Positions 1 through 64,000 of a DNA stretch of 64,000 bases are shown here, piece by piece (within the stretch, counting starts at the first letter, position 1; each line of letters begins with the position of its first letter). The notes beneath the pieces are model-generated. The model did no database searches. It had not been told where the DNA came from and saw only the letters and a program-made list of their open reading frames with translations. The stretch lies in NCBI GenBank assembly GCA_037143235.1, contig JBAWZC010000001.1, forward strand, positions 1,132 to 65,131, in the 5' to 3' direction. This DNA comes from Candidatus Berkelbacteria bacterium. Its GTDB lineage: Bacteria > Patescibacteriota > UBA1384 > XYA2-FULL-43-10 > 1-14-0-10-43-13. The position numbers were made by a program, and so were the translations under genes.

Positions 1-2705
1 GCTTTACCGTTACCGCTTGAATCATTCCCGTTGCCATCAAACTTCCAATATCCAGCCAATCCACTTTCTGCCCCTCCTGCCGCGCCATTAACCGTCATAT
101 TATAGAAGTCTTTACCGGTACCCGTGCCACCAGTATTGATGGTTTTGCCTGCTGTTGAGCCATTGAAGTTGACAGTACTTGCACCCTTGGTAAATATTCC
201 TCCGGTGTTGTTCCAGCTACCACCAACATTGATAGTCTGATTCCCAGGTGCGAATGTACCAGCAGCTAGATTGATGTCCCCTGTGATCGTCAAATCGCGA
301 CTAGCCGAAACTGTGTTAGTATAACCAGAATTAATCGAGAGCGAATTAACCGTTCCAGCGAAATTACTATCAATAGTTGATGCCTTGGTCGATGTCCCAT
401 CAAAGATAACATCATTAGTCGCTATCGGCTTTGCATTTCCGCTCCAGTTCGCATCTGTATTCCAATTGCTATCTGAGCCCCCACCGGTCCAAATCCTAGT
501 ACTATCAACGATGAAATTAACTACGATAGTATGATCAGTTATAACATTAGAAAAAGTGTAGGGACTGGCCAGCGTTGGCTGAGCGACACCGTCAACGACA
601 AGAGAAGCAATATAATAGCCTGAGCTCGGACTGAAAGAAAAAGCCTGATTAGCGTTGGCATTGACATAGGTAGCACCATTTGGTGAAATAGTACCGCCTG
701 CACTGGCCGAGGCAGTAATTGTATTTTGAGTCGTAAAGGTCCACTTGGTGTTTCCGCTGACATTGTTGGAATTGTAGGCCGTAATATTGGAAGCATTTTG
801 ATTGACTGATTCAGAGATAGTAGCATAACGAATATTCACATTGGCCACATTGGACGGATTGACATTCCAAACCCCCGCATCGCCAACTTTCTTTTGTAAC
901 ACCACATTGTGATCTTTTGTCCCTGTCACCGTCCAAGTACCAGAAATCGTTTGAGTGGAACCTCCAGCGAAACTCAGGGTCTTGTCAGCTGTAGTAGCTG
1001 TAACATTATTAAATGTCGTGTTCCCAGAAATTGTTGCACTACCATCAAAAGCGACTGTGCTACCGTTGGCTGTAAAAGTGCCGCCAGAATTGGCAAAAGT
1101 ACCACCGTCGCCAATGTGGATAGTTTTGCCATTGGCATCCAGCGTGCCGGAAGAGACGGTGAAATTATTGAGTGCGGTGAGATTGGAAGAAAGAGTATAA
1201 GAACCAGGAGAATTCGGCGAATTATATGCATACAAATTAGATATCTCTGATTGTGTAAGCACCCGGCCAGAGTAGATACGCAGTTCATCAACAGAGCCGT
1301 TGAAATAACGACCAAGGTCAGTGCCTGTCGGCGTATAATAACCAAACCCACCAATATTGAGAGCTTTGGTATTTGCGCCTGGTCCGTTTGCGCTAGCTAT
1401 CTGATTGACATAATTTCCATTTACATAAAATCTATAGTAAGAGCCATCAAATGTTGCCGTAACCATATTCCAAGAACCCGTCGACAGTGTATATGGCACA
1501 TCCCCACCGCCAGATGTCCATGGCCCAGTCGCAGTGGCTAGTCCAATATTTTGTGTTCCAGCGTTATTATAAAGCCTAAGGTCATAGCCACCATTGTTCG
1601 GATTGGCATCGTATTTGCTTACTATAGACGCAAGACTATTTAATGCTGGCAAGGCAACAGGATTGATCCAGACCGAGATAGACATGGTCCCAGATATATT
1701 CAATGGTGCCGAGCTGGGTGCTGTGATTTTGTTACTTCCGCTAAGAGTCAGTCCACCGCTAAATCGACCGACGGAATGCATTACCGAGGTATTTTGCGGA
1801 GCCGTGGCGGTATTCGTATTAGCGGAATCAGCCACCGTGGTATTGGATGTATTCTCATCCATCTTCCAATAGCCTTGCAAAGAGCTCTCTGTGCCACCAG
1901 CTACGGCCGCTATCGTAGCATTGTAAAAACTTTGACCATTGGTTGAAATAGTCTTCCCGCTCGCAGTGCCATTAAAAATAACCGATGGTTCCTGCCCCGC
2001 CGTAAAAGTAGCGGCGGTATTGTTCCAGCTACCCGCAACATAAAAAGTTTTGTGGCTGACGGTACCACTGATATTACCGGCAGCCAAAGTGACATCATTA
2101 TCGATATATAGATCATTAACCAAAGTCAGTGTATTCGTATATCCAGAACTGATCGAGAGTGACTTGATGTGGTTAACAAAACCAGCGTCAACAGTAGAAG
2201 CTTTGGTGCTTGTAGCGTTAAAGATTACATCATCAGCTGCCGTCGGCACTACTCCGCCACTCCAGTTGGAAGCACAAGACCAGTTGTTTTCGTTGCCAGC
2301 ACCGCAAGTCTGAGTCGTTCCTGCACCGTTCCAGGTATAAGCCGAAGCTCTCACCAATTTTGGCTGGCTAACCAGTGTCATCGGGACAAAAACGCCCAAA
2401 GCCAATATATAAACAAGCAGGATTGACCAATGAACGGACTTCGCCCACGACGAAGAATGCCAGCTGTAGTACCATTTCCACTTCATCCGAATATAATTGT
2501 GAATCAGAGAAAACTGAGGAAGTAAAGTTTTAGTCGAGCGCTGTATCTTCAGTATTTCGCTATCGAGCTTTTCAGCCTTGTCCAAATAAGCTGATTCCTT
2601 CTCTGACATGGACCTGATCTTATTCTTTTCGTCAACAGAAAGAGGCATGACATCACCACACTTTTTCTTTTTTTTAAAGAATAATTTCTTGAAAAAATTT
2701 GTCAT
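1..2705 (-). CDS. Large cell-surface/secreted repeat protein, partial (C-terminus runs off the window start). It has a roughly 90-aa cytoplasmic tail, a single TM signal-anchor, two long internal repeats and a LamG/concanavalin-like segment.
   Basis: A hand-traced continuous minus-strand reading frame runs from ATG at 2703-2705 (SD-like GAGGGG 8 nt upstream) to position 1 without stops. It is absent from the ORF track because it is not closed. Gly/Thr/Asn/Ser-rich beta-solenoid-like sequence with a repeated block (WNGAGTTQTCG...NWSGGVVPTAADDVIFNATSTKAS and IWTGGGSDSNWNTDANWSGNAKPIATNDVIFDGTSTKAS). The motif FNGSVDELRIYSGRVLTQSEISNLY is typical of laminin-G-like jellyroll domains. Hydrophobic segment SILLVYILALGVFVPMTLV. 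Confidence 0.6.
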   Translation of the reverse strand, partial: MTNFFKKLFFKKKKKCGDVMPLSVDEKNKIRSMSEKESAYLDKAEKLDSEILKIQRSTKTLLPQFSLIHNYIRMKWKWYYSWHSSSWAKSVHWSILLVYILALGVFVPMTLVSQPKLVRASAYTWNGAGTTQTCGAGNENNWSCASNWSGGVVPTAADDVIFNATSTKASTVDAGFVNHIKSLSISSGYTNTLTLVNDLYIDNDVTLAAGNISGTVSHKTFYVAGSWNNTAATFTAGQEPSVIFNGTASGKTISTNGQSFYNATIAAVAGGTESSLQGYWKMDENTSNTTVADSANTNTATAPQNTSVMHSVGRFSGGLTLSGSNKITAPSSAPLNISGTMSISVWINPVALPALNSLASIVSKYDANPNNGGYDLRLYNNAGTQNIGLATATGPWTSGGGDVPYTLSTGSWNMVTATFDGSYYRFYVNGNYVNQIASANGPGANTKALNIGGFGYYTPTGTDLGRYFNGSVDELRIYSGRVLTQSEISNLYAYNSPNSPGSYTLSSNLTALNNFTVSSGTLDANGKTIHIGDGGTFANSGGTFTANGSTVAFDGSATISGNTTFNNVTATTADKTLSFAGGSTQTISGTWTVTGTKDHNVVLQKKVGDAGVWNVNPSNVANVNIRYATISESVNQNASNITAYNSNNVSGNTKWTFTTQNTITASASAGGTISPNGATYVNANANQAFSFSPSSGYYIASLVVDGVAQPTLASPYTFSNVITDHTIVVNFIVDSTRIWTGGGSDSNWNTDANWSGNAKPIATNDVIFDGTSTKASTIDSNFAGTVNSLSINSGYTNTVSASRDLTITGDINLAAGTFAPGNQTINVGGSWNNTGGIFTKGASTVNFNGSTAGKTINTGGTGTGKDFYNMTVNGAAGGAESGLAGYWKFDGNGNDSSGNGK

Positions 2706-2836
2706 GATCACATCCCCTCTCGCAAAAAGATTTGATAAAAATAGACATAATAATTATATCTCCTTACCCGAGACTTAGCAACAAAAGAAATCCCCAAATC
2801 TATTATTCTAGCGACAATGAATAATTACGCGCTGTT

Positions 2837-2866
2837 TGTCATTCCGGACCACGATCCGGAATCTAT
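2837..2866. repeat. Solo palindromic element of the TGTCAT family (tgtcattccggaccacgatccggaatctat).
   Basis: TGTCAT terminus followed by an 8-bp stem (attccgga/tccggaat) and a ctat tail, as in the inverted repeats flanking the GIY-YIG genes. Confidence 0.55.
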
Positions 2867-2943
2867 ATAAATTATTCCCTAATGCTGATTTAAGCCTGCC
2901 GACCGACAGACAGGTTCAGGATAACAATTCCGTGACGATAGTA

Positions 2944-3744
2944 CTATTTCGGCAGCAACGACTTCATCTGCTTCGCAATGAAATTTGTCGCGTAGACAGG
3001 GTTCAGCCGATACAAAATATTCATAAAATTTGAATCCTTGCCAAGGAAAATCTGAAGTTTATTTTTCTCTATGCCAGCAATGATCTGTAGGGCTGCCTCA
3101 CTAGCCGGCAACATCTGAAAACTTTGCTTTTTCGAATCGCTCTCTGGCAATTTCATTGTTTTTAGGCCAGAGTTTTCGGTAATATTTGTCGCTGTCGCCC
3201 CTGGGAAGACCACTGAGACATGAACATTGGTCTCTTTCAGCTCGGCATAGAGCCCTTCAGTCATCAATTTCACGGCTGCCTTTGACGCCCCATAAACACT
3301 CTGACCAGGCACTGGCAAGAAACCGCCCATGCTTGAAACATTGACGAGATATGCCTCTGGTCGTTCCAACAAAGCTGGCAAAAAAGCTTTTACCATGTAC
3401 AAAGTACCAAAAAAATTGACATTCATGACTCTCTCGATCGCCTCATAGTCAAGATCATTCACTCTGACAAATGGTTGGATAATCCCAGCATTGTTGATGA
3501 CAACATCAACTTCCCCAACCTCACTTGCCAATTTTTCGACAGCAGTTTTGTCTGAAATATCCACCACATAAGTTGCGACGCGGTCACCTTTTTCGCCAAC
3601 TGATTCTTTCAACTGCTGCAAAGTCTCAGTATGAATATCCACAGCTACAATCTTGGCATCTTTTTCGAGTAAGGCCAGCACCAACGCTTTGCCGATACCA
3701 CTGCCCGCACCAGTGACCAGAACTGTCTTGTTATCCATTTTCAT
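2944..3744 (-). CDS. Short-chain dehydrogenase/reductase (SDR) family oxidoreductase
   Basis: N-terminal TGAGSGIG Rossmann motif and YGASK catalytic Tyr-x3-Lys; SD-like AAAGGAAA before the ATG; 266 aa. Confidence 0.85.
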   Translation of the reverse strand: MKMDNKTVLVTGAGSGIGKALVLALLEKDAKIVAVDIHTETLQQLKESVGEKGDRVATYVVDISDKTAVEKLASEVGEVDVVINNAGIIQPFVRVNDLDYEAIERVMNVNFFGTLYMVKAFLPALLERPEAYLVNVSSMGGFLPVPGQSVYGASKAAVKLMTEGLYAELKETNVHVSVVFPGATATNITENSGLKTMKLPESDSKKQSFQMLPASEAALQIIAGIEKNKLQIFLGKDSNFMNILYRLNPVYATNFIAKQMKSLLPK

Positions 3745-3960
3745 ATTATTTCCTTTTTTATTTAATATTATTGTAACAGATTGAGCAGCAGAAAAGCATC
3801 ATCCTGATTTGGGTCTAGCACTGGATTTATTTTTGAGTATCGCGAGAAGTTTAGGTGCTAAACGCAAACACCTCACATGTCTGAGGTGTTTGATAGACGG
3901 CTATCTTTGTAAAAAAGAATGTGGTATAAGTAAATCAGTCTACACACGGGAGGTGCTCCT

Positions 3961-4254
3961 ATGAGCATGGTACTGGGAATTGTGGTATGGCCGATAGCTA
4001 TACTGCTAAACTTGTTGGTTCGCGGTCTGTTCTTCGTGCTGACCCTAATCTTTGGTCCTGATGATGCAGCCTGCTTGTGCCTGTTTGGGCCATTTCCTAG
4101 GTTCAGAGTCGTCAGAACAAAGGATGATTTCGATCTGTCCATACAAGAGTCGTGGTTTACTCCATGGATCGAAGAAAAGCAGAATAAAAGGGCAGAGTAC
4201 GAACGCCAGCGCGAAGAGAAAGACAACAAAGATGAAGATGAACAGCAGAAATAA
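3961..4254 (+). CDS. Small hypothetical membrane protein (97 aa) with a charged KE-rich tail
   Basis: Strong SD-like GGGAGGTG 5 nt upstream, extended -10 TGGTATAAG further upstream, one or two TM helices; no recognisable family. Confidence 0.4.
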   Translation: MSMVLGIVVWPIAILLNLLVRGLFFVLTLIFGPDDAACLCLFGPFPRFRVVRTKDDFDLSIQESWFTPWIEEKQNKRAEYERQREEKDNKDEDEQQK

Positions 4255-4592
4255 TCTGTTGTTCATCAGATGTGCCACTCCATACCTCAAGGAGGTGAAA
4301 ACCTGCGGTATGGAGAAAACCAGAGTTATCAAATATTGATGATTCTGGTTTTTTTAATACAAGTTTTGAATATACTCTATAAAAAAACTAGCCTAGAACT
4401 AGTCTTTTATTGGTGGAACACGAGATATTGCGTGTAATGAAAATAATTATTGCTAGCACAAAGTACGGTTATATCCGATATCGAGGATTAAGTTATACCA
4501 ACTTGGCCATTTGTGAACAGATTTTGATAGTTATCTATGGTTAATAATGATACAATTCTACTAAATCGCTAAATATATAATCGGGAGGGATT

Positions 4593-6050
4593 ATGGATTC
4601 AGAAAAAAGCAAGTTCAAGATGTCATGGGAATCAATAAAGAGTAAATTTCTCGAACTGACTCCCAAAACAAAACTACTCATTGGTCTCGGTATATTTTTA
4701 TTAGTTGTATTGGTTGCATCGGGAATACTCGCCAAAAGCAAGATGTCTTCGCTTGCCAATAATACTGGAGAAATAGCAGCAGGAAATATCATTGCTGACG
4801 GTAAGTGCAGTTTGCCACAACAAGAAATCAAAGAATCTGCTTTTACGATCGGAGTCCCTGCGGGTTGGCTTTACGAGTTGAACAATGGCACAGTCTCCAT
4901 CATGAAAGATACCTCAAATCTAGAGGGTGCCTTTCTGTATACCGCTAAGCTAACCAAAGAGGATATTTCTGCCAAAGAGTTCCTGACTGCTTCTTCGGGA
5001 TTTTTTACTAAATCAGTTGCAGCAGAAGGCGGCACATTTACGGTAACGAATATCAAAGAAATTGATGGCGATGCAGAGGGTACAATCGTGGCGTCGCTTA
5101 ACAATACACCGATCGCAGGTGTATACAAAGTCGAAAAAGAGGGCAATTTCGTTACCCTGAGAGCATATTATGCACCTGAAAAAGATATTGAGACTTCAAG
5201 AAATAACCTAAAAGAAGTGGTCGGTTGCTTTAGTCGTACCACGACGCTCACAACTGATATCTTGACCGCAATCAAAGCCAAAGAAGAAGTGGCCAAAGCA
5301 ACTCCAAGCGGATTTACCAAATATACCGGAAAGTATTTTAGTCTTTCACTACCTTCGGGCTATAAAGTTACTGGCGAAAGTGATTCGGGTATCGATATTA
5401 GCCGAAATGATATGTCTGCCGGCTTTAGCTACGCTTACGTCACAGGGGCAAAAGGGCCATACACATCAGAATCATGGACAAGTTACGCACTGCCAAAATT
5501 TGCCAGCATTGGGAATCTATCGCTTGGATCAGGTCAAAATGTTCCATCAGAAATAGCAGGGATGAAAGTCCAAGAATTTCCTTTTACTGGAGTTTTGAGT
5601 GGCACGACAAATGTGAAAGGAAAAGTGACAACTGGTGTCATCAACACAACTGATTTCGGGATGGGCTCCAGCACCTCGGCTTTCTGGGCGATACAGGTCG
5701 CGAAACCAGAAGTCTTTGGCAGCGTCTCGTCAATTTTGCAGACAATTCAGGATTCAGTCACTATCATTGATATTGGCGACATCAGAAAAAAGGCCATGTT
5801 GCCGCCAAATCGTCCAATAGAGTCTTCTGGCAGCTCGATCCCCTCAAAAAATCCGGGAGCATCAGTCAGCGATGAATCAAGCAACGACTGGGCTGACGCG
5901 ATGCATGGCTACCAAACCATGGAGTCTCCAACCACTGGGGAAAAATTCGATGTTCCTCTGAACTCATGGAACGAAACTGGTCCAGATGGACCGGGACAAT
6001 ATATAAAGTTGCCAAATGGTGACACTCAAAAACTCCAAGAAGTGGAGTAA
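4593..6050 (+). CDS. Hypothetical membrane-anchored extracytoplasmic protein (485 aa)
   Basis: SD-like GGGAGGGA, N-terminal TM anchor (LLIGLGIFLLVVLVASGIL), Ser/Thr/Gly-rich body; no recognisable conserved motifs. Confidence 0.55.
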   Translation: MDSEKSKFKMSWESIKSKFLELTPKTKLLIGLGIFLLVVLVASGILAKSKMSSLANNTGEIAAGNIIADGKCSLPQQEIKESAFTIGVPAGWLYELNNGTVSIMKDTSNLEGAFLYTAKLTKEDISAKEFLTASSGFFTKSVAAEGGTFTVTNIKEIDGDAEGTIVASLNNTPIAGVYKVEKEGNFVTLRAYYAPEKDIETSRNNLKEVVGCFSRTTTLTTDILTAIKAKEEVAKATPSGFTKYTGKYFSLSLPSGYKVTGESDSGIDISRNDMSAGFSYAYVTGAKGPYTSESWTSYALPKFASIGNLSLGSGQNVPSEIAGMKVQEFPFTGVLSGTTNVKGKVTTGVINTTDFGMGSSTSAFWAIQVAKPEVFGSVSSILQTIQDSVTIIDIGDIRKKAMLPPNRPIESSGSSIPSKNPGASVSDESSNDWADAMHGYQTMESPTTGEKFDVPLNSWNETGPDGPGQYIKLPNGDTQKLQEVE

Positions 6051-6144
6051 ATATTCGGATCAAACAGGGTTATCTTTTGTACACGCAATATTCGCGGCTA
6101 CCCGGCCCAATCTGATCGTAGTAGAATAATTATTGGACATTCAG

Positions 6145-6606
6145 ATGAAATCAATCAACAATCAAAGCCAATCATTGCAGCAAAACATCGCCATTTTTAC
6201 ATGGATCATAAGTGCGATTGTTTTGTTTTTGACCAGTATCGGTGCATACGACTTTATCATGACTATCAGCCAGAATACCCAATATTTCGATTATATGAAC
6301 TACGGTTCTCGCCAAACAACATATTTCATGAATTATCCACTATCACTAACAATATTCTGGTTCATGGGTATCTGGGGTGCTTTTGCTGGGTCCGTCTGTC
6401 TGTTGCTAAGGTTAAAAACGGCCAGAAATCTCTTCGTGGTCGCCGCACTAGGCCAAATCATTTTAGATATTTATACATTTGCTTTTAAACACAGATGGGA
6501 AATTTTAGGGCCAAAACTATGCACACAAGACTTAATTATTCTGGTATTTACCATTTTACTTGTTATTTATTCTCAGTATTTAATCAATCGAGGATTTCTC
6601 AAATAA
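6145..6606 (+). CDS. Hypothetical integral membrane protein (about 4 TM)
   Basis: The ORF-track start at 6133 is TTG; the first ATG is at 6145. Four hydrophobic segments. Confidence 0.4.
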   Translation: MKSINNQSQSLQQNIAIFTWIISAIVLFLTSIGAYDFIMTISQNTQYFDYMNYGSRQTTYFMNYPLSLTIFWFMGIWGAFAGSVCLLLRLKTARNLFVVAALGQIILDIYTFAFKHRWEILGPKLCTQDLIILVFTILLVIYSQYLINRGFLK

Positions 6607-6886
6607 GATGATTTTGTTAAGATTTTAGTAATCCAAAAAAGATACAATTCTATATAAAACAGCCATTAAACCTATTAATTTCTCGCAAAGTCAGGCAGCC
6701 GTAATTAAAAAGACTAGTCCGGGATCAATCAGCTTTGTCACTAGAAATGATCATGGTCATAAAAAACACATCACAAAAGTGATGTGTTTTTTATGGTGGA
6801 ACGCACTGTTGCAAGTCAGAAATATAATCTTAAACAGTGAAAAGATGATTTATATTCCGAAGATGAGGATTAGAGAATTTAATTGA

Positions 6887-7071
6887 TTATTTTTTCTTAG
6901 ATAACTTTGTTAGGGGCTCTCTTAATATATAGGCCGAAAGTGATGCCAACACTAACGCTATTATTAGTTCCAACCACCACACTGGTTTTAAGTAATCATG
7001 AATCAAAGTCATAATGACAAAAAAGGCGGCAAAATACCAAAATATCTTTCCGCTTAGCACTTTGAATTTCA
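6887..7071 (-). CDS. Small hypothetical membrane protein (61 aa)
   Basis: Internal Met of the track ORF 6887..7228, whose 5' part overlaps tRNA-Ala. Strong SD-like GGAGGGAG immediately upstream of the ATG at 7069-7071; two TM segments. Confidence 0.4.
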
Positions 7072-7167
7072 TACTCCCTCCATTATTTATTGTTTGTATT
7101 ATACCAAACAGTTCCAACCTATTAAATAGGTATAATAAAAAGACTAGTCTAGGACTAATCTTTTTAT

Positions 7168-7243
7168 TGGTGGACCCAACAGGATTCGAACCTGCGACAT
7201 CCTCGTTGCAAACGAGGCGCTCTACCAACTGAGCTATGGGCCC
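7168..7243 (-). tRNA. tRNA-Ala (anticodon TGC)
   Basis: Reverse complement GGGCCCATAGCTCAGTTGGTAGAGCGCCTCGTTTGCAACGAGGATGTCGCAGGTTCGAATCCTGTTGGGTCCACCA. Cloverleaf with G3:U70 Ala identity pair, anticodon loop TTTGCAA, encoded CCA, and an intrinsic terminator hairpin right after the 3' end. Confidence 0.9.
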
Positions 7244-7434
7244 TTATATTAAATTTTCCAATTACCCCTACTTCGCCCATCCTTCATTAAAATTACGGAC
7301 GGCACAGCAAGGCTACGCAGGGCAGGCAAGTAACAATAACCAACAAAGTCACAAATACCAAATTGCAATTCCCAAATATCTTACATCAAAACAGCTTGTT
7401 TTTCAAGGTTCGATGTAATATATTTATCATCTGA

Positions 7435-7468
7435 GGGCCTATAGTTAAGCGGTATAACAGGGCACCCC
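7435..7468 (+). pseudogene. Degenerate 5'-half copy of tRNA-Ala (acceptor 5' strand plus D-arm only)
   Basis: GGGCCTATAGTTAAGCGGTATAACAGGGCACCCC aligns with nt 1-30 of the tRNA-Ala(CGC) 44 nt downstream (GGGCCGGTAGTTCAGCTGGTAGAACACTGCA), then loses tRNA structure. Confidence 0.45.
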
Positions 7469-7511
7469 AAAAAGTACGCTTTGTATTTCGCACCCGCCTG
7501 CCATAGCATGT

Positions 7512-7587
7512 GGGCCGGTAGTTCAGCTGGTAGAACACTGCATTCGCATTGCAGAGGTAGAGGGTTCGAGTCCCTCCCGGTCCACCA
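7512..7587 (+). tRNA. tRNA-Ala (anticodon CGC)
   Basis: GGGCCGGTAGTTCAGCTGGTAGAACACTGCATTCGCATTGCAGAGGTAGAGGGTTCGAGTCCCTCCCGGTCCACCA. G3:U70, anticodon loop TTCGCAT, T-loop TTCGAGT, encoded CCA. Candidate promoter TTGTAT-17-TAGCAT upstream. Confidence 0.85.
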
Positions 7588-7716
7588 CAAAATTATCAGC
7601 TCCAAAGGATGTTTTTTGTAAAAATTCGAAAGAGATACACTTGGTGATATGGTTATTTTGAAGCATACAGATTGTATTTATCTCAAATGGGCTCTATTTA
7701 ATAATAGATAAAATTT

Positions 7717-8541
7717 ATGAATACTGAAAGAAAATACGGCATGGATGCAAAGAATCTAAATCTGGACCTAGAATCAATTTTAAAAAGGATTGACAAGGTT
7801 GATTGTATTGTGCAATTTAAGGAAATAGAGATTAATCAACGAATGTTGATGTCTAAAGTTGAACACTTCAAAAAGTTAGAGCAGGACCTTAATAACACTA
7901 TAAGCAGGTCAAACCCACTTATCTCTACAATGACTTTTGGAAACCTAGATGTTTTTAGGATCTGGGAACAAAAGCAGTCAATGTGCGGGAATCGTGCAGA
8001 CGAGCAATTTCTAAATATTTTAGCAATGCTAGAGGATATTGTGTCTGATTTTTTTATAAAAATGGTTATATCGATGAGCAAAACTCGAAAAATATTAAAC
8101 AGATTGTCAATCTATTTTAGAAATACAGGAAGTGCTGAATTTTCTGATGGGGATTTCAAAAATTTTTACAAACAATATAGGGAAGGCAAATTTAAAGATT
8201 TCGATTCAATCCTACAAGCTGTAATCGAACGAACTATTAGTCCATGGGTTGTTATTCGTTTTGTTAGAAATTCTCTTAAAGAGAATAGCAGACTGGATTT
8301 TAATATATCTAACGGTACTTGCTATATCTGTAAGTTTTTAGATGTGAATAATGGAGATAACGCTATAAAAGAATGCGAATTAATCAACGAATCGCAAAAA
8401 TACGGAGATTATATTAAATTTAATTTTAATTCTGAACTTTTCCATAGCTTGTTATTAGGACAAAATGAAATAATTACACAACTGAAGTCTGCTATTATTG
8501 GAAGATATATGAGTAAATACAAGCAAAGTAATGTTAGATAG
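7717..8541 (+). CDS. Hypothetical protein (274 aa) in an AT-rich segment
   Basis: Long ORF with no SD and no motifs I recognise. Its composition is markedly more AT-rich than the flanking housekeeping genes, and it lies between the tRNA-Ala pair and tdk. Confidence 0.45.
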   Translation: MNTERKYGMDAKNLNLDLESILKRIDKVDCIVQFKEIEINQRMLMSKVEHFKKLEQDLNNTISRSNPLISTMTFGNLDVFRIWEQKQSMCGNRADEQFLNILAMLEDIVSDFFIKMVISMSKTRKILNRLSIYFRNTGSAEFSDGDFKNFYKQYREGKFKDFDSILQAVIERTISPWVVIRFVRNSLKENSRLDFNISNGTCYICKFLDVNNGDNAIKECELINESQKYGDYIKFNFNSELFHSLLLGQNEIITQLKSAIIGRYMSKYKQSNVR

Positions 8542-8739
8542 GAGTGGGCGTAGCATGCTACGATACGACTAAGGGTTCCAACTTTTTTCGCCTAGGCCCG
8601 CCACCGCACATCGGCCTCTTGACCACAAGAGGTGTCCAGTTTGCCCAGTGAAGCTTCAGAGTACTTGGGCGTAGCTTTTGCAAAGTTGGATGCGTCAAAA
8701 TTTAATCATTTTCATTATTTCATCTATATACGAACAAGC

Positions 8740-9309
8740 ATGTTTAAAATGTTTCTAGGACCTATGTGCAGCGGTAAATCGCTCGAGATGATCGAGGAGT
8801 TTTCACGACTGAAAATTGCCGACAAACGAATCGGGCTTTTCCAGCCAGAAAGAAATGTCAGGGACGAGCATATCGAATCACGCAACGGCGGCAAACTGGA
8901 AGCGATCAAAATCTCCAAGATTGCAGACCTTTTGCATTTCGACGAAGTCGACCATATCGGGATTGACGAGATTCATATGTTCAACCACGATCAAATTTCA
9001 AAAGTGAAAAATGATGCAAAAATCATCAAATGCTTATTGCAACGCGGTAAACAAATCTCTGTCTCTAGACTAGACCTTGATTATCAGGGTAGAATGTTTA
9101 ATATCATCAAAGTATTCCTTGAACTCGGCCCAGATGTTGTTGTTTACAAAAGATCAGTCTGCTCGCAATGCAAGATGTTGAACGCGGCCTATTCACAGAT
9201 AATGAATAAATCACAAACACCGATCACCCGAGGGCTACCACCAGTGAATCCTGATGACGGCAACCTGCTTTACGAACCAAGGTGTCGCAACTGTTTCGTT
9301 AAAAAATAG
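8740..9309 (+). CDS. tdk: Thymidine kinase
   Basis: FLGPMCSGKSLEMIE P-loop at the N-terminus and a C-terminal CxxC...CxxC zinc ribbon (VCSQC...CRNC); about 189 aa from Met 8740. The track ORF starting at 8632 is an upstream extension without support. Confidence 0.85.
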   Translation: MFKMFLGPMCSGKSLEMIEEFSRLKIADKRIGLFQPERNVRDEHIESRNGGKLEAIKISKIADLLHFDEVDHIGIDEIHMFNHDQISKVKNDAKIIKCLLQRGKQISVSRLDLDYQGRMFNIIKVFLELGPDVVVYKRSVCSQCKMLNAAYSQIMNKSQTPITRGLPPVNPDDGNLLYEPRCRNCFVKK

Positions 9310-9311
9310 GT

Positions 9312-9506
9312 CTACAAATTGAACAAAGACCAAAAAGCGCCGACTATGGCGAGAATGCCGACGATTTTCCAGAAAGCATATGTGCCGGCGGGCCCAAGAT
9401 ATTTCTCAACTGTCTCGATCCTAGTCGTATTATCTGTAATCCAGCCAGAAAAACGCACCATGACAATACCGACAATCATAAAAATAACAAAGTATAGATA
9501 ATTCAT
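9312..9506 (-). CDS. Small hypothetical membrane protein (64 aa)
   Basis: Two TM helices; it abuts the start of the downstream antiporter gene (possible co-transcription). Confidence 0.35.
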   Translation of the reverse strand: MNYLYFVIFMIVGIVMVRFSGWITDNTTRIETVEKYLGPAGTYAFWKIVGILAIVGAFWSLFNL

Positions 9507-11219
9507 TTATCGCCTCATCGATTCTGGCAACATCGTCATCTCCCCGAAGTCTTTACGCTTTTCCAGATCGTTTAGGTGCTTCTTTTTTTCCTGAACAAAT
9601 TTCTCAGCATCAAAACCAAATTTTGAGATCAACATAGATGCATATTTTCCACCAAATAAATGCGGTGTGATCACATAGGTCGCACCTGCCTCATATAGCG
9701 CAATCGCTTCGTCAACAACATGAGACACAACTATCACGATTGCCTTCGGATTGATCTGATTCACCTTTTCGATTAAGAAATCGTTCGTATCAAAATCTGG
9801 TATTGTCGACACAACCATCTTCACATTTTCGAAACCAATCTCATCGAGAAATTCATTGTCGTCTGCATCACCATATCTGGTCTCCACCCCCATCGCCTTC
9901 AGATGAGCGATCATCTCTGGGTCATAATCAACGACCAAAAATTTTGAGGCTTCGTCTTTGAAAACTTCCAACAACTCCTGTCCAGTCCTGTTGCAACCAA
10001 ACATCACTACTTCATACTTTTTGCTTTCAGTTTTGAGTTCTCTCGGATTTGACCTTTCCATTGTTCCCAAAATAGGAGTGAAAAATTTATAAATTTTGTC
10101 AGAAAATATGATTAAGTATGACGAACCAGCAATGGTTAACATCGAGACGGTAGTAACAATAGTGAGAACCGATTCGGAGATATGTCCATAAGTCACACCT
10201 GCCACCAGCAGTATGATCGAAAATTCACTTACTTGCGTCAGCGTATTACCAGCCAAAAAACTGATTCTTTTCTTGTAGCCGAGAGCTAGGCCAACGATGA
10301 TTGCAATCAACGGCTTCACCGTCAGGACGAAAAGCGACAGAACCACAACCGGTATCCAGTTATGGGCCAAGCTGCTAATTGATATTTTTGATCCCAACAA
10401 AACGAAAAACAGAACGATGAAGAAATCGCGTAATGGTCGTAATTTCGAAGAAATCTCAAAATGAAATGGTGAGGTAGACAGGGCTACTCCAGCGATCAGG
10501 GCACCAATCTCGATCGAAAATCCAAGGACATGGAAAAGAGCAGCCAAACCCAGCCCCCAAGCCATCGAAAAAAGAAAAAGCAATTCTTGCGACTTTGCAA
10601 AATAGTTCATAAACCATGGCAAGATATACGATGAAAACAAAATAACTAGATCGACGACAACAACACCTTTTAGCAAAGTGAGTGCAATTACTGTCCAATC
10701 AGATCCGCCGCTCTTGCCATAGGTTGTAACACCAATCAGGATCAATGAAATCAATAGATCCTGTACCAACAAAAGACCAATCGAAACCTTACTATAAAGT
10801 TTTCCAAGATCTTTTTTATCTGAAATCAACTTCATAATGATAATAGTACTACTAAAGGCCAACGCAGCCCCGATATAGATAGATGAAATATTGTCCAAGC
10901 CCAAAAACCTTGAGACAGCAAACCCAGCCAAAGATGTCAAAACCACCTGAATCAGTCCGATAGAAAGCGAATTACGACCCACCTCCTTGATAACTTTCGG
11001 ACTTAAGTTCAAGCCGATAATGAACAGCAGCAAGGCCACCCCAAATTTCGATAAAATGTCGATCGACCCAGTGATCTCCGCATTGCCAAACAAAAACGGC
11101 CCAACCAATAAACCAGTCAGAATATGACCAATGATAATCGGCTGTCGCAAAAGTTGCATTATCCCAGCTAGAACCGCCGCGACGACAATTACGATAGTTA
11201 AGCCAATAAATATTTCCAT
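9507..11219 (-). CDS. Monovalent cation:proton antiporter (CPA2/Kef-type) with a C-terminal RCK/TrkA-N domain
   Basis: About 12 TM helices with Kef-like GHILTGLLVGP and GLNLSP motifs; C-terminal Rossmann block VVMFGCNRTGQELL...DADD typical of TrkA-N. Start set at ATG 11219 (SD-like GGAGGA 4 nt upstream) rather than the track's upstream extension. Confidence 0.85.
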   Translation of the reverse strand: MEIFIGLTIVIVVAAVLAGIMQLLRQPIIIGHILTGLLVGPFLFGNAEITGSIDILSKFGVALLLFIIGLNLSPKVIKEVGRNSLSIGLIQVVLTSLAGFAVSRFLGLDNISSIYIGAALAFSSTIIIMKLISDKKDLGKLYSKVSIGLLLVQDLLISLILIGVTTYGKSGGSDWTVIALTLLKGVVVVDLVILFSSYILPWFMNYFAKSQELLFLFSMAWGLGLAALFHVLGFSIEIGALIAGVALSTSPFHFEISSKLRPLRDFFIVLFFVLLGSKISISSLAHNWIPVVVLSLFVLTVKPLIAIIVGLALGYKKRISFLAGNTLTQVSEFSIILLVAGVTYGHISESVLTIVTTVSMLTIAGSSYLIIFSDKIYKFFTPILGTMERSNPRELKTESKKYEVVMFGCNRTGQELLEVFKDEASKFLVVDYDPEMIAHLKAMGVETRYGDADDNEFLDEIGFENVKMVVSTIPDFDTNDFLIEKVNQINPKAIVIVVSHVVDEAIALYEAGATYVITPHLFGGKYASMLISKFGFDAEKFVQEKKKHLNDLEKRKDFGEMTMLPESMRR

Positions 11220-11420
11220 AAAATCCTCCGATATTTCACCATGAATATTACAATAATAGTATAGATGATTTACTCTAATTAGAAAAGAAAAGACAGTAGA
11301 CCAAAGCCATTTCAATCTATTTATATCAAACTAGCAACTTAAGGTTGAATTATAGAACGAAATTTGGTATATTTTTACCGTTGCAGATTTATTTATTCTT
11401 TGACAGCAAGAAATAAATTT

Positions 11421-11493
11421 GGGCGCGTAGCTCAGTTGGTTACCTGCCCGCAATGCTTATGCATAGCGTATGCAGGCGGGGAGCACGTCACTG
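11421..11493 (+). pseudogene. Partial 5'-half copy of tRNA-Ile (nt 1-22 and nt 23-35), interrupted by a 38-nt hairpin insert in the D-loop and truncated in the anticodon loop
   Basis: GGGCGCGTAGCTCAGTTGGTTA (11421-11442) and GAGCACGTCACTG (11481-11493) are identical to the 5' part of the intact tRNA-Ile 90 nt downstream. Identity ends after anticodon-loop CTG. Confidence 0.6.
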
Positions 11494-11582
11494 CATACAA
11501 GAATCGAAAGTGCCCGAAGGGCGACAGGGCGTAATGCGAACAAATTACAATTTATTTATTTTTTTACTGGTGGGCACAATAG

Positions 11583-11659
11583 GGGCGCGTAGCTCAGTTG
11601 GTTAGAGCACGTCACTGATAATGACGGGGTCGGAGATTCGAGTTCTCCCGCGCCCACCA
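11583..11659 (+). tRNA. tRNA-Ile (anticodon GAT)
   Basis: GGGCGCGTAGCTCAGTTGGTTAGAGCACGTCACTGATAATGACGGGGTCGGAGATTCGAGTTCTCCCGCGCCCACCA. Canonical cloverleaf, anticodon loop CTGATAA, encoded CCA. Confidence 0.9.
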
Positions 11660-11675
11660 GTAAGATAGTAATTGC

Positions 11676-11721
11676 GAGCACTAATGACGGGGTCGGAGAT
11701 TCGAGTTCTCCCGCGCCCACC
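11676..11721 (+). pseudogene. 3'-half copy of tRNA-Ile (anticodon-loop TAATGACGG through CCA), 16 nt downstream of the intact gene
   Basis: TAATGACGGGGTCGGAGATTCGAGTTCTCCCGCGCCCACCA is identical to tRNA-Ile nt 36-77. An intrinsic terminator (AAACGCTTTAAATAGCGTTTTTTTG) follows at about 11737-11762. Confidence 0.6.
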
Positions 11722-11817
11722 AAACAAACGAAACAAACGCTTTAAATAGCGTTTTTTTGTTTGTCAAAAATATGAGTTCGCGGTAAGATTAAAAAATAAG
11801 CAATTAATATCGAAAAA

Positions 11818-13125
11818 ATGAAAAAAATTATCCGCAAACTGTTACCAAAACGACTTATACTGCTCTACCATTATTTTCTCGCACTTTTAGCCACACTGAT
11901 ATACGGCTCCCCTGCCAAAAAAATGATTATCATTGGCGTCACTGGCACCAAGGGCAAAACCACAACTTCCAACTACATCTGGTCTTGTCTCTCTGCTTGC
12001 GGCATCAAGACAGGCATCATTTCCACCGCCAACATTCGTATCGGTAACGAAGAATCGCTCAATGAATATCACATGACGATGCCAGGGCGCTTCACCATCC
12101 AAAAATTGTTAAAACAGATGGCCGATGCGGGCTGCAAGTACTGCGTCGTCGAAACCACCTCGGAAGGACTTAAACAATATCGTCACATCGGCGTTCACTA
12201 CGACATTGGTGTTTTTACCAATTTGACCCCAGAACATCTCTCGGCCCATGGTGGCTCATTTGAAAATTACAAAAATGCCAAAAGTATCATGTTCCGTGCC
12301 CTTTCCAAAAACATCAAAACAATTGACGATAAAAAAATCGAAAAAATTATTATTGCCAATGCCGATAGTGAATATGCCGACTTCTATCTTAATTTTCCTG
12401 TCGATAAAAAAATCACTTACTCCATCGATCAACCATCCGACTACAAGGCAGCGAAAATCGTCGAATCTGTTGAGGGTGTGAAATTTGAACTTGGCTCAGA
12501 AAAATACGCCAGCAAAATCACCGGCCGCTTCAATGTCTACAACATTTTGCCCGCCATCATCATCTGTAAACTTGCTGGCGGTACAAACGAAAAAATAAAG
12601 CTAGGATTAAATAGTCTCGAAGTTATTCCGGGCAGAATGGAATTTATCGACAAGGGACAAAATTTCAAAACGATGGTTGATTATGCCCACGAAAAACAAA
12701 GTATTACCAATATATTAAATACTGCCAGAAAAATTATTGCTCCGACATCAAAAGTTATTATCTTGCTCGGTGCCGAAGGTGGTGGCCGAGACAAAACTAA
12801 GCGAACTGCGATGGGCGAACTCTCCGCCAAGCTATCTGACTTTGTTGTCGTTTCCAATGTTGACCCTTACGAAGACAATCCAACCGAGATCGTCGAAGAT
12901 ATCGCCAAAGTCGCCGAAAATAATGGCAAAGAGCGTGACAAAAACTTATTCGTGATCGAAGATCGCCGCGAAGGCATCCGCAAAGCCTTCTCACTCGCCC
13001 ATCGTGACGACATCGTCCTCATCACTGGCAAAGGCGCCGAGCAATCGATCACCATCGGCGGCGTCAAATATCCGTGGGACGACCGCACTGTCGTGATTGA
13101 AGAATTGGAAAAACTAAAATTTTAG
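11818..13125 (+). CDS. Mur ligase family protein (MurE-like UDP-N-acetylmuramoyl-tripeptide synthetase) with an N-terminal TM segment
   Basis: GVTGTKGKTTT ATP-binding P-loop, TNLTPEHL motif, and a C-terminal Mur ligase domain (GGGRDKTKR...LITGKGAEQ...PWDDR). Promoter-like TTGTCA-17-TAAGAT upstream. Confidence 0.75.
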   Translation: MKKIIRKLLPKRLILLYHYFLALLATLIYGSPAKKMIIIGVTGTKGKTTTSNYIWSCLSACGIKTGIISTANIRIGNEESLNEYHMTMPGRFTIQKLLKQMADAGCKYCVVETTSEGLKQYRHIGVHYDIGVFTNLTPEHLSAHGGSFENYKNAKSIMFRALSKNIKTIDDKKIEKIIIANADSEYADFYLNFPVDKKITYSIDQPSDYKAAKIVESVEGVKFELGSEKYASKITGRFNVYNILPAIIICKLAGGTNEKIKLGLNSLEVIPGRMEFIDKGQNFKTMVDYAHEKQSITNILNTARKIIAPTSKVIILLGAEGGGRDKTKRTAMGELSAKLSDFVVVSNVDPYEDNPTEIVEDIAKVAENNGKERDKNLFVIEDRREGIRKAFSLAHRDDIVLITGKGAEQSITIGGVKYPWDDRTVVIEELEKLKF

Positions 13126-13151
13126 TTGGAAAATTAGCCCTGCCACCCGTT

Positions 13152-13530
13152 TGTCATTGCGAGCTATTGGGTTTTCCAAAGCGCGGCAATCTATCATGCT
13201 CTACCATGAAAAACTATTACACCTACATTTTATCTAACTATGATAATTCTGTTCTGTATATTGGGATTACCAATAATTTAGTTCGTAGAACACACGAGCA
13301 CAAAAACAATTTAATCGAGAGTTTTTCATCCAAATACAAAGTCCACAAATTAGTTTATTTCGAGGAAACCAATGACGCAAACTCTGCAATTTCACGAGAA
13401 AGACAATTGAAAGCTGGTAGCAGACAGAAAAAACTCGATTTAATAGCAAAAAACAATCCTGAATTTAATGATTTGTATCCAGAACTATTATAATGATAGA
13501 TTGCCGCGTCGCAGACTCCTCGCAATGACA
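13152..13530. mobile_element. Palindrome-flanked GIY-YIG cassette, divergent family member: 45-bp left IR, GIY-YIG gene, 37-bp right IR
   Basis: Left IR 13152-13196 tgtcattgcgagctattgggttttccaaagcgcggcaatctatca and right IR 13494-13530 tgatagattgccgcgtcgcagactcctcgcaatgaca. The terminal 12-14 nt are exact reverse complements (tgtcattgcgag/ctcgcaatgaca; gcggcaatctatca/tgatagattgccgc). Confidence 0.7.
13206..13493 (+). CDS. GIY-YIG nuclease family protein (small URI-domain/YhbQ-like, 95 aa)
   Basis: YTYILSNYDNSVLYIGITNNLVRRTHEHK matches the GIY...YIG motif with the conserved Arg and Glu. The ORF occupies the interval between the two IRs almost exactly; the TTG track start lies inside the left IR. 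Confidence 0.75.
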   Translation: MKNYYTYILSNYDNSVLYIGITNNLVRRTHEHKNNLIESFSSKYKVHKLVYFEETNDANSAISRERQLKAGSRQKKLDLIAKNNPEFNDLYPELL

Positions 13531-13563
13531 GACATTAGGCAGCCATTGCAACAATCCCCTGCT

Positions 13564-13688
13564 TGTCATTGCGAGCTATTGGGTTTTCCAAAGCGTGGCA
13601 ATCTATCATATCCTTTTTTTACTATTGCGGCCCAACCACGGTATCAAAGCACGATAGATTGCCGCGTCGCAGACTCCTCGCAATGACA
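13564..13688. repeat. Empty miniature copy of the same element (MITE-like): left IR and right IR separated by only 44 bp
   Basis: 13564-13608 is near-identical to the left IR at 13152 (one mismatch) and 13653-13688 is identical to the right IR at 13494. No ORF lies between them. Confidence 0.7.
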
Positions 13689-13756
13689 AATTTAGGTATT
13701 TATCAATTTTGTACTTTCTTAACACAATTAGATTAATTAAGTCAATTAGATCAATT

Positions 13757-13790
13757 CAAAAAAATCTCCCCACTGGGGAGATTTTTTCTT
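13757..13790. terminator. Bidirectional intrinsic terminator (AAAAAAATCTCCCCACTGGGGAGATTTTTTC)
   Basis: Perfect 8-bp GC-rich stem flanked by an A-run and a T-run. It terminates the 16S transcript (minus strand) about 150 nt after the rRNA 3' end, and any plus-strand read-through from the GIY-YIG cassette. Confidence 0.7.
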
Positions 13791-13937
13791 ATAGTTCTTT
13801 TGCAACTAACTAGTGATAAGTACGACCTGACCAATAATAAATTATCGATGCAGGATTTTTTTGTCTCTATGACCCAATTAGATCGGACCATAGAAATCGA
13901 CCATCTCTCAAAGCCTTATCGGCTAGAGATGCTCCTA

Positions 13938-15524
<1,587 letters not shown>

Positions 15525-15927
15525 AAGCGCCATGATTACTCACAGCGCACATCGAGTATGATTTGCTCTAATTTTACTTAGTTTTGTGTTTTGGAATAAA
15601 TTCCAAAACATTCGTTCATCTCAAAGTATTGATCCAACTCACCTTACTGCAAGCAGCAAGGCAAAGTGGGACACACATACTTATCACTATTTAGTTGTTA
15701 AAGAACAGAATCCTGACGGTCCAGGGAATCCGAATTCTAATTCCTAAAGGCCAAACAATTTCCAATGTTCGAATATCTAATTTAGCAATTAGAAGCTAGA
15801 AATTAAAAATTAAATATTTTGGCCGTTTTCGACCAAAAAAGAATCATCCCCTTCAACTTGCCGTATATACTTTTTGTATATTCCTATCTGATAGTAGCCG
15901 AAAATTATTCTATTGTCAATATTTTCT

Positions 15928-16566
15928 TTAAGAAGATATCTTTTTCGGCAAAAAGTCACGATAAACAACAGCGTTAGCTATGCTAGCGACAATAATTGCC
16001 GGGAATACGCCAATGCCAAACACGCACAAACCAAGGAAAATCACGACTGCTTTAACCATAGCGAAACCAAGCAAGTCCCACTTGAAACCACGCGTCATCT
16101 CGCCACTCATGTGAAGAGCTTCAACAGGCTTCATGCCCTGATCAATAACCAGAAAGGGAGCGAACCGATACTTGATTGCCCAGTAAACACCAGGCACGAT
16201 CAAAAACAGCAATCCAGCCGTAACTATCAAAAGATACAAAACGTTGACAATGAAATATGAGAAAAAGTTCTTGTAATGAACAAAAAGATCGGTGATTTTT
16301 ACTTTCTTGCCGTCAACAATTGCCAACAACACTTTGACGAAGCCCATCTCCAAGATAACCGACGCAACCAAAAAGATAAAACCAATTGCAACAGCCAGAG
16401 CGGTGTACAAATTTGCGTATTTTGAAAGATTGTCCGAAGGAAAGGAAGGCAAGCAATTAATCACCCCTATAGCAAGAAAGAAAACTGCAAAAACAAGCCA
16501 GTTTTTACCAGCATGATCCCAGCCGAATTTTAGCGCTCGGCCAATGATTAAATCTTTTTTATCCAT
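15928..16566 (-). CDS. Hypothetical integral membrane protein (212 aa, about 5 TM)
   Basis: Multiple hydrophobic helices; no catalytic motifs recognised. Confidence 0.5.
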   Translation of the reverse strand: MDKKDLIIGRALKFGWDHAGKNWLVFAVFFLAIGVINCLPSFPSDNLSKYANLYTALAVAIGFIFLVASVILEMGFVKVLLAIVDGKKVKITDLFVHYKNFFSYFIVNVLYLLIVTAGLLFLIVPGVYWAIKYRFAPFLVIDQGMKPVEALHMSGEMTRGFKWDLLGFAMVKAVVIFLGLCVFGIGVFPAIIVASIANAVVYRDFLPKKISS

Positions 16567-16649
16567 AATTCTCCTTCTGCAAAATTATATCTAAAATTAT
16601 TCTACACTATATCGACGAATCGAACAATTGCACCCAGACAACCGCTCTC

Positions 16650-17726
16650 TTATACTAACCATTTTCCATTTTTTTGAACCGTCTCGCCATCCAAGATAAT
16701 CTCGCCCTGATGCATATCTTTCACAATGTCCCAATGCAAAGACGAATCATTCCCGCCTCCGTTTTCCTTGTAGGCCATACCGAAAGCCAGATGGATTGTT
16801 CCGCCAATTTTTTCATCAAAGAGCAAATCTTTGGAAAATTTGGTAATTTTCGGATTGATGCCGATGCCGAGCTCGCCGACATACGAAGCATTTTCATCAA
16901 TATTCAACATATTTTTTAAAAACTTCTCATTTTTTTCGGCCTTGACAACGACAGCCTTGCCGCCTACAAATTCGACATAAATGCCATCCACTTCATTACC
17001 GCTACGAATGGCTGGATAATCAAATCTGATCCAACCGCTCAGGCTCTCGCGCACAGGTGCCATGAACACTTCACCGCCAGGCATATTTTCTTCGCCTTTG
17101 TCGGCCACCGCTTTGGAACCATGTATTTTCATCTTGAGATCAACATTTTTACCAATCAAATGAACTTCCTTGCCCTTTTTAAAGATATCAAGGACACGAT
17201 CAATTCCCCCACCTATTTTCTCCCAATCCTGCAGACAAGCACCAAAGAAAAAATCCTCGTACTCTGACAAACTCATCCCTGCCTCTTGAGCTAGGGCTGT
17301 GGTCGGATAACCCACAGTGCATCGACGGATTTTATCATGCTCACTGACAATATATTCAATAATTGGATGCATGACCTGATCACGCTGTGCAATTTTTTGA
17401 GAATCAGCCCCAGAAAGCTCTCTAGTATTTGATGGAGCATGAATACCTATATATTTCTGTGCCCCTTTGACCATATAATCAAGATATTCAGGAAACCGCT
17501 TCAAATGGTGCTCCTGAGCATGTTTAAAATAAACTTGATCGATCCCAGGCACAGTCAGACGCAAAATAGGGTGAGCTCCAACTTTCAAAATCTCCTCATA
17601 TAGCGCAACAATAAATGGTTCCGCTACTGTGGAGCCGGCGATGATCACATTTTCGCCATGCTTCACTCGCAGTGAATAATTTACCACCAACTTTGCCAAT
17701 TTTTTTGTTCTTACATCTATCGCCAT
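16650..17726 (-). CDS. Aminopeptidase, M29 family (AmpS/PepS, aminopeptidase T-like)
   Basis: Full-length similarity pattern to thermophilic metalloprotease M29 (VVNYSLRVKHGENVII..., GELGIGINP..., HLAFGMAY); 358 aa. Confidence 0.75.
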   Translation of the reverse strand: MAIDVRTKKLAKLVVNYSLRVKHGENVIIAGSTVAEPFIVALYEEILKVGAHPILRLTVPGIDQVYFKHAQEHHLKRFPEYLDYMVKGAQKYIGIHAPSNTRELSGADSQKIAQRDQVMHPIIEYIVSEHDKIRRCTVGYPTTALAQEAGMSLSEYEDFFFGACLQDWEKIGGGIDRVLDIFKKGKEVHLIGKNVDLKMKIHGSKAVADKGEENMPGGEVFMAPVRESLSGWIRFDYPAIRSGNEVDGIYVEFVGGKAVVVKAEKNEKFLKNMLNIDENASYVGELGIGINPKITKFSKDLLFDEKIGGTIHLAFGMAYKENGGGNDSSLHWDIVKDMHQGEIILDGETVQKNGKWLV

Positions 17727-17872
17727 TGTAAGCCCTCGTTAATAACCGATCAAACATAATTCAAATAAATTCAAAAAATACTATTTTTAAACTTAATCTA
17801 GATTGTCACAATACTAATTGTATCAAACTTGATTTGATGGTGGTGGGCAAGATGCCCACCACCCGACACATT

Positions 17873-18058
17873 TCATTCAGCAGTTAGCTCAGCTAACTGC
17901 TGTTGTTCTTCCTGAGCCAAGCATGGAGTATCGTATTCAAAACAACCTCCTGCCCATGTTCCATGAAAGTACTTCCCCTCAATATTCGCAAGAGGATCAC
18001 CTCCGGCGCAGTAAGGGCATTTCTTCCCAGCCGATTCTACGATTTCCCCTTTACTCAT
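17873..18058 (-). CDS. Small Cys-rich hypothetical protein (61 aa; CPYC...C...C)
   Basis: SD-like AAGGGG upstream; followed by the hairpin GGGTGGTGGGCATCTTGCCCACCACC. Confidence 0.35.
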   Translation of the reverse strand: MSKGEIVESAGKKCPYCAGGDPLANIEGKYFHGTWAGGCFEYDTPCLAQEEQQQLAELTAE

Positions 18059-18311
18059 GAAAATTCCCCTTTTCCCTGATTTTGAGCAGTATGCTCAATA
18101 CGCAAATACTACCACAAAGATGCAGATAAACAAGAGGAAAAACTATGGTACCGAAAAACCCTAATGGTAATTCAAACATAACAAAAATATGTACGAGTCA
18201 AGTATCGAGTTTGATTCTTGGGCACTCGCATGATATATTGACCAGTACCAACCTCTGAGGTCACCGGTCTTTGACTGGCTGCGCCCACCGTAGGTTGATA
18301 GCCTTCCACCA

Positions 18312-18350
18312 CCTCTGTATAGAGGTGGTGGAGTCTTTTTATTTAATCAC
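18312..18350 (+). terminator. Plus-strand intrinsic terminator (CCACCACCTCTGTATAGAGGTGGTGG followed by AGTCTTTTTATTT) converging on the clpP 3' end
   Basis: 11-bp perfect stem followed by a T-run on the plus strand only. This implies a short plus-strand transcript in 18060-18340 (possible sRNA or 37-aa ORF). Confidence 0.5.
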
Positions 18351-18917
18351 CTTATCGATAATCCCATATTTCAACGCTTCAGTCGCTCGCATATAGTAAT
18401 CACGATCAGTATCTTTAGAAATCTTCTCGAGAGGCTGACCAGTATTTTTAGCCAAAATAGCATTCATCTCATCTCTAATTTTCAAAATTTCCTCCGCCTG
18501 AATCTTGATATCAGAAGCCTGTCCATCCGTACCGCCCATCGGCTGATGAATCAAGATACGAGAGTTTGGCAAAGAATACCTCTTACCTTTTTCTCCACCG
18601 GCGAGCAAAAACGCAGCCATTGAAGCAGCTATTCCTACACACATGGTCGAGACATGCGGTTTGATATGACGCATCGTGTCATAAATCGCCATACCGCTGT
18701 AAACCGAGCCTCCAGGAGAATTGATATACATCTGAATATCTTTTTTACTATCTTCTGCTTCCAGAAAAAGCAACTGAGCGATGACCAAGTTAGCCGTATC
18801 GTCATCGATCGGATTGCCTACAAAAATAATCCGATCACGCAAAAGTCGCGAATAGATATCATAGGATCTTTCGCCGTCAAAAGTTTTTTCGACAACTGTT
18901 GGGATCAAATAAGACAT
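18339..18917 (-). CDS. clpP: ATP-dependent Clp protease proteolytic subunit
   Basis: Canonical ClpP sequence with Ser-His-Asp context ([20 protein letters not shown]); 192 aa. Confidence 0.9.
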
Positions 18918-18929
18918 TGTCTCCTTCCT

Positions 18930-20126
18930 CTATTTCGTCAACTTCTCGACTAGGAAATTTAGGGCTTTGCGGCCAACTTCTTTGTCATCAACATCAAATT
19001 TTTGCGACTTAGCAGTTTCACCCAACATCAGGCCAATCTTGATATTTTTCTCTGCCTGAGCGCGCATATCTTTACGCAAATCTTCAATCGATTTTTTCAT
19101 ATCAGCCAAATATTTATCGAGTGTCATCCTCATACCTTCAAGCTGGTGACCATAGTCGTGAATCATTCGGTCAATTTCTTTTTCGATCAAACTTTCAGGG
19201 ATTTCAACTTGCAAAAAGCTAATCATCTTTTCGACTACCATCGAGTCTACCTGCGCTTTGTATTGCTGTTCCATCTCCATCGCCAGGTTAGCTCTGATCG
19301 CGTCTTCCATCGACTTTGCATTCTTCTGACCAAAATCCTCAGCAAATTTATCATCAATTACTGGCAAAACGACCTCTTTGAGTTCAAGTAACTCGACTTT
19401 GAATTCAGCTTCTTTGTTCGCATAATCTTTTTTATGATAAGTCGATGGGAATTTGATTTTAAACTCTTTCTTCTCGCCCTTCTTCATCCCAACTACTTTC
19501 TCCTCAAAACCAGGAATCAAGGTGCTATCGCCCAAAACAATCGGAAAATTTTTCGAGCACATCTCGTCGATACGCACTTTCTTGATCGCACCTTCGAAGG
19601 AAATCTCAGCCAAATCGCCCATCTTAGCAGCTCGATCAACCACATTGTAAGTCGCTTTTTGGCGCTGCAACTGCTTCAATACTTTGTCGACATCTTCCTG
19701 CTTGGCTTCATCCTTTTTTGGCAAAGTAATTTTGGCTTTTGAATAGTCTTTTAGCGAAACTTCTGGAAAAACATCAACTTCAGCAACAAATTCCAAATCT
19801 TTTTCAATTTCCATATCAGTCAGTCCCCAGCTTGGAGCACTGTTCACAGCAATATTTGGACTCGAAATCGGCGACAGTTGATGCTCCTGAACAGCCATAA
19901 AATATGCCTCATTGATTGCTGCATCGATAGCTTCAGACAAAAGCCTAGACACGCCAATAGTACTTTCGATCAACGGTCGTGGTGCTTTGCCCGGTCGGAA
20001 ACCATCAAGCTTCACAGTTGGGGCCAATTTATCATAAGCAGATTGGAAATGTTTTACCAATTCTTTTGGCGAAACCTTAATAGAAAGCTTAACTTTACTT
20101 TTGTTTTTTTCGATGTTCGAACTCAT
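18930..20126 (-). CDS. tig: Trigger factor (short form, 398 aa)
   Basis: N-terminal ribosome-binding signature FRPGKAPR, a PPIase-like middle region, and the position immediately upstream of clpP. Confidence 0.85.
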   Translation of the reverse strand: MSSNIEKNKSKVKLSIKVSPKELVKHFQSAYDKLAPTVKLDGFRPGKAPRPLIESTIGVSRLLSEAIDAAINEAYFMAVQEHQLSPISSPNIAVNSAPSWGLTDMEIEKDLEFVAEVDVFPEVSLKDYSKAKITLPKKDEAKQEDVDKVLKQLQRQKATYNVVDRAAKMGDLAEISFEGAIKKVRIDEMCSKNFPIVLGDSTLIPGFEEKVVGMKKGEKKEFKIKFPSTYHKKDYANKEAEFKVELLELKEVVLPVIDDKFAEDFGQKNAKSMEDAIRANLAMEMEQQYKAQVDSMVVEKMISFLQVEIPESLIEKEIDRMIHDYGHQLEGMRMTLDKYLADMKKSIEDLRKDMRAQAEKNIKIGLMLGETAKSQKFDVDDKEVGRKALNFLVEKLTK

Positions 20127-20250
20127 ATTTCACTCCGTTATTTATTAAAATTCCTTGTGATTGTAGCACGATATCAAAATAAATGGAAGCCAAAAATAGC
20201 GCAAACCATGCAAATGGAAACGATAACAGCGTTAGGACAAAAACAAATAA

Positions 20251-21216
20251 TTACTCCAATTCCTTCTTCGAAAGCAGTCCATTTTGCGCCCCGATATGAC
20301 GAATAACTGATTGTGAATTTTTCAGACCACTGCTTAATGCCTCAGTCATCACAGTTTTTGAATACTCACCTATCTTTTCCCCTATTAGGCGGCCGACAAA
20401 CCCAGTTGCGAAAGCGTCCCCCGCTCCAGTCGCATCGACAACCTCGATCGATCTGTTTGTATCGATGTGAAAGAGCTCCTTGCCATTATAAGCATCTGCC
20501 CCGTTATTTGAGTCTGTAATAACGACAATCTTCGCTCCCATCATATGCAATCTTTTGGCCATCTCCTCTATCGAACTTTTGCCGTTGATCGAGAGAAATA
20601 GTCTCGCTTCCTCCTTGTTCAAGAAAAGTACAGTGCAACAACGCAAAAGATGAGACCAATGGCTGGCACCTTTTTTCAGCTGATTTGTCCCAGGATTCCA
20701 AGCGAATTTAGAGTTATTTTGGGAGACTTCTTTGACAATTCTCTTCTCGATATCCCCAATCCCTTCACCCAGAGAAGAAATATACAACCATTCAGCTTCA
20801 ATATTTTCATCGATCTTCAGCAACTCGTAATTTTTCATCGCGTGATAAGAAAAAATCGTCCTTTTGCCATCAATCGAGAAAATTACTGAAAAACCGGTTT
20901 GAATACCAGGATAAATATTTTCACTGGCGCAATTTACTTTTTCTTTTTTCAGTCGATCAATCACCCTTCGAGCCGGTGAATCATCACCCAAGGCAGTTAC
21001 AATCGCAGTTTTATAGCCTTGTCGAGCCAAACCAACAGCTACATTGCAAGCCGTACCGCCAATCTCGTACTGGATCCATTTAAGAGGCACTTTATCGCCA
21101 AGCTCGAAACAGATACCCTGTCCGCTACCAAAGGCCTGAGAATTCTTCACATCGACTTCTGGAGAGGTAAATACATCCTCAAATGCGTCTCCAATTGTTA
21201 CAACATCATATTTCAT
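20251..21216 (-). CDS. PfkB-family carbohydrate kinase (ribokinase/1-phosphofructokinase-like)
   Basis: DATGAGDAF anion-hole/catalytic motif near the C-terminus and GGTACN near the N-terminus. Start trimmed to ATG 21216 (AAGGAA SD). Confidence 0.8.
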   Translation of the reverse strand: MKYDVVTIGDAFEDVFTSPEVDVKNSQAFGSGQGICFELGDKVPLKWIQYEIGGTACNVAVGLARQGYKTAIVTALGDDSPARRVIDRLKKEKVNCASENIYPGIQTGFSVIFSIDGKRTIFSYHAMKNYELLKIDENIEAEWLYISSLGEGIGDIEKRIVKEVSQNNSKFAWNPGTNQLKKGASHWSHLLRCCTVLFLNKEEARLFLSINGKSSIEEMAKRLHMMGAKIVVITDSNNGADAYNGKELFHIDTNRSIEVVDATGAGDAFATGFVGRLIGEKIGEYSKTVMTEALSSGLKNSQSVIRHIGAQNGLLSKKELE

Positions 21217-21321
21217 AATAAATTCCTTTATTCCCCCTCCTAAGATAGGAGGGGCTAGGGGTGGTATGACTGAATTGTTTTTCACAATTTATTCTCTTCT
21301 TTTGTCGCGCCAATCCTTTTT

Positions 21322-21678
21322 TGTCATTCCCGCGCAGGCGGGAATCCACCAATAGCCACCTCCTAATTTTTATTCAAGTAAGTCTTTCCACCCAGGATTG
21401 CTTTGCTCAATCAACTTTATTTTCCAAACCCTATTCCACTTTTTAAGACGCTTTTCTCTAAGAATTGCCTCAGTCACATCAGATGTTTCTTCGAAGTAAA
21501 CAAGTTTTTTGGCTCCATATTTTTCAGAAAAACCGTTTGTAATTTTATCTTTATGCTCATTCGTTCGCTTCTCTAAATTTGATGTCACCCCCACATACAA
21601 TGTTCCATTCAAACGACTTGCCAATATGTATACAAAGTATTTTTTCATTTGTGGATTCCCGCCTGCGCGGGAATGACA
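21322..21678. mobile_element. Palindrome-flanked GIY-YIG cassette: 28-bp perfect IRs (tgtcattcccgcgcaggcgggaatccac at 21322-21349; reverse complement at 21651-21678)
   Basis: The IRs are exact reverse complements and each is itself a hairpin (ttcccgcg/cgcgggaa). The GIY-YIG ORF fills the space between them. Confidence 0.75.
21370..21648 (-). CDS. GIY-YIG nuclease family protein (92 aa)
   Basis: YFVYILASRLNGTLYVGVTSNLEKRTNEHK GIY-YIG motif; about 80% identical to the copy at 28464-28742 and about 45% to that at 13206-13493. Confidence 0.75.
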   Translation of the reverse strand: MKKYFVYILASRLNGTLYVGVTSNLEKRTNEHKDKITNGFSEKYGAKKLVYFEETSDVTEAILREKRLKKWNRVWKIKLIEQSNPGWKDLLE

Positions 21679-21702
21679 TATATTTATCCACTAATTAGAA
21701 AT

Positions 21703-22515
21703 TTAGGAATTCTGTAGCAGTTTAATCCTCTCTTCAACAACTTTTCCCACTGCATCCATGCCCTCTTTATTTGCATCACGATAATCTTCATCACTCGAAG
21801 ATTCAATCGCTTCAGCAAAAGCATGTTTCAATTTCGTATCAACATTGAACTTTGTAACACCACAACCTATTGCTGCGCGAATATCTTCATCGCACAATCC
21901 AGACGAGCCATGCATGACGAGTGGAATACTCACTTTTTCTGATATTAATTTCAGTAATTTTAAATCAACTTTTTCACCCTCTGGCGCGCCATGCTCATTA
22001 CCTACAGAGACAGCTACTGAATCAACGCCAGTCAGTTCAACAAATTTAGCAACTTGATCTGGATCACTCATCACCGCCGTACCCGAGATTTGACCACCTT
22101 CCTCTTTGCCGATAACCCCAATCTCGGCCTCGACGGTAACGCCTCTTTCGTGAGCATATTCGACGACCTTTTTAGTCTCAGCAACGTTTTCATCAAAAGA
22201 TAATTTTGAACCATCGAACATGACTGACTTATAACCCATGTCGATACATCTTTTGACTGTTTCAAAATCCTTAGCATGATCAAGATGAATCGCCGCATTG
22301 ATTCCAGAACTATCGATTTCATCTCTAATAATATCAAATAGCGTTTGTGGCCCAGCATACTCCAAAGCGCTCGGTGTCGTTTGAATCAGGATAGTCGCAT
22401 CCAATTTCTTAGCCGCGCTACAAATTGCTTTCGTCACCTCAAGATTATTGGTATTGAAAGCCCCGATAGCACATCTGGTTTCGCGGGCTTTATTTAATTC
22501 TTCTTTTACATTCAT
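21703..22515 (-). CDS. fba: Fructose-bisphosphate aldolase, class II
   Basis: Class II FBA/tagatose-bisphosphate aldolase motifs (AIGAFN, LHLDHA, HGSSG). Start set at ATG 22515 (AAGGAAAA SD). The track's 5' extension is translation of a solo TGTCAT-family repeat. Confidence 0.9.
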   Translation of the reverse strand: MNVKEELNKARETRCAIGAFNTNNLEVTKAICSAAKKLDATILIQTTPSALEYAGPQTLFDIIRDEIDSSGINAAIHLDHAKDFETVKRCIDMGYKSVMFDGSKLSFDENVAETKKVVEYAHERGVTVEAEIGVIGKEEGGQISGTAVMSDPDQVAKFVELTGVDSVAVSVGNEHGAPEGEKVDLKLLKLISEKVSIPLVMHGSSGLCDEDIRAAIGCGVTKFNVDTKLKHAFAEAIESSSDEDYRDANKEGMDAVGKVVEERIKLLQNS

Positions 22516-22524
22516 ATTTTCCTT

Positions 22525-22570
22525 TGTCATTGCGAGCACTGAACTTATCGAAGGGTGCGGCAAGGTATCA
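22525..22570. repeat. Solo TGTCAT-family element (tgtcattgcgagcactgaacttatcgaagggtgcggcaaggtatca) just upstream of fba
   Basis: Same termini (tgtcattgcgag...gcggcaa..tatca) as the left IR of the 13152 cassette. Confidence 0.55.
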
Positions 22571-22572
22571 TA

Positions 22573-22791
22573 TTATTTTTTTCGAAACAACTTCAATACT
22601 ATTGCTGTCAGCCCCCAAACTACAAAAAATGAGACGAAGGCAGCGAAGTAGAAAAAGATGAAATATATTTGCCAAGGCGCACCACTTCTGCCACTATCCA
22701 GTAAAACGCAGATCAATGAATACAAGACAATTACCGCTGGAAGAATACTTGCAACAACAAGACTTATTTTCTGGTTGCTCCACTTTTTCAT
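22573..22791 (-). CDS. Small hypothetical membrane protein (72 aa)
   Basis: Two TM helices; no homology recognised. Confidence 0.35.
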   Translation of the reverse strand: MKKWSNQKISLVVASILPAVIVLYSLICVLLDSGRSGAPWQIYFIFFYFAAFVSFFVVWGLTAIVLKLFRKK

Positions 22792-22858
22792 CTCTTTCCT
22801 TTTTTCTAATCTTTTAACTCAGTCACTGAAACTTGCTCAATAGCTAAAGCTATATTGA

Positions 22859-23065
22859 TTATTTCTTTCTTCCAATTGACCACATAAAATTATTAATCTT
22901 GCGAGCAAATAAAAGGTAAAGGATTCCAGCGATCATCACTAGCCAACCCCAATCATTTCCAGACATCAACAACGCTATTGATCCAACAATAACTATGACA
23001 CCAAAAATATACTCCTCTATTAAGGTTCCTTTTTTCGCAAATTTACTAAACTTTTCACTAGCCAC
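22859..23065 (-). CDS. Small hypothetical membrane protein (68 aa)
   Basis: Two TM helices; no homology recognised. Confidence 0.35.
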   Translation of the reverse strand: MASEKFSKFAKKGTLIEEYIFGVIVIVGSIALLMSGNDWGWLVMIAGILYLLFARKINNFMWSIGRKK

Positions 23066-23087
23066 ATTCCTCCTTGTAAATATTTAA

Positions 23088-23160
23088 TTATTTTAATACA
23101 TCAACCCCTGGCAGCTCTTTCCCTGCCAAAAACTCCAGTGCTGCTCCACCACCAGATATT
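23088..23160 (-). repeat. Diverged duplicate of the pgk 3' end (repeat R3), still encoding ISGGGAALEFLAGKELPGVDVLK-stop
   Basis: About 85% nucleotide identity to the native pgk terminus at 24349-24421. The frame-preserved translation is nearly identical to the Pgk C-terminus. Confidence 0.7.
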
Positions 23161-24003
23161 TTATTTATCGTCCAATAATATATTATCCTGTTTGGCAACA
23201 AATTTATACTTACTGACTACCAGTCTGCCGGTTTTTGACTCTATTTCTTTTCTGGCATGACCGGCAATAGTCCCGCCTTCCTTTGCCACTTGACGGTTTT
23301 CTGGTAAGTCTTTGGGCTTACGCTTCTCTGATATTTCTGTGGTCGCTGTTTCAGCCAACATATTCAAGACCAATTCCAGATTGGTCATATTGTCGCGTAA
23401 ATTTTCTTTTTTCAGATTTTTATAATTCTTGTATTCTCGTGTACCCATTCCCGCCCAAGCCAGAGTGATATCGTCAGTTAAAATGGCAAATTCATCGCCC
23501 CTTTTCACGCCGCGTTTTTCCCATTCATCGGTCAGGGCCTTTCGGATTTCAATACTTTTTAGTCGTTGATTTATCCAGCTCTCGCTGTAACCTTTTTTCA
23601 GATATGTATTTAACGCTCGGTTGATCGCTAGCTCCGGATCATGGGTCTCTTCGATCCGCTCGTATCCAACTCGTGCCAACCAGAGCTTAAAAGGCTCGGC
23701 ATTTGGCGAAGGAACCGATTGAATCAAGCGAAGTAATACTTCTGTATCAGCGACATCAGTTAGGCGCATCTTGCCATCCATAGCAAACATCTTCAAACCG
23801 TGACAATTTGTCACGGTTTCATTCCCGCCCTCTTTCTTCATCCTCTCTTTTAGCTTTCTCCAATACGCAAGAGGATCGACACTTCTCGTCAATGCCGCGA
23901 CCACATCAACAACCGAAAAATACCACTTTTCCTCTTTCTCGTCCCAGTGGCGACGAATTTTATTACCTTCAAAAATTGCAATCTTTTTAACTTTTTTACT
24001 CAT
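23161..24003 (-). CDS. DinD-like DNA-damage-inducible protein (N-terminal BRO-N/KilA-N-like domain)
   Basis: The N-terminus (KIRRHWDEKEEKWYFSVVDVVAALT) resembles BRO-N. The C-terminal half (FAILTDDITLAWAGMG...KNLKKENLRDNMTNLELVLNMLAETATTEI) parallels E. coli DinD (FAIFQNHGYQGLYGG...KGLKKNQKILDHMGSTELAANLFRATQTEE). Confidence 0.6.
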   Translation of the reverse strand: MSKKVKKIAIFEGNKIRRHWDEKEEKWYFSVVDVVAALTRSVDPLAYWRKLKERMKKEGGNETVTNCHGLKMFAMDGKMRLTDVADTEVLLRLIQSVPSPNAEPFKLWLARVGYERIEETHDPELAINRALNTYLKKGYSESWINQRLKSIEIRKALTDEWEKRGVKRGDEFAILTDDITLAWAGMGTREYKNYKNLKKENLRDNMTNLELVLNMLAETATTEISEKRKPKDLPENRQVAKEGGTIAGHARKEIESKTGRLVVSKYKFVAKQDNILLDDK

Positions 24004-24010
24004 TCCGTTA

Positions 24011-24088
24011 CTATTTTAATACTTCAATGCCTGGTAAAGTTTTGTCAGCTAAGAGCTCTAGTGCTGCCCCACCACCGGTCACAGAGAA
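24011..24088 (-). repeat. Diverged duplicate of the pgk 3' end (repeat R2), encoding FSVTGGGAALELLADKTLPGIEVLK-stop
   Basis: Protein-level conservation of the Pgk C-terminus with many nucleotide substitutions relative to the native end. Confidence 0.7.
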
Positions 24089-24097
24089 ATAAAAAGT

Positions 24098-24301
24098 TTA
24101 ATTAAGTTTCCGTCTGCCGACTTCGAATAATAATACTCCAACGGCTAATGCAACAATACCCCAAAGAACACTATTATTGACAATTGATCTATCAACGAAA
24201 ATCATCATCAAACCAAAAACGAAAATAATTACTCCTCCAACCATTGTCTGAACATGCATAGACCTTCGCGGATCTTGAACCTTCTTAACGTTTTTTGCCA
24301 T
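24098..24301 (-). CDS. Small hypothetical membrane protein (67 aa)
   Basis: SD-like AGGAGAGGG; two TM helices. It lies between pgk-end repeats R1 and R2. Confidence 0.4.
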   Translation of the reverse strand: MAKNVKKVQDPRRSMHVQTMVGGVIIFVFGLMMIFVDRSIVNNSVLWGIVALAVGVLLFEVGRRKLN

Positions 24302-24348
24302 CCCTCTCCTGTTTTCTTTATGAACTTTATGACTTTATAAACTTTTAA

Positions 24349-25491
24349 CTATTGCAATACTTCGATCCCTGGCAGCTCTTTTCCGGCCAAAAACTCTAGC
24401 GCTGCCCCACCACCGGTTGAGATAAAGGTAATATTTTTGTCCAAGCCCTGTGACTTGACGAAACCAACTGTATCACCGCCAGCAATCACTGTTTCGGCGT
24501 TAATATTGCTCAACGCCTCAGCAACCACCCTTGAGCCATTGGCATATTCGTTATCTTCAGTATAACCCAAATTACCGTTCCAAAATACTGTTTTTACCCC
24601 TGAAATAATATCGACATACTTTTTCTGCGTCTCGGCACCAATATCAAGTATCTTGCCATTATTTCTGACAAAGTCTGTCGGCAAAACTATCTTCTCTCCA
24701 TACTTTTTAAGTATTTCCTTACACCTCTCGACCATTGTCTCATCATAAACCGAATCACCAATATTTAGACCGCTTGCTTTCAAAAAGGTATTAGCTACTC
24801 CTCCGCCCAACAAGATTTTGTCGACTTTGGGTGCTAAAAATTCGATCACGCCAGCTTTGTCCTCTATTTTCACGCCCCCAATGATCAAAATGAACGGCAA
24901 TTTTGGTTCCGTCATCACTTTAGTAAGTTCAGAAATTTCTTTTTGAATCAACAAACCCGCATAACCTGGCAAAAATTTTGTAATTGCGTGCACCGAAGCA
25001 TTGGCACGATGTGAGACGGCAAAAGCATCATTTATATAAATATCCTGCCCAGCCGCAAGCTCTTTGGCATATTCCTCGTCGTCTTTTTCTTCGCCAGAGT
25101 TGAATCTTAAATTTTCAAGCAACATCACTCTCTCATTCAATTCAAACCTTTCAGCTGGTCCATCAAATTTTTTATCAATATTTAACTTTTCAGCCAATCT
25201 GTTCGCAACTGGCCACAAACTAAATTCCGAATTATTTTTCCGCGTCGGCCTGCCCGCCTCATTTTGCGAAGCAATTTGGGCGGGCTTACCTAGATGAGAC
25301 CCAATAGTGATCTTGCTTGCTCCATTTTCCAACAAATAATTAATCGTCGGTAAAGCCGCATCAATACGATTATCATCCGCAATACTGTTTTCTGTTTTCT
25401 GTGTGCTGTTCACTGAATTCATCGGCACATTGAAATCCACGCGCAGGAAGATATTTTTACCTGCAATTTCCGCTTGCTCAATTGTTTTCAT
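24349..25491 (-). CDS. pgk: Phosphoglycerate kinase
   Basis: Canonical PGK motifs (RVDFNVPM, GGGA...LE at the C-terminus). Start at ATG 25489-25491 with SD-like GGGAAGTGG; the track start was GTG. Confidence 0.9.
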   Translation of the reverse strand: MKTIEQAEIAGKNIFLRVDFNVPMNSVNSTQKTENSIADDNRIDAALPTINYLLENGASKITIGSHLGKPAQIASQNEAGRPTRKNNSEFSLWPVANRLAEKLNIDKKFDGPAERFELNERVMLLENLRFNSGEEKDDEEYAKELAAGQDIYINDAFAVSHRANASVHAITKFLPGYAGLLIQKEISELTKVMTEPKLPFILIIGGVKIEDKAGVIEFLAPKVDKILLGGGVANTFLKASGLNIGDSVYDETMVERCKEILKKYGEKIVLPTDFVRNNGKILDIGAETQKKYVDIISGVKTVFWNGNLGYTEDNEYANGSRVVAEALSNINAETVIAGGDTVGFVKSQGLDKNITFISTGGGAALEFLAGKELPGIEVLQ

Positions 25492-25603
25492 AATTACCAC
25501 TTCCCGTAGACCACGCTTTAGCGTGTTTACAAACTAAAGTTTGAGCTACACTATATATTAACAATATTTTACCACAACTGCCTCGTCATGATACAATAAT
25601 ATC

Positions 25604-26485
25604 ATGAATGTGATTGAAACAAAAAAACTAACCAAGTACTATCTAGGACGCAAAGTTCTTGGGATTAAGAACCTTGACCTCGAGGTGAAAGAAGGAGAGA
25701 TTTTTGGTTTTATTGGTCCAAACGGTGCTGGCAAATCAACTACTATCCGATTGCTTTTGGATCTAATACGCCCCACCTCTGGTGATGCTAAAATTTTTGG
25801 CAAAGATGTAAATAAATTAACCGTATCAATAAAAGAAGAAGTTGGATATTTGCCCGGAGAGATTTTTCTCGATGACGGCATTACTGGTGAAGAGTGCTTA
25901 AATTATTATAAAGGGTTCAAGAAAAACATCGACCACAAGTATCTAAACAGTTTGATCAATCGTTTTGATTTTTCTGTTGATAAAAAAGTTAGAGATTATT
26001 CCAAGGGAAACCGTCAGAAATTGGCAATAATCCTAGCACTGATGCACAAACCAAAGCTTTTAATACTAGACGAGCCAACCTCCGGGCTAGACCCACTAAA
26101 CCAACAAGAATTTTTCAAAGTTTTAAAAGAGACACAGAAAACGGGAACTACTACATTCCTTTCGACTCATATTCTCGATGAAGCCAATCGCATATGTGAT
26201 CGCGTGGGAATCATCAAGTCTGGCGAGTTAATCAGCATTGAGAACATCGATGACTTCAGAAAGAAAAATATTCGCGACATCGATATTACCACCAGTACGA
26301 CTATCCCTCTCTCGCACTTTAAAATCGATGGTATCACCAAGGTAGCGAGAACTACCTCCGGATATCATCTGTCTGTGGCTGGCCCAGTAACAAAAATATT
26401 GGAAGAAATTTTGAAACACGATATAAGCGATATTGATATCACAAAACCAACACTAGAAGAGATATTTATCAGGTTCTACAGATGA
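25604..26485 (+). CDS. ABC transporter ATP-binding protein (ABC-2 exporter type)
   Basis: Walker A GPNGAGKST, signature and Walker B LILDEPTSGLD; 293 aa. Confidence 0.85.
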   Translation: MNVIETKKLTKYYLGRKVLGIKNLDLEVKEGEIFGFIGPNGAGKSTTIRLLLDLIRPTSGDAKIFGKDVNKLTVSIKEEVGYLPGEIFLDDGITGEECLNYYKGFKKNIDHKYLNSLINRFDFSVDKKVRDYSKGNRQKLAIILALMHKPKLLILDEPTSGLDPLNQQEFFKVLKETQKTGTTTFLSTHILDEANRICDRVGIIKSGELISIENIDDFRKKNIRDIDITTSTTIPLSHFKIDGITKVARTTSGYHLSVAGPVTKILEEILKHDISDIDITKPTLEEIFIRFYR

Positions 26486-27276
26486 AAAATATAGTATTAT
26501 TTCAAATCAAAAAACAATACAAAAGCGTTTTGGTATACCTAGCCGCTTTGGTTGGATTTGCGTGGATGTATATCTCACTCTTTCCATCAATGCAAAAAAT
26601 TGATATCGAAGCCATGATGTCCCAATTACCCAAAGAATTTCTTGGCTTTTTGGGCGAAGGTGGTGGTTCCGCATACAATACCATCGAAGGATTTTTATCG
26701 GTAGAGTTCTTTTCCTTTTTCTTTGTTCTGTTGATTGGATTTTATGTGTCATCTGTTGCCGGAGCGGCTATCGCCGGCGGTATTGAGAGAAGAACTATGG
26801 ATTTCGAACTCTCTCAACCAGTTTCCAGAACGAAAAAATTACTTTCAGAAACTTTTGTTGCAATTATTTTTTCTATTCTGATTGTCACCGCTGCCAACCT
26901 TATGATCAAATTGCTATGTGTGATTTACAACATTGATATTTCCAGCAAAGGATTGTTTTATTTTAGTATACTTGCCTCTTTATTCTCCATGGCCATATAT
27001 GGCATCGCCATCTTTTTATCATCCATAGTCAGATCCAAGATGTCTGTGGTGGGGATCACACTCTTTTTTACACTCGGTTCATATGTTTTTTATTCACTGT
27101 CATTGGCGGTTGAAAAGATAAAAGATTTTGGCAAATTCACCCTTTACTATCTCTATGACCCACAGAAAACATTGAGTAGAGCCGAACTTAATCTCGACCA
27201 TTGCTTAATCCTGCTATTTATTTTCATCCTCGGCACGATAACTGCTCTAATTATTTTTAACAAAAAAGACGTCTAG
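26482..27276 (+). CDS. ABC-2 family transporter permease (6 TM)
   Basis: Overlaps the upstream ATPase gene by 4 nt; multiple TM helices. Confidence 0.7.
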   Translation: MKNIVLFQIKKQYKSVLVYLAALVGFAWMYISLFPSMQKIDIEAMMSQLPKEFLGFLGEGGGSAYNTIEGFLSVEFFSFFFVLLIGFYVSSVAGAAIAGGIERRTMDFELSQPVSRTKKLLSETFVAIIFSILIVTAANLMIKLLCVIYNIDISSKGLFYFSILASLFSMAIYGIAIFLSSIVRSKMSVVGITLFFTLGSYVFYSLSLAVEKIKDFGKFTLYYLYDPQKTLSRAELNLDHCLILLFIFILGTITALIIFNKKDV

Positions 27277-27337
27277 GGAGAATCTAGAGATATTTCCAAA
27301 GAATAAACGAGAATAAATAACTACTCAAAAGTATAGT

Positions 27338-28339
27338 CTAGTGTTGCCAAGTTGCAGCCAAAGTCGCCATATCTATCAGTCTCTCGCTGTAACCCCACTC
27401 ATTGTCATACCAAGCAATAATTTTTACCAAATCGCCATCTACGATTTGAATCAAAGGCAAATCTACTATCGAGGAATAAGTTGAACCGATCAGATCAGAC
27501 GAGACAATTTCCTCATCGCTAACCGCCAAGATACCTTTCATCTCATCCTGAGAATATTTAGTAAAGGTTTCGGTTAATTCATCAATTGTTACTTTTTTCT
27601 TCAACAAAACAGTCATGTCAGCCAGAGAAACCACTGGCGTTGGCACTCTGATAGCCAAACCATCGAACTTTCCTTTGAGATCCGGAATTGTTTTGTAAGC
27701 TGCTTTGGCTGCCCCCGTCGAAGTCGGAACGATATTTAGGGCAGCGGATCTAGCTCGACGCAAATCTTTGTGTGGCCCATCCACCAGATTTTGGTCACCA
27801 GTATATGAATGTACCGTTGTCATCAAGGATTTTTCGACGCCCCAAGCATCATTTAAAATTTTCATCACGGGAGTAATACAGTTTGTCGTGCACGAAGCAT
27901 TAGATATTATTTTTTCCCCTTTATATTCCCTATCATTCACTCCCATCACAAACATTTTTACCTCATCATCTTTTGGCGGCGCTGAGATGACTACTTTTTT
28001 TGCCCCAGCAGCAAGATGTGCTTCACAGTCTGCTTTTGTCAAAAAATACCCAGTTGATTCAATCACTACATCTACCTTGAGCTCACGCCAAGGCAATTTT
28101 GATGGATCTTTTTCGCAATAACAATGAATCCTGTGACGATCGACAATAATATCACCCTCATCAAAACCAACTTCATGTTGCCAGACTCTGTAAACACTGT
28201 CGTATTTGAGCAAATGAGCCATCGTCTCGACATCACCCAGATCATTAACAGCCACAAGCTCAACATCATCTCGCTCAAAAATTATTTTCGCAGCCGCTCT
28301 ACCGATCCGACCAAAACCATTTATTGCGATACGAATCAT
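27338..28339 (-). CDS. gap: Glyceraldehyde-3-phosphate dehydrogenase
   Basis: NGFGRIGR NAD-binding motif and ASCTTNC active site. Start at ATG 28339 (GGAGGT SD). Confidence 0.9.
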   Translation of the reverse strand: MIRIAINGFGRIGRAAAKIIFERDDVELVAVNDLGDVETMAHLLKYDSVYRVWQHEVGFDEGDIIVDRHRIHCYCEKDPSKLPWRELKVDVVIESTGYFLTKADCEAHLAAGAKKVVISAPPKDDEVKMFVMGVNDREYKGEKIISNASCTTNCITPVMKILNDAWGVEKSLMTTVHSYTGDQNLVDGPHKDLRRARSAALNIVPTSTGAAKAAYKTIPDLKGKFDGLAIRVPTPVVSLADMTVLLKKKVTIDELTETFTKYSQDEMKGILAVSDEEIVSSDLIGSTYSSIVDLPLIQIVDGDLVKIIAWYDNEWGYSERLIDMATLAATWQH

Positions 28340-28418
28340 ATTTACCTCCATCAGTTAATTTTCATTGATGGACTATCTGCCATCACCCAATTTACTTTGT
28401 CATTCCCGCACCCTTATT

Positions 28419-28773
28419 TGTCATTCCCGCGCAGGCGGGAATCCACAAAAAGTCAACTCATAATCATTCAGTCAAATCTTTCCATCCAGGATTATTTTCT
28501 TCAATCAATCTTATTTTCCAAATTCTATTCCATTTTTTAAGACGTTTTTCTCGAAGTGATGCCTCGTGAATATCTGTCGTTTCTTCAAAATAGACAAGTT
28601 TGCTTACTCCGTATTTCTCAGAAAAACCATCAGCGATTTTATCTCGGTGTTCGGTTGTCCGTTTCTCTAAATTTGATGTTACTCCGGTATACAATGTTCC
28701 GTTGAAATGGCTCGCCAGTATGTAAACATAATATTTTTTCATTTTGTGGATTCCCGCCTGCGCGGGAATGACA
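28419..28773. mobile_element. Palindrome-flanked GIY-YIG cassette with the same 28-bp IRs as the 21322 copy (28419-28446 and 28746-28773), plus an adjacent partial IR at 28398-28413
   Basis: IRs are identical to those of the 21322-21678 element. Inserted between gap and tpiA. Confidence 0.75.
28464..28742 (-). CDS. GIY-YIG nuclease family protein (92 aa)
   Basis: YYVYILASHFNGTLYTGVTSNLEKRTTEHR; paralog of the 21370-21648 gene. Confidence 0.75.
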   Translation of the reverse strand: MKKYYVYILASHFNGTLYTGVTSNLEKRTTEHRDKIADGFSEKYGVSKLVYFEETTDIHEASLREKRLKKWNRIWKIRLIEENNPGWKDLTE

Positions 28774-28783
28774 GAAATCTCAT

Positions 28784-29518
28784 CTATTTCAAACTTCGTG
28801 CATCACTCCAATCTTTGCACAATTTAATAAATTCACTCGCTCTCAAACTTGCGCCACCGACCAACAAACCGTCGATCTCAGGTCGCTTGGCATATTCTAA
28901 AACATTACTTGATTTGACACTACCGCCATAAATAATTGCCGTTTCGGCATCAACAAATTCACGCAACTTGTTACAAACTTTGGCGACATATTCTGCTTCA
29001 GCATTCTCCCCAGTGCCGATAGCCCAAACTGGTTCGTAAGCAATAATAATATCTTTGAAATGTTTTTTGGGAATTCCCTCCAACGCCTCACGAAGCTCTT
29101 TGACCGGTTCAACAATATTATTTTTCTCTTTTCTCTCTCCAACGCAAATGATCGGGATCAGTCCTGCGCGCAAAGCAGAGATTGTTTTTTCATTTACATC
29201 ATGATCTGTTTCACCGAAATATTCACGACGCTCAGAGTGACCGATGATAACATAATCAGCAACTTCCTTGATCATCGTCGGCGAAATCTCCCCCGTATAT
29301 GCCCCCTCGGGCTCGTAGAACATATTTTGGGCACCCAAAGAGATCTTTTTGTTACCAATGATTTGTTTCACCTCCGACAACCAAATTGATGGCGGACAAA
29401 GCACGACTTCAACACTACCAATCCCCGATAAACCATTTCTGACTTCAGTTGCCAAAACATGAGCATCGGAAATCCCCATGTTCATTTTCCAATTCGCAAC
29501 CACGATAGACTTCTTCAT
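28784..29518 (-). CDS. tpiA: Triosephosphate isomerase
   Basis: ANWKMN, IAYEPVWAIGTG and GGSV motifs; SD-like GGAGGGG before ATG 29518. Confidence 0.9.
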   Translation of the reverse strand: MKKSIVVANWKMNMGISDAHVLATEVRNGLSGIGSVEVVLCPPSIWLSEVKQIIGNKKISLGAQNMFYEPEGAYTGEISPTMIKEVADYVIIGHSERREYFGETDHDVNEKTISALRAGLIPIICVGERKEKNNIVEPVKELREALEGIPKKHFKDIIIAYEPVWAIGTGENAEAEYVAKVCNKLREFVDAETAIIYGGSVKSSNVLEYAKRPEIDGLLVGGASLRASEFIKLCKDWSDARSLK

Positions 29519-29576
29519 TTTCCCCTCCAAGCTATATTATTTGCGCGTCAAGTACGACACGCCAGACCACGAACGA

Positions 29577-30614
29577 TTAAACATTATTTCCCGCCTTTAT
29601 ACCATTATACATTTCTATTAGCGTTTTGGCCAAAAGATTCGGATTGTGAAACAAAGGATTTTGACGATCGACAACATCCTTACGAAATATACTGACTCCT
29701 GCAATAACTTTATCGGTTGTAGTTATATTGTTAATCTCACCCAATACTGTTTCTTTTGCACTTTTCTTCATTAACTTCGAATTGACCAAACAATGGCCGA
29801 ATAATCCTTTTTGAGAATGAGCAAAGATCTCCTCAATATGATTTTCTACCGTATAACCGGCCGTCTGAGTTCTTTCGGTCGAGCAATTTGAGATATAAAT
29901 CTTCACCGCACGACTATTGTGAACAATCGCTCGCCTGATACCAGGAATTAATAAATTTGGAATTACACTCCCATACAGACTCCCCGGCCCGATCAAGATC
30001 AAGTCAGCTGCTGCGATTGCTTTGATGACTCGAGGATTAGCTTTGACTTTTTCTTGCTGATAAAAAATCTTCTGTATCTTTTTACCAACGATCTTATCTA
30101 GGTTATCCTCGCCCTTAACCTGCTTGCCATCATCATACAAGGTGCAAAGATCAAGCTTTTCAAGTGAAGCTGGCAAAACTTCACCATGCGTCGCAAAAAG
30201 TTCACTCGTAATTTCAATGGCCTTAGCAAAAGAACCATAACGCTGAGATAGTCCCGTCAGCCAAATATTACCCAGGGTATGATTGTCTAGACCCGACCCA
30301 GCATTACGAAAACGATACTCGAGAATATCTGTCATCATCTTTTCATCTTCAGCCAGTGCAGATAAACACTTGCGAATATCTCCTGGGGGCAAGACATCGA
30401 ACTCTTTGCGCAGTTTACCAGAGGACGACCCATTGTCAGCCACCGAGACCACAGCGGTAATTTCATTCGAATACAATTTCAGCCCCTTGAGCAATGTCGA
30501 CAAACCCGTCCCTCCGCCCAGAGCAACAATACGAATAACTCCACCCGCACGATGTCGTGGATCAGTCGGCTCGTATTTGAGCGAGTTAAACCATTTTTTA
30601 AAAAATTTTTTCAT
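29577..30614 (-). CDS. YvcK/CofD-family gluconeogenesis factor-like protein (UPF0052)
   Basis: VALGGGTGLSTLLKGLK glycine-rich motif characteristic of the YvcK/CofD family; 345 aa. Confidence 0.75.
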   Translation of the reverse strand: MKKFFKKWFNSLKYEPTDPRHRAGGVIRIVALGGGTGLSTLLKGLKLYSNEITAVVSVADNGSSSGKLRKEFDVLPPGDIRKCLSALAEDEKMMTDILEYRFRNAGSGLDNHTLGNIWLTGLSQRYGSFAKAIEITSELFATHGEVLPASLEKLDLCTLYDDGKQVKGEDNLDKIVGKKIQKIFYQQEKVKANPRVIKAIAAADLILIGPGSLYGSVIPNLLIPGIRRAIVHNSRAVKIYISNCSTERTQTAGYTVENHIEEIFAHSQKGLFGHCLVNSKLMKKSAKETVLGEINNITTTDKVIAGVSIFRKDVVDRQNPLFHNPNLLAKTLIEMYNGIKAGNNV

Positions 30615-30615
30615 A

Positions 30616-32046
30616 TTAATCAAAAAGATCCTTTACCTGTTTTTTTCGATGATAGGATATAGCAAAACGATGCGCCTCATCCCTTGCTCGTATCAAGACT
30701 CTTTGCAATGTTTGGTTTGTTTTAATAAATACCGCAATTTTATCATCAGAAAATCGCAAATCATTTCTTTTTCTCTCGGCGCCCTTTGCAATTGCCACCA
30801 CGGGGATGTCTTTGCCAAGCTCCGTAAGCAATAACTTCACAATATTCAACTGCGATTGTCCCCCGTCCAAAACGATCAAATCAGGCAGTGGCCAATCATT
30901 TTTCATTCTTCGCTCAATCACATCTCTCATCCAATAAATATCACCTACTCGCTTGTCATCCCCAGATTCACTATTTTTTGTCATCCCCGATCCAGTCGGG
31001 GATCCATTAATAGCTTTCCCCACTTCACTAAAGTTACGAGGGGCAGGGTGGATTCCCGCCTCCGCGGGAATGACAGAAACGGGAAACTGTTTTCCGTTTT
31101 CTGTTTTCTGTAAACTAAACATCCGATAATCGTCCTTGCTTGCTTTTCCGTCTACAAAAACGACCATCGAACCAACGACATTTTTTCCAGATATATTCGA
31201 AATATCATAACACTCGATTCTCTTGAAGCCAGCGACTGATTGATCGACCAATTCATCCGACAAGCCCACCCCCACATCTCGAAGGTGCTGTAGCGCTCTG
31301 ATCTTGTCCCGAACCAACGCTGCCTCCTCGTATTTTGATTTGGCACTTAGTTTCGCCATCTCCTTTTCAAGGTCGGCAAAAAGCTTCTGTTTTTTGTTTT
31401 GCAAATATTTGACCAAATAGCCAATGTTCTTCTGGTAATCTTTTTCGTCAGTAAAATCGGCGCAAGGCGCACTACAAACTCGGATCTCGCCGAAGATACA
31501 TGGCCTTTTTTGCCTTTGCTGAGACGCAAACTTTGTCTTGGAACAGTCACGATATGGAAAGATCTTGCGTAGATATCTCAAAGCATTTTTCAGCAAATCG
31601 CCTGAAGGATAAGGGCCAAAATATATCGCCGATCGATCAGAAAAATCCACATTTCTCGATCGTACCAGTTCAACCATCGAGAACGATCCAGCTCGGTCAA
31701 CTTGAGATTTAGAATTTAAAATTCTACGAGTTATCTTTATCACCAAAAAGCTTTTGTCGTCCTTGGCTCTGATATTATATTTCGGCTTAATCTTGTTGAT
31801 CAGCTCTGCCTCGAGCAAAATTGCTTCAATCTCAGAATCAGTCTCAACGGTCACGACCTTGTCGGCTAGCTCCACCATCTGAATGATGCCAACCCCTCTG
31901 TCTAGTGTACTCAAAAAATATTGACGGATGCGATTGCGCAAGTTCTTTGCTTTGCCGATATACAAAATCTTCCCTTTGACATCCAGAAACTTATAGACGC
32001 CAGGAGAACTTGAGATTCCACTAAAATTTATCGAACTTTTATTCAT
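30616..32046 (-). CDS. uvrC: Excinuclease ABC subunit C (UvrC), short form ending right after RDEAHRFAISYHRKK (no C-terminal (HhH)2 domain), with an in-frame insertion of about 50 aa
   Basis: N-terminal GIY-YIG (GVYKFLD...ILYIGKAKNLRNRIRQYF), a Cys cluster, UVR domain, RNase-H-like ECYDISN...YRMF and DIYWMRDVIERR...LIVLDGGQSQL...RDEAHRFA. The TGTCAT-family hairpin plus heptamer repeats at 30943-31095 are translated in-frame (…IPAEAGIHPAPRNF…). Confidence 0.8.
   Translation of the reverse strand: MNKSSINFSGISSSPGVYKFLDVKGKILYIGKAKNLRNRIRQYFLSTLDRGVGIIQMVELADKVVTVETDSEIEAILLEAELINKIKPKYNIRAKDDKSFLVIKITRRILNSKSQVDRAGSFSMVELVRSRNVDFSDRSAIYFGPYPSGDLLKNALRYLRKIFPYRDCSKTKFASQQRQKRPCIFGEIRVCSAPCADFTDEKDYQKNIGYLVKYLQNKKQKLFADLEKEMAKLSAKSKYEEAALVRDKIRALQHLRDVGVGLSDELVDQSVAGFKRIECYDISNISGKNVVGSMVVFVDGKASKDDYRMFSLQKTENGKQFPVSVIPAEAGIHPAPRNFSEVGKAINGSPTGSGMTKNSESGDDKRVGDIYWMRDVIERRMKNDWPLPDLIVLDGGQSQLNIVKLLLTELGKDIPVVAIAKGAERKRNDLRFSDDKIAVFIKTNQTLQRVLIRARDEAHRFAISYHRKKQVKDLFD
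30943..31095. repeat. TGTCAT-family palindromic elements plus a (CTGTTTT)n heptamer repeat embedded in-frame in uvrC
   Basis: Contains cttgtcatccccagattcac, ttgtcatccccgatccagtcggggatcca (stem ccccga/tcgggg), gtggattcccgcctccgcgggaatgaca (the 28-bp IR with one substitution) and ctgttttccgttttctgttttctg. Confidence 0.65.
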
Positions 32047-32102
32047 GAAGTTACCTTAGAGCAATTAGGTCAACCTGTAAAGACAATAACTATTGACTTT
32101 GC

Positions 32103-33377
32103 CTAATCATAATCAGGTTGAACGAAAACAAATTCAGCTTGTGTCCCCCACAGATGATCATCTTCAGCCCAGGTTGCTCCTAGGCTTTTTTGACCATCAC
32201 TATTATTTTTAATACTAAATATCGATGGCTCTTGATCAATATTGAGTATTGGCTCCATCGCCACATAATAATGATTTCCTGAGCCGTTACCCGGATCATT
32301 AATTCTCAGATATGGACCCATCTCAGCAGGACACAAAGAAAGACCAAGAGAGATAGCTCGCTCGTATATATCTATGGTTGACGCTCCCCCCGTAAACCCA
32401 AGAGATGCAACAGAAAGACGAATAACTTTGACTGTTTTTTCCCTCTGGCTGACAATAAATTCGTGACTATCCATCAGATCTTCAGCCTCAGGCAGAATAT
32501 CACCATCGTTGGCTCGAATTTCATTTTCAAGCATTTTCTGGTCTTTTCCTCCGATGAACATACTACCTCGACGCAACATTTTCTTTGGAAAATCGAGAAA
32601 AACATCAGGCACATTGGATAATTTTTTCAAAATATCCGGAACAAGTGGCATGCCTCCGAGAAAAAGTGGGCCAATATAAACTTTTGTTCGGTCATTTATT
32701 TCACTACCACTCATCGCCACTTCGTCAATCCTGCATTCCATTGTGATCGCAGCATCTACTTTGAGATGTTTCTTGCGTTGCTGCCTCACCACATCGATCA
32801 CCGGAAATAATCTTTCATCAAAAACAAAATCAGACAGGGCATCATGATAAATAAATTTTATGTCAGCGCTGGTCAAAGCAGTATTTGATCTGATTTTTTT
32901 CATGACATGATTAAAAAAAAGATTCTGCGTGTCGTAATCAACATCTTCGTTTATTTTTTTCGCAAACAATGGTCCGTGCGACTTCGAAGTTGCTTCTTCG
33001 GACTCGTCCAAGATCTTATAAATTTGCATCACCCCCCACGGAAATTCAGGTAACAACCGCAATCGATCAATTACCTCAAGCATATGACGATGCAAAGTTT
33101 CCCTGTTAAAAGGAATGTAAGCGTCGCTTGAAATATCAGTTCCGGCCAAAGACTGAAGCTGAAGGATATAATTATCCCTGTCTCTTTCCGTAATTGCCTG
33201 ATTCATTTGATCAAAAAACTGCTGATTTTCTGATACTTTATAATAAGACAGCATTGCCTCAATATCTCTGAACAGTTCTATCGTTTCATCACTCAATCGC
33301 TCGCTATCACGACCGACGGTTCTGCTTTTTTCCTCCTCCGCCATTCCACCCGAACTATCGTGTATTTCGCCAGACAT
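32103..33377 (-). CDS. Hypothetical protein (424 aa), no recognisable domains
   Basis: Start at ATG 33377 with SD-like GAGGAG; soluble; directly upstream of uvrC in the same orientation. Confidence 0.5.
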   Translation of the reverse strand: MSGEIHDSSGGMAEEEKSRTVGRDSERLSDETIELFRDIEAMLSYYKVSENQQFFDQMNQAITERDRDNYILQLQSLAGTDISSDAYIPFNRETLHRHMLEVIDRLRLLPEFPWGVMQIYKILDESEEATSKSHGPLFAKKINEDVDYDTQNLFFNHVMKKIRSNTALTSADIKFIYHDALSDFVFDERLFPVIDVVRQQRKKHLKVDAAITMECRIDEVAMSGSEINDRTKVYIGPLFLGGMPLVPDILKKLSNVPDVFLDFPKKMLRRGSMFIGGKDQKMLENEIRANDGDILPEAEDLMDSHEFIVSQREKTVKVIRLSVASLGFTGGASTIDIYERAISLGLSLCPAEMGPYLRINDPGNGSGNHYYVAMEPILNIDQEPSIFSIKNNSDGQKSLGATWAEDDHLWGTQAEFVFVQPDYD

Positions 33378-33571
33378 AAATCTCCTCAAAATATCTTATT
33401 GACAAATAATTGCTATGAAAATTATCCCTTCACAATATCTATGAGTTTATCATAAATTTCGTTGGAACCACCAACAAAAATCCTGTCTGATCCCCTGATA
33501 TGTTTTCTATTTCTCGCAAAAGAAAATTTCGCACTTTATATTACTCAACATGAATCTACAGATTGCCCCCT

Positions 33572-34027
33572 TCAAATTCTTCCTGGGTATTCAACTTTTT
33601 CAAATGGCCATTTTTCGCTCAACCATTTTTTAACTGCCTCAAAAAGTATAGGATCAAATCCTTTTTCAAATTCGCTTTGTCTTACCCAAAGGTAAACCTT
33701 TGCGTCAAAACCAGGAGTATCTGTTGGGTAAATATAAACACAGCCTAAACATTGTGATTCATCCAAACTCATCATCGTATAGGCGAATGACGATCTTTTC
33801 TGAAATTCTTTTTGGTGCCAACCAAGATCAATCAAATCCTGCTCAAAAGTTAGGTCCGGAGATGGCCAAGCGTTGTCATCAAAAGTATTCTGAAGATGTT
33901 GAACGCTCGTCATCACAGCGTCATAATCTTTAGCTACATCATTAATTGTAAGCATTCTTAACCTAAATTGATCAGTCTCTAATTTTTCAGGTATTTGGAA
34001 ATTTAAATCAACTAACGGCTTATTCAT
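33572..34027 (-). CDS. GNAT-family N-acetyltransferase (RimJ/RimL-like)
   Basis: Acetyltransferase fold pattern (LRMLTINDV..., ...CLGCVYIY...); 151 aa. Confidence 0.55.
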   Translation of the reverse strand: MNKPLVDLNFQIPEKLETDQFRLRMLTINDVAKDYDAVMTSVQHLQNTFDDNAWPSPDLTFEQDLIDLGWHQKEFQKRSSFAYTMMSLDESQCLGCVYIYPTDTPGFDAKVYLWVRQSEFEKGFDPILFEAVKKWLSEKWPFEKVEYPGRI

Positions 34028-34054
34028 AAAATCCTTATTAAGATTAATGCAAAC

Positions 34055-34954
34055 TTATTTCTTTTTTAAAATATTTTGCGGTTTTCCTAGAAGGAAAGCT
34101 TCAATATTTTCAATCGCAATTTCTCGGCCTTTTGCACTTGCTTGTTTGGTTGAGAAGGCAACATGTGGTGTGACCAATATTTTCTCATTGCTCAAGGCTT
34201 TTTGGTAGAATTCATTTGTCGTATCACCAAAGGATTCAGGGTCACAATCGATAGCAGCGCCGGCAATGATGTCTGCTTCGATTGATTTTATCAAGCCATC
34301 GAGACCGTAGGTATATGGTCTGGCAAATGTGATATAGAAGCAGCCCTTTTTGAGATTCATAAAAAATTCCTCGTTTAGTAAATTTTGGCTGCTCGTATTG
34401 CAATTCAAGGCGTTGACCACTAAGTCAACACCATCTGAGCTTTTGGCCAAATCGTCACCTCTCTCAAAGAATATTACTTTCATTCCAAAACTTTCGCACA
34501 GGACGCCAATCTGGCTGCCTATACTTCCGCGACCAACTATTAAAACTTTTTTTCCGCTCAAACTTTCATTGAGCTCAAAGGGGAAGCTACTTTTCGCCCG
34601 CACCATCCTGCCAAAGTTTCGAAATAAAGATAGAGCCATATACATCACCCACTCGACGATTGAATCACGATTGCCACCTTGCGCATTGGCAACATAAACG
34701 CCATTTGAAGCTAAATTCTCTGAGTCAAATACACCTAATTCAATATATGGGTATGTTACGAAAACATTTTTTAGTTTTGGCAAGCTGTCGAGTAAATAAT
34801 CACCATCACTGTAGATAACATCAGCATCCTTGGCTTTGGTCAAAAAATCTTCTTCGCTATCAACACTATCAAAAACCTCAAGTGATCCGACGGCTTCTAG
34901 TCTCTTTTTATACTCGTCGGTGAGATTAATTCCCAGCGTAACAATTTTTTTCAT
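34055..34954 (-). CDS. D-isomer-specific 2-hydroxyacid dehydrogenase family protein
   Basis: NAD-binding GRGSIGSQIG, catalytic RP...D and ...TPHVAFST motifs. Confidence 0.8.
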   Translation of the reverse strand: MKKIVTLGINLTDEYKKRLEAVGSLEVFDSVDSEEDFLTKAKDADVIYSDGDYLLDSLPKLKNVFVTYPYIELGVFDSENLASNGVYVANAQGGNRDSIVEWVMYMALSLFRNFGRMVRAKSSFPFELNESLSGKKVLIVGRGSIGSQIGVLCESFGMKVIFFERGDDLAKSSDGVDLVVNALNCNTSSQNLLNEEFFMNLKKGCFYITFARPYTYGLDGLIKSIEADIIAGAAIDCDPESFGDTTNEFYQKALSNEKILVTPHVAFSTKQASAKGREIAIENIEAFLLGKPQNILKKK

Positions 34955-35008
34955 ACAATCCTCGCAAAATATGACAATTAACTTTCAATAGTTTTAGTCG
35001 ATAACCAT

Positions 35009-35542
35009 TTAAAATAACTCCTTGTTCTCAAGATGAATCATGGCCATCATCACGGCTTGTTTGTAATACTCGATAATATGAAGCCGCCCCTTGGTCAGAT
35101 ATCCAATTCCACCTTCGGCATAGCCAATCTTGCCCGAAGTAGTGAGTCCGGCAGCCTTGAAGCCATCGCTCAAATCCATCCCTTCCTCTACTGCAAACCT
35201 AACAACCTCTTTTGGAAACTCAAAAAGTGAGGCAAACCCAAGGTGGTACCCTCCTCCATCATAAATCGCACAAACAGAGGTATTCATATAACCGGTTTTT
35301 GATCCCAGAATTGGCATAAGACCAGATTCAATCCCGAAGCTATATGTCGAGCCCTTAAATACATTTTTTGCTCGGTTTTTAGCTCCTTTTATAGTCTCTT
35401 CAGGCGTCATCGGTTGATCAGAAACGCCAGAATCTGCTTTGAAACTCTCAAATTCAGCACCCTTAAGCATCGGATATTCAGCAGACAGATCAATGATAGC
35501 TTTGATTTTAGTTGGACTCATCGTCCCGATATGTATTTTCAT
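35009..35542 (-). CDS. Inosine/xanthosine triphosphatase YjjX-like (DUF84 non-canonical NTPase)
   Basis: ESGVSDQPMTPEETIKGAKNRAKN and GIGYLTKGRLHIIEYYKQAV parallel the E. coli YjjX motifs [22 protein letters not shown] and [20 protein letters not shown]. Confidence 0.6.
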   Translation of the reverse strand: MKIHIGTMSPTKIKAIIDLSAEYPMLKGAEFESFKADSGVSDQPMTPEETIKGAKNRAKNVFKGSTYSFGIESGLMPILGSKTGYMNTSVCAIYDGGGYHLGFASLFEFPKEVVRFAVEEGMDLSDGFKAAGLTTSGKIGYAEGGIGYLTKGRLHIIEYYKQAVMMAMIHLENKELF

Positions 35543-35821
35543 ATTTTGATAATTATTTACCACTAATTACGATAAATAATAACACAAATTGATCATAAAA
35601 AGTAAGAGTCAGCGGACCCAACCAGTAAACTATTAAAATATTTAAACACCATAGTCCCCAGCGATAATTGCAATATATTCGACAATATAGTATACTGCAG
35701 CCGTACTTTTGTACATTAAAAATTTCTCGTTGGGTCTTAATTGTCTGCATCGAACAGAAGTAGACAGCTAAGACCTAGGGGAAACACCCGATGGTACTAA
35801 AACCAGCGAAGGAGATATCCA

Positions 35822-36442
35822 GTGGCAAAATCGCCGCGACCAGTGCCAGTCTCGTATCTGATGTTCGAGAGCGAACAACGGCCAATGAACTTAAACCAAG
35901 TTCTTCAAGAACAGATTCATTGCATGATCGCCAATGGAGTGCATCACCAAGTTGGCATCTACGAGGAAAAATTTTTCGCCGATGCTATGAATTTAGTCGA
36001 ACAATTCGAGTACTCAGTTGAGCTGGATTCAGTAGATCTTTGCGAAGTCTGGTTTGTACACTACGATTTACGCGACGAATGGCTTTGCGAGATCAACAAC
36101 GTTGACTATTCGATGTACTACCGAAATAAGTATGTCGATATGCAAAGACCCACCGGCCTCCAGATCATCCAAGGGCAGCTTGGTACAAAGTACAAGGGTT
36201 TGCTCACTCTAGGCAATCGAGACACCGACGAATACCTTGGTATCCCTAAAGAAGGGCTCATGGCCTTTCTCTTCTGGAAAAATATCCTCAGAAGCTCCAA
36301 TATGATCTTCCCAGGATCGAAGGGTTTAACAGGGATATTGCCCAAGCTGTTCGAGTATGACGACAAAACAGAGCTCGGGCCAAGCTCGCACCGGTTTGAC
36401 CCAAAAGACTACGGCTTTGTAACTGTACATTACAGAAGCTAG
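35822..36442 (+). CDS. Hypothetical protein (206 aa)
   Basis: GTG start with SD-like GAAGGAGAT 7 nt upstream; no domain recognised. Confidence 0.45.
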   Translation: MAKSPRPVPVSYLMFESEQRPMNLNQVLQEQIHCMIANGVHHQVGIYEEKFFADAMNLVEQFEYSVELDSVDLCEVWFVHYDLRDEWLCEINNVDYSMYYRNKYVDMQRPTGLQIIQGQLGTKYKGLLTLGNRDTDEYLGIPKEGLMAFLFWKNILRSSNMIFPGSKGLTGILPKLFEYDDKTELGPSSHRFDPKDYGFVTVHYRS

Positions 36443-36544
36443 ACCAAGTTGCAGCAAATCCATCGAACGGTCGTCACTATGTATATATGGCGACCGTTAA
36501 TTTTATCCAAAAATTAGTTACCAAGTATTTTTTTAGAAAACATA

Positions 36545-36578
36545 AAAAAACACGATGGCGAACCATCGTGTTTTTATG
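36545..36578. terminator. Bidirectional intrinsic terminator (AAAAAAACACGATGGCGAACCATCGTGTTTTTAT)
   Basis: 8-bp stem with an A-run and a T-run, between convergent genes. Confidence 0.7.
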
Positions 36579-36750
36579 CTCTCCTCCTCGTCCTCCTCTA
36601 AAGAGCTAGGCCCTCACGGAAAGAAGAAGCGAAAAGCAATATCATCGTATGCTTTATCATGAGTAAACACAATGCCCAGAAGGGAGAGACATCCGACAGT
36701 TACAGTCCTAGAGTAGATAATATCGGATATACTAATCCAAATTAAATCGA

Positions 36751-37971
36751 CTAGATATTAGAAACTTCTTCTTCTGTTAGAATTTTCTTTTCGCCGTTTT
36801 GAGTCACCACTTCATAGCCGCCAGCGGCCAAGGACTTTTCTGACACAATAATTCTTGTAGGTACCCCCAAAAGGTCCGCTTCGGCAAATTTCGCCCCAGC
36901 CGTCATCTCACGATCATCGATGATTACATCATATTTTTGTCTTAAAATATCATACAATTTTCCAGATTCATCATCCTTTTGCAACGAAATGATCTGAATA
37001 TCAAAAGGAGCGACAGATTTTGGCCAGCTCATCTTATTTTTTGTCGCATCATAATATATTTCGACGAGTGTCGCGATGGCTCTGGTCATACCAATACCAT
37101 AACAACCCATAATTAATGTCTTTTCTTTACCATCTGCGTCAACGAAAGTAGCATTCATCGGCTTTGAATATTTGTCGCCCAAGGGGAAAATATTCCCAAC
37201 CTCGATAGAATTATCTAGTTTGATTGTCCCCTCACATTTCGGACACTTATCGCCAGCCTTGACTGTGGCGATCTCACTGTTTTGAGCGAAATCACATTTA
37301 TCACAATAAAAAATCTTATCTTCGCCAACCGGAGATATTGTTTGAAATTCATCAGATGCCATAGAAAAAGCGCCGCCAGAAGCTTGAACATATTTAGTGT
37401 CCAACCCGATGCGACTAAATACATTTTGATAAGCCTTCTTCACCCTATCGTAATATTTATCAAAATCTTCATTGTCAGCATGAAAACTATACATATCTTT
37501 CATAATAAATTCGCGACCACGCAAAAGACCAGATTTGGCTCGCGCTTCATTGCGAAATTTTGTCTGGAACTGGTATAAAACTTGAGGCAAATCTTTGTAT
37601 GACTTAACCTTTTTGCGCACGATATCAACAATTTGTTCTTCATGAGTCCAACCAAGACCAAGTTCTTTGCCGCGAATATCTTTGAACTGATACATCACAT
37701 CAGGATATTTGGCCCAGCGCCCAGTCTCATCCCAAAGTTCCTTTGGCTGAAAGACATTCATCAGCAATTCCTGGCCGTCGACAGCATTCATCTCTTCGCG
37801 AATAATCTGCTCAATTTTTTTATAAACCCTGAGACCAAGCGGCAACAAAGCATAGACACCCGCCATCTGTTTCTCAACAAATCCAGCACGGATCAAATAT
37901 GACGCGTTAATACTATCTGCGTCAGACGGAACCTCTCTGAGAGTCTTCAGAAACATCTTTGACATTTTCAT
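36751..37971 (-). CDS. proS: Prolyl-tRNA synthetase (short form lacking the editing insertion domain)
   Basis: Class II aaRS motifs and ProRS-type anticodon-binding domain (…FRNEARAKSGLLRGREFIMKDMYSF…, …GCYGIGMTR…); 406 aa. Confidence 0.85.
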   Translation of the reverse strand: MKMSKMFLKTLREVPSDADSINASYLIRAGFVEKQMAGVYALLPLGLRVYKKIEQIIREEMNAVDGQELLMNVFQPKELWDETGRWAKYPDVMYQFKDIRGKELGLGWTHEEQIVDIVRKKVKSYKDLPQVLYQFQTKFRNEARAKSGLLRGREFIMKDMYSFHADNEDFDKYYDRVKKAYQNVFSRIGLDTKYVQASGGAFSMASDEFQTISPVGEDKIFYCDKCDFAQNSEIATVKAGDKCPKCEGTIKLDNSIEVGNIFPLGDKYSKPMNATFVDADGKEKTLIMGCYGIGMTRAIATLVEIYYDATKNKMSWPKSVAPFDIQIISLQKDDESGKLYDILRQKYDVIIDDREMTAGAKFAEADLLGVPTRIIVSEKSLAAGGYEVVTQNGEKKILTEEEVSNI

Positions 37972-37978
37972 GTAACTC

Positions 37979-39061
37979 CTATTTTCTTATGCGATCCAAG
38001 ATATCTTGATACGAAATCAGAAACATTAACACTATCAGTATAGCAAATCCTATCAAATGTACGATATTTTCAATTTTTTCATGGACCAGTCTTTTACGAA
38101 ATATTGCTTCGACAATAATAAAAACTGATCTTCCGCCATCCAAAGCTGGAAATGGCAAGATATTTAATATCATCAAATTTAAAGACAACACCGCGATAAA
38201 TCTTGTCAACGAAATGATACCAGCCTGAGCAGCCACACCAGTCATCGAAAAAATCTTGATTGGTCCACCAACTCCGCTGACACCCTCGTGCATAAATATG
38301 CCCTTGATCATGTCGCCGAACAGCTCAAACATCAGCTTCACCGTGACCACTGATTCACGCAGCGACACATAAAAAGCCTGATACCATGGTATTTTCACTT
38401 TGATATTATCGGTCGAAGAAATGCCAAGAGGCGCAGCAGAGTCATTTGATAAAGTCACCGTTTTTTCAAGACTGTCTTTGCCGCGATCAATTATTAAACT
38501 GACTTCTTGGCCAGCATGAGCTCGAGTAAAACTACCAATATCGTCACCAGTCTGAAATACTGTCGTCGCTCCAGCCGCTGAGCCCGAGACAAGTTCGTCG
38601 CCAGCTTTAATGTCAGCACTTTTAGCTATGCCAGCGTCGGCGACCGCGACAACAATTGGCGAATCATAAATCTTCTGACCGGGCAAAGAGTTCGGGTCAG
38701 TCGCTACGGGATAGGTTCCCACCGAAAAACAAATCCAGAGAGCTAGCCAAGCCAGCAAAAAATTCATTGTGACACCAGCCAAACTGATAATCAATCTTTT
38801 CCAAGGCGCCTGATTTTCAAATGCCCTTTTGTCCTTCGAGTGCTCAAGCTCGCCCAACATTTTGACATAACCACCGATCGGAATCGCATTTAGAGAATAA
38901 TTCGTCTCGCCTCTTTTCCATGAAAATATTCTAGGCGGAAAGCCAAAAGCAAACTCTTCGACTTTGACACCAAATGCTTTGGCAGCCAAAAAATGTCCCA
39001 GCTCATGAACCAGAACGAGTATCCCCAAAACAAATATAAAGGCGATAATAGTTAGAAACAT
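37979..39061 (-). CDS. rseP: RIP metalloprotease RseP (site-2 protease, M50) with a PDZ domain
   Basis: HELGHF zinc motif in TM1, a PDZ segment, and LDGG motif in a C-terminal TM. Confidence 0.85.
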   Translation of the reverse strand: MFLTIIAFIFVLGILVLVHELGHFLAAKAFGVKVEEFAFGFPPRIFSWKRGETNYSLNAIPIGGYVKMLGELEHSKDKRAFENQAPWKRLIISLAGVTMNFLLAWLALWICFSVGTYPVATDPNSLPGQKIYDSPIVVAVADAGIAKSADIKAGDELVSGSAAGATTVFQTGDDIGSFTRAHAGQEVSLIIDRGKDSLEKTVTLSNDSAAPLGISSTDNIKVKIPWYQAFYVSLRESVVTVKLMFELFGDMIKGIFMHEGVSGVGGPIKIFSMTGVAAQAGIISLTRFIAVLSLNLMILNILPFPALDGGRSVFIIVEAIFRKRLVHEKIENIVHLIGFAILIVLMFLISYQDILDRIRK

Positions 39062-39180
39062 AATTATAAATTCTTAAATTACTAATTTCCAATTCTTCAA
39101 ATCACAATTTCTAAATTACTAAATTTGAAACGTTAGTGAATTGATTTAGTAATTAGATATTGGAAATTTAGAAATTCTCA

Positions 39181-39738
39181 TTAAATCGTCAGTATTTCTC
39201 TCTCTTTTTCAGCTACGATCTCGTCAACCTTTTTGTTCATCTCAGTAATCGCAGTGTTGAGTTCTTTTTCAGCCCAGTCACGATCATCTTCAGTCGCCTC
39301 TTTGGTTTTAACACCATTCTGGACTTTTCCCCAAACATCACCGCGCACATTGCGCAATGATATTTTAGCTTGATCGCCATATTTCTTGGCCATTTGAACT
39401 ATCTCTTTGCGTCGCTCTTCGGTCATCTGGGGCAAAATAAGTCTGACGCCAACGCCATCATTGATTGGCGACAAACCCAGCTCGGAGTTTCGAATAGCAG
39501 TCTCGATCATCCCGATAACATTTTTATCCCAAGGCTTGATGAAAATTTGCGATGCATCAGGCACAGTCACTGAAGCGATTTCTTTAATCGCCATGTTACT
39601 GCCATAGACCATCACTGAGAGACCATCCAAAATAGCCGGATTGGCGCGGCCAGTACGGATTCTTGAAAGCTCTTCTCGCAAATTTTGCAAGGCCGCTTCC
39701 ATTTTTGGAGTCATCTCTTTGAGCAAATCCTCTACCAT
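39181..39738 (-). CDS. frr: Ribosome recycling factor
   Basis: Canonical RRF sequence; 185 aa. Confidence 0.9.
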   Translation of the reverse strand: MVEDLLKEMTPKMEAALQNLREELSRIRTGRANPAILDGLSVMVYGSNMAIKEIASVTVPDASQIFIKPWDKNVIGMIETAIRNSELGLSPINDGVGVRLILPQMTEERRKEIVQMAKKYGDQAKISLRNVRGDVWGKVQNGVKTKEATEDDRDWAEKELNTAITEMNKKVDEIVAEKEREILTI

Positions 39739-39791
39739 AGAACCTCCTTGTTAATTCGTTTTAGTACCAAATTCTTTCGAAACTATCTGCG

Positions 39792-40385
39792 TTATTCGCC
39801 AATCTGATATCGGACAAATCTAGAAATTACAATTTTCTCACCGATTTTAGCAATCTTTTCATTCAAAAGATCGGTGATAGTCATTTTATCATTTTTCACA
39901 TAGAGCTGATCCATCAAACACAATTCACTATAAAACTTTTGTAATTTGCCATCGACAATCTTGGCAATAATCTCCGCAGGTTTGCCAGAATCCTTCAACT
40001 CCTCAGCAAATTCTGCTTTTCGACTTTCGACTTCAGCGACGGGAATATCTTTTTCACTCAAATATGTCGGATTCATCGCCGCAATATGCAAAGCTACATC
40101 ATGGGCAAACTCTTTAAATTCATCATTTTTAGCCACAAAATCAGTCTCAGCCAAAACTTCGATCAGCACACCGATCTGATTGTTGCTATGAACATAAGAC
40201 TCAATGATACCATTTTTGGTTTCACGGTCGGCTCTTTTTTCACTCTTGGCAACGCCCTTTTTCTTCAAAATTTCCATCGCCCTGGCTTCATCGCCGTCAG
40301 CCTCAACCAAAGCTTTTTTACACTCCATCATCCCGATACCAGTTTTTGCTCTGAGTTCAGCAATTTCTTTTGCAGATACTGTCAT
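39792..40385 (-). CDS. tsf: Elongation factor Ts (short form)
   Basis: N-terminal UBA-like ELRAKTGIGMMECKKAL and EF-Ts core; 197 aa. Confidence 0.85.
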   Translation of the reverse strand: MTVSAKEIAELRAKTGIGMMECKKALVEADGDEARAMEILKKKGVAKSEKRADRETKNGIIESYVHSNNQIGVLIEVLAETDFVAKNDEFKEFAHDVALHIAAMNPTYLSEKDIPVAEVESRKAEFAEELKDSGKPAEIIAKIVDGKLQKFYSELCLMDQLYVKNDKMTITDLLNEKIAKIGEKIVISRFVRYQIGE

Positions 40386-40433
40386 ATAGTTCCCTTCAGA
40401 TTTAATTAATTAGCCGTACAGTAACGAAACAGA

Positions 40434-41135
40434 TTAATTTTTGATCTCTACTCGTGGTTTTGCAGCAATGATCGCTTGAGCGAAAACATTAGCGAACATC
40501 TCGATCGATTTGGTCGCGTCATCATTTGCTGGCACTGGAAAATCAATTTCCTGTGGGTTTGAGTTGGTATCGCAGATCGCGATCAATTCGATGCCCGCAG
40601 TTTTTGCTTCTTTCAAAGCGTTCTTTTCGTCATGAGCACCAAAAAGGATCAACGCATCAGGCTTACGATCGAGTTTTGACAAACCTTCGAGGAATTTATC
40701 ACCTCGAAGAACCTGTTTTCTAAGCTTAGAAATCTCACTTTTTGGCATCTCCAAACTATCAGCATTATCAAGCTCTGCTTTGATCTTTTCGTATTTCTTG
40801 ATCGAAGTTTTCACAGTATTAAAGTTGGTGATTGTGCCACCAAGCCATCGAACATTCACATATGGCATCGCGCAAGCAACAGCCGCTTTTTTCACGATCT
40901 CGCTAGACTGTTTCTTGGTGCCGACAAAAACCACGATCTTACCTTTAGCAATGAGATCAGAAACATGAGCGACCGCTTCTTTTAGTTTTTCTTCGGTCTT
41001 CTCAAGATTAATGATGTGCACACCAGATTTGACCGTAAAGATATACGGCGTCATGCTTGGCTGCCATCTCGAAGTTTTGTGACCGAAATGTGCCCCAGCA
41101 TCGAGCATTTCACGCAGTGTTGGAAGTTTCAACAT
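40434..41135 (-). CDS. rpsB: 30S ribosomal protein S2
   Basis: LLEAGAHFGH-type N-terminus (MLDAGAHFGHKTSRW); 233 aa. Confidence 0.9.
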   Translation of the reverse strand: MLKLPTLREMLDAGAHFGHKTSRWQPSMTPYIFTVKSGVHIINLEKTEEKLKEAVAHVSDLIAKGKIVVFVGTKKQSSEIVKKAAVACAMPYVNVRWLGGTITNFNTVKTSIKKYEKIKAELDNADSLEMPKSEISKLRKQVLRGDKFLEGLSKLDRKPDALILFGAHDEKNALKEAKTAGIELIAICDTNSNPQEIDFPVPANDDATKSIEMFANVFAQAIIAAKPRVEIKN

Positions 41136-41512
41136 AATTTCCTTAATTCCTAATTATAATAAATAATAAATAATAAATATCTAAATTACCAATTTCCAAA
41201 TCAATATTCAAATAATCAAATATTCAATAAATAAATGACTAATTGAATAAATGGTTAAATGACTAAATAACTATTTGAGTCTTCGACACTTCTCTTTTTT
41301 ACCTCACCCATTCGACTGGCTCCGCTATGCGGAGAGAGAATTGAGACGAATGTGACGATTCCCCCTTGAAAATCATTACTTGATTACACTACCACAGTCT
41401 TGATTTATTATCAAGTAAGTGATACTATTGTTCTAGTTGATTGGGAATCACCCATCAACATATTTATTTTTTATATTCATTTGTATTAATTTAGGCTCAG
41501 CCAAACAAAATT

Positions 41513-41806
41513 ATGAAATCAATCCACCCAGCTTATCACGCCAAAACAACTATCACCTGCGCCTGCGGTGCTTCTTTTCCAGTTGGATCGACCAGAGACG
41601 ATCTCCATGTTGATGTTTGCTCTGCCTGCCACCCTTTCTATACTGGCAAAAAGAAATTGCTTGATACTGCCGGACGAGTTGATAAATTCAGAGCCAGAGT
41701 TGAAACTTCCAAGAAACTACAGGAAGCCATCGCCATCAAAAACGCCAACAAAAAAGTTGAGCCTGAAGTCGAAGCTGTATCTGAAGAGACCACTGAAGCC
41801 AAATAG
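41513..41806 (+). CDS. rpmE: 50S ribosomal protein L31 with a C-terminal KE-rich extension
   Basis: MKSIHPAYH...CxC...[11 protein letters not shown] zinc-ribbon L31 signature. An intrinsic terminator follows at about 41826-41872. Confidence 0.85.
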
Positions 41807-41928
41807 CTTTTCTATATATGAAAATCGGCCAAAGTTCGATATAATTCGAACGAAGCCGATTTTTTAGTTATATGATCGATGGAACAGTAAACTGGTTATT
41901 GCATCTTAGTTGATAAAGCAGAAGGACG

Positions 41929-42999
41929 ATGATGAATACAGAAAAATTAAATAAAATACTAGCCAACTATGCCGAAATGGAGCGCAAACTTCACGATCCG
42001 GCACTTTTGACGAACCAAAACGAGACCATCAAGATTGCCAAAGAAAAAAGTGCCTTGGATGATGTCGTCACCCTGATCAAACAATATTTCTCAGTTGTCG
42101 AACTAATCACCGAAAGCCAAGAAATTATGGCCGGCGATGATGAAGAACTAAAAGAAATTGCCTGCGAAGAAGCATCGCAAAACGAGAGCCGCAAAACGGA
42201 GCTCGAAAAACTACTCGAAGTTGCCCTCTTGCCCCGTGATCCAAACGATTCTAAAAATGTAGTCGTCGAAATCAGGCCAGGAGCTGGTGGTGACGAAGCT
42301 GAGCTTTTTGCAGCTGAACTCTTTCGTGCTTATACACGATATGCGGAAAAACAGAAATGGCGTGTCGACCTAATCGATTCACAAACAACGGGTATCGGCG
42401 GTATCAAGTCATTGGTCTTCGATATTTCTGGCGACCGCGTCTATGCCAAGATGAAATATGAATCTGGCGTACATCGAGTTCAACGAGTACCAGAGACCGA
42501 AAAGCAGGGACGCGTTCATACCTCAACTATTACCGTCGCTGTACTACCAGAAGCGACTGAGAACGAAATCGATATCAAACCAGAAGATCTACGTCTTGAT
42601 ACCTTCTGTTCTGGCGGTGCTGGTGGCCAATCTGTCAACACGACCTACTCAGCAGTCAGGATTACCCACCTGCCGACCAATACTGTTGTTCAGTGTCAGG
42701 ACGAACGCAGCCAGTTGAAAAACAAAGAAAAAGCCATGGGTGTTCTACGCTCCAGACTACTCGCACTTCAGGAAGAAAAGATCAACAAAGAACGCAAAGA
42801 TCTACGCGGTAGTCAGATCGGCAGTGGTGATCGATCTGAAAAAATTCGAACATACAATTTTCCGCAAGACCGTATTACCGATCATCGAATCAATATGTCC
42901 TGGCACGGCCTACCAACCATCATGAGCGGCGAACTTGACGAAATCATTACTGCACTAATGACCGAAGACCAAACCAGAAAGCTGGCCAGTACCGATTAA
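41929..42999 (+). CDS. prfA: Peptide chain release factor 1
   Basis: GGQ motif ([10 protein letters not shown]) and RF1-type P-x-T tripeptide (PET) in domain 2; 356 aa. Confidence 0.9.
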
Positions 43000-43126
43000 T
43001 AAATAACCAAGCACCAAGATACAAATCCCAGAAAAATTCTAAATTCCAACAACCAATTTCTAAATAATATTTGAATTTTGAAGATTGGATATTTACTGTT
43101 TATTATCTCTTGATTTATTGTACCTT

Positions 43127-44020
43127 ATGTCAAAAACCTTAAAATCCCTCTTGTCCGAATCAAAGCTACAGCTTGACGGAACATCTTCTTCGCCTTCGCT
43201 CGATGCTGAGGTTTTAATTTGTCATGCGCTCAATATCGCCAAGAAAGACCTGATACTTCAGGCAGATCAAAATTTAACTGCCAAAAAAATTGCTAAAATT
43301 GAAGATCTAATACACCGCCGAAAAAATGGCGAACCTATTGCTTATATTTTGAAACAAAAAGAATTTTATGGCTTGAATTTTATTGTCTCCCCTGCCGTCT
43401 TAATTCCGAGGCCAGAGAGTGAATGGCTGATCGAGACGGCACTCGACAAAATACAACAGGCAGCACGCAAAAAACAATTGGAAAATTGCAAGACATGTTT
43501 CACTCTCCGTGTTCTCGATCTCGGCACTGGCTCTGGCTGCTTAGGTATCTCTTTAATAAATGAATCCAAAAAACTGTCTCCTGTTTTTTGTAATCTGTTA
43601 TCTGAATATTGCGCCTCCGACGTCTCTCCTGTCGCGCTAAATGTTGCTCGAAAAAATGCGAAGATTCACCAGATTAAAAATATCAAATTCATCCACTCAG
43701 ACTTATTCTCAAATCGTTTCCTCCACAAAAAATTCGATCTAATTATCGCCAATCTGCCCTATGTCCCCAAAGATCTAAAAACTATGGACGAACTCAGATA
43801 CGAGCCGTCAGGGGCAATATTTGCCGACGACAACGGCTCCGACATCATCAAGAAATTTCTTGACCAAGTCCCAAACTATTTATCGAACAACAGCACCATC
43901 CTGATCGAACTCGACCCCAGAAATGCACAGGAAGTTCAACGCTATGCAAAAAAAATATTTAAAAATGTTGAGCTGACGAAAGACCTCGCCGGTCTCGATC
44001 GATATCTTACAATAAGCTAG
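43127..44020 (+). CDS. prmC: Release-factor glutamine N5-methyltransferase (PrmC/HemK-like)
   Basis: SAM-binding VLDLGTGSGC and a catalytic NLPY variant of NPPY; immediately downstream of prfA. The track start at 43085 is TTG; first ATG is at 43127. Confidence 0.7.
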   Translation: MSKTLKSLLSESKLQLDGTSSSPSLDAEVLICHALNIAKKDLILQADQNLTAKKIAKIEDLIHRRKNGEPIAYILKQKEFYGLNFIVSPAVLIPRPESEWLIETALDKIQQAARKKQLENCKTCFTLRVLDLGTGSGCLGISLINESKKLSPVFCNLLSEYCASDVSPVALNVARKNAKIHQIKNIKFIHSDLFSNRFLHKKFDLIIANLPYVPKDLKTMDELRYEPSGAIFADDNGSDIIKKFLDQVPNYLSNNSTILIELDPRNAQEVQRYAKKIFKNVELTKDLAGLDRYLTIS

Positions 44021-44198
44021 TAAGTCAATAAGTGTTTGGGGCAGCAATAGTTACGTGCATGCCATTTATTTCGTCAGGGTGTTTCCAAGGTATTGAAACA
44101 TAACAAACTGATAGACAAAATATCGAATATATGATAAAGTATTGACCAAATGCGGCAATAATGCCAATTTTCGCACAACCATGAAAAGGAGGCTTCTC

Positions 44199-44903
44199 AT
44201 GGGAAAACAAACAGTCAACATAGGAGCAAACATAGAATGTTTCCAGGAAGTGGGATTTAGCGCCTTTTTTAGGGGAACGCTTCGGGATTCCAGAGTGGCA
44301 CTTTTAAATGCCGAAAAAGCAGAAATGGATTTCTTGCTCGTTTCAGCTGCGAAAGGAATGCCCGCAGTCAATAGGGCTAGAACGCCCTGGGTATTCTGGG
44401 AAAGCACACCAGACAAAAAAGGTGCAGCGCCCCTGCCACAGATAGCAGGCTACAAATTAGCCGAGATATCATGGGCGATGAATTCAAAAATGAACTTCAT
44501 CGACACAAGATGGCGAAAGAACGGACTCGTTAGATTGCCTGCGTCAGAAATTACAGACCAAGCTTTGCTCAGTAGATATCTGGACTGCGACTATCCGAAT
44601 GTCGTTATCGACAGCTACGAACTGATGACAGCGTGCGAGAGTAAAGAAATTGTGTTCGAAACAACGGAATTATTGGCACCATTATTGGCACCCGTGTTCA
44701 TCTTGAACATGCGCCCAACAGAAAACCACGATCCGTGCTTCCGTCACTTCCACGTTCTGAACAGGTGGGCAAGCATAACCAGCGACCTTGACGAACGCTG
44801 GATTATCGTTGAGAATGTGATCGAAAGCACACCGCCAGGAACTATCGCCGAAGAATTCTCTCGGTTGAAAGGTTGGATCAAACAAGTATTCAAAACAGAA
44901 TAA
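44199..44903 (+). CDS. Hypothetical protein (234 aa), GC-richer than its surroundings
   Basis: Strong SD-like AAAGGAGG 6 nt before ATG 44199 (the TTG track start at 44142 is unsupported); no domains recognised. Confidence 0.5.
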   Translation: MGKQTVNIGANIECFQEVGFSAFFRGTLRDSRVALLNAEKAEMDFLLVSAAKGMPAVNRARTPWVFWESTPDKKGAAPLPQIAGYKLAEISWAMNSKMNFIDTRWRKNGLVRLPASEITDQALLSRYLDCDYPNVVIDSYELMTACESKEIVFETTELLAPLLAPVFILNMRPTENHDPCFRHFHVLNRWASITSDLDERWIIVENVIESTPPGTIAEEFSRLKGWIKQVFKTE

Positions 44904-44970
44904 CTAGACCGAAAGAGCGCTGTCATTCGTGACGGCGCTCTTCTCATATAAAATCAACAATTTTACGATC

Positions 44971-46167
44971 CTATTTGCTCTCTTCGAGTTTCACCTTAAC
45001 TGTCTTTTCCACCCCTTTGGACAAGACTTTGAGAGTGATTTCGTCGCCAACATTGTATTTCTGAACCAAGGAGATCAGTGAATTATTTTCATCGATCTTC
45101 GTACCATTGATCTCAGTAACAATGTCGTTTTCGACAATCCCTGCCTTGTCCGCTGGCGAGCCAGGCACGACCGCGGCTTCAAAAACTGTACTACCATTTT
45201 TCACCCAAGCACCCGCCGATACCGGCAGACCGTATTTATCCGAAATTACTTTTGAAAGCTCGACATATCGAACACCCAGATATGGACGAATGATCCGACC
45301 ACTCGTCCTGATGCTATCAATCGCCTTCTTGGCATCATTGATCGGGATGGCAAAACCAATACCCTGAGCCCCACTGGCAGTCGCCGTATTGATACCAACA
45401 ACCTGTCCGGCCAGATTGACCAGCGGCCCGCCAGAATTTCCAGGGTTAATCGCTGCATCAGTTTGCAACAGATTGGTCAAAGCTTCAGAACTGCTGCCAG
45501 CAGAGTCAGAGGCCGTAATGCTACGATTTTTTGCCGAAACGACGCCCGCTGTCACAGTATTTTGAAATTGACCAAGCGCATTACCAACCGCGATAACCCA
45601 CTGACCAACCTTCAATTGATCAGAGTCGCCAAGCTCGACAACTGGCAGATTGCGCGCGTCAATTTTTAGCACAGCCAGATCGCTAAAAGTATCTTGCGAC
45701 TGAACCTTAGCATCATAAGTCTTGCCATCAGAAGTTACGACAGTATATGCAGCAGTCAGATCAGCTGCCACGTGTTTGTTGGTCAAGATCAAACCATCAG
45801 AGGTAATGATAAAGCCCGTCCCTGCTCCGGTCGACTGGACCGTCTGGCCAAAAATATCTGTCGACTGACTTTTCAACAAGATCGAGACAACAGAAGGTGA
45901 AATTTTGTTAGTCGTATCGATAATCGCATTTGATTCTTCGACCACAATCTTCTCCGTCTTGGTCGTCGGGATAGAAATCTTCGAAGTATCGATGCCAAGC
46001 TTTTTGGCCAGAGTATTGTCTTTAGCTGAAAGTAGCAAGATACCTCCCACGCCTCCAACTGCTCCAAAGAATAACAATGAGACCACGATCAAAACACCGC
46101 CAACTACGCTGACGATACTTTTCTTTTTTTGCATCTGACTGATCGAAGTATCTTCAAATTCCTTCAT
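44971..46167 (-). CDS. htrA: HtrA/DegP-family serine protease with N-terminal TM anchor and C-terminal PDZ
   Basis: Trypsin-like catalytic triad context (TNKHV, DLAVLKI, GNSGGPL) plus a PDZ domain. Confidence 0.85.
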   Translation of the reverse strand: MKEFEDTSISQMQKKKSIVSVVGGVLIVVSLLFFGAVGGVGGILLLSAKDNTLAKKLGIDTSKISIPTTKTEKIVVEESNAIIDTTNKISPSVVSILLKSQSTDIFGQTVQSTGAGTGFIITSDGLILTNKHVAADLTAAYTVVTSDGKTYDAKVQSQDTFSDLAVLKIDARNLPVVELGDSDQLKVGQWVIAVGNALGQFQNTVTAGVVSAKNRSITASDSAGSSSEALTNLLQTDAAINPGNSGGPLVNLAGQVVGINTATASGAQGIGFAIPINDAKKAIDSIRTSGRIIRPYLGVRYVELSKVISDKYGLPVSAGAWVKNGSTVFEAAVVPGSPADKAGIVENDIVTEINGTKIDENNSLISLVQKYNVGDEITLKVLSKGVEKTVKVKLEESK

Positions 46168-46194
46168 ACGCTCCTTTTATTTAGATATTTTGTT

Positions 46195-46446
46195 TTATTT
46201 TTTCTCTATCGCACTACCAAGCATTTTGCCCAGAAAATATGTCACCGCCACCGCTATCGTCGTCACGATCAACGCATAAATAAGCTTTGACACTAAACCG
46301 TTGCTACCGAGGGGAATAATCTCTTTCAAGAAAGTCTGAATCGCATCATTCCACACCAGTGCGGCAACCAGACCAAAACCAGCCGTAGAGAGCGACAACA
46401 TTGATTTGATCAACTCCTCGCGGATGCTTTTTTTATCCTCTTTCAT
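46195..46446 (-). CDS. Small hypothetical membrane protein (83 aa)
   Basis: Two TM helices; overlaps the gatB start by 4 nt. Confidence 0.4.
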   Translation of the reverse strand: MKEDKKSIREELIKSMLSLSTAGFGLVAALVWNDAIQTFLKEIIPLGSNGLVSKLIYALIVTTIAVAVTYFLGKMLGSAIEKK

Positions 46447-47840
46447 AATTTTTCCTTTAATATTGTATTGATAACTTGTGGACTCGCCTTCCCGGCTGCC
46501 TTCTTCATGACCTGACCAACGAAAAAACCATAGAGAGCTGTTTTGCCAGCTTTATAGGCGGTTAACTCAGTCTGATTTTCTGCAAGCACCTGATCAACAA
46601 TGGCTTCAATCGCCGTATTGTCCGACACAAACCCACCGCCAGACTCTGCTAATGCTTCCGTAAAGGTTTTTCCGCCCTGAACAATCTTATCTGACAGCCG
46701 TGACAATAGTTGTTTATCAATCTTTTTCTCGATCATGGCGTTCAGAGCGTTGCTTAATTCCAATAAAATCTCTTGGTCAACCGTTTTCAATGAACCAAAA
46801 TAATTCTGGACAATCGCTCGAGCTAAAACAGCGTGGTCAGCTACAGTTCCTCTCATCGCTTCGAACTGCGTCAATTTCGTCCTATCGTTGGCCAATACCT
46901 TCGCCTCAGATTCGCCGACTCCAAGATCAACAAATGATTTGACCAGATCTTGAACACTCAAAGAAACTTCATTTTTCAATTTATCCAGATCAAAAACAGA
47001 ACTATCAAATGGCGGCAGGTCTGGTTCTGGAAAATAACGATAATCAGCCGAGCCCTCTTTCTTGCGCTGTAAATAGATTTTATCCTCGAGACTATCATAA
47101 CCCCAAGTTTCTTTGGTCAATTTCTCCGGCCATGACTGATATTCTTTGCGCAGCATTATCTCTGCTCGACCCAGGGCTTTTTCAACAAATTTGAAAGAAT
47201 TTATATTCTTAATTTCAATTATCTGCGACATTTTCTCACCATCGGCAACCGAAATATTGGCGTCACAACGCAGGTGTCCCTTTTCCATACTCGCCTCCGA
47301 GACCGCCACCTCATCACGAACAATTTTTTGCAACTTACGCAAAAAAGTGCCCGCCATCTCTGGCGATGTGATGTCTGGTTCAGTCACGATCTCCATCAAA
47401 GGAGTCCCTGCTCTATTTAGATCGACAAAACTTTTGTTACCACGATGAATTAACTTGCCAGCATCCTCTTCCAGGTGGACCCTATTTATCCTTACAACAA
47501 TATCGTCGTCGCCAATTTCCACTGCCCCACCGATCGCAAATGGCTCATCATATTGTGAAATTTGATAACCCTTGGGCAGATCTGGATAAAAATAATGTTT
47601 ACGATCAAACTTAGCAATCTTGGGGATCTGGCACCCCAACCTCAAACCAGTCTTGATCGTCCACTCAATTGCCTGTTTATTAGCCACCGGCAAAGCTCCT
47701 GGCATCGCTAGACAGACAGGACAAACGACTGTATTGGGCGCTTTGCCTTCGGAATTATTATCACAACGACAAAACATCTTACTCGCCGTCTTTAGCTGCA
47801 CATGTATCTCCAACCCGATTGTAGTTTTCAAATTATCCAT
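46443..47840 (-). CDS. gatB: Asp/Glu-tRNA(Asn/Gln) amidotransferase subunit B
   Basis: GLEIHVQL...CRCD...CPVCL signature N-terminus; 465 aa. Confidence 0.9.
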   Translation of the reverse strand: MDNLKTTIGLEIHVQLKTASKMFCRCDNNSEGKAPNTVVCPVCLAMPGALPVANKQAIEWTIKTGLRLGCQIPKIAKFDRKHYFYPDLPKGYQISQYDEPFAIGGAVEIGDDDIVVRINRVHLEEDAGKLIHRGNKSFVDLNRAGTPLMEIVTEPDITSPEMAGTFLRKLQKIVRDEVAVSEASMEKGHLRCDANISVADGEKMSQIIEIKNINSFKFVEKALGRAEIMLRKEYQSWPEKLTKETWGYDSLEDKIYLQRKKEGSADYRYFPEPDLPPFDSSVFDLDKLKNEVSLSVQDLVKSFVDLGVGESEAKVLANDRTKLTQFEAMRGTVADHAVLARAIVQNYFGSLKTVDQEILLELSNALNAMIEKKIDKQLLSRLSDKIVQGGKTFTEALAESGGGFVSDNTAIEAIVDQVLAENQTELTAYKAGKTALYGFFVGQVMKKAAGKASPQVINTILKEKL

Positions 47841-47906
47841 TTAGTTTTCTTTCGGTACGGAAACTAGCGTATTTTATCTCATTTGGTTGTTCGCCTGATT
47901 CTGACA

Positions 47907-48356
47907 TCATCTCTTCGTATACTCCAATAATTTCCCTGTCGCTTCGCGCAACTCTCTGTTTGAAATTCTTAGCTCATTTTCATGCGCAATCTGATTTCTG
48001 ACCTTATGGCCTTCCCACAAATCATTGTAAATATTTTTGCTGAGATCAGCCTGAGAATTTCGCAGGCGATCAGCGAATGTTTCACCCTGATAACCCTTCA
48101 ATTTTAGCACAAAATCAACCAATTTATCAGCCTCCAAAACAGCATGATTTAGCTCGATCAAACTCTCGCTTGTCAGGATTTTCTCTATTTCAACTCGCTT
48201 ATTGAAAATATAGGCGCGATCATCAGCCGATACTCCAGCTCTCTTTTTAAACCCACCAAAAGGAAGCATGATCAACCGCCAGATCAACTTGAAAAAACCC
48301 ACGACAATCGTCGTAATAATATCTGGCTGTTGTTGTTTTTTGTAATTCTTACTCAT
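47907..48356 (-). CDS. Hypothetical protein with N-terminal TM segment and a C-terminal HEPN-like R-x4-H motif (KVRNQIAHE)
   Basis: RNQIAH resembles the Rx4-6H catalytic motif of HEPN/Abi-type domains. The call is weak (motif only). Confidence 0.35.
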   Translation of the reverse strand: MSKNYKKQQQPDIITTIVVGFFKLIWRLIMLPFGGFKKRAGVSADDRAYIFNKRVEIEKILTSESLIELNHAVLEADKLVDFVLKLKGYQGETFADRLRNSQADLSKNIYNDLWEGHKVRNQIAHENELRISNRELREATGKLLEYTKR

Positions 48357-48461
48357 AATTTCTGCTTCCTGTTTTCTGTTTTCAACCTGCCCCGCGCAGC
48401 CTTGGCGAAGTGGAATTTTCTGACTCCTGGCTCTTAGCTCTCAGCTCCTACTTCCAGACTC

Positions 48462-49217
48462 TTAATTGACTGTAATTGAGTCAATCGTCACTTGCTCAGT
48501 CGGCTTATCATTCGCATCAACTGGAACCGCCGCAATTGCTCGCACAGCCTCCATTCCAGCCGTCACGTGACCAAAGACAGTATACTTTCCATCCAAACTT
48601 GGCTGGTTTTGCTCAGTAATGATGAAAAATTGACTCCCGTTTGAATTTGGCCCAGAATTTGCCATTGCAATGCTACCAACTTCAGCTTTGTGCGAAGTAA
48701 TATCGGTTCGATAGGTATAACCTGATTTTTCGTTCGCTGCAATCTGATCTTTGGACAAACCAAGGCTCTCGGCATTGATCTCGTCAGCAAACTTTCCGCC
48801 CCAAAGACTTGCCCCACCAGTCCCATTGCCAGATGGATCGCCGCCTTGAATCATAAACGATTTAATCACTCGATGAAAAGTCAGGTTATCGTAGTAACCC
48901 TCTTTGGCCAAACCAACAAAATTCTCTACTGTCTTGGGGGCATCTTGATCGTAAAATTCGATTGATACATCACCATTCGATGTATGTATTACTGCGGTTG
49001 TTTGGGACACTTGTTTCTCCTCTATTTTAAATAATTTACCTTGTACAAATGGATAAGCAATGATCAAAGCCACGCAAGTGACATATAACCAGAAGGTCCA
49101 CTTCTGCCAAAAATAGATCCATGAAAATTGCTCACGCTCTTTTTCTTTGCGAATCTCACGCAGCTCTTTCTCCGACTGTTCTTTCTTTTCTCGTCTAAGT
49201 TGTGATTTTTTACCCAT
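48462..49217 (-). CDS. Peptidyl-prolyl cis-trans isomerase, cyclophilin type, membrane-anchored
   Basis: FHRVIKSFMIQGGDP and GSQFFI cyclophilin motifs; N-terminal TM helix. Confidence 0.85.
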   Translation of the reverse strand: MGKKSQLRREKKEQSEKELREIRKEKEREQFSWIYFWQKWTFWLYVTCVALIIAYPFVQGKLFKIEEKQVSQTTAVIHTSNGDVSIEFYDQDAPKTVENFVGLAKEGYYDNLTFHRVIKSFMIQGGDPSGNGTGGASLWGGKFADEINAESLGLSKDQIAANEKSGYTYRTDITSHKAEVGSIAMANSGPNSNGSQFFIITEQNQPSLDGKYTVFGHVTAGMEAVRAIAAVPVDANDKPTEQVTIDSITVN

Positions 49218-49357
49218 TTTTTCTCCGTGTGATGACCAGACTTACATTATTTAATCAATTAATCATTTATTGAGTATTTGATTATTGATTATTTACCGGT
49301 CATTGTTCCTTGGTTATTGTATCTTGTTCTTTTGATCAATTAGAATAATTAGATTAA

Positions 49358-50830
49358 TTATCCTCTTTTTTCTATCTCTTTGCCCAGTGCAAAAATCCGT
49401 TCCTCTCCCCACATCGGCCCGATAACCTGAACACCGACCGGCAGATCTTTCCCGTCCTCAGACACCGTTCCCGCCGGCACAGACATCGCTGGCACCCCAG
49501 CCAAATTTATCGATATCGTCATGATGTCCGACAAATACATTCGCAACGGATCGTCATCATTTTCACCAAATTTCGGAGCTAGATTGGGCGTGACCGGAGT
49601 GAGCAACAGATCAACCTGTGAAAAAATTTCTTCGAACTCTCGCTTAATCAATGTTCGTACTTTCAAAGCTTTTTTGTAGTAGGCGTCGAAATACCCAGCC
49701 GACAAAACATAACTCCCAAGCATAATTCGACGCTTAGCCTCAGCCCCAAAGCCCTCTGCCCTAGACTTCATATAAACATCCAACAATCCTGACTCCTGGT
49801 TCCTATCTCCTGTCTCCTTCAATACAGAATGTCCATACCGAATACCATCATATCTTGCCAGGTTTGAGCTCACCTCTGCTGGCATAATAATATAATAAGC
49901 CGCCAGTGCAAAATGACTCATCGGCATTGAGACCGGAACGATTTCATGACCAGCATTTTTCAATTCCTCAATCTTAGCCTGGATGATTGAATTGATTCTC
50001 GGATCAAGCCCTTCACCAAAAAACTCTTTCGGAATACCAATTTTTAACTTACCGTTACCCGTTATCTGTTTTCTGTTTTCTGTGCTTGTACTATCACCTT
50101 CATCTTTTCCGGCAATGATATCTAACAATATTTTAGCGTCCCCCACCGTCTTGGTCATTGGCCCAGCTTGATCAAGGGACGAAGCCATCGCAATCACATT
50201 TTTTCGAGAAACCTTGCCATATGTTGGTTTCAAGCCAACAATGCCGCAATGGCTAGCTGGTTGGCGAATAGAGCCACCTGTATCGGTACCGATTGCCGCA
50301 ATACACATATCAGCTACCACAGCTGCCGCGCTGCCACCACTCGATCCACCAGGCACACGATCATGATCAATCGGATTTGTCGTTGTCCGATCAAACTTCG
50401 TCGCTGTTTTATAAGCCGATGATTCGGTCGACGAGCCCATAGCAAACTGATCCATGTTTGTCTTGCCAACCAAGACTGCTCCAGCTTCCCACAGTCTTCT
50501 AGTTACTTCAGATTCATTTACAGGGATAAAGTCCTCCAATATTTTCGACGCCGCCGTTGTCCGTACACCTTTTGTCAGGAACAAATCTTTAACTGCAATC
50601 GGCACACCATCAACCAGTGACTTCCTTTTATGAGAGACAGCAAAATCAGCGTCACTTTTCTTGGCCATCTCCATCGCTCGATCTTCACACAAAGTGATAT
50701 AGGCTCCAACCAGCGGCTCAACGACGCTGATCCGTTTAAAAATAGCCTCGGTTAGTTCAACCGAAGTAATCTCGCCACTGGCGAGTTTGTCTGATGCTTC
50801 TTTGATTGTCAATTTGTATAATTCAGACAT
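49358..50830 (-). CDS. gatA: Asp/Glu-tRNA(Asn/Gln) amidotransferase subunit A
   Basis: Amidase signature GGSSGGSAAAV...; 490 aa. Confidence 0.9.
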   Translation of the reverse strand: MSELYKLTIKEASDKLASGEITSVELTEAIFKRISVVEPLVGAYITLCEDRAMEMAKKSDADFAVSHKRKSLVDGVPIAVKDLFLTKGVRTTAASKILEDFIPVNESEVTRRLWEAGAVLVGKTNMDQFAMGSSTESSAYKTATKFDRTTTNPIDHDRVPGGSSGGSAAAVVADMCIAAIGTDTGGSIRQPASHCGIVGLKPTYGKVSRKNVIAMASSLDQAGPMTKTVGDAKILLDIIAGKDEGDSTSTENRKQITGNGKLKIGIPKEFFGEGLDPRINSIIQAKIEELKNAGHEIVPVSMPMSHFALAAYYIIMPAEVSSNLARYDGIRYGHSVLKETGDRNQESGLLDVYMKSRAEGFGAEAKRRIMLGSYVLSAGYFDAYYKKALKVRTLIKREFEEIFSQVDLLLTPVTPNLAPKFGENDDDPLRMYLSDIMTISINLAGVPAMSVPAGTVSEDGKDLPVGVQVIGPMWGEERIFALGKEIEKRG

Positions 50831-50841
50831 AATATTAAAAA

Positions 50842-51135
50842 TTATTCGAATACTCCCGGCACGACAAAACTACCATTTTCAAATTTCGGTGCATTTATTG
50901 CAACATCATCGGCACTGATGCCTGAAGCGACGACTGTGTCGTCACGCCAAACATTTTCCAAGCCAGTCACATTGTTACAGTCGGCGACATTTTCAGTATC
51001 AACTTTTTGCAACTCAGCCACATAATCAAGCACGCCAGAAAGCTGATCACCATACAAGGTGACCTCCGCGTCCGTCAGGTCAAGACGCGAGAGTTTCGCA
51101 ATATGTCTTATTTCTTCTGTCGTTATTTTAGCCAT
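50842..51135 (-). CDS. gatC: Asp/Glu-tRNA(Asn/Gln) amidotransferase subunit C
   Basis: MAKITTEEIRHIAKLSRLDL is a typical GatC N-terminus. The track's upstream extension is rejected. Confidence 0.8.
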   Translation of the reverse strand: MAKITTEEIRHIAKLSRLDLTDAEVTLYGDQLSGVLDYVAELQKVDTENVADCNNVTGLENVWRDDTVVASGISADDVAINAPKFENGSFVVPGVFE

Positions 51136-51243
51136 AAAATTCACCTTTTCTATCCACAATAGTAGCAACATTTGTCTCAATGAGCAAGAACCAAGATCTG
51201 CCTATATCAATGCGATCACACAATCAAAATAAATATCTTTTAA

Positions 51244-52044
51244 TCACTCTGGCACATTGATAATCTGTAGTCGTTGTGGTGCCCTACCATGCAACAAAGT
51301 GAAGAAAAGCATGCGGAAACCCTTAGGGATAAAGAAAAAAGCATAGCGCAGCAAGGCCCGAAGAGTCCACGATCCATGCATCGCCTGAGTCTGGTGATGG
51401 CGAAGGGCAACCTTCAGGTCATCAGCTGACTTACCCTCGTACAATGTATAACCACGACCAATCGCCTCTTTAATGTGAGCATCAGAGGAGCCAGTCTCAG
51501 CTTTAAATAATAATGTCCTGTTTACAAAAGTAGCACGCAAATTCTCTTCGCCCAAGGTTGGCGTAGCATTAATCGTTTCAACACCATTTAGCAACTTCGC
51601 CTCCTGCAGCATCGCCACTAGACCAATGCCATCCATCGTCAGATACTCTGGGCTGCGGACTCGCACATGCTGAAAGGGATGAGCGGCGATCCTGATACCA
51701 TTTTGTTCCTTGATTCTTTTCAATGTATGGTGGACAGTCAAACCGCCCTGAATCGGCTTTTTGATAAACAAAGCCAAGATGTGACCCTGCTGCGTCGTCA
51801 CTTCCTCTCCGGGAATCAGAACGAAACGGTATTTCTTTTTCTTCATTATCTCTACAGCCTCGAAATAACCATCCATCGTATCATGATCAGCGATCGCAAT
51901 CGCGTCCAAATCAGTTTCGTTCTCCACATACTCCAAAACTTCCAATACTGACGGTCGCCCATCAGAATGATTGGTATGAATATGCAAATCAGCCTTTGAC
52001 AACCGTGCCATTTTTTCCAAAGATTTGATACCAGTTTTTTCCAT
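51244..52044 (-). CDS. PHP-domain phosphoesterase
   Basis: LHIHTNHSDG and AIADHD metal-binding motifs of the PHP family. Confidence 0.7.
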   Translation of the reverse strand: MEKTGIKSLEKMARLSKADLHIHTNHSDGRPSVLEVLEYVENETDLDAIAIADHDTMDGYFEAVEIMKKKKYRFVLIPGEEVTTQQGHILALFIKKPIQGGLTVHHTLKRIKEQNGIRIAAHPFQHVRVRSPEYLTMDGIGLVAMLQEAKLLNGVETINATPTLGEENLRATFVNRTLLFKAETGSSDAHIKEAIGRGYTLYEGKSADDLKVALRHHQTQAMHGSWTLRALLRYAFFFIPKGFRMLFFTLLHGRAPQRLQIINVPE

Positions 52045-52087
52045 AACTTGATTATAACAGATTAATTAGTCGAAATAGGCGCGAAGT

Positions 52088-54172
<2,085 letters not shown>

Positions 54173-54325
54173 TTATCATATAAATTAATCTCTCATCTGG
54201 AACCACCTTTTTCACCTTAGAGGCGGAAGATGTGGTTTTCGAGAAGATCGATAAATTATATTATATAATTACAGTTTACTAGAGCCGATAATTAGCACAT
54301 ACAATCAAATAGATCCTGACAATTA

Positions 54326-54354
54326 TTGACATAATACTACAACAGTGCTATAAT
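54326..54354 (+). promoter_or_regulatory. Consensus sigma-70 promoter: TTGACA, 17-bp spacer, TATAAT
   Basis: Perfect -35 (54326-54331) and -10 (54349-54354) hexamers with optimal spacing. No protein-coding gene lies downstream on this strand. Confidence 0.65.
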
Positions 54355-54360
54355 ATGCGC

Positions 54361-54622
54361 AGCAACGGTGAGAGACCAAATATCTTCACTCGTTGCCGCG
54401 GAGGAGTCAGCCCTCGTAATAAAGCTGACTATATTTCAGCAGCTGTGCGTTTAAGCTGTTGAATGAGAGCTCATGGATTGAGCAAATCGTCCCCTTGGGT
54501 CTGACGCATCAGGCAAAGGGTTGTCCTGCTGCCAAGCAGGAGAGAGTCGTAAGGCTCGTCGTAAAAATCAGGTATACACAACCAAGCTCCCCGTCCGTTA
54601 AGGACGGGGAGACGCTTTTTTT
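54361..54622 (+). ncRNA. Unassigned roughly 260-nt ncRNA between the consensus promoter and a strong intrinsic terminator
   Basis: Terminator CTCCCCGTCC-gttaa-GGACGGGGAG plus T7 at 54587-54622. The interval has only tiny ORFs without SD, and several internal hairpins (GCAGCAACG...CGTTGCCGC, AGTCAGC...GCTGACT, CCTGC-UGCCAA-GCAGG). No motif of RNase P, tmRNA or SRP RNA recognised by eye. Confidence 0.45.
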
Positions 54623-54699
54623 ATAAGAACAAATAAGCTGTAATATTGTCACCAAAATTCACGCAAAGATCTGTGGAGATTTGTTTCCCAACACTTCTT

Positions 54700-55365
54700 C
54701 TAAACTTCTACACTTTCGCCCCAGCCCAGCACTTTTACTTGAATATCAGTATCGTCCATCGAGCTCTCAAAATCCTGCACATCGACAGGAAATCTTGAAT
54801 TGTCGTAATGGATCGGGATCACAAGCATCGGATTAGCAAGAAGCACCTGCTCTCTGGCAGTCGCGATATCCATCACCACCTGACCGCAAATAGGTGCGGC
54901 GATAATATTGGCTCCTGTTTTTTGGTCTAAAAATGTTGAATCACCAGGAGTATAGAATCTACTTTTTCCATCATCGATCACAACGCCAACAACCTCGGGC
55001 GGAGTATTTCCGTTTGGCAAAGGACCGTGTTCTGAGACAACTCCTTCGATTTTAATATCAGACAATTCGAATGTCATACCAACCTCATTTACTCGACAAT
55101 CCAAGTCTGGATATTCTTCTCTCGCTGTTTCGATGACCGCTATTGTTCCAAGCATGACTGGCCCATTCATCTCAATTATTTTTTGAACATTTTCCCAATC
55201 GAAATGGTCAGAATGTTCATGGGTAACAATAATTACATCAATGTCGCTAAAATCTTCAGCTTTCATCCCCTCTTCAGCAAAAACATAAGTTCCCGGATCG
55301 ATCAAGATCTTCGATTTCTCTGTTTCAACCAAAAAACAGGACTGTGCATGCTTGGTGATAATCAT
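54700..55365 (-). CDS. MBL-fold metallo-hydrolase
   Basis: THEHSDH (HxHxDH) motif; 221 aa. Confidence 0.75.
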   Translation of the reverse strand: MIITKHAQSCFLVETEKSKILIDPGTYVFAEEGMKAEDFSDIDVIIVTHEHSDHFDWENVQKIIEMNGPVMLGTIAVIETAREEYPDLDCRVNEVGMTFELSDIKIEGVVSEHGPLPNGNTPPEVVGVVIDDGKSRFYTPGDSTFLDQKTGANIIAAPICGQVVMDIATAREQVLLANPMLVIPIHYDNSRFPVDVQDFESSMDDTDIQVKVLGWGESVEV

Positions 55366-55404
55366 GTTGCTTCCTTTCGCAAAATTTAGAATTTATTATT
55401 CAGA

Positions 55405-56094
55405 TCAAGGCTTTCTGGCACTAACTATCGAATACAGACCCATCTGCCTTTCGAGTTTAATATTTACAAAACCCGCCTCCGCCAACTCTTCCATGTGCTC
55501 ATATATGGTGTCTAAGTTGCTAAAATCTTCTTTTTCGTGCTTAGTCCATTTTTCGCAGAGATCGTCCCTACTGATTCCTTTCAAAACAGCAAGGTGATCA
55601 ATTCTTGCATTGTATTTTTCGGTATATTCATCCACTCTTTTTTCATCCACCATTTTATCACCGTTTATATACAAACCATTTTCACCAAGTTTATCAAAAA
55701 CAATTTTCAGCAATTCTTTTCTTCGATCTTTGGCAATGTTATGAATGGTTAAAACTGTGACAAGCACATCAAAATTCTGTTCATTTTGCAGAACATCGAT
55801 AACATCACCCTCTCTAAAAAGACAATTGCGATATGATTTCAGCCTATCCTTGGCAATGTCGATCATCGCTGAATCAAAATCGTTGAGAGTTATAATTAAA
55901 TTAGGAGCAACATTGAGCAAACCAATAGCGGTATTGCCGGTACCACAACCTGCATCAAAAACAGTCGAATCATCCTTATCAATATAGTCCTTGACCAAAT
56001 CGGAAATTACTATCTGAATTTTTTTATCATTTTCGTCAATCAGATTCTCGAAAATCTGATAATCATCGGCCCAGCCTTTGAAACGGTTATTCAT
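55405..56094 (-). CDS. Class I SAM-dependent methyltransferase
   Basis: VFDAGCGTGN motif I. Start trimmed to ATG 56094 (the track start was TTG). Confidence 0.65.
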   Translation of the reverse strand: MNNRFKGWADDYQIFENLIDENDKKIQIVISDLVKDYIDKDDSTVFDAGCGTGNTAIGLLNVAPNLIITLNDFDSAMIDIAKDRLKSYRNCLFREGDVIDVLQNEQNFDVLVTVLTIHNIAKDRRKELLKIVFDKLGENGLYINGDKMVDEKRVDEYTEKYNARIDHLAVLKGISRDDLCEKWTKHEKEDFSNLDTIYEHMEELAEAGFVNIKLERQMGLYSIVSARKP

Positions 56095-56148
56095 TATTGT
56101 CCTAATATAATATTGCAGTTGATAGCCAGACCAGTATATTTTTCGCAA

Positions 56149-57039
56149 CTATTTCATCCCACGCAAGATTTTTACTCGCTCCTCGATCGGTGGATGAGTT
56201 GAGAACAAATTGGCAAAGAATGAAGTTGATTTGCCATTTGGATCACCGATGAAGAGATGAGAAGTCGAAGTACTAATATTTTGCATTGGCTCTTTGTAAG
56301 AACCGATCTTTTCCAAAGCTGATGCCAGCCCCTCCGGGTATCGAGTTAAGAGTGCGCCAGAAGCATCTGCCAAGTATTCACGCTTGCGGGAGATCGCCAG
56401 CTGGACGATCATGGCAACAATAGGGGCTAAAATAATTGCGACAATACCAATCAGCGCCATAATACCGCCACCGCTATTATTATCATTATCTCTGCGCCCA
56501 CCAAAGAAAAATTGAAATCGCCAAACTAAGTCAGCCAGTAAAGCAACGACGCCGACAAGAACAGAGACGACCATCATCAGACAAATATCGTAATTTCCAA
56601 TATGTGACATCTCGTGCGCAACAACGCCCTCTATTTCACTTTTATCCAATTGCTCAAGAAGCCCAGTGGTCACCGCCACAGATGATCTGGATGGATCACG
56701 GCCGGTCGCAAAGGCATTTGGCGCAGGATCATTAATAATATAAACTTTTGGCATCGGCAGTCCAGCCGTGATAGCCAGGTTTTCGACCAAATTCCACAGC
56801 AATGGATTATCCTTTTTCTGGATTTGCACCGCACCAGAAGCAGAAAGAGCAATCTTGTCACCTGCGTAATAGCTAATTGTCGTTTGAACGATCACCACAA
56901 CTAGTGCAATAACGAAAAACAAAGAATTTCCGTAAACATAGGATAAGGTCCAACCAAGTCCCATCACAAAAATGACAAAAAAGATCATGATAAAAACAGT
57001 ACGCCTCTTGTTTTCGTCAATGTGAGTATATAAGTTCAT
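56149..57039 (-). CDS. htpX: Zinc metalloprotease HtpX (M48)
   Basis: HEMSH zinc motif and 4 TM helices. Confidence 0.85.
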   Translation of the reverse strand: MNLYTHIDENKRRTVFIMIFFVIFVMGLGWTLSYVYGNSLFFVIALVVVIVQTTISYYAGDKIALSASGAVQIQKKDNPLLWNLVENLAITAGLPMPKVYIINDPAPNAFATGRDPSRSSVAVTTGLLEQLDKSEIEGVVAHEMSHIGNYDICLMMVVSVLVGVVALLADLVWRFQFFFGGRRDNDNNSGGGIMALIGIVAIILAPIVAMIVQLAISRKREYLADASGALLTRYPEGLASALEKIGSYKEPMQNISTSTSHLFIGDPNGKSTSFFANLFSTHPPIEERVKILRGMK

Positions 57040-57051
57040 AAGAACAAGTGG

Positions 57052-57417
57052 TTAAACGAGTTTTCCAATCAAAGGTAACGGTTGCTGCTTATTGGCCAAA
57101 ACATTTGTCCAGCCAACAACAACGGCTAGTGCAAGATAGAAACCAAAAATAATCGGTAAAACTGGAGCAAAAAAGCTAAAAATAAACAGCACCCACACGA
57201 CCAACAGAGCCATCCCCTGCTTGGCGTGATATTGGATAAACCTATCTTTCTTGGCAAACATCATCGGAATGACGACCAAAATATTTAAATATGATAGAAG
57301 CGCAATCAATTGCATCCAGCTAATCTTGGCCTTGCGCCAATTGATCTTTTTCAATTCAGCAATAAATTCTTTCGGCAGACTTTTCACTGAGGTAATTGTT
57401 TTTTCTTTGATATCCAT
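57052..57417 (-). CDS. Hypothetical membrane protein (about 3 TM)
   Basis: Hydrophobic helices. Start at ATG 57417 (the track start was TTG). Confidence 0.4.
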   Translation of the reverse strand: MDIKEKTITSVKSLPKEFIAELKKINWRKAKISWMQLIALLSYLNILVVIPMMFAKKDRFIQYHAKQGMALLVVWVLFIFSFFAPVLPIIFGFYLALAVVVGWTNVLANKQQPLPLIGKLV

Positions 57418-57446
57418 ATAATCCAAACTTAATTATTGATAAATTG

Positions 57447-58007
57447 CTATTCGAACTTTGCGACAACTGGTTCTTTGGCTTCAGCCTGTTCAAGTTCAAA
57501 TAGTTCCTTGGGCGCAAAACCAAACATCCCAGCAATGATATTGGACGGAAATGCCTGGATCGAAATATTTAAATCTCGGACATTTGCGTTGTAGAAACGA
57601 CGAGAAGCCTGGATCTTGTCCTCGGTATCAGTCAACTCTCGCTGCAAATCGATAAAGTTTTCATTCGCCTTCAGCTCAGGGTAGGCCTCAGCAACTGCAA
57701 AAATGGATTTGAGCGCGCCCTCCATCACATTTTCAGCCTTGCCTTTTTCTACCACACCTTTTGCACTCAAAGCCTCAGCACGAGCCTTCGTCACATCTTC
57801 AAAAACTGTTTTTTCATGTTTGGCATAACCCTTGACTGTCTCAATCAAATTTGGGATCAAGTCGTATCGGCGCTTCATCTGTACATCAATATCACTCCAG
57901 GCTTCCTGAGATCGGATATTAAGAGTCACCAATTTATTATATCCCGAAACAACTATGATCAAAACCAAGGCAATTACGATTATTACAATCCACCAAATCA
58001 AAGTCAT
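57447..58007 (-). CDS. lemA: LemA family protein
   Basis: N-terminal TM plus a LemA-like body (GYNKLV...SQEAWSDIDVQMKRRYDLIPN...EAYPELKANENF). Confidence 0.8.
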   Translation of the reverse strand: MTLIWWIVIIVIALVLIIVVSGYNKLVTLNIRSQEAWSDIDVQMKRRYDLIPNLIETVKGYAKHEKTVFEDVTKARAEALSAKGVVEKGKAENVMEGALKSIFAVAEAYPELKANENFIDLQRELTDTEDKIQASRRFYNANVRDLNISIQAFPSNIIAGMFGFAPKELFELEQAEAKEPVVAKFE

Positions 58008-58075
58008 GCTACTCCTTTGTTATCTTTCTGTTAAATTACTACTTATTTATATGAATGTAAAGAAGCAACGAAATG

Positions 58076-60097
58076 CTATTCTCCAGAAGTGTCATATATC
58101 GTCGCGGGGTCCGACCCAACAATTTCAGCCGAAGAAGTCGCCCCATTACTTGTTGTTGCAGCAGAAGAGGAACTAGCAGACGAAACTGCACGAGTAGAGG
58201 AGGAGGAAGAGGATGACGAGACAGAAAAAGAGCTGTCGCTAGCTGACGATGAAAGATTGGATGTAATATTGTCAATCGTGTTAACCTTGTCAAAGTCAGA
58301 AAGAGTTAATGATGTATCAATTTGAGTCACGGGCATTGATGGACTCATGACTATTTTCAATTCAATTTTTCTCAATAATTTAGTTGAGATCTCTATCCAG
58401 ACATCTCCTTGAATTGACTGAATCATATTGTCATCAACATTGAAATCAGACAAAGATGTGCCCAAAATCATTGAGTTTATATGATATTTATAACAACGTT
58501 TGCCGTCAATTTTTTCATTTGAGATACGAGAACCAGCGACTGAAACTCCGGAATCTACATTTATGCCCGAGATTTGTTCAGCAAAAGTTGTGTCTTTGTT
58601 CCCAAACGCATACTGATTCCAGCTGCCAATATTTGCGTCTTCACCAAATAGAAAAGTATCACTCTTGGTTGCAATCAAGCCATCACGAGACAATATCGAC
58701 ATATCCGCTGAACCAATGCTCCTACTAATCCCCAAATCAGCTTGGAAACCATCTTTGGCAAAATTCGCCCCGATCTTCACACTAACTTCTTTTAACGAAC
58801 TAGCATCTTTACTAGTGTAGGCCTGTTGATTTGTTTGTTCGGCTGTCGCGCTCGACAATGTCGAAGACGAGGAGACAGAACTACTATTTGCAGCTCCAGT
58901 ACTAGAAATCAAACCGCTATAATCATAGCTGCTGGCCGAATCAGACGCAGTAGAGCTACTATATAATCCAGTTTCATCAGAGGATGATACCTCTTCATCA
59001 GCAATCGCCAACGCAGCCTCAGTAATAATGCCTGTCGACAATTTCTGGTCAACCCGAGCTAGACTGCTACCTATTTTCGACAACAATTCATTGGTGACAA
59101 CATTGGACTGACTTTTGTTTATTGTCAGATCGATACTACCATTCATCTTGTAATCGCTCTTGTTGCTCATTGCCGCCAAGGACTGTGCAAGACCGGTTTC
59201 AGATTTAATAGATAGACCGCCCCACAGCTGTTCCAGCCCTACTTTGCCATATACTTTTTCAAAGCCAAATGAGATAAAACCAAACTCAGTCAGAGCAACA
59301 ATGACCGCCATAATTGCAACAAGCCCGAGCACCGACAAAGTGACGATCAAGCCAATGCGAGATTTTGGTTTTAAGTCTGCCGCAATTGGCGGAACATCAG
59401 AACTAACCGCATCCGGCACTGGGATAACCGGAGATACCTGACTAGACTGAGGCACAGTAGAGTTATCCGGTGCTGAGCTTGCAATCACAGGTGGAGCCGA
59501 AGGTGCTGCTACCGGTGAAGTCAAGGGTGGGGTTGCTGAAGTATTTCCTTCGTCATCAATAAAAGGACTATATGTAGATTTAGGCTGAATATCTCCAACG
59601 GGACCGGCCGGAACTGGTGGAATCACTGGCGGAGCCAAAGGAGTTAGCGGAGCAGCAGGAATTATTTGTGATTCAGCCACCGGGGCAACATTTTGCATTA
59701 CAGGATCAACCGGTGGCACCAAGGTGTTCAAAGGATTTTCCATGGTGACTTGGTTTACCGGCGATGATGTCAAAACTGGTGTCGCCGAAGAGACTGGTAC
59801 AGATGGTGGCATCGTCTGGCTGATGTCATTGGTCGAAACTCCGCCACTTGAACCAAAACCAGCCGGAATGGCTGACGGCATCGACTGATTGCTAATGCCA
59901 GTAGTCGGATCTAACTCATTCGACAAAGAACCACCGGGCACTGTCGGCGGAAGAGTCTGTGCTGGTGGTACTGACGGAATGGCCTGCGTTGACTGTACCG
60001 ACGGCACTTGTCCTGAACCAGAATTTTGTGCGGCGCCAGAAGTTGGCGCTACACCCAAATTATTATTTTGATCGTCCATCGCCCCTCCAAACATCAT
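58076..60097 (-). CDS. Hypothetical bitopic membrane protein (673 aa): Pro/Ser/Val-rich low-complexity N-terminal region, one TM, large extracytoplasmic domain, Ser-rich C-terminus
   Basis: Composition and a single hydrophobic helix (IGLIVTLSVLGLVAIMAVIVAL); no catalytic motifs. Confidence 0.5.
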   Translation of the reverse strand: MMFGGAMDDQNNNLGVAPTSGAAQNSGSGQVPSVQSTQAIPSVPPAQTLPPTVPGGSLSNELDPTTGISNQSMPSAIPAGFGSSGGVSTNDISQTMPPSVPVSSATPVLTSSPVNQVTMENPLNTLVPPVDPVMQNVAPVAESQIIPAAPLTPLAPPVIPPVPAGPVGDIQPKSTYSPFIDDEGNTSATPPLTSPVAAPSAPPVIASSAPDNSTVPQSSQVSPVIPVPDAVSSDVPPIAADLKPKSRIGLIVTLSVLGLVAIMAVIVALTEFGFISFGFEKVYGKVGLEQLWGGLSIKSETGLAQSLAAMSNKSDYKMNGSIDLTINKSQSNVVTNELLSKIGSSLARVDQKLSTGIITEAALAIADEEVSSSDETGLYSSSTASDSASSYDYSGLISSTGAANSSSVSSSSTLSSATAEQTNQQAYTSKDASSLKEVSVKIGANFAKDGFQADLGISRSIGSADMSILSRDGLIATKSDTFLFGEDANIGSWNQYAFGNKDTTFAEQISGINVDSGVSVAGSRISNEKIDGKRCYKYHINSMILGTSLSDFNVDDNMIQSIQGDVWIEISTKLLRKIELKIVMSPSMPVTQIDTSLTLSDFDKVNTIDNITSNLSSSASDSSFSVSSSSSSSSTRAVSSASSSSAATTSNGATSSAEIVGSDPATIYDTSGE

Positions 60098-60135
60098 TAA
60101 TTTAGTCCATAAAATATCACTTCACGTTCACCTAT

Positions 60136-61359
60136 TTATTTTACCACATTTGTCAGTGCAACATCCAATTGTTCATCAGTATCCGTAGCTTGGTCGTCGG
60201 CCTGTGTAATATCTGGCTTCAATCCTGCGCCACTGATCTGAGTGCCGTTCGGCGTAAACCAATTTGCAACCGTAATCTTCACCGCAGACCCACCCGGCAA
60301 ATCGATCAACTCTTGGACGCAACCTTTACCAAAAGTTGTCTCGCCAATTAACTGGACATTGCGACGATCTCGCAAAGCACCAGCCGTAATCTCCGATGCT
60401 GAAGCTGACCCACCATTTACCAAAACTACAGTTTTTATATTTTTGAGAATTGGGCTGGAAGTTACAGTGTAATCTTTTTTAGCTCGGTTTTTGCCTTCCT
60501 CGGAAACAATAACCCCCGAGTCGACAAAATAACTCGAAACATTGATCGCAGTCTCCAAGTAGCCACCTGGATCATTGCGTAAATCCAAGACGATCCCATC
60601 GGCGTGATTTTTCACCGCCTCGTCAGCAAATTGCTGAAAAAGCTGATCCGTATCGTCACCAAACTGACGAATTTTCACCACATAGATTGTCTTATTTTTA
60701 ACAGTCTTTTTCTCCCATGTTACGCTCTTAACACTGATCTTGGCTCTTTCGATTTCGAAAACTAACGGCCCGCTTGCATCCTGACGAACGACCTCTATCT
60801 TGACTTTGGTTCCGGCTTCACCGCGAATATCACCGACAATCTGATCAATAGACATATCGGAAACACTTTTATCATTTACCTTGCTAATAATATCTTTCGG
60901 CTTCAATCCCGCCTTTTCGGCTGGAGTATCAGGAATTGGAGCCACGACCGTGACATATCCATTTTTGTTAACCAATTCGACGCCGATGCCGCTAAATGTG
61001 CCCTCAATATCCTGACGAAATGACTGATTCTGAGCAGGAGTAAAAAAAGTCGTATAAGGGTCGTTCAGCGATCCCAACATACCGTTAATGGCATCATAAA
61101 CCATCGCCTGACTATTCGGAGCAACCACTGATTTCTCCTCAAGCTTGTTCCAAGCTTGCCAAAAGAGTGAAAAGTCGACGCTCTTCGGCTTACCAACTTC
61201 GGTACTGGTCAAACCGTCGGAAATAATACCGATCGACTTACCCTGACGACCATAAGAATAACCAAACAAAAACACACCGGACATCACGCCCAATGCAACA
61301 ATGAAAACAACGATAATTGTGACTAATTTGCCACGATTAGTTCTGTTTTTTATATCCAT
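60136..61359 (-). CDS. ctpA: Carboxyl-terminal processing protease (S41, CtpA/Prc-like) with PDZ
   Basis: PDZ segment, S41 motifs GGSASASEI and the catalytic TFGKG context; N-terminal TM. Confidence 0.85.
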   Translation of the reverse strand: MDIKNRTNRGKLVTIIVVFIVALGVMSGVFLFGYSYGRQGKSIGIISDGLTSTEVGKPKSVDFSLFWQAWNKLEEKSVVAPNSQAMVYDAINGMLGSLNDPYTTFFTPAQNQSFRQDIEGTFSGIGVELVNKNGYVTVVAPIPDTPAEKAGLKPKDIISKVNDKSVSDMSIDQIVGDIRGEAGTKVKIEVVRQDASGPLVFEIERAKISVKSVTWEKKTVKNKTIYVVKIRQFGDDTDQLFQQFADEAVKNHADGIVLDLRNDPGGYLETAINVSSYFVDSGVIVSEEGKNRAKKDYTVTSSPILKNIKTVVLVNGGSASASEITAGALRDRRNVQLIGETTFGKGCVQELIDLPGGSAVKITVANWFTPNGTQISGAGLKPDITQADDQATDTDEQLDVALTNVVK

Positions 61360-61373
61360 AAGAAAATAATTAT

Positions 61374-62591
61374 TTAGTAATTCTTTTTGATAATTTGTAT
61401 CGATTTGACCTGACTCATCGAATACGATGAATTAGTTAATGCCGGATCATGAATCAAATACTTTCCGTTCGCATAACCCTTGATCACAATATAGTGACAG
61501 ACTCCGAACGGATTGTTATAAATTGAACAATTTTTACCTGGGAAAACCACTCCCGCTACTACTGGCTGACCATGAGTGACAGAATAATTAATTGTATCCC
61601 AGTTCACCGATTGATTGTAGGCAGAGGGCACACTCAGGCCAGTGCCTGACAGATTATAATTCTGCGCTACCATTGGTGGGGTCAGTCCCTTTCCGTAATA
61701 TGTTGCGACCATCGCTAGAGAAGTAACGAAACAGCCAACATCGGCGATTGTTGACCTTGTGTTACCGATGTAGGTGTTCGGATAGTTCTTCTGATTATAA
61801 TAAAAACTAGAATCGATACTTGTGACTAAATCACTACCCCAGTTGACACCAGAAGAAAATAAAGCCGCATACTGAACACGAATCAGCGCCGCCTTGGCCT
61901 CCGCGTCAGCGGCTTGTTGCGCTAAAGCATTTATCGCACCCTGTGTTCCAGACAAGAGTTGCGCCTTGTAATTCTTTTTACTTACAAGCTCATTTTTTTG
62001 AACCTGTTGACTATCCTGCAAGCCCTGCAAGGTGACCAATTCGTTTGTCCTCTGATCCTTTTGACCAGTAAGATCATTTTTCAAGATGGTTATCTGGGCC
62101 ATCGACTCGGTAATCTGGTCTTGGATAGAAGCAAAATATTTCTGTTTTGTTACCACAGCAGAGACAGTATCAGAACCCACCAGAGTTTCGATTAGGCCCT
62201 GAGGCTTGTTCATATACCAATTCGCAATTAGTTCTCCAAGTTTATTCTTGGCATCATCATAACTAGACTGCTGCTGACTTATATTAGTTTCAAGCTGATC
62301 AATTACCTGACCGGTCAAATTTATCTGATTTTGAGTTGAATTTATCGCACTCTCAGCTTCAGAAATATCTGATTGTACTACCGCGATCTGATCTTGTATC
62401 AGCGCAGCCTCCTGCTTTTTGGCCGTTGCCTGTTGGCGAGCGTTTGTTGATTGTGCAACCAAAGCCTGCAATTGTTGCTGAAGCTCAGTTGCAGTCAGGG
62501 CACTAGTCCTGTTTGGCATTGCAACCAAAAAAACAGAAAGCACAATTACCGCTAAACCGATAAATTTATATTTCAAGATAAATTTTTTCAT
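61374..62591 (-). CDS. Coiled-coil peptidoglycan-hydrolase-like protein (PcsB/EnvC-like) with a C-terminal C39-like/CHAP-like papain-fold domain
   Basis: A long Gln-rich coiled coil followed by a Cys...His region (DVGCFVTSLAMV...GVCHYIVIKG...HDP). Start ATG 62591 with SD-like AAAGGAGAAAAA, 4-nt overlap with the ftsX stop. Confidence 0.55.
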   Translation of the reverse strand: MKKFILKYKFIGLAVIVLSVFLVAMPNRTSALTATELQQQLQALVAQSTNARQQATAKKQEAALIQDQIAVVQSDISEAESAINSTQNQINLTGQVIDQLETNISQQQSSYDDAKNKLGELIANWYMNKPQGLIETLVGSDTVSAVVTKQKYFASIQDQITESMAQITILKNDLTGQKDQRTNELVTLQGLQDSQQVQKNELVSKKNYKAQLLSGTQGAINALAQQAADAEAKAALIRVQYAALFSSGVNWGSDLVTSIDSSFYYNQKNYPNTYIGNTRSTIADVGCFVTSLAMVATYYGKGLTPPMVAQNYNLSGTGLSVPSAYNQSVNWDTINYSVTHGQPVVAGVVFPGKNCSIYNNPFGVCHYIVIKGYANGKYLIHDPALTNSSYSMSQVKSIQIIKKNY

Positions 62592-63514
62592 TTTTTCTCC
62601 TTTAGATGCTGTCTCACAGCCAGTAAAGAACAAATTATACCAAGCAACAAACCAACCAAAAACTCAAAACCAATTATATACCATATGTTTAAACCAAGGT
62701 AATTTGAATTTAGATTTGAAACTTCCAAGTACTTCTCTACTGTGGGCAAAATTAATTTAAGAACACTCAACAAAACTGTTCCAGTCAAAATTGATCCCAA
62801 AATCGCGTAAACAACACCTTCGACGAAAAATGGACCCTGAATATACAGAGAGCTTGCGCCAACCAGCTTCATAATCTCTATTTCCTCACTTCTGGCATAG
62901 ATTGCCAAGCTAATTGTATTATAGATAATTACAACTGAAATCAAAACAAAGATAGAAGACAGAGTCCAGCCAAGAATCTTCACAAAACTAGATAGCTTTA
63001 GCAATCGGTCGACGACCTTCTTATTCTGCTCGTAACTAATCGAACTGATAATCGGGGCGTTGGCCTGTGTATTTACAAAATTGTAAACACCGTCTACATT
63101 TTGCAATTGTTCGGTTTTTATCTCAATGCTGCGGGGCAACGGATTGAATTCACTGGAGACTACTGATTCGGCCTGATCATCTTTCTGATAAGACTTCCAC
63201 ATCTCCTGCCAGCTGACGAGTGCATCTTCTTTGGAGACATACTTGACCGTTTTGACATCAGAACGGGTCAACAATAAATTCTTCAAAGCCAAGACCTGGT
63301 CATCAGTCGCATCAGATTTGAAATAGACGATAATATCCACTTTATCGCGCAGATTTTCATTCGTTTTGTTCGTAATAATAAGCAGACTCACAAAGAAAGA
63401 TATCGTAAACAATGTCAAAAACATCATGATCGTAGAAGCGAGCGCCAACCAGCGGCTACGCCACAAGGACAACATCGATGTTTTCAAGATTCGGTAAATT
63501 GAAATCAATAGCAT
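62588..63514 (-). CDS. ftsX: Cell-division ABC transporter permease FtsX-like
   Basis: 4-TM FtsX topology with a large first periplasmic loop; downstream of ftsE. Confidence 0.75.
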   Translation of the reverse strand: MLLISIYRILKTSMLSLWRSRWLALASTIMMFLTLFTISFFVSLLIITNKTNENLRDKVDIIVYFKSDATDDQVLALKNLLLTRSDVKTVKYVSKEDALVSWQEMWKSYQKDDQAESVVSSEFNPLPRSIEIKTEQLQNVDGVYNFVNTQANAPIISSISYEQNKKVVDRLLKLSSFVKILGWTLSSIFVLISVVIIYNTISLAIYARSEEIEIMKLVGASSLYIQGPFFVEGVVYAILGSILTGTVLLSVLKLILPTVEKYLEVSNLNSNYLGLNIWYIIGFEFLVGLLLGIICSLLAVRQHLKEKK

Positions 63515-63582
63515 AGTATATATAAATTAATAATTATTTAAATGATTGAGGGCGCCCATTGCCTGAACGCTTCCACGATTGC

Positions 63583-64000
63583 TTATAAAATATATTTTCC
63601 CCTAGCATCGTCCGATATCATTTTACCTTCTTTTAGTGTTACGACACGCTTCTCCAAAGTATCAACAATCTCTTTGTCGTGAGTTGCTAATATTACGATC
63701 GTGCCCTGCTTGTTTATCTTGAATAATAATTCGATAATCTCCCAAGTTGTCACCGGGTCCAAGTTACCTGTTGGCTCGTCAGCAATAATCAATTTCGGAT
63801 TGTGAACCAAAGCTCGAGCAATTGCCACTCGTTGTTTTTCGCCACCCGAAAGCTCTTCTGTGAATGCCCTAACACGAGTAGTCAAACCGACCATTTCAAT
63901 GATCTTTGGTACTCTGGCAGCAATCTCATCATTGGTCGCATCAGCAACTTCTAGAGCAAAGGCGACATTTTCATAAACAGTTTTTCTAGGCAAAATCTTA
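63583..64000 (-). CDS. ftsE: Cell-division ATP-binding protein FtsE (partial; N-terminus beyond the window end)
   Basis: ABC signature LSGGEKQRVAIARAL and Walker B LIIADEPTGNLD. Confidence 0.8.
   Translation of the reverse strand, partial: KILPRKTVYENVAFALEVADATNDEIAARVPKIIEMVGLTTRVRAFTEELSGGEKQRVAIARALVHNPKLIIADEPTGNLDPVTTWEIIELLFKINKQGTIVILATHDKEIVDTLEKRVVTLKEGKMISDDARGKYIL

Follow-up and report, generated by a model that had tools for sequence, protein, structure and literature searches.

A uvrC-like gene in the 64,000-nt stretch of Candidatus Berkelbacteria DNA analyzed here (the window) contains hairpin-forming repeats within its coding sequence, raising the questions of where this DNA came from and whether the gene can still encode a working repair enzyme. 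The gene (30616-32046, minus strand), whose stop is overlapped by a neighboring cofD-like gene (29577-30623), is an intact open reading frame of 476 aa. Of the domains taken to define UvrC, its product has the GIY-YIG, UVR and RNase H-like endonuclease domains, each of them matched in Pfam (with the UvrC_RNaseH match falling in two separate stretches), and lacks (HhH)2. Its score against the NCBIfam model TIGR00194 (286.4 bits) is narrowly above the equivalog cutoff of 285.45. Residues D281, D394 and H459, which we take to be the catalytic DDH triad, are invariant across the orthologue alignment, as are several residues of the GIY-YIG domain.

The initial annotation of this locus had drawn attention to the missing C-terminal (HhH)2 domain, and the protein does end 7 residues past ...ISYHRKK with no HhH domain. 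However, the HhH Pfam family was found in none of the 120 closest homologues listed (397-510 aa), whose consensus stops at the same point; the short form is common to all 120 and nothing peculiar to the window gene. The closest listed orthologue, at only ~52% identity, is too distant for the insertion to be dated. A scan of genome contigs based on the UvrC alignment did not bring up closer relatives: its back-translated patterns were too general, and all the UvrCs that it retrieved were remote (26-39% identity).

A probable extra loop in the RNase H-like domain

The extra coding segment occupies positions 30943-31104 (minus strand; UvrC residues 315-368, TENGKQFPVSVIPAEAGIHPAPRNFSEVGKAINGSPTGSGMTKNSESGDDKRVG) and exceeds insert-free orthologues by ~150 nt. 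In alignments to known structures, query residues 314 and 369 pair with residues 54 and 60 of 3c65 and with residues 57 and 62 of 2nrr, giving a canonical linker of ~5 residues versus 54 in the window UvrC, close to the ~6 and ~56 initially annotated; the same region comprises 40-41 residues in insert-free CPR orthologues versus 90 here. The AlphaFold2 model is of low confidence (pLDDT < 50) at residues 319-323 and 329-366, with flanks at 94-96, and it places the insert between a strand (308-312) and a helix (364-382) of the RNase H-like domain. If translated, the insert (which encodes the peptides QFPVSVIPAEAGIHPAPR, NFSEVGK and AINGSPTGSGMTK) is thus most likely a disordered surface loop of ~50 residues, and its consequence for UvrC is probably small, as such a loop would lie away from the conserved residues. 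From the open frame and the retained residues we infer both that the insert is translated and that UvrC remains active.

The reading frame is kept throughout, and the stop codon or frameshift that would have marked a pseudogene was looked for and not found. We do not regard this openness as proof of selection: the element lacks stop codons in three of its six frames, so that about one in six random insertions would be both open and in phase. Matches to Rfam, introns included, were at chance level across the insert region.

A hairpin pair of the Ssn/SRM family

The core of the insert consists of two full hairpin units, each with TGTCAT before its 8-bp stem (ATTCCCGC/GCGGGAAT in hairpin A, ATCCCCGA/TCGGGGAT in hairpin B). 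Hairpin A (31048-31075, minus strand; coding strand TGTCATTCCCGCGGAGGCGGGAATCCAC, translated VIPAEAGIH) is the sole exact match to GTGGATTCCCGCCTCCGCGGGAATGACA in the window, and its family numbers five matches there, one exact and four with a single mismatch, versus none in 100 shuffles. Hairpin B (30979-31007, plus strand; TGTCATCCCCGATCCAGTCGGGGATCCAT, translated GSPTGSGMT on the coding strand) lies across a 40-nt spacer (31008-31047), and its stem differs from that of hairpin A by two compensated pairs. In addition to the two units recognized initially, a half-unit, TGTCATCCCCA, followed by a T-rich spacer (30954-30978, plus strand), lies directly outside hairpin B. The heptamer repeats reported alongside them are present as a tandem array of period 7 and 3.6 copies, but this array (31087-31111) runs past position 31095, where the insertion had been said to end. 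It is overlapped by a third hairpin (31073-31111; ACAGAAACGGGAAA / TTTCCGTTTTCTGT), which is found nowhere else in the window and accounts for the rest of the added codons, QKTENGKQFPVS. Folded as single-stranded DNA, the insert forms three hairpins (z = -4.5). A terminator-like hairpin at 31076-31100 was discounted: it lies on the antisense strand, and the number of such sites is within chance.

The other four members of the hairpin A family flank two genes for 92-aa GIY-YIG proteins, located 2.2 and 9.3 kb from the uvrC element. The first of these ssnA elements (21322-21678, minus strand) consists of an SRM (21322-21349), the gene (21370-21648) and a second SRM (21651-21678); the other (28398-28773, minus strand) consists of a half-site (28398), an SRM (28419-28446), the gene (28464-28742) and a closing SRM (28746-28773). 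These SRMs form inverted pairs (21322/21651 and 28419/28746), each differing from GTGGATTCCCGCCTCCGCGGGAATGACA at one position. That the repeat inside uvrC is the one flanking GIY-YIG genes, with one substitution, is therefore correct for hairpin A (27/28 identical), whereas hairpin B is of a different type from that next to the local ssnA genes. A solitary SRM variant, TGTCATTCCGGACCACGATCCGGAATCTAT, is intergenic (2837-2866, plus strand).

Judged by sequence, the window repeat family is the already described NTS/SRM family of the Ssn ssDNA nucleases, a system first described in 2025 by Chenal et al. in Nat Commun (PMC11893778). All four ssnA-flanking copies fit the published SRM search motif, HGTCWYN(0-2)YYVSBRHN(0-5)WNVSBRGN(0-2)RNCYNB (shuffles yielded a mean of 0.16 matches), and are identical to the Neisseria NTS consensus at 26 of 28 positions, the window copy TGTCATTCCCGCGCAGGCGGGAATCCAC corresponding to CGTCATTCCCGCGMAVGCGGGAATCYRG. 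Hairpin A, nearly identical as it is to these four copies, is missed by the strict pattern owing to a single substitution in its loop. With an NTS-flanked SsnA-type protein of N. gonorrhoeae (94 aa), used in place of N. meningitidis SsnA, the window proteins share 54% identity (E 6e-34); homology to SsnA was defined in the Ssn study by E < 1e-10 (PMC11893778), and assignment to cd10448 (GIY-YIG_unchar_3) in CDD is a further mark of the family. Searches with the 92-aa proteins matched only PF01541 in Pfam, no specific model in NCBIfam and no sequence relative in the PDB. Features by which an Ssn system is recognized are present in the window: an oriented, non-palindromic GTCAT flank on a hairpin core, and a GIY-YIG gene with a repeat on both sides.

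The two systems thus share a single-domain GIY-YIG protein of 92-94 aa and the repeat-gene-repeat arrangement, but they differ in host, in orientation and in the placement of the repeats. The host here belongs to the CPR (Berkelbacteria), a group unmentioned in PMC11893778; in the window, ssnA has the TGTCAT heads facing outward from it, whereas at the one N. gonorrhoeae locus inspected they face the gene; and NTS are rarely intragenic (2% in N. meningitidis; PMC11893778), whereas the window has a gene-less hairpin pair in-frame in a core gene. Repeat-encoded peptides such as IPAKAGIQ found no mention in a literature search. The characterized nucleases bind the hairpin in ssDNA and cut just upstream, leaving dsDNA and RNA uncut (PMC11893778). 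Chenal et al. noted that the repeat-gene-repeat arrangement resembles an insertion sequence, but had no evidence that it moves, and proposed that NTS limit recombination of incoming DNA in Neisseria (PMC11893778).

As a whole, the two-hairpin unit has inverted TGTCAT heads facing outward, ~122 nt from head to head, with inverted arms that are 87% complementary over 15 nt. The arrangement of a half-site followed by a full hairpin recurs in the ssnA element at 28398-28446, and the ends of the uvrC element align with those of that gene-carrying element: on the left the half-site and hairpin, and on the right 32 nt that include GAAA. In being a short, non-coding unit whose inverted ends are related to a gene-carrying element, the unit resembles a MITE, and MITEs that have inserted in-frame are on record from several bacteria (PMC5896051). 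The pairing of hairpin-forming repeats with a dedicated nuclease gene is reminiscent of REP/BIME-RAYT systems, a parallel that Chenal et al. draw themselves (PMC11893778). In contrast to these systems, however, the partner enzyme here is not a DDE or HUH transposase but belongs to the GIY-YIG nucleases and is not known to carry out strand transfer; moreover, the target-site duplication expected of a MITE is absent at the uvrC element. The unit occurs once in the 64-kb window; in the related genome L003, that genome's own uvrC element has a second copy, which is intergenic.

Repeated insertion in UvrC and in other genes

At least 8 extra residues occur at the same site in 34 of the 120 listed CPR orthologues, and the insert-bearing orthologues are scattered across the tree. 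Most listed orthologues have no insert; the loop is recurrently struck in related genomes, and insertion is not restricted to this lineage. Long linkers in other UvrCs, named beforehand as grounds for doubting an insertion, therefore do exist, but those inspected as DNA are not repeat-free: GTCAT...ATGAC bounds all eight of them. Among these eight, three different frames are read and no fewer than three types of hairpin occur, with stems that vary between genomes through compensated changes. Each of two inserts followed further matches hairpin repeats elsewhere in its own genome. Inserts among the orthologues range from 3 to 51 residues, with no conserved peptide among them, and repeat-derived inserts are also present in a second UvrC loop, near residue 108, in many related CPR orthologues. 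One pair of orthologues (P0005 and P0009) is 91% identical apart from a clean 102-nt presence/absence of an SRM pair. Neither the window element nor a comparison of an empty with a filled site (L089/L090) showed a target-site duplication. A search of 8 elements for a duplication or a common target motif found nothing more than a T-rich stretch preceding TGTCAT in the copies from the window.

Hairpins of type B are widespread in metagenomes, where 31 of 84 copies fall within ORFs that are 150 aa or longer; nine of ten such ORFs tested belong to real Pfam families, and genes with internal copies of the hairpin include MurT, LeuRS, TsaD, PGI and others. Metagenome contigs also hold at least 29 heterotypic hairpin pairs. 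The initial annotation had seen meaning in a GIY-YIG-associated repeat residing in an enzyme with a GIY-YIG domain of its own, but the same hairpins in unrelated genes lend this special link no support, and we reject it; the tie is probably a coincidence.

Small palindromic repeats situated in-frame in conserved genes, and also between genes, are what Ogata and colleagues reportedly described in 2000 as the RPEs of Rickettsia, which are said to be translated as extra segments and tolerated on the protein surface. The window uvrC is alike in that a palindromic repeat lies in-frame in a conserved gene without disrupting it. RPE families are presumably among the NCBIfam domain models, none of which matches the insert peptide at E <= 1, such that the element is RPE-like in its way of working and not by sequence; it is in the former sense that the parallel to Rickettsia, drawn at the outset, is apt. 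The window case further differs in belonging to another phylum and in having a partner nuclease gene within the window. By analogy, it is a Rickettsia-RPE-like case that arises from a known repeat family, and Rickettsia itself is among the SRM-rich genera (PMC11893778).

Origin and persistence of the insert

Very probably, then, the uvrC insert is an in-frame element of the SRM family that is tolerated and translated as a loop in an enzyme that still works. The extra 150 nt would consist of a non-autonomous two-hairpin SRM/NTS element together with the adjoining 7-nt tandem repeat; the element would have entered a strand-helix loop of the RNase H-like domain with the frame kept and no stop introduced, and would give the protein ~50 additional residues in the form of a disordered loop on its surface, with UvrC function preserved. 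Its persistence may have two components: SRM elements would multiply in these genomes, and both UvrC loops (the insert site and that near residue ~108) would be permissive, allowing frame-restoring insertions to escape purging. Ssn may be what moves or maintains the element, but a mechanism of transposition is missing from this account, since there is no target-site duplication or motif and since Ssn nicking has been demonstrated for ssDNA on one hairpin side only (PMC11893778).

The conservation of the hairpins themselves could suggest instead that selection acts on the DNA, the uvrC copy being a domesticated cis-site for ssDNA nicking by Ssn that, for example, limits recombination of incoming DNA at uvrC. 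The elements of L003 and L085 share 88% of their nucleotides, with the hairpins matching at 36/37 and 29/30 positions (counted on the alignment) and the 8-nt spacer diverged, while third codon positions over the whole gene are 46% identical. Likewise, the four ssnA-flanking SRMs in the window are 100% identical, versus 76.7% for their two genes, and compensated stem changes between genomes point the same way. Yet recent or repeated insertion, or gene conversion among copies, predicts equal conservation, and a domesticated site fits poorly with inserts that are patchy (to the point of absence from a 91%-identical orthologue), with a site occupied by differing element types, and with the occurrence of the same hairpins between genes as well as inside many unrelated ones. 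We consider selection on the DNA unlikely.

Selection on the peptide is less probable still. None of the 120 listed homologues has (HhH)2, and many have extra residues in the RNase H-like loop, as would fit an insert co-opted as a functional segment, such as an interaction loop replacing the missing domain; but a co-opted segment would hardly lack a conserved peptide, occur in three frames, vary from 3 to 51 residues, be absent from most orthologues and be predicted as disordered. Similarly improbable is that the gene is a pseudogene or a repeat-induced assembly chimera, or that the insert is removed by splicing, as an intein or by ribosomal bypass. Repeats can mislead assemblers, and the equivalog cutoff for UvrC is barely passed, but the 476-aa frame is open and retains the presumed catalytic residues, and seven independent assemblies, made from different samples, have inserts with the same bounds at this position. 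No Rfam family, introns included, matches the region; 50 residues without intein motifs are too short for an intein; and there is no stop or frameshift that would call for bypass.

Beyond the tolerated in-frame insertion at this locus, we entertain a broader possibility only tentatively: that SRM pairs in CPR bacteria are active mobile units, moved or maintained by Ssn, that routinely settle in-frame in permissive loops of essential proteins (two sites in UvrC, as well as MurT, LeuRS, TsaD, PGI and others). The RPE phenomenon might then be general and linked to Ssn across phyla, with the hairpins held constant at the nucleotide level and the protein accommodating them. The uvrC locus and its relatives provide comparative material on Ssn/SRM mobility that makes the idea of movement testable: gene-less hairpin pairs with ends like those of ssnA elements, two orthologues of 91% identity of which one has the site empty and the other filled, two UvrC loops that are occupied repeatedly, and in-frame copies in several housekeeping genes. 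Both the repeat family and the kind of event were known already; what is new is the CPR context, the recurrence at the same UvrC loop, the presence/absence pair and the copies in housekeeping genes. Cumulatively, these observations suggest that repeat-derived peptide insertions contribute to variation in protein length in the CPR.

Structure of the uvrC insert and identity of its repeats

The uvrC open reading frame (30616-32046, minus strand) encodes 476 residues without interruption, so the extra DNA is indeed kept in frame, and its stop overlaps the start of a downstream cofD-like gene by 8 nt (30616-30623). The protein scores 286.4 bits against the UvrC equivalog TIGR00194 of NCBIfam (cutoff 285.45), and a Candidatus Berkelbacteria MAG has a recorded protein identical to it. 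Pfam places a GIY-YIG domain at residues 15-91 and a UVR motif at 224-254, and splits the match to the UvrC RNase H-like endonuclease domain in two, the better stretch being residues 367-463 (profile positions 54-159). With two solved UvrC C-terminal halves as reference, query residues 314 and 369 align with residues 54 and 60 of 3c65 and with 57 and 62 of 2nrr; about 5 canonical residues therefore correspond to 54 in the window protein (residues 315-368; nt 30943-31104, minus strand), in line with the roughly 50 extra residues described in the initial annotation.

Folded as single-stranded DNA, this segment forms three hairpins (-32.1 kcal/mol, z = -4.5). Hairpin A (31048-31075) is the 28-mer GTGGATTCCCGCCTCCGCGGGAATGACA. 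Four copies of it, changed at one loop position, stand in inverted orientation on either side of two 92-aa GIY-YIG genes (21322-21349 and 21651-21678; 28419-28446 and 28746-28773), matching the single substitution reported earlier; the 28-mer family has 5 matches in the window and 0 in 100 shuffles. Facing it is hairpin B (30979-31007), TGTCATCCCCGATCCAGTCGGGGATCCAT, whose stem (ATCCCCGA/TCGGGGAT) departs from that of hairpin A (ATTCCCGC/GCGGGAAT) at 2 positions, both compensated. The third hairpin (31073-31104) is unique in the window and overlaps a 7-nt tandem repeat of 3.6 copies (31087-31111), the heptamers already noticed.

Chenal et al. 2025 (PMC11893778) give CGTCATTCCCGCGMAVGCGGGAATCYRG as the NTS repeat of Neisseria and use a degenerate pattern to define the broader class of Ssn-related motifs (SRM). 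Both flank genes of single-domain GIY-YIG proteins of ~94 aa (SsnA, CDD cd10448), which bind the hairpin in single-stranded DNA and cut just upstream of it, leaving dsDNA, RNA and the opposite strand alone (PMC11893778). The window copy TGTCATTCCCGCGCAGGCGGGAATCCAC, read by eye, agrees with the Neisseria consensus at 26 of 28 positions. Matches to the published SRM pattern in the window are exactly the four copies flanking the GIY-YIG genes (shuffle mean 0.16), the uvrC copy being missed solely through its loop substitution. A tblastn search of PLSDB with the window GIY-YIG protein returned one homologue in each of two N. gonorrhoeae chromosomes: a 94-aa ORF with NTS copies on its flanks and 54% identity to the window protein (E 6e-34). 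Both records (NZ_CP119140.1 and NZ_CP119142.1; 2.17 Mb) contain the ssnA locus and are chromosome-sized yet labelled plasmids. We therefore class the window GIY-YIG genes as ssnA-type and their repeats as SRM.

The two window ssnA paralogues (21322-21678 and 28419-28773) share 76.7% nucleotide and 79% protein identity, and their four 28-nt SRMs are 100% identical. Whereas the oriented TGTCAT ends, or heads, point inward at the gonococcal locus (L211 250-780), they point outward from ssnA in the window (28419-28773), so that Ssn cuts would fall outside the repeat pair here and inside it in the gonococcus. The uvrC element resembles the second of these gene-bearing elements at both ends: on the left, a half-unit TGTCATCCCCA at 30954, followed by a T-run, lies outside hairpin B, and this layout of half-site then full hairpin aligns with the left end of that ssnA element (28398-28446); on the right, it matches the same element over 32 nt, including 4 bases past the head. 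Elsewhere in the window, a solitary intergenic SRM variant (2837-2866) has another stem, ATTCCGGA/TCCGGAAT, and no GIY-YIG gene nearby.

Inserts in orthologous UvrC proteins

The best 120 homologues of the window UvrC are all 397-510 aa long, and their lengths vary chiefly at two sites: near query residue 316, the insert site, 34 have at least 8 extra residues, as do 62 near query residue 108. The latter hot spot (window 31678-31728, residues ~107-123) lies between the GIY-YIG and middle domains; the window protein has ~12 extra residues there, RRILNSKSQVDRAGSFS. Among the loci looked at (L002-L004, L085, L086), the L004 insert at this spot is bounded by TGTCAT...ATGACA, and others are AT-rich 'ISNSKF/KSQIQN' repeats; in L004, from a related genome, uvrC is closely followed by genes for a bAvd-like protein and a reverse transcriptase, which together resemble a DGR pair (12705-14198). 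None of the 120 has an HhH Pfam domain, and their consensus stops where the window UvrC does: the (HhH)2 domain is absent, as initially observed, but its absence is common to all of these homologues rather than special to this gene.

DNA was obtained for ten orthologues. In most of these loci a class II aminoacyl-tRNA synthetase gene lies upstream, and the downstream neighbours (cofD, triose-phosphate isomerase and GAPDH genes) are largely shared, so the loci are orthologous; the order uvrC-cofD-tpiA-gap is kept in most. All eight inserts at the residue-316 site, the window's included, open with (T)GTCAT and close with ATGAC(A/G), and the linker is short in the two genes that lack an insert. 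Because the heads are read in three frames (V-I; C-H or S-H; L-S-F) and the hairpin types vary between orthologues (ATTCCCGC, ATTCCAGC, ATCTCGAG, ATTCTGAAC), the inserts are not one conserved ancestral peptide. Insert-bearing and insert-free relatives are interleaved in a neighbour-joining tree. The insertion, expected to be lineage-specific, is not unique to this lineage: inserts at the site are patchy across the orthologues, and the eight seen as DNA are all bounded by repeat heads. Two orthologous proteins (P0005 and P0009) differ by a clean gap of 34 residues and share 91% identity elsewhere; in DNA (L089, empty; L090 6480-6680, filled) the gap is 102 nt and holds an SRM pair. No target-site duplication was found at this empty-versus-filled site; in the filled allele, a short direct repeat (AGGATCTTC..GAG) occurs on the left flank and again immediately inward of the right head.

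Hairpin repeats in other genes

Hairpin B, sought in metagenome contigs as the exact pattern GTCATCCCCGA-N5-TCGGGGATCC, was matched in at least 120 stretches. Among the matches listed (84 copies in 80 loci), 29 copies are paired, within 160 nt, with an inverted hairpin of the ATTCCCGC type, the heterotypic combination also seen in uvrC; 31 are embedded well within ORFs of 150 aa or more, and only 1 adjoins an ssnA-like ORF. Nine of ten ORFs checked belong to genuine families: MurT twice, 2-oxoacid dehydrogenase E2 (L107), LeuRS (L118), TsaD (L128), PGI (L131), a cytidylyltransferase-like/DUF359 protein, a GT1 glycosyltransferase and a LamG protein. Both orientations are found in coding sequence. 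In-frame residence is thus a general habit of the repeat family in these communities. The MurT hairpins occupy one position, after ...NADDPQIA.LG, in unrelated contigs (L102 3634-4650, L105 412-1779), another recurrently occupied loop. The ORF at L165 411-1373, presumably a GalT-type enzyme (by eye; Pfam gave nothing at E <= 1e-5), contains the two peptides of the window insert, GSPTGSGMT and VIPAEAGIQ, its hairpins being head-to-head, not heads-outward. Nothing favours a special tie of the repeat to UvrC or its own GIY-YIG domain, as the repeats sit in unrelated genes.

Origin and tolerance of the insert

The uvrC insert is most likely an SRM pair without a gene that entered a permissive UvrC loop, or was inherited there, and is read through. 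With heads outward, Ssn would cut just outside the pair, once per strand, in a transposon-like manner; we know of no joining activity for Ssn, and neither target duplication nor target motif was found at the SRM elements examined. An artefact or pseudogene is very unlikely: across 43 orthologues D281, D394 and H459, which we take from a T. maritima structure to be the DDH catalytic residues of the RNase H-like domain, are invariant, as are Y18, Y29, R39, E74 and N91 of the GIY-YIG domain. We infer that the insert is translated and UvrC active. An AlphaFold2 model built on the same alignment (mean pLDDT 79) gives 94-96 for the insert flanks and below 50 for residues 319-323 and 329-366, between strand 308-312 and helix 364-382; as modelled, the insert looks like a disordered surface loop, the structural outcome that the initial annotation had raised.

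Exaptation of the insert as a protein loop is likewise very unlikely. The element is stop-free in three of six frames, so phase-restoring insertion is not rare: roughly one in six would stay open and in phase, and we rejected the open frame as proof of selection. A further, less likely reading is that the hairpins are domesticated as DNA. The uvrC element shared by L003 and L085 retains 88% nucleotide identity, whereas third codon positions across the gene retain only 46%; its hairpins are identical at 36 of 37 and 29 of 30 positions (hand count on the alignment), the spacer has diverged, and a second copy of the L003 pair is intergenic in that locus. This element and the identical window SRMs indicate that hairpins vary far less than the coding DNA around them; any of three processes could account for this, namely recent spread, gene conversion and selection as Ssn sites.

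In-frame palindromic elements are already known from Rickettsia (RPEs), and the parallel drawn with them is apt: the uvrC insert is akin to RPEs and to MITEs, several families of which insert in frame (PMC5896051). The SRM/Ssn pairing of repeat and nuclease is likewise already described; the Ssn paper calls NTS rarely intragenic and makes no mention of CPR bacteria, RPEs or coding insertions (PMC11893778), and a literature search found no paper with the peptides that these repeats typically encode. What the window case adds, of moderate value, is the recurrent hot spots and the pair of empty and filled sites.

Follow-up and report, generated by a model that had tools for sequence, protein, structure and literature searches.

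A 64,000-nt stretch of DNA from Candidatus Berkelbacteria (Patescibacteria/CPR), here called the window, contains between positions 54326 and 54622 what is probably a stand-alone, lineage-specific gene for a non-coding, structured RNA that is made from the + strand and acts in trans. As far as its sequence can tell, it is a credible candidate for a previously unclassified, lineage-specific sRNA gene, and its broad kind, the independent bacterial sRNA gene, is a known one. The original prediction took the interval for a stand-alone RNA gene of unknown identity, and at the level of sequence analysis this core reading is supported, having survived comparison with Rfam, the search for a downstream gene, the search for small ORFs and protein homology searches.

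Promoter, terminator and predicted transcript

The elements that delimit the putative gene are the following.

54326..54331, + strand, -35 hexamer TTGACA, found by sequence inspection and consensus scan
54346..54354, + strand, extended -10 element TGcTATAAT, with a 17-nt spacer from the -35 hexamer
54361..54622, + strand, predicted transcript of about 256-262 nt, placed by the promoter/terminator geometry
54587..54622, + strand, intrinsic terminator with a 10-bp stem (8 G-C pairs), loop GUUAA, then ACGC and U7

TTGACA, a 17-bp spacer and TATAAT at 54326-54354 had been singled out as the only perfect promoter, and a window-wide consensus scan bears this out. The TATAAT lies at 54349-54354 and is preceded by the TG of an extended -10 element at 54346-54347. 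The resulting TTGACA-17-TGnTATAAT at 54326-54354 is the sole site between 50 and 60 kb that agrees with the sigma-70 consensus at all 12 of 12 positions, and relaxing the match to one mismatch brings up no other site on either strand of the 64 kb window. Dinucleotide shuffles of the window give an expectation of 0.62 sites at one mismatch or fewer, and we estimate that a perfect 12/12 promoter would be expected by chance roughly 0.02 times per window. The 16S gene in the window has TTGACA-17-TACTAT upstream, which is of the same consensus type, and thus the organism appears to use such promoters.

The terminator hairpin lies about 233 nt downstream of the promoter and agrees with the earlier description of a 10-bp stem and a T7 run at 54587-54622. 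Its stem arms, CTCCCCGTCC and GGACGGGGAG, occupy 54587-54611 around a 5-nt loop and are followed by ACGC and T7 to 54622; 8 of the stem pairs are G-C, and the hairpin, at -22.6 kcal/mol, ranks as the top terminator within the region. The T-run is confined to the + strand, the sequence on the - strand side being CTTGGTTGTG, so the terminator is unidirectional and serves + strand transcription. We let the predicted transcript begin 7 nt past the -10 element and end within the U-tract.

Predicted fold of the RNA

The RNA body has a GC content of about 0.50, compared with 0.33-0.37 in the adjacent spacer. The 262-nt transcript has an MFE of -109.3 kcal/mol, compared with -75.7 +/- 4.6 kcal/mol in 200 dinucleotide shuffles (z = -7.3), and none of the 200 shuffles folds as well. 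Among all 262-nt windows on both strands from 40 to 63.7 kb it has the lowest MFE, the runner-up reaching -91 kcal/mol. The predicted fold is a chain of seven local hairpins (H1 to H7), an unpaired tail and the terminator, and each of the seven is stable by itself, at -5.2 to -12.9 kcal/mol. The GC-richer segment with several stable internal hairpins that had been noted between promoter and terminator is thus clearly present. Its parts are as follows.

54362..54396, + strand, H1, 5'-terminal hairpin from +2, -12.9 kcal/mol
54400..54405, + strand, GGAGGA, a Shine-Dalgarno-like hexamer between H1 and H2, mostly unpaired
54405..54430, + strand, H2, 7-bp perfect stem with a 12-nt loop (CCUCGUAAUAAA), -8.1 kcal/mol
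54436..54462, + strand, H3, 9-bp stem with a 9-nt loop, -11.9 kcal/mol
54463..54490, + strand, H4, two-tier hairpin with apical loop UGGAU, -8.0 kcal/mol
54492..54520, + strand, H5, two-tier hairpin with a CGCA loop, -12.8 kcal/mol
54524..54541, + strand, H6, 7-bp stem with a GCCA loop, -10.8 kcal/mol
54544..54557, + strand, H7, 5-bp stem with the GNRA tetraloop GUAA, -5.2 kcal/mol
54558..54583, + strand, unpaired 26-nt tail (GUCGUAAAAAUCAGGUAUACACAACC), -0.2 kcal/mol, essentially unstructured

Two parts of the predicted fold are single-stranded. The GGAGGA hexamer is part of a linker rich in GC, CCGCGGAGGA, and is not followed by a start codon; the 3' end of the 16S gene in the window carries CCUCC, which is complementary to the hexamer. 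The 26-nt tail may possibly be a seed or a protein-binding segment.

G-U pairs make up only 4 of the 78 that are predicted, and the reverse complement also folds well, at -98.9 kcal/mol, with the + strand ahead by 10 kcal/mol. With so few G-U pairs and so well-folding a reverse complement, the structure alone proves neither the strand nor selection at the level of RNA, and our grounds for assigning the RNA to the + strand are the promoter and the T-run. Hairpins that are so nearly perfect in their Watson-Crick pairing could alternatively be young DNA palindromes.

Coding potential

None of the + strand ORFs in the interval, down to a length of 10 aa, has a Shine-Dalgarno sequence, and the 35-aa ATG ORF starts at 54355, upstream of any start that this promoter can give. 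Neither the 35-aa nor the 55-aa ORF has a match in Pfam. The 55-aa frame, compared with 1.84 billion representative proteins, gave a low-complexity match only and nothing convincing, and the concatenated six-frame translation found no match among 5.8 billion proteins. The - strand has SD-like strings at just two ORFs, of 36 and 21 aa, both with a TTG start; the strings are buried in hairpins, and neither ORF is hydrophobic. Another TTG ORF on that strand, of 48 aa, has no SD. A type I toxin-antitoxin pair was considered and rejected, there being no small hydrophobic ORF with a ribosome-binding site that overlaps the RNA on the opposite strand. The ORF/SD scan, Pfam and the six-frame searches all agree with the earlier statement that no plausible ORF or SD lies between promoter and terminator, and it is hardly credible that the interval encodes a small protein.

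Comparison with known RNA families

At the gathering score, and apart from three tRNAs and the 16S gene, Rfam 15 has no match in the 64 kb window. When the threshold is relaxed to E <= 10 for positions 54250-54700, just two sub-threshold matches appear, to the PyrG leader (21 bits, where the cut-off is 65 bits) and to ncr1175, and both lie on the terminator hairpin. ARAGORN finds three tRNAs and no tmRNA in the window. RNase P RNA, SRP RNA and tmRNA are thus rejected, none of them having an Rfam covariance-model match and ARAGORN reporting no tmRNA. A riboswitch, T-box or other cis-regulatory leader is rejected as well, with no match to an aptamer or leader model and no downstream gene on the same strand. 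The original prediction had failed to recognize RNase P, tmRNA, SRP or a riboswitch by eye, and had proposed an Infernal/Rfam scan; Rfam 15 and ARAGORN agree with the eye, and the scan assigns the RNA to no known family, cis-regulatory or other. Two candidates had been offered in their place, and they fared differently: a lineage-specific sRNA is favoured by a lack of homologues and by a position in a lineage-specific insertion (below), and 6S RNA is not, since RF00013 gives no match and a rod-like fold scores at the level of shuffled sequences (below).

The RNA resembles the Csr/Rsm RNAs (CsrB, RsmY/Z) in its beads-on-a-string series of short hairpins, its own promoter, its intrinsic terminator and one GGA loop; it differs from them in having neither GGA enrichment nor an Rfam match. 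There are 6 GGA motifs in the RNA, compared with 4.1 +/- 1.5 in dinucleotide shuffles (P = 0.17), and only one of them lies in an apical loop (H4, UGGAU). As GGA is neither enriched nor generally found in the hairpin loops, and as Rfam gives no match, a Csr/Rsm sponge RNA is not supported. The hexamer UCGUAA occurs in three copies, which is not significant either (P = 0.12). With neither motif significant, no protein-binding motif is demonstrated.

Genomic context

Both neighbours of the putative sRNA gene are on the - strand, in agreement with what had been seen originally. One is ligA at 52088-54106, whose product carries all the NAD-ligase domains, and the other is an MBL-fold hydrolase gene at 54700-55365, which is the next gene downstream of the RNA and convergent with it; past 54622 the + strand of the window has no ORF of 120 aa or more. 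The gene order is GatB, PPIase, GatA, PHP, LigA, the RNA, MBL, SAM-methyltransferase, M48 peptidase, an ORF of 124 aa with no Pfam match, LemA, S41/C39 peptidases and FtsX, a neighbourhood of housekeeping genes. PADLOC gave weak domain-level matches only, and thus no sign of a defence-island context. An imperfect 10-nt direct repeat, GCT(A/G)TAATAT, flanks the RNA unit and may well be due to chance.

In two relatives (L004 and L006) the M48 gene directly adjoins ligA, and in four others (L002, L040, L041 and L042) other, unrelated genes occupy the gap between them. These differences show the M48/LigA junction to be a variable spot, and on the evidence of gene order the methyltransferase, MBL and RNA genes are its lineage-specific filling. 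LigA is 100% identical to a protein annotated in a Candidatus Berkelbacteria MAG. Beyond that, identity in the database falls to 67% for the closest LigA and to 59-60% for the closest other MBL protein, and the 90% clusters of LigA and MBL have a single member each, so the host is a lone lineage. The contig is carried by metagenome run SRR7053653 (ENA assembly ERZ27300156).

Search for relatives

To look for homologues we fetched 34 LigA loci from GTDB species genomes together with the contigs of the closest LigA and MBL relatives. Searches of these loci and of the window with the RNA, by nhmmer and blastn, found only the locus itself. The nine closest LigA loci, the MBL-relative loci, 37 metagenome loci and 13 viral loci yielded no homologue, and relatives do not have the RNA at the syntenic position. 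Two single-sequence covariance models, R1 (H1-H4) and R2 (H5 to the tail), were run against the window and about 10 kb beyond it, the CPR-relative loci (filters off) and the metagenome and viral loci, and again only the locus itself was recovered. There is no second copy of the RNA in the window or in the approximately 10 kb beyond. A second strongly folding gap, at 17727-18338, holds a small protein gene and is not a paralogue.

Wider collections gave a similar picture. The only blastn match in phage and plasmid collections is a promoter-like one of 31 nt, four scans of viral contigs (with three 16- to 18-mers from the RNA and with the triple UCGUAA pattern) returned chance seed matches only, and a metagenome scan with the GC-rich linker and the H2 loop returned 37 matches, none of them with extended similarity; the scans of genome and metagenome collections had no positive control, the source contig being absent from those collections. 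Our statement that there is no homologue thus covers the syntenic site, about 0.6 Mb of fetched DNA and the exact-pattern scans. Conservation in related genomes had been suggested as a check on the original prediction, and its outcome in the fetched loci fits a lineage-specific sRNA candidate. The same lack of homologues counts against the RNA-gene reading, which thus draws no support from conservation or covariation.

Proposed expression and mode of action

We infer that the RNA is transcribed, where its ends lie, that it acts in trans and that it does so by binding protein, and these points fit together as follows. A sigma-70-type holoenzyme would start about 7 nt past the extended -10 element, at roughly 54361, and would transcribe approximately 260 nt before stopping at the strong intrinsic terminator, with a 3' end at roughly 54616-54622. 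The transcript would fold co-transcriptionally into its seven independent, nearly perfect local hairpins. Its stability would come from the terminator hairpin and from the one that begins at +2, and its abundance from the promoter. It would remain untranslated, and with no same-strand gene downstream it would have nothing to regulate in cis. The RNA gene probably arrived or arose together with the methyltransferase and MBL-hydrolase genes at the M48 peptidase/LigA junction.

Its action in trans may be that of a structured protein-binding or scaffold RNA, in the manner of the 6S, Ms1, Y and Csr RNAs, although it would be a member of none of these groups. We lean weakly toward such a mode over that of a short base-pairing riboregulator, given the size of the RNA, its seven hairpins, its single long unpaired stretch and a target complementarity that does not rise above that of shuffled sequences (below). 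It is no firmer because none of the binding motifs reaches significance and because the window represents only a small part of the genome.

Alternative explanations

The alternatives rank, in decreasing likelihood, as a base-pairing sRNA, an orphaned unit, a structure of the - strand or of the DNA, a 6S-type RNA, a guide array and a small protein. The strongest of them, though in our judgement unlikely, is that the RNA is a trans-acting sRNA that controls translation or stability by pairing, through its tail or its GGAGGA linker, either with mRNAs or with the anti-SD of 16S rRNA, the hairpins serving mainly to stabilize it. The layout is the classic one for such RNAs (own promoter, unpaired segment, intrinsic terminator), the GGAGGA does complement the CCUCC at the 16S 3' end, and with trans-encoded sRNAs in general our RNA shares a sigma-70 promoter of its own, a Rho-independent terminator, an intergenic position, the lack of an ORF and a narrow range. 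However, the best duplex of its unpaired segments with any of the 52 translation-initiation regions in the window has an energy of -20.9 kcal/mol, compared with -20.7 +/- 2.0 kcal/mol for shuffles. With its seven hairpins and about 260 nt the RNA is also large for the class, exceeding typical base-pairing sRNAs two- to threefold in length and being far more highly structured. The usual chaperones, Hfq and ProQ, are generally not reported in CPR genomes, which would also count against this reading. Rather less probable is a non-functional or orphaned unit, that is, a leader or attenuator left behind by gene loss or inversion, or the structured end of DNA inserted along with the methyltransferase and MBL genes, its promoter and terminator having lost their function. 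Its position in a lineage-specific insertion at a junction that varies among relatives, the lack of conservation wherever we searched, the nearly perfect Watson-Crick hairpins that resemble young palindromes and the flanking imperfect repeat, which is perhaps there by chance, are all in keeping with such an origin. Yet a perfect promoter and a terminator that exactly bracket a structured segment are unlikely to persist unselected in a reduced genome, the sequence has no riboswitch, leader or T-box signature, and there is no mobile-element gene among the Pfam-scanned genes (spanning about 10 kb toward LigA and 8-9 kb in the other direction), no tandem array in the window and no second copy there or in the approximately 10 kb beyond.

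An intercistronic stabilizer or terminator cluster at the 3' end of the LemA-M48-MTase-MBL operon, or a group of REP-like palindromes, with a + strand promoter that is merely incidental, could explain why the reverse complement folds almost equally well and why the MBL gene, on the - strand, is immediately followed by this region. We consider this very unlikely in view of the T7 run, which only the + strand has, the unique perfect promoter directed into the structured segment, the better fold of the + strand (by 10 kcal/mol) and the fact that the sequence, unlike REP elements, is unrepeated elsewhere. A divergent RNA of the 6S (ssrS, RF00013) type, or of the Ms1 type of actinobacteria, would sequester RNA polymerase. 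6S RNAs are variable in sequence and hard to detect in CPR genomes, and the likenesses include a stand-alone gene, a strong housekeeping sigma-70 promoter, a structured non-coding product of a few hundred nt, its presumed abundance and a plausible protein-binding mode. But RF00013 has no match at 54250-54700 even at E <= 10, the duplex between the 5' and 3' halves reaches -54 kcal/mol compared with -50.4 +/- 5.0 kcal/mol for shuffles, and in the partition function the sole long-range pairs with a probability above 0.2 form a weak 3-bp GCG/CGC contact. The predicted fold is instead a string of local hairpins with neither the rod-like closing stem nor the central bubble of 6S RNA, and the RNA is longer than typical 6S RNAs and has no known relatives. 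A 6S identity is thus disfavoured, and we regard RNAs of this type as a highly improbable explanation. Finally, a string of hairpins might be a guide-RNA or repeat-type array (TIGR stem-loop, CRISPR-like, bridge RNA or omega RNA) that serves an RNA-guided protein. TIGR systems do occur in CPR bacteria (Faure et al. 2025, PMC12045711), and one type has a variable palindromic stem-loop array that ends in an intrinsic terminator (PMC12045711), so that host, tandem variable hairpins and terminator are all alike. TIGR arrays are defined, however, by alternating 8-12-nt repeats, or by hairpin loops with two 8-12-nt spacers flanked by box C/D motifs (PMC12045711). Alternating repeats are absent from 54300-54650, where only chance two-copy matches occur; the loops of 4-12 nt are too small for two such spacers plus box C/D motifs, and no box C/D-type motif recurs. 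No tandem-repeat array is present in the window, and the genes scanned with Pfam (again about 10 kb toward LigA and 8-9 kb in the other direction, with three genes lacking any Pfam match) encode no Nop/Tas, Cas, TnpB/IscB, IS110 or reverse-transcriptase domain. A guide array is thus extremely unlikely, and a stand-alone, trans-acting structured RNA is the explanation we prefer.

Significance

The RNA gene is a single unconserved candidate in one MAG, and our survey of the literature on non-coding RNAs of CPR/Patescibacteria found essentially nothing relevant. There is a slight chance that the RNA is the first member to be seen of a class of structured RNAs in Patescibacteria that has yet to be described, abundant and of housekeeping type, for example a functional analogue of 6S/Ms1, or a ribosome/SD-decoy RNA that would use the exposed GGAGGA. 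Its relatives would then be too diverged, or too differently placed in their genomes, for exact-pattern and local-locus searches to find.

For the stand-alone RNA gene that we favour, the practical value lies in an annotation as 'ncRNA candidate, not in Rfam 15' and in a seed for homology searches. CPR genomes are reduced, and thus a strongly promoted, structured RNA of 260 nt is unlikely to be kept in one without use. The importance of the finding would grow if a conserved CPR family were found or if the RNA proved to be a dominant transcript. The regulatory and structural RNAs of the CPR are almost unstudied, and if this RNA is transcribed and is conserved in more Berkelbacteria, it would offer an entry point to the RNA biology of a lineage that is not culturable alone.

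Sequences flanking the candidate RNA gene

The neighborhood of the RNA gene contains the following features.

54106, - strand: ATG start codon of LigA
54113–54141, - strand: promoter-like TTGATA-17-TACAAT, separated at its end by 7 nt from the A of the LigA ATG
54347–54356 and 54637–54646: 10-nt imperfect direct repeat GCT(A/G)TAATAT, one copy on either side of the RNA unit, spacing 290 nt

Because the promoter-like site ends so close to the LigA start codon, the LigA mRNA is possibly leaderless, and LigA may thus be transcribed as a leaderless message divergently from the RNA gene. The direct repeats that bracket the RNA unit are probably there by chance, and they could alternatively be a vestige of the unit's insertion; TAAGCTGT is likewise recurrent, at 54452 and 54634.

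The M48 peptidase–LigA junction (window 54107–57039) is variable among the Berkelbacteria-like relatives whose loci around LigA were fetched. The two genes are immediate neighbors in L004 and L006, and the junction is filled by differing genes in L002, L040, L041, and L042. In the window, the M48 stop abuts the methyltransferase start (56148/56149), an arrangement which suggests that the methyltransferase has been incorporated into the M48 operon and now belongs to it. In L040 (relative JGI 3300014205), a non-coding stretch 5′ of LigA, at 1440–1700, carries two tandem 40-nt units with GGAGTCGAGATGACA, a partial third copy and an inverted copy, as well as a perfect 20-nt palindrome, CCTGCCTGCCGGCAGGCAGG; this stretch has no sequence kinship with the RNA studied here.

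The source genome of the window is absent from the scan results for both genome_contigs and metagenome_contigs, the sequence collections scanned for relatives, so negative scans there are without a positive control. The closest LigA locus in the scanned collection is 67% identical, and the RNA locus itself was not retrieved by the metagenome pattern.

Other features of the window

Elsewhere in the window, we note further features.

13759–13787: symmetric A6-hairpin-T6 bidirectional terminator, ~150 nt beyond the 16S 3′ end
13939–15524, - strand: 16S rRNA gene, matched by the Rfam model
17873–18058, - strand: 61-aa Cys-containing ORF, MSKGEIVESAGKKCPYCAGG..., with a good SD and a strong terminator hairpin

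The ORF lies in the 612-nt gap between ClpP and the M29 peptidase and has no Pfam match; it accounts for the second-best folding region of the window. An AT-rich gap of 793 nt (41136–41928) separates the divergent rpsB and prfA, with several degenerate tandem repeats of 14–16 nt at 41156–41278. Two divergent tRNA-Ala genes, with anticodons TGC and CGC and ~270 nt between them, lie within 7168–7587.

Around position 186 of the Rfam model, an insertion of ~120 nt sets the 16S rRNA gene apart from that model. There are no 23S or 5S genes in the 64-kb window, and so the rRNA genes seem to be unlinked.
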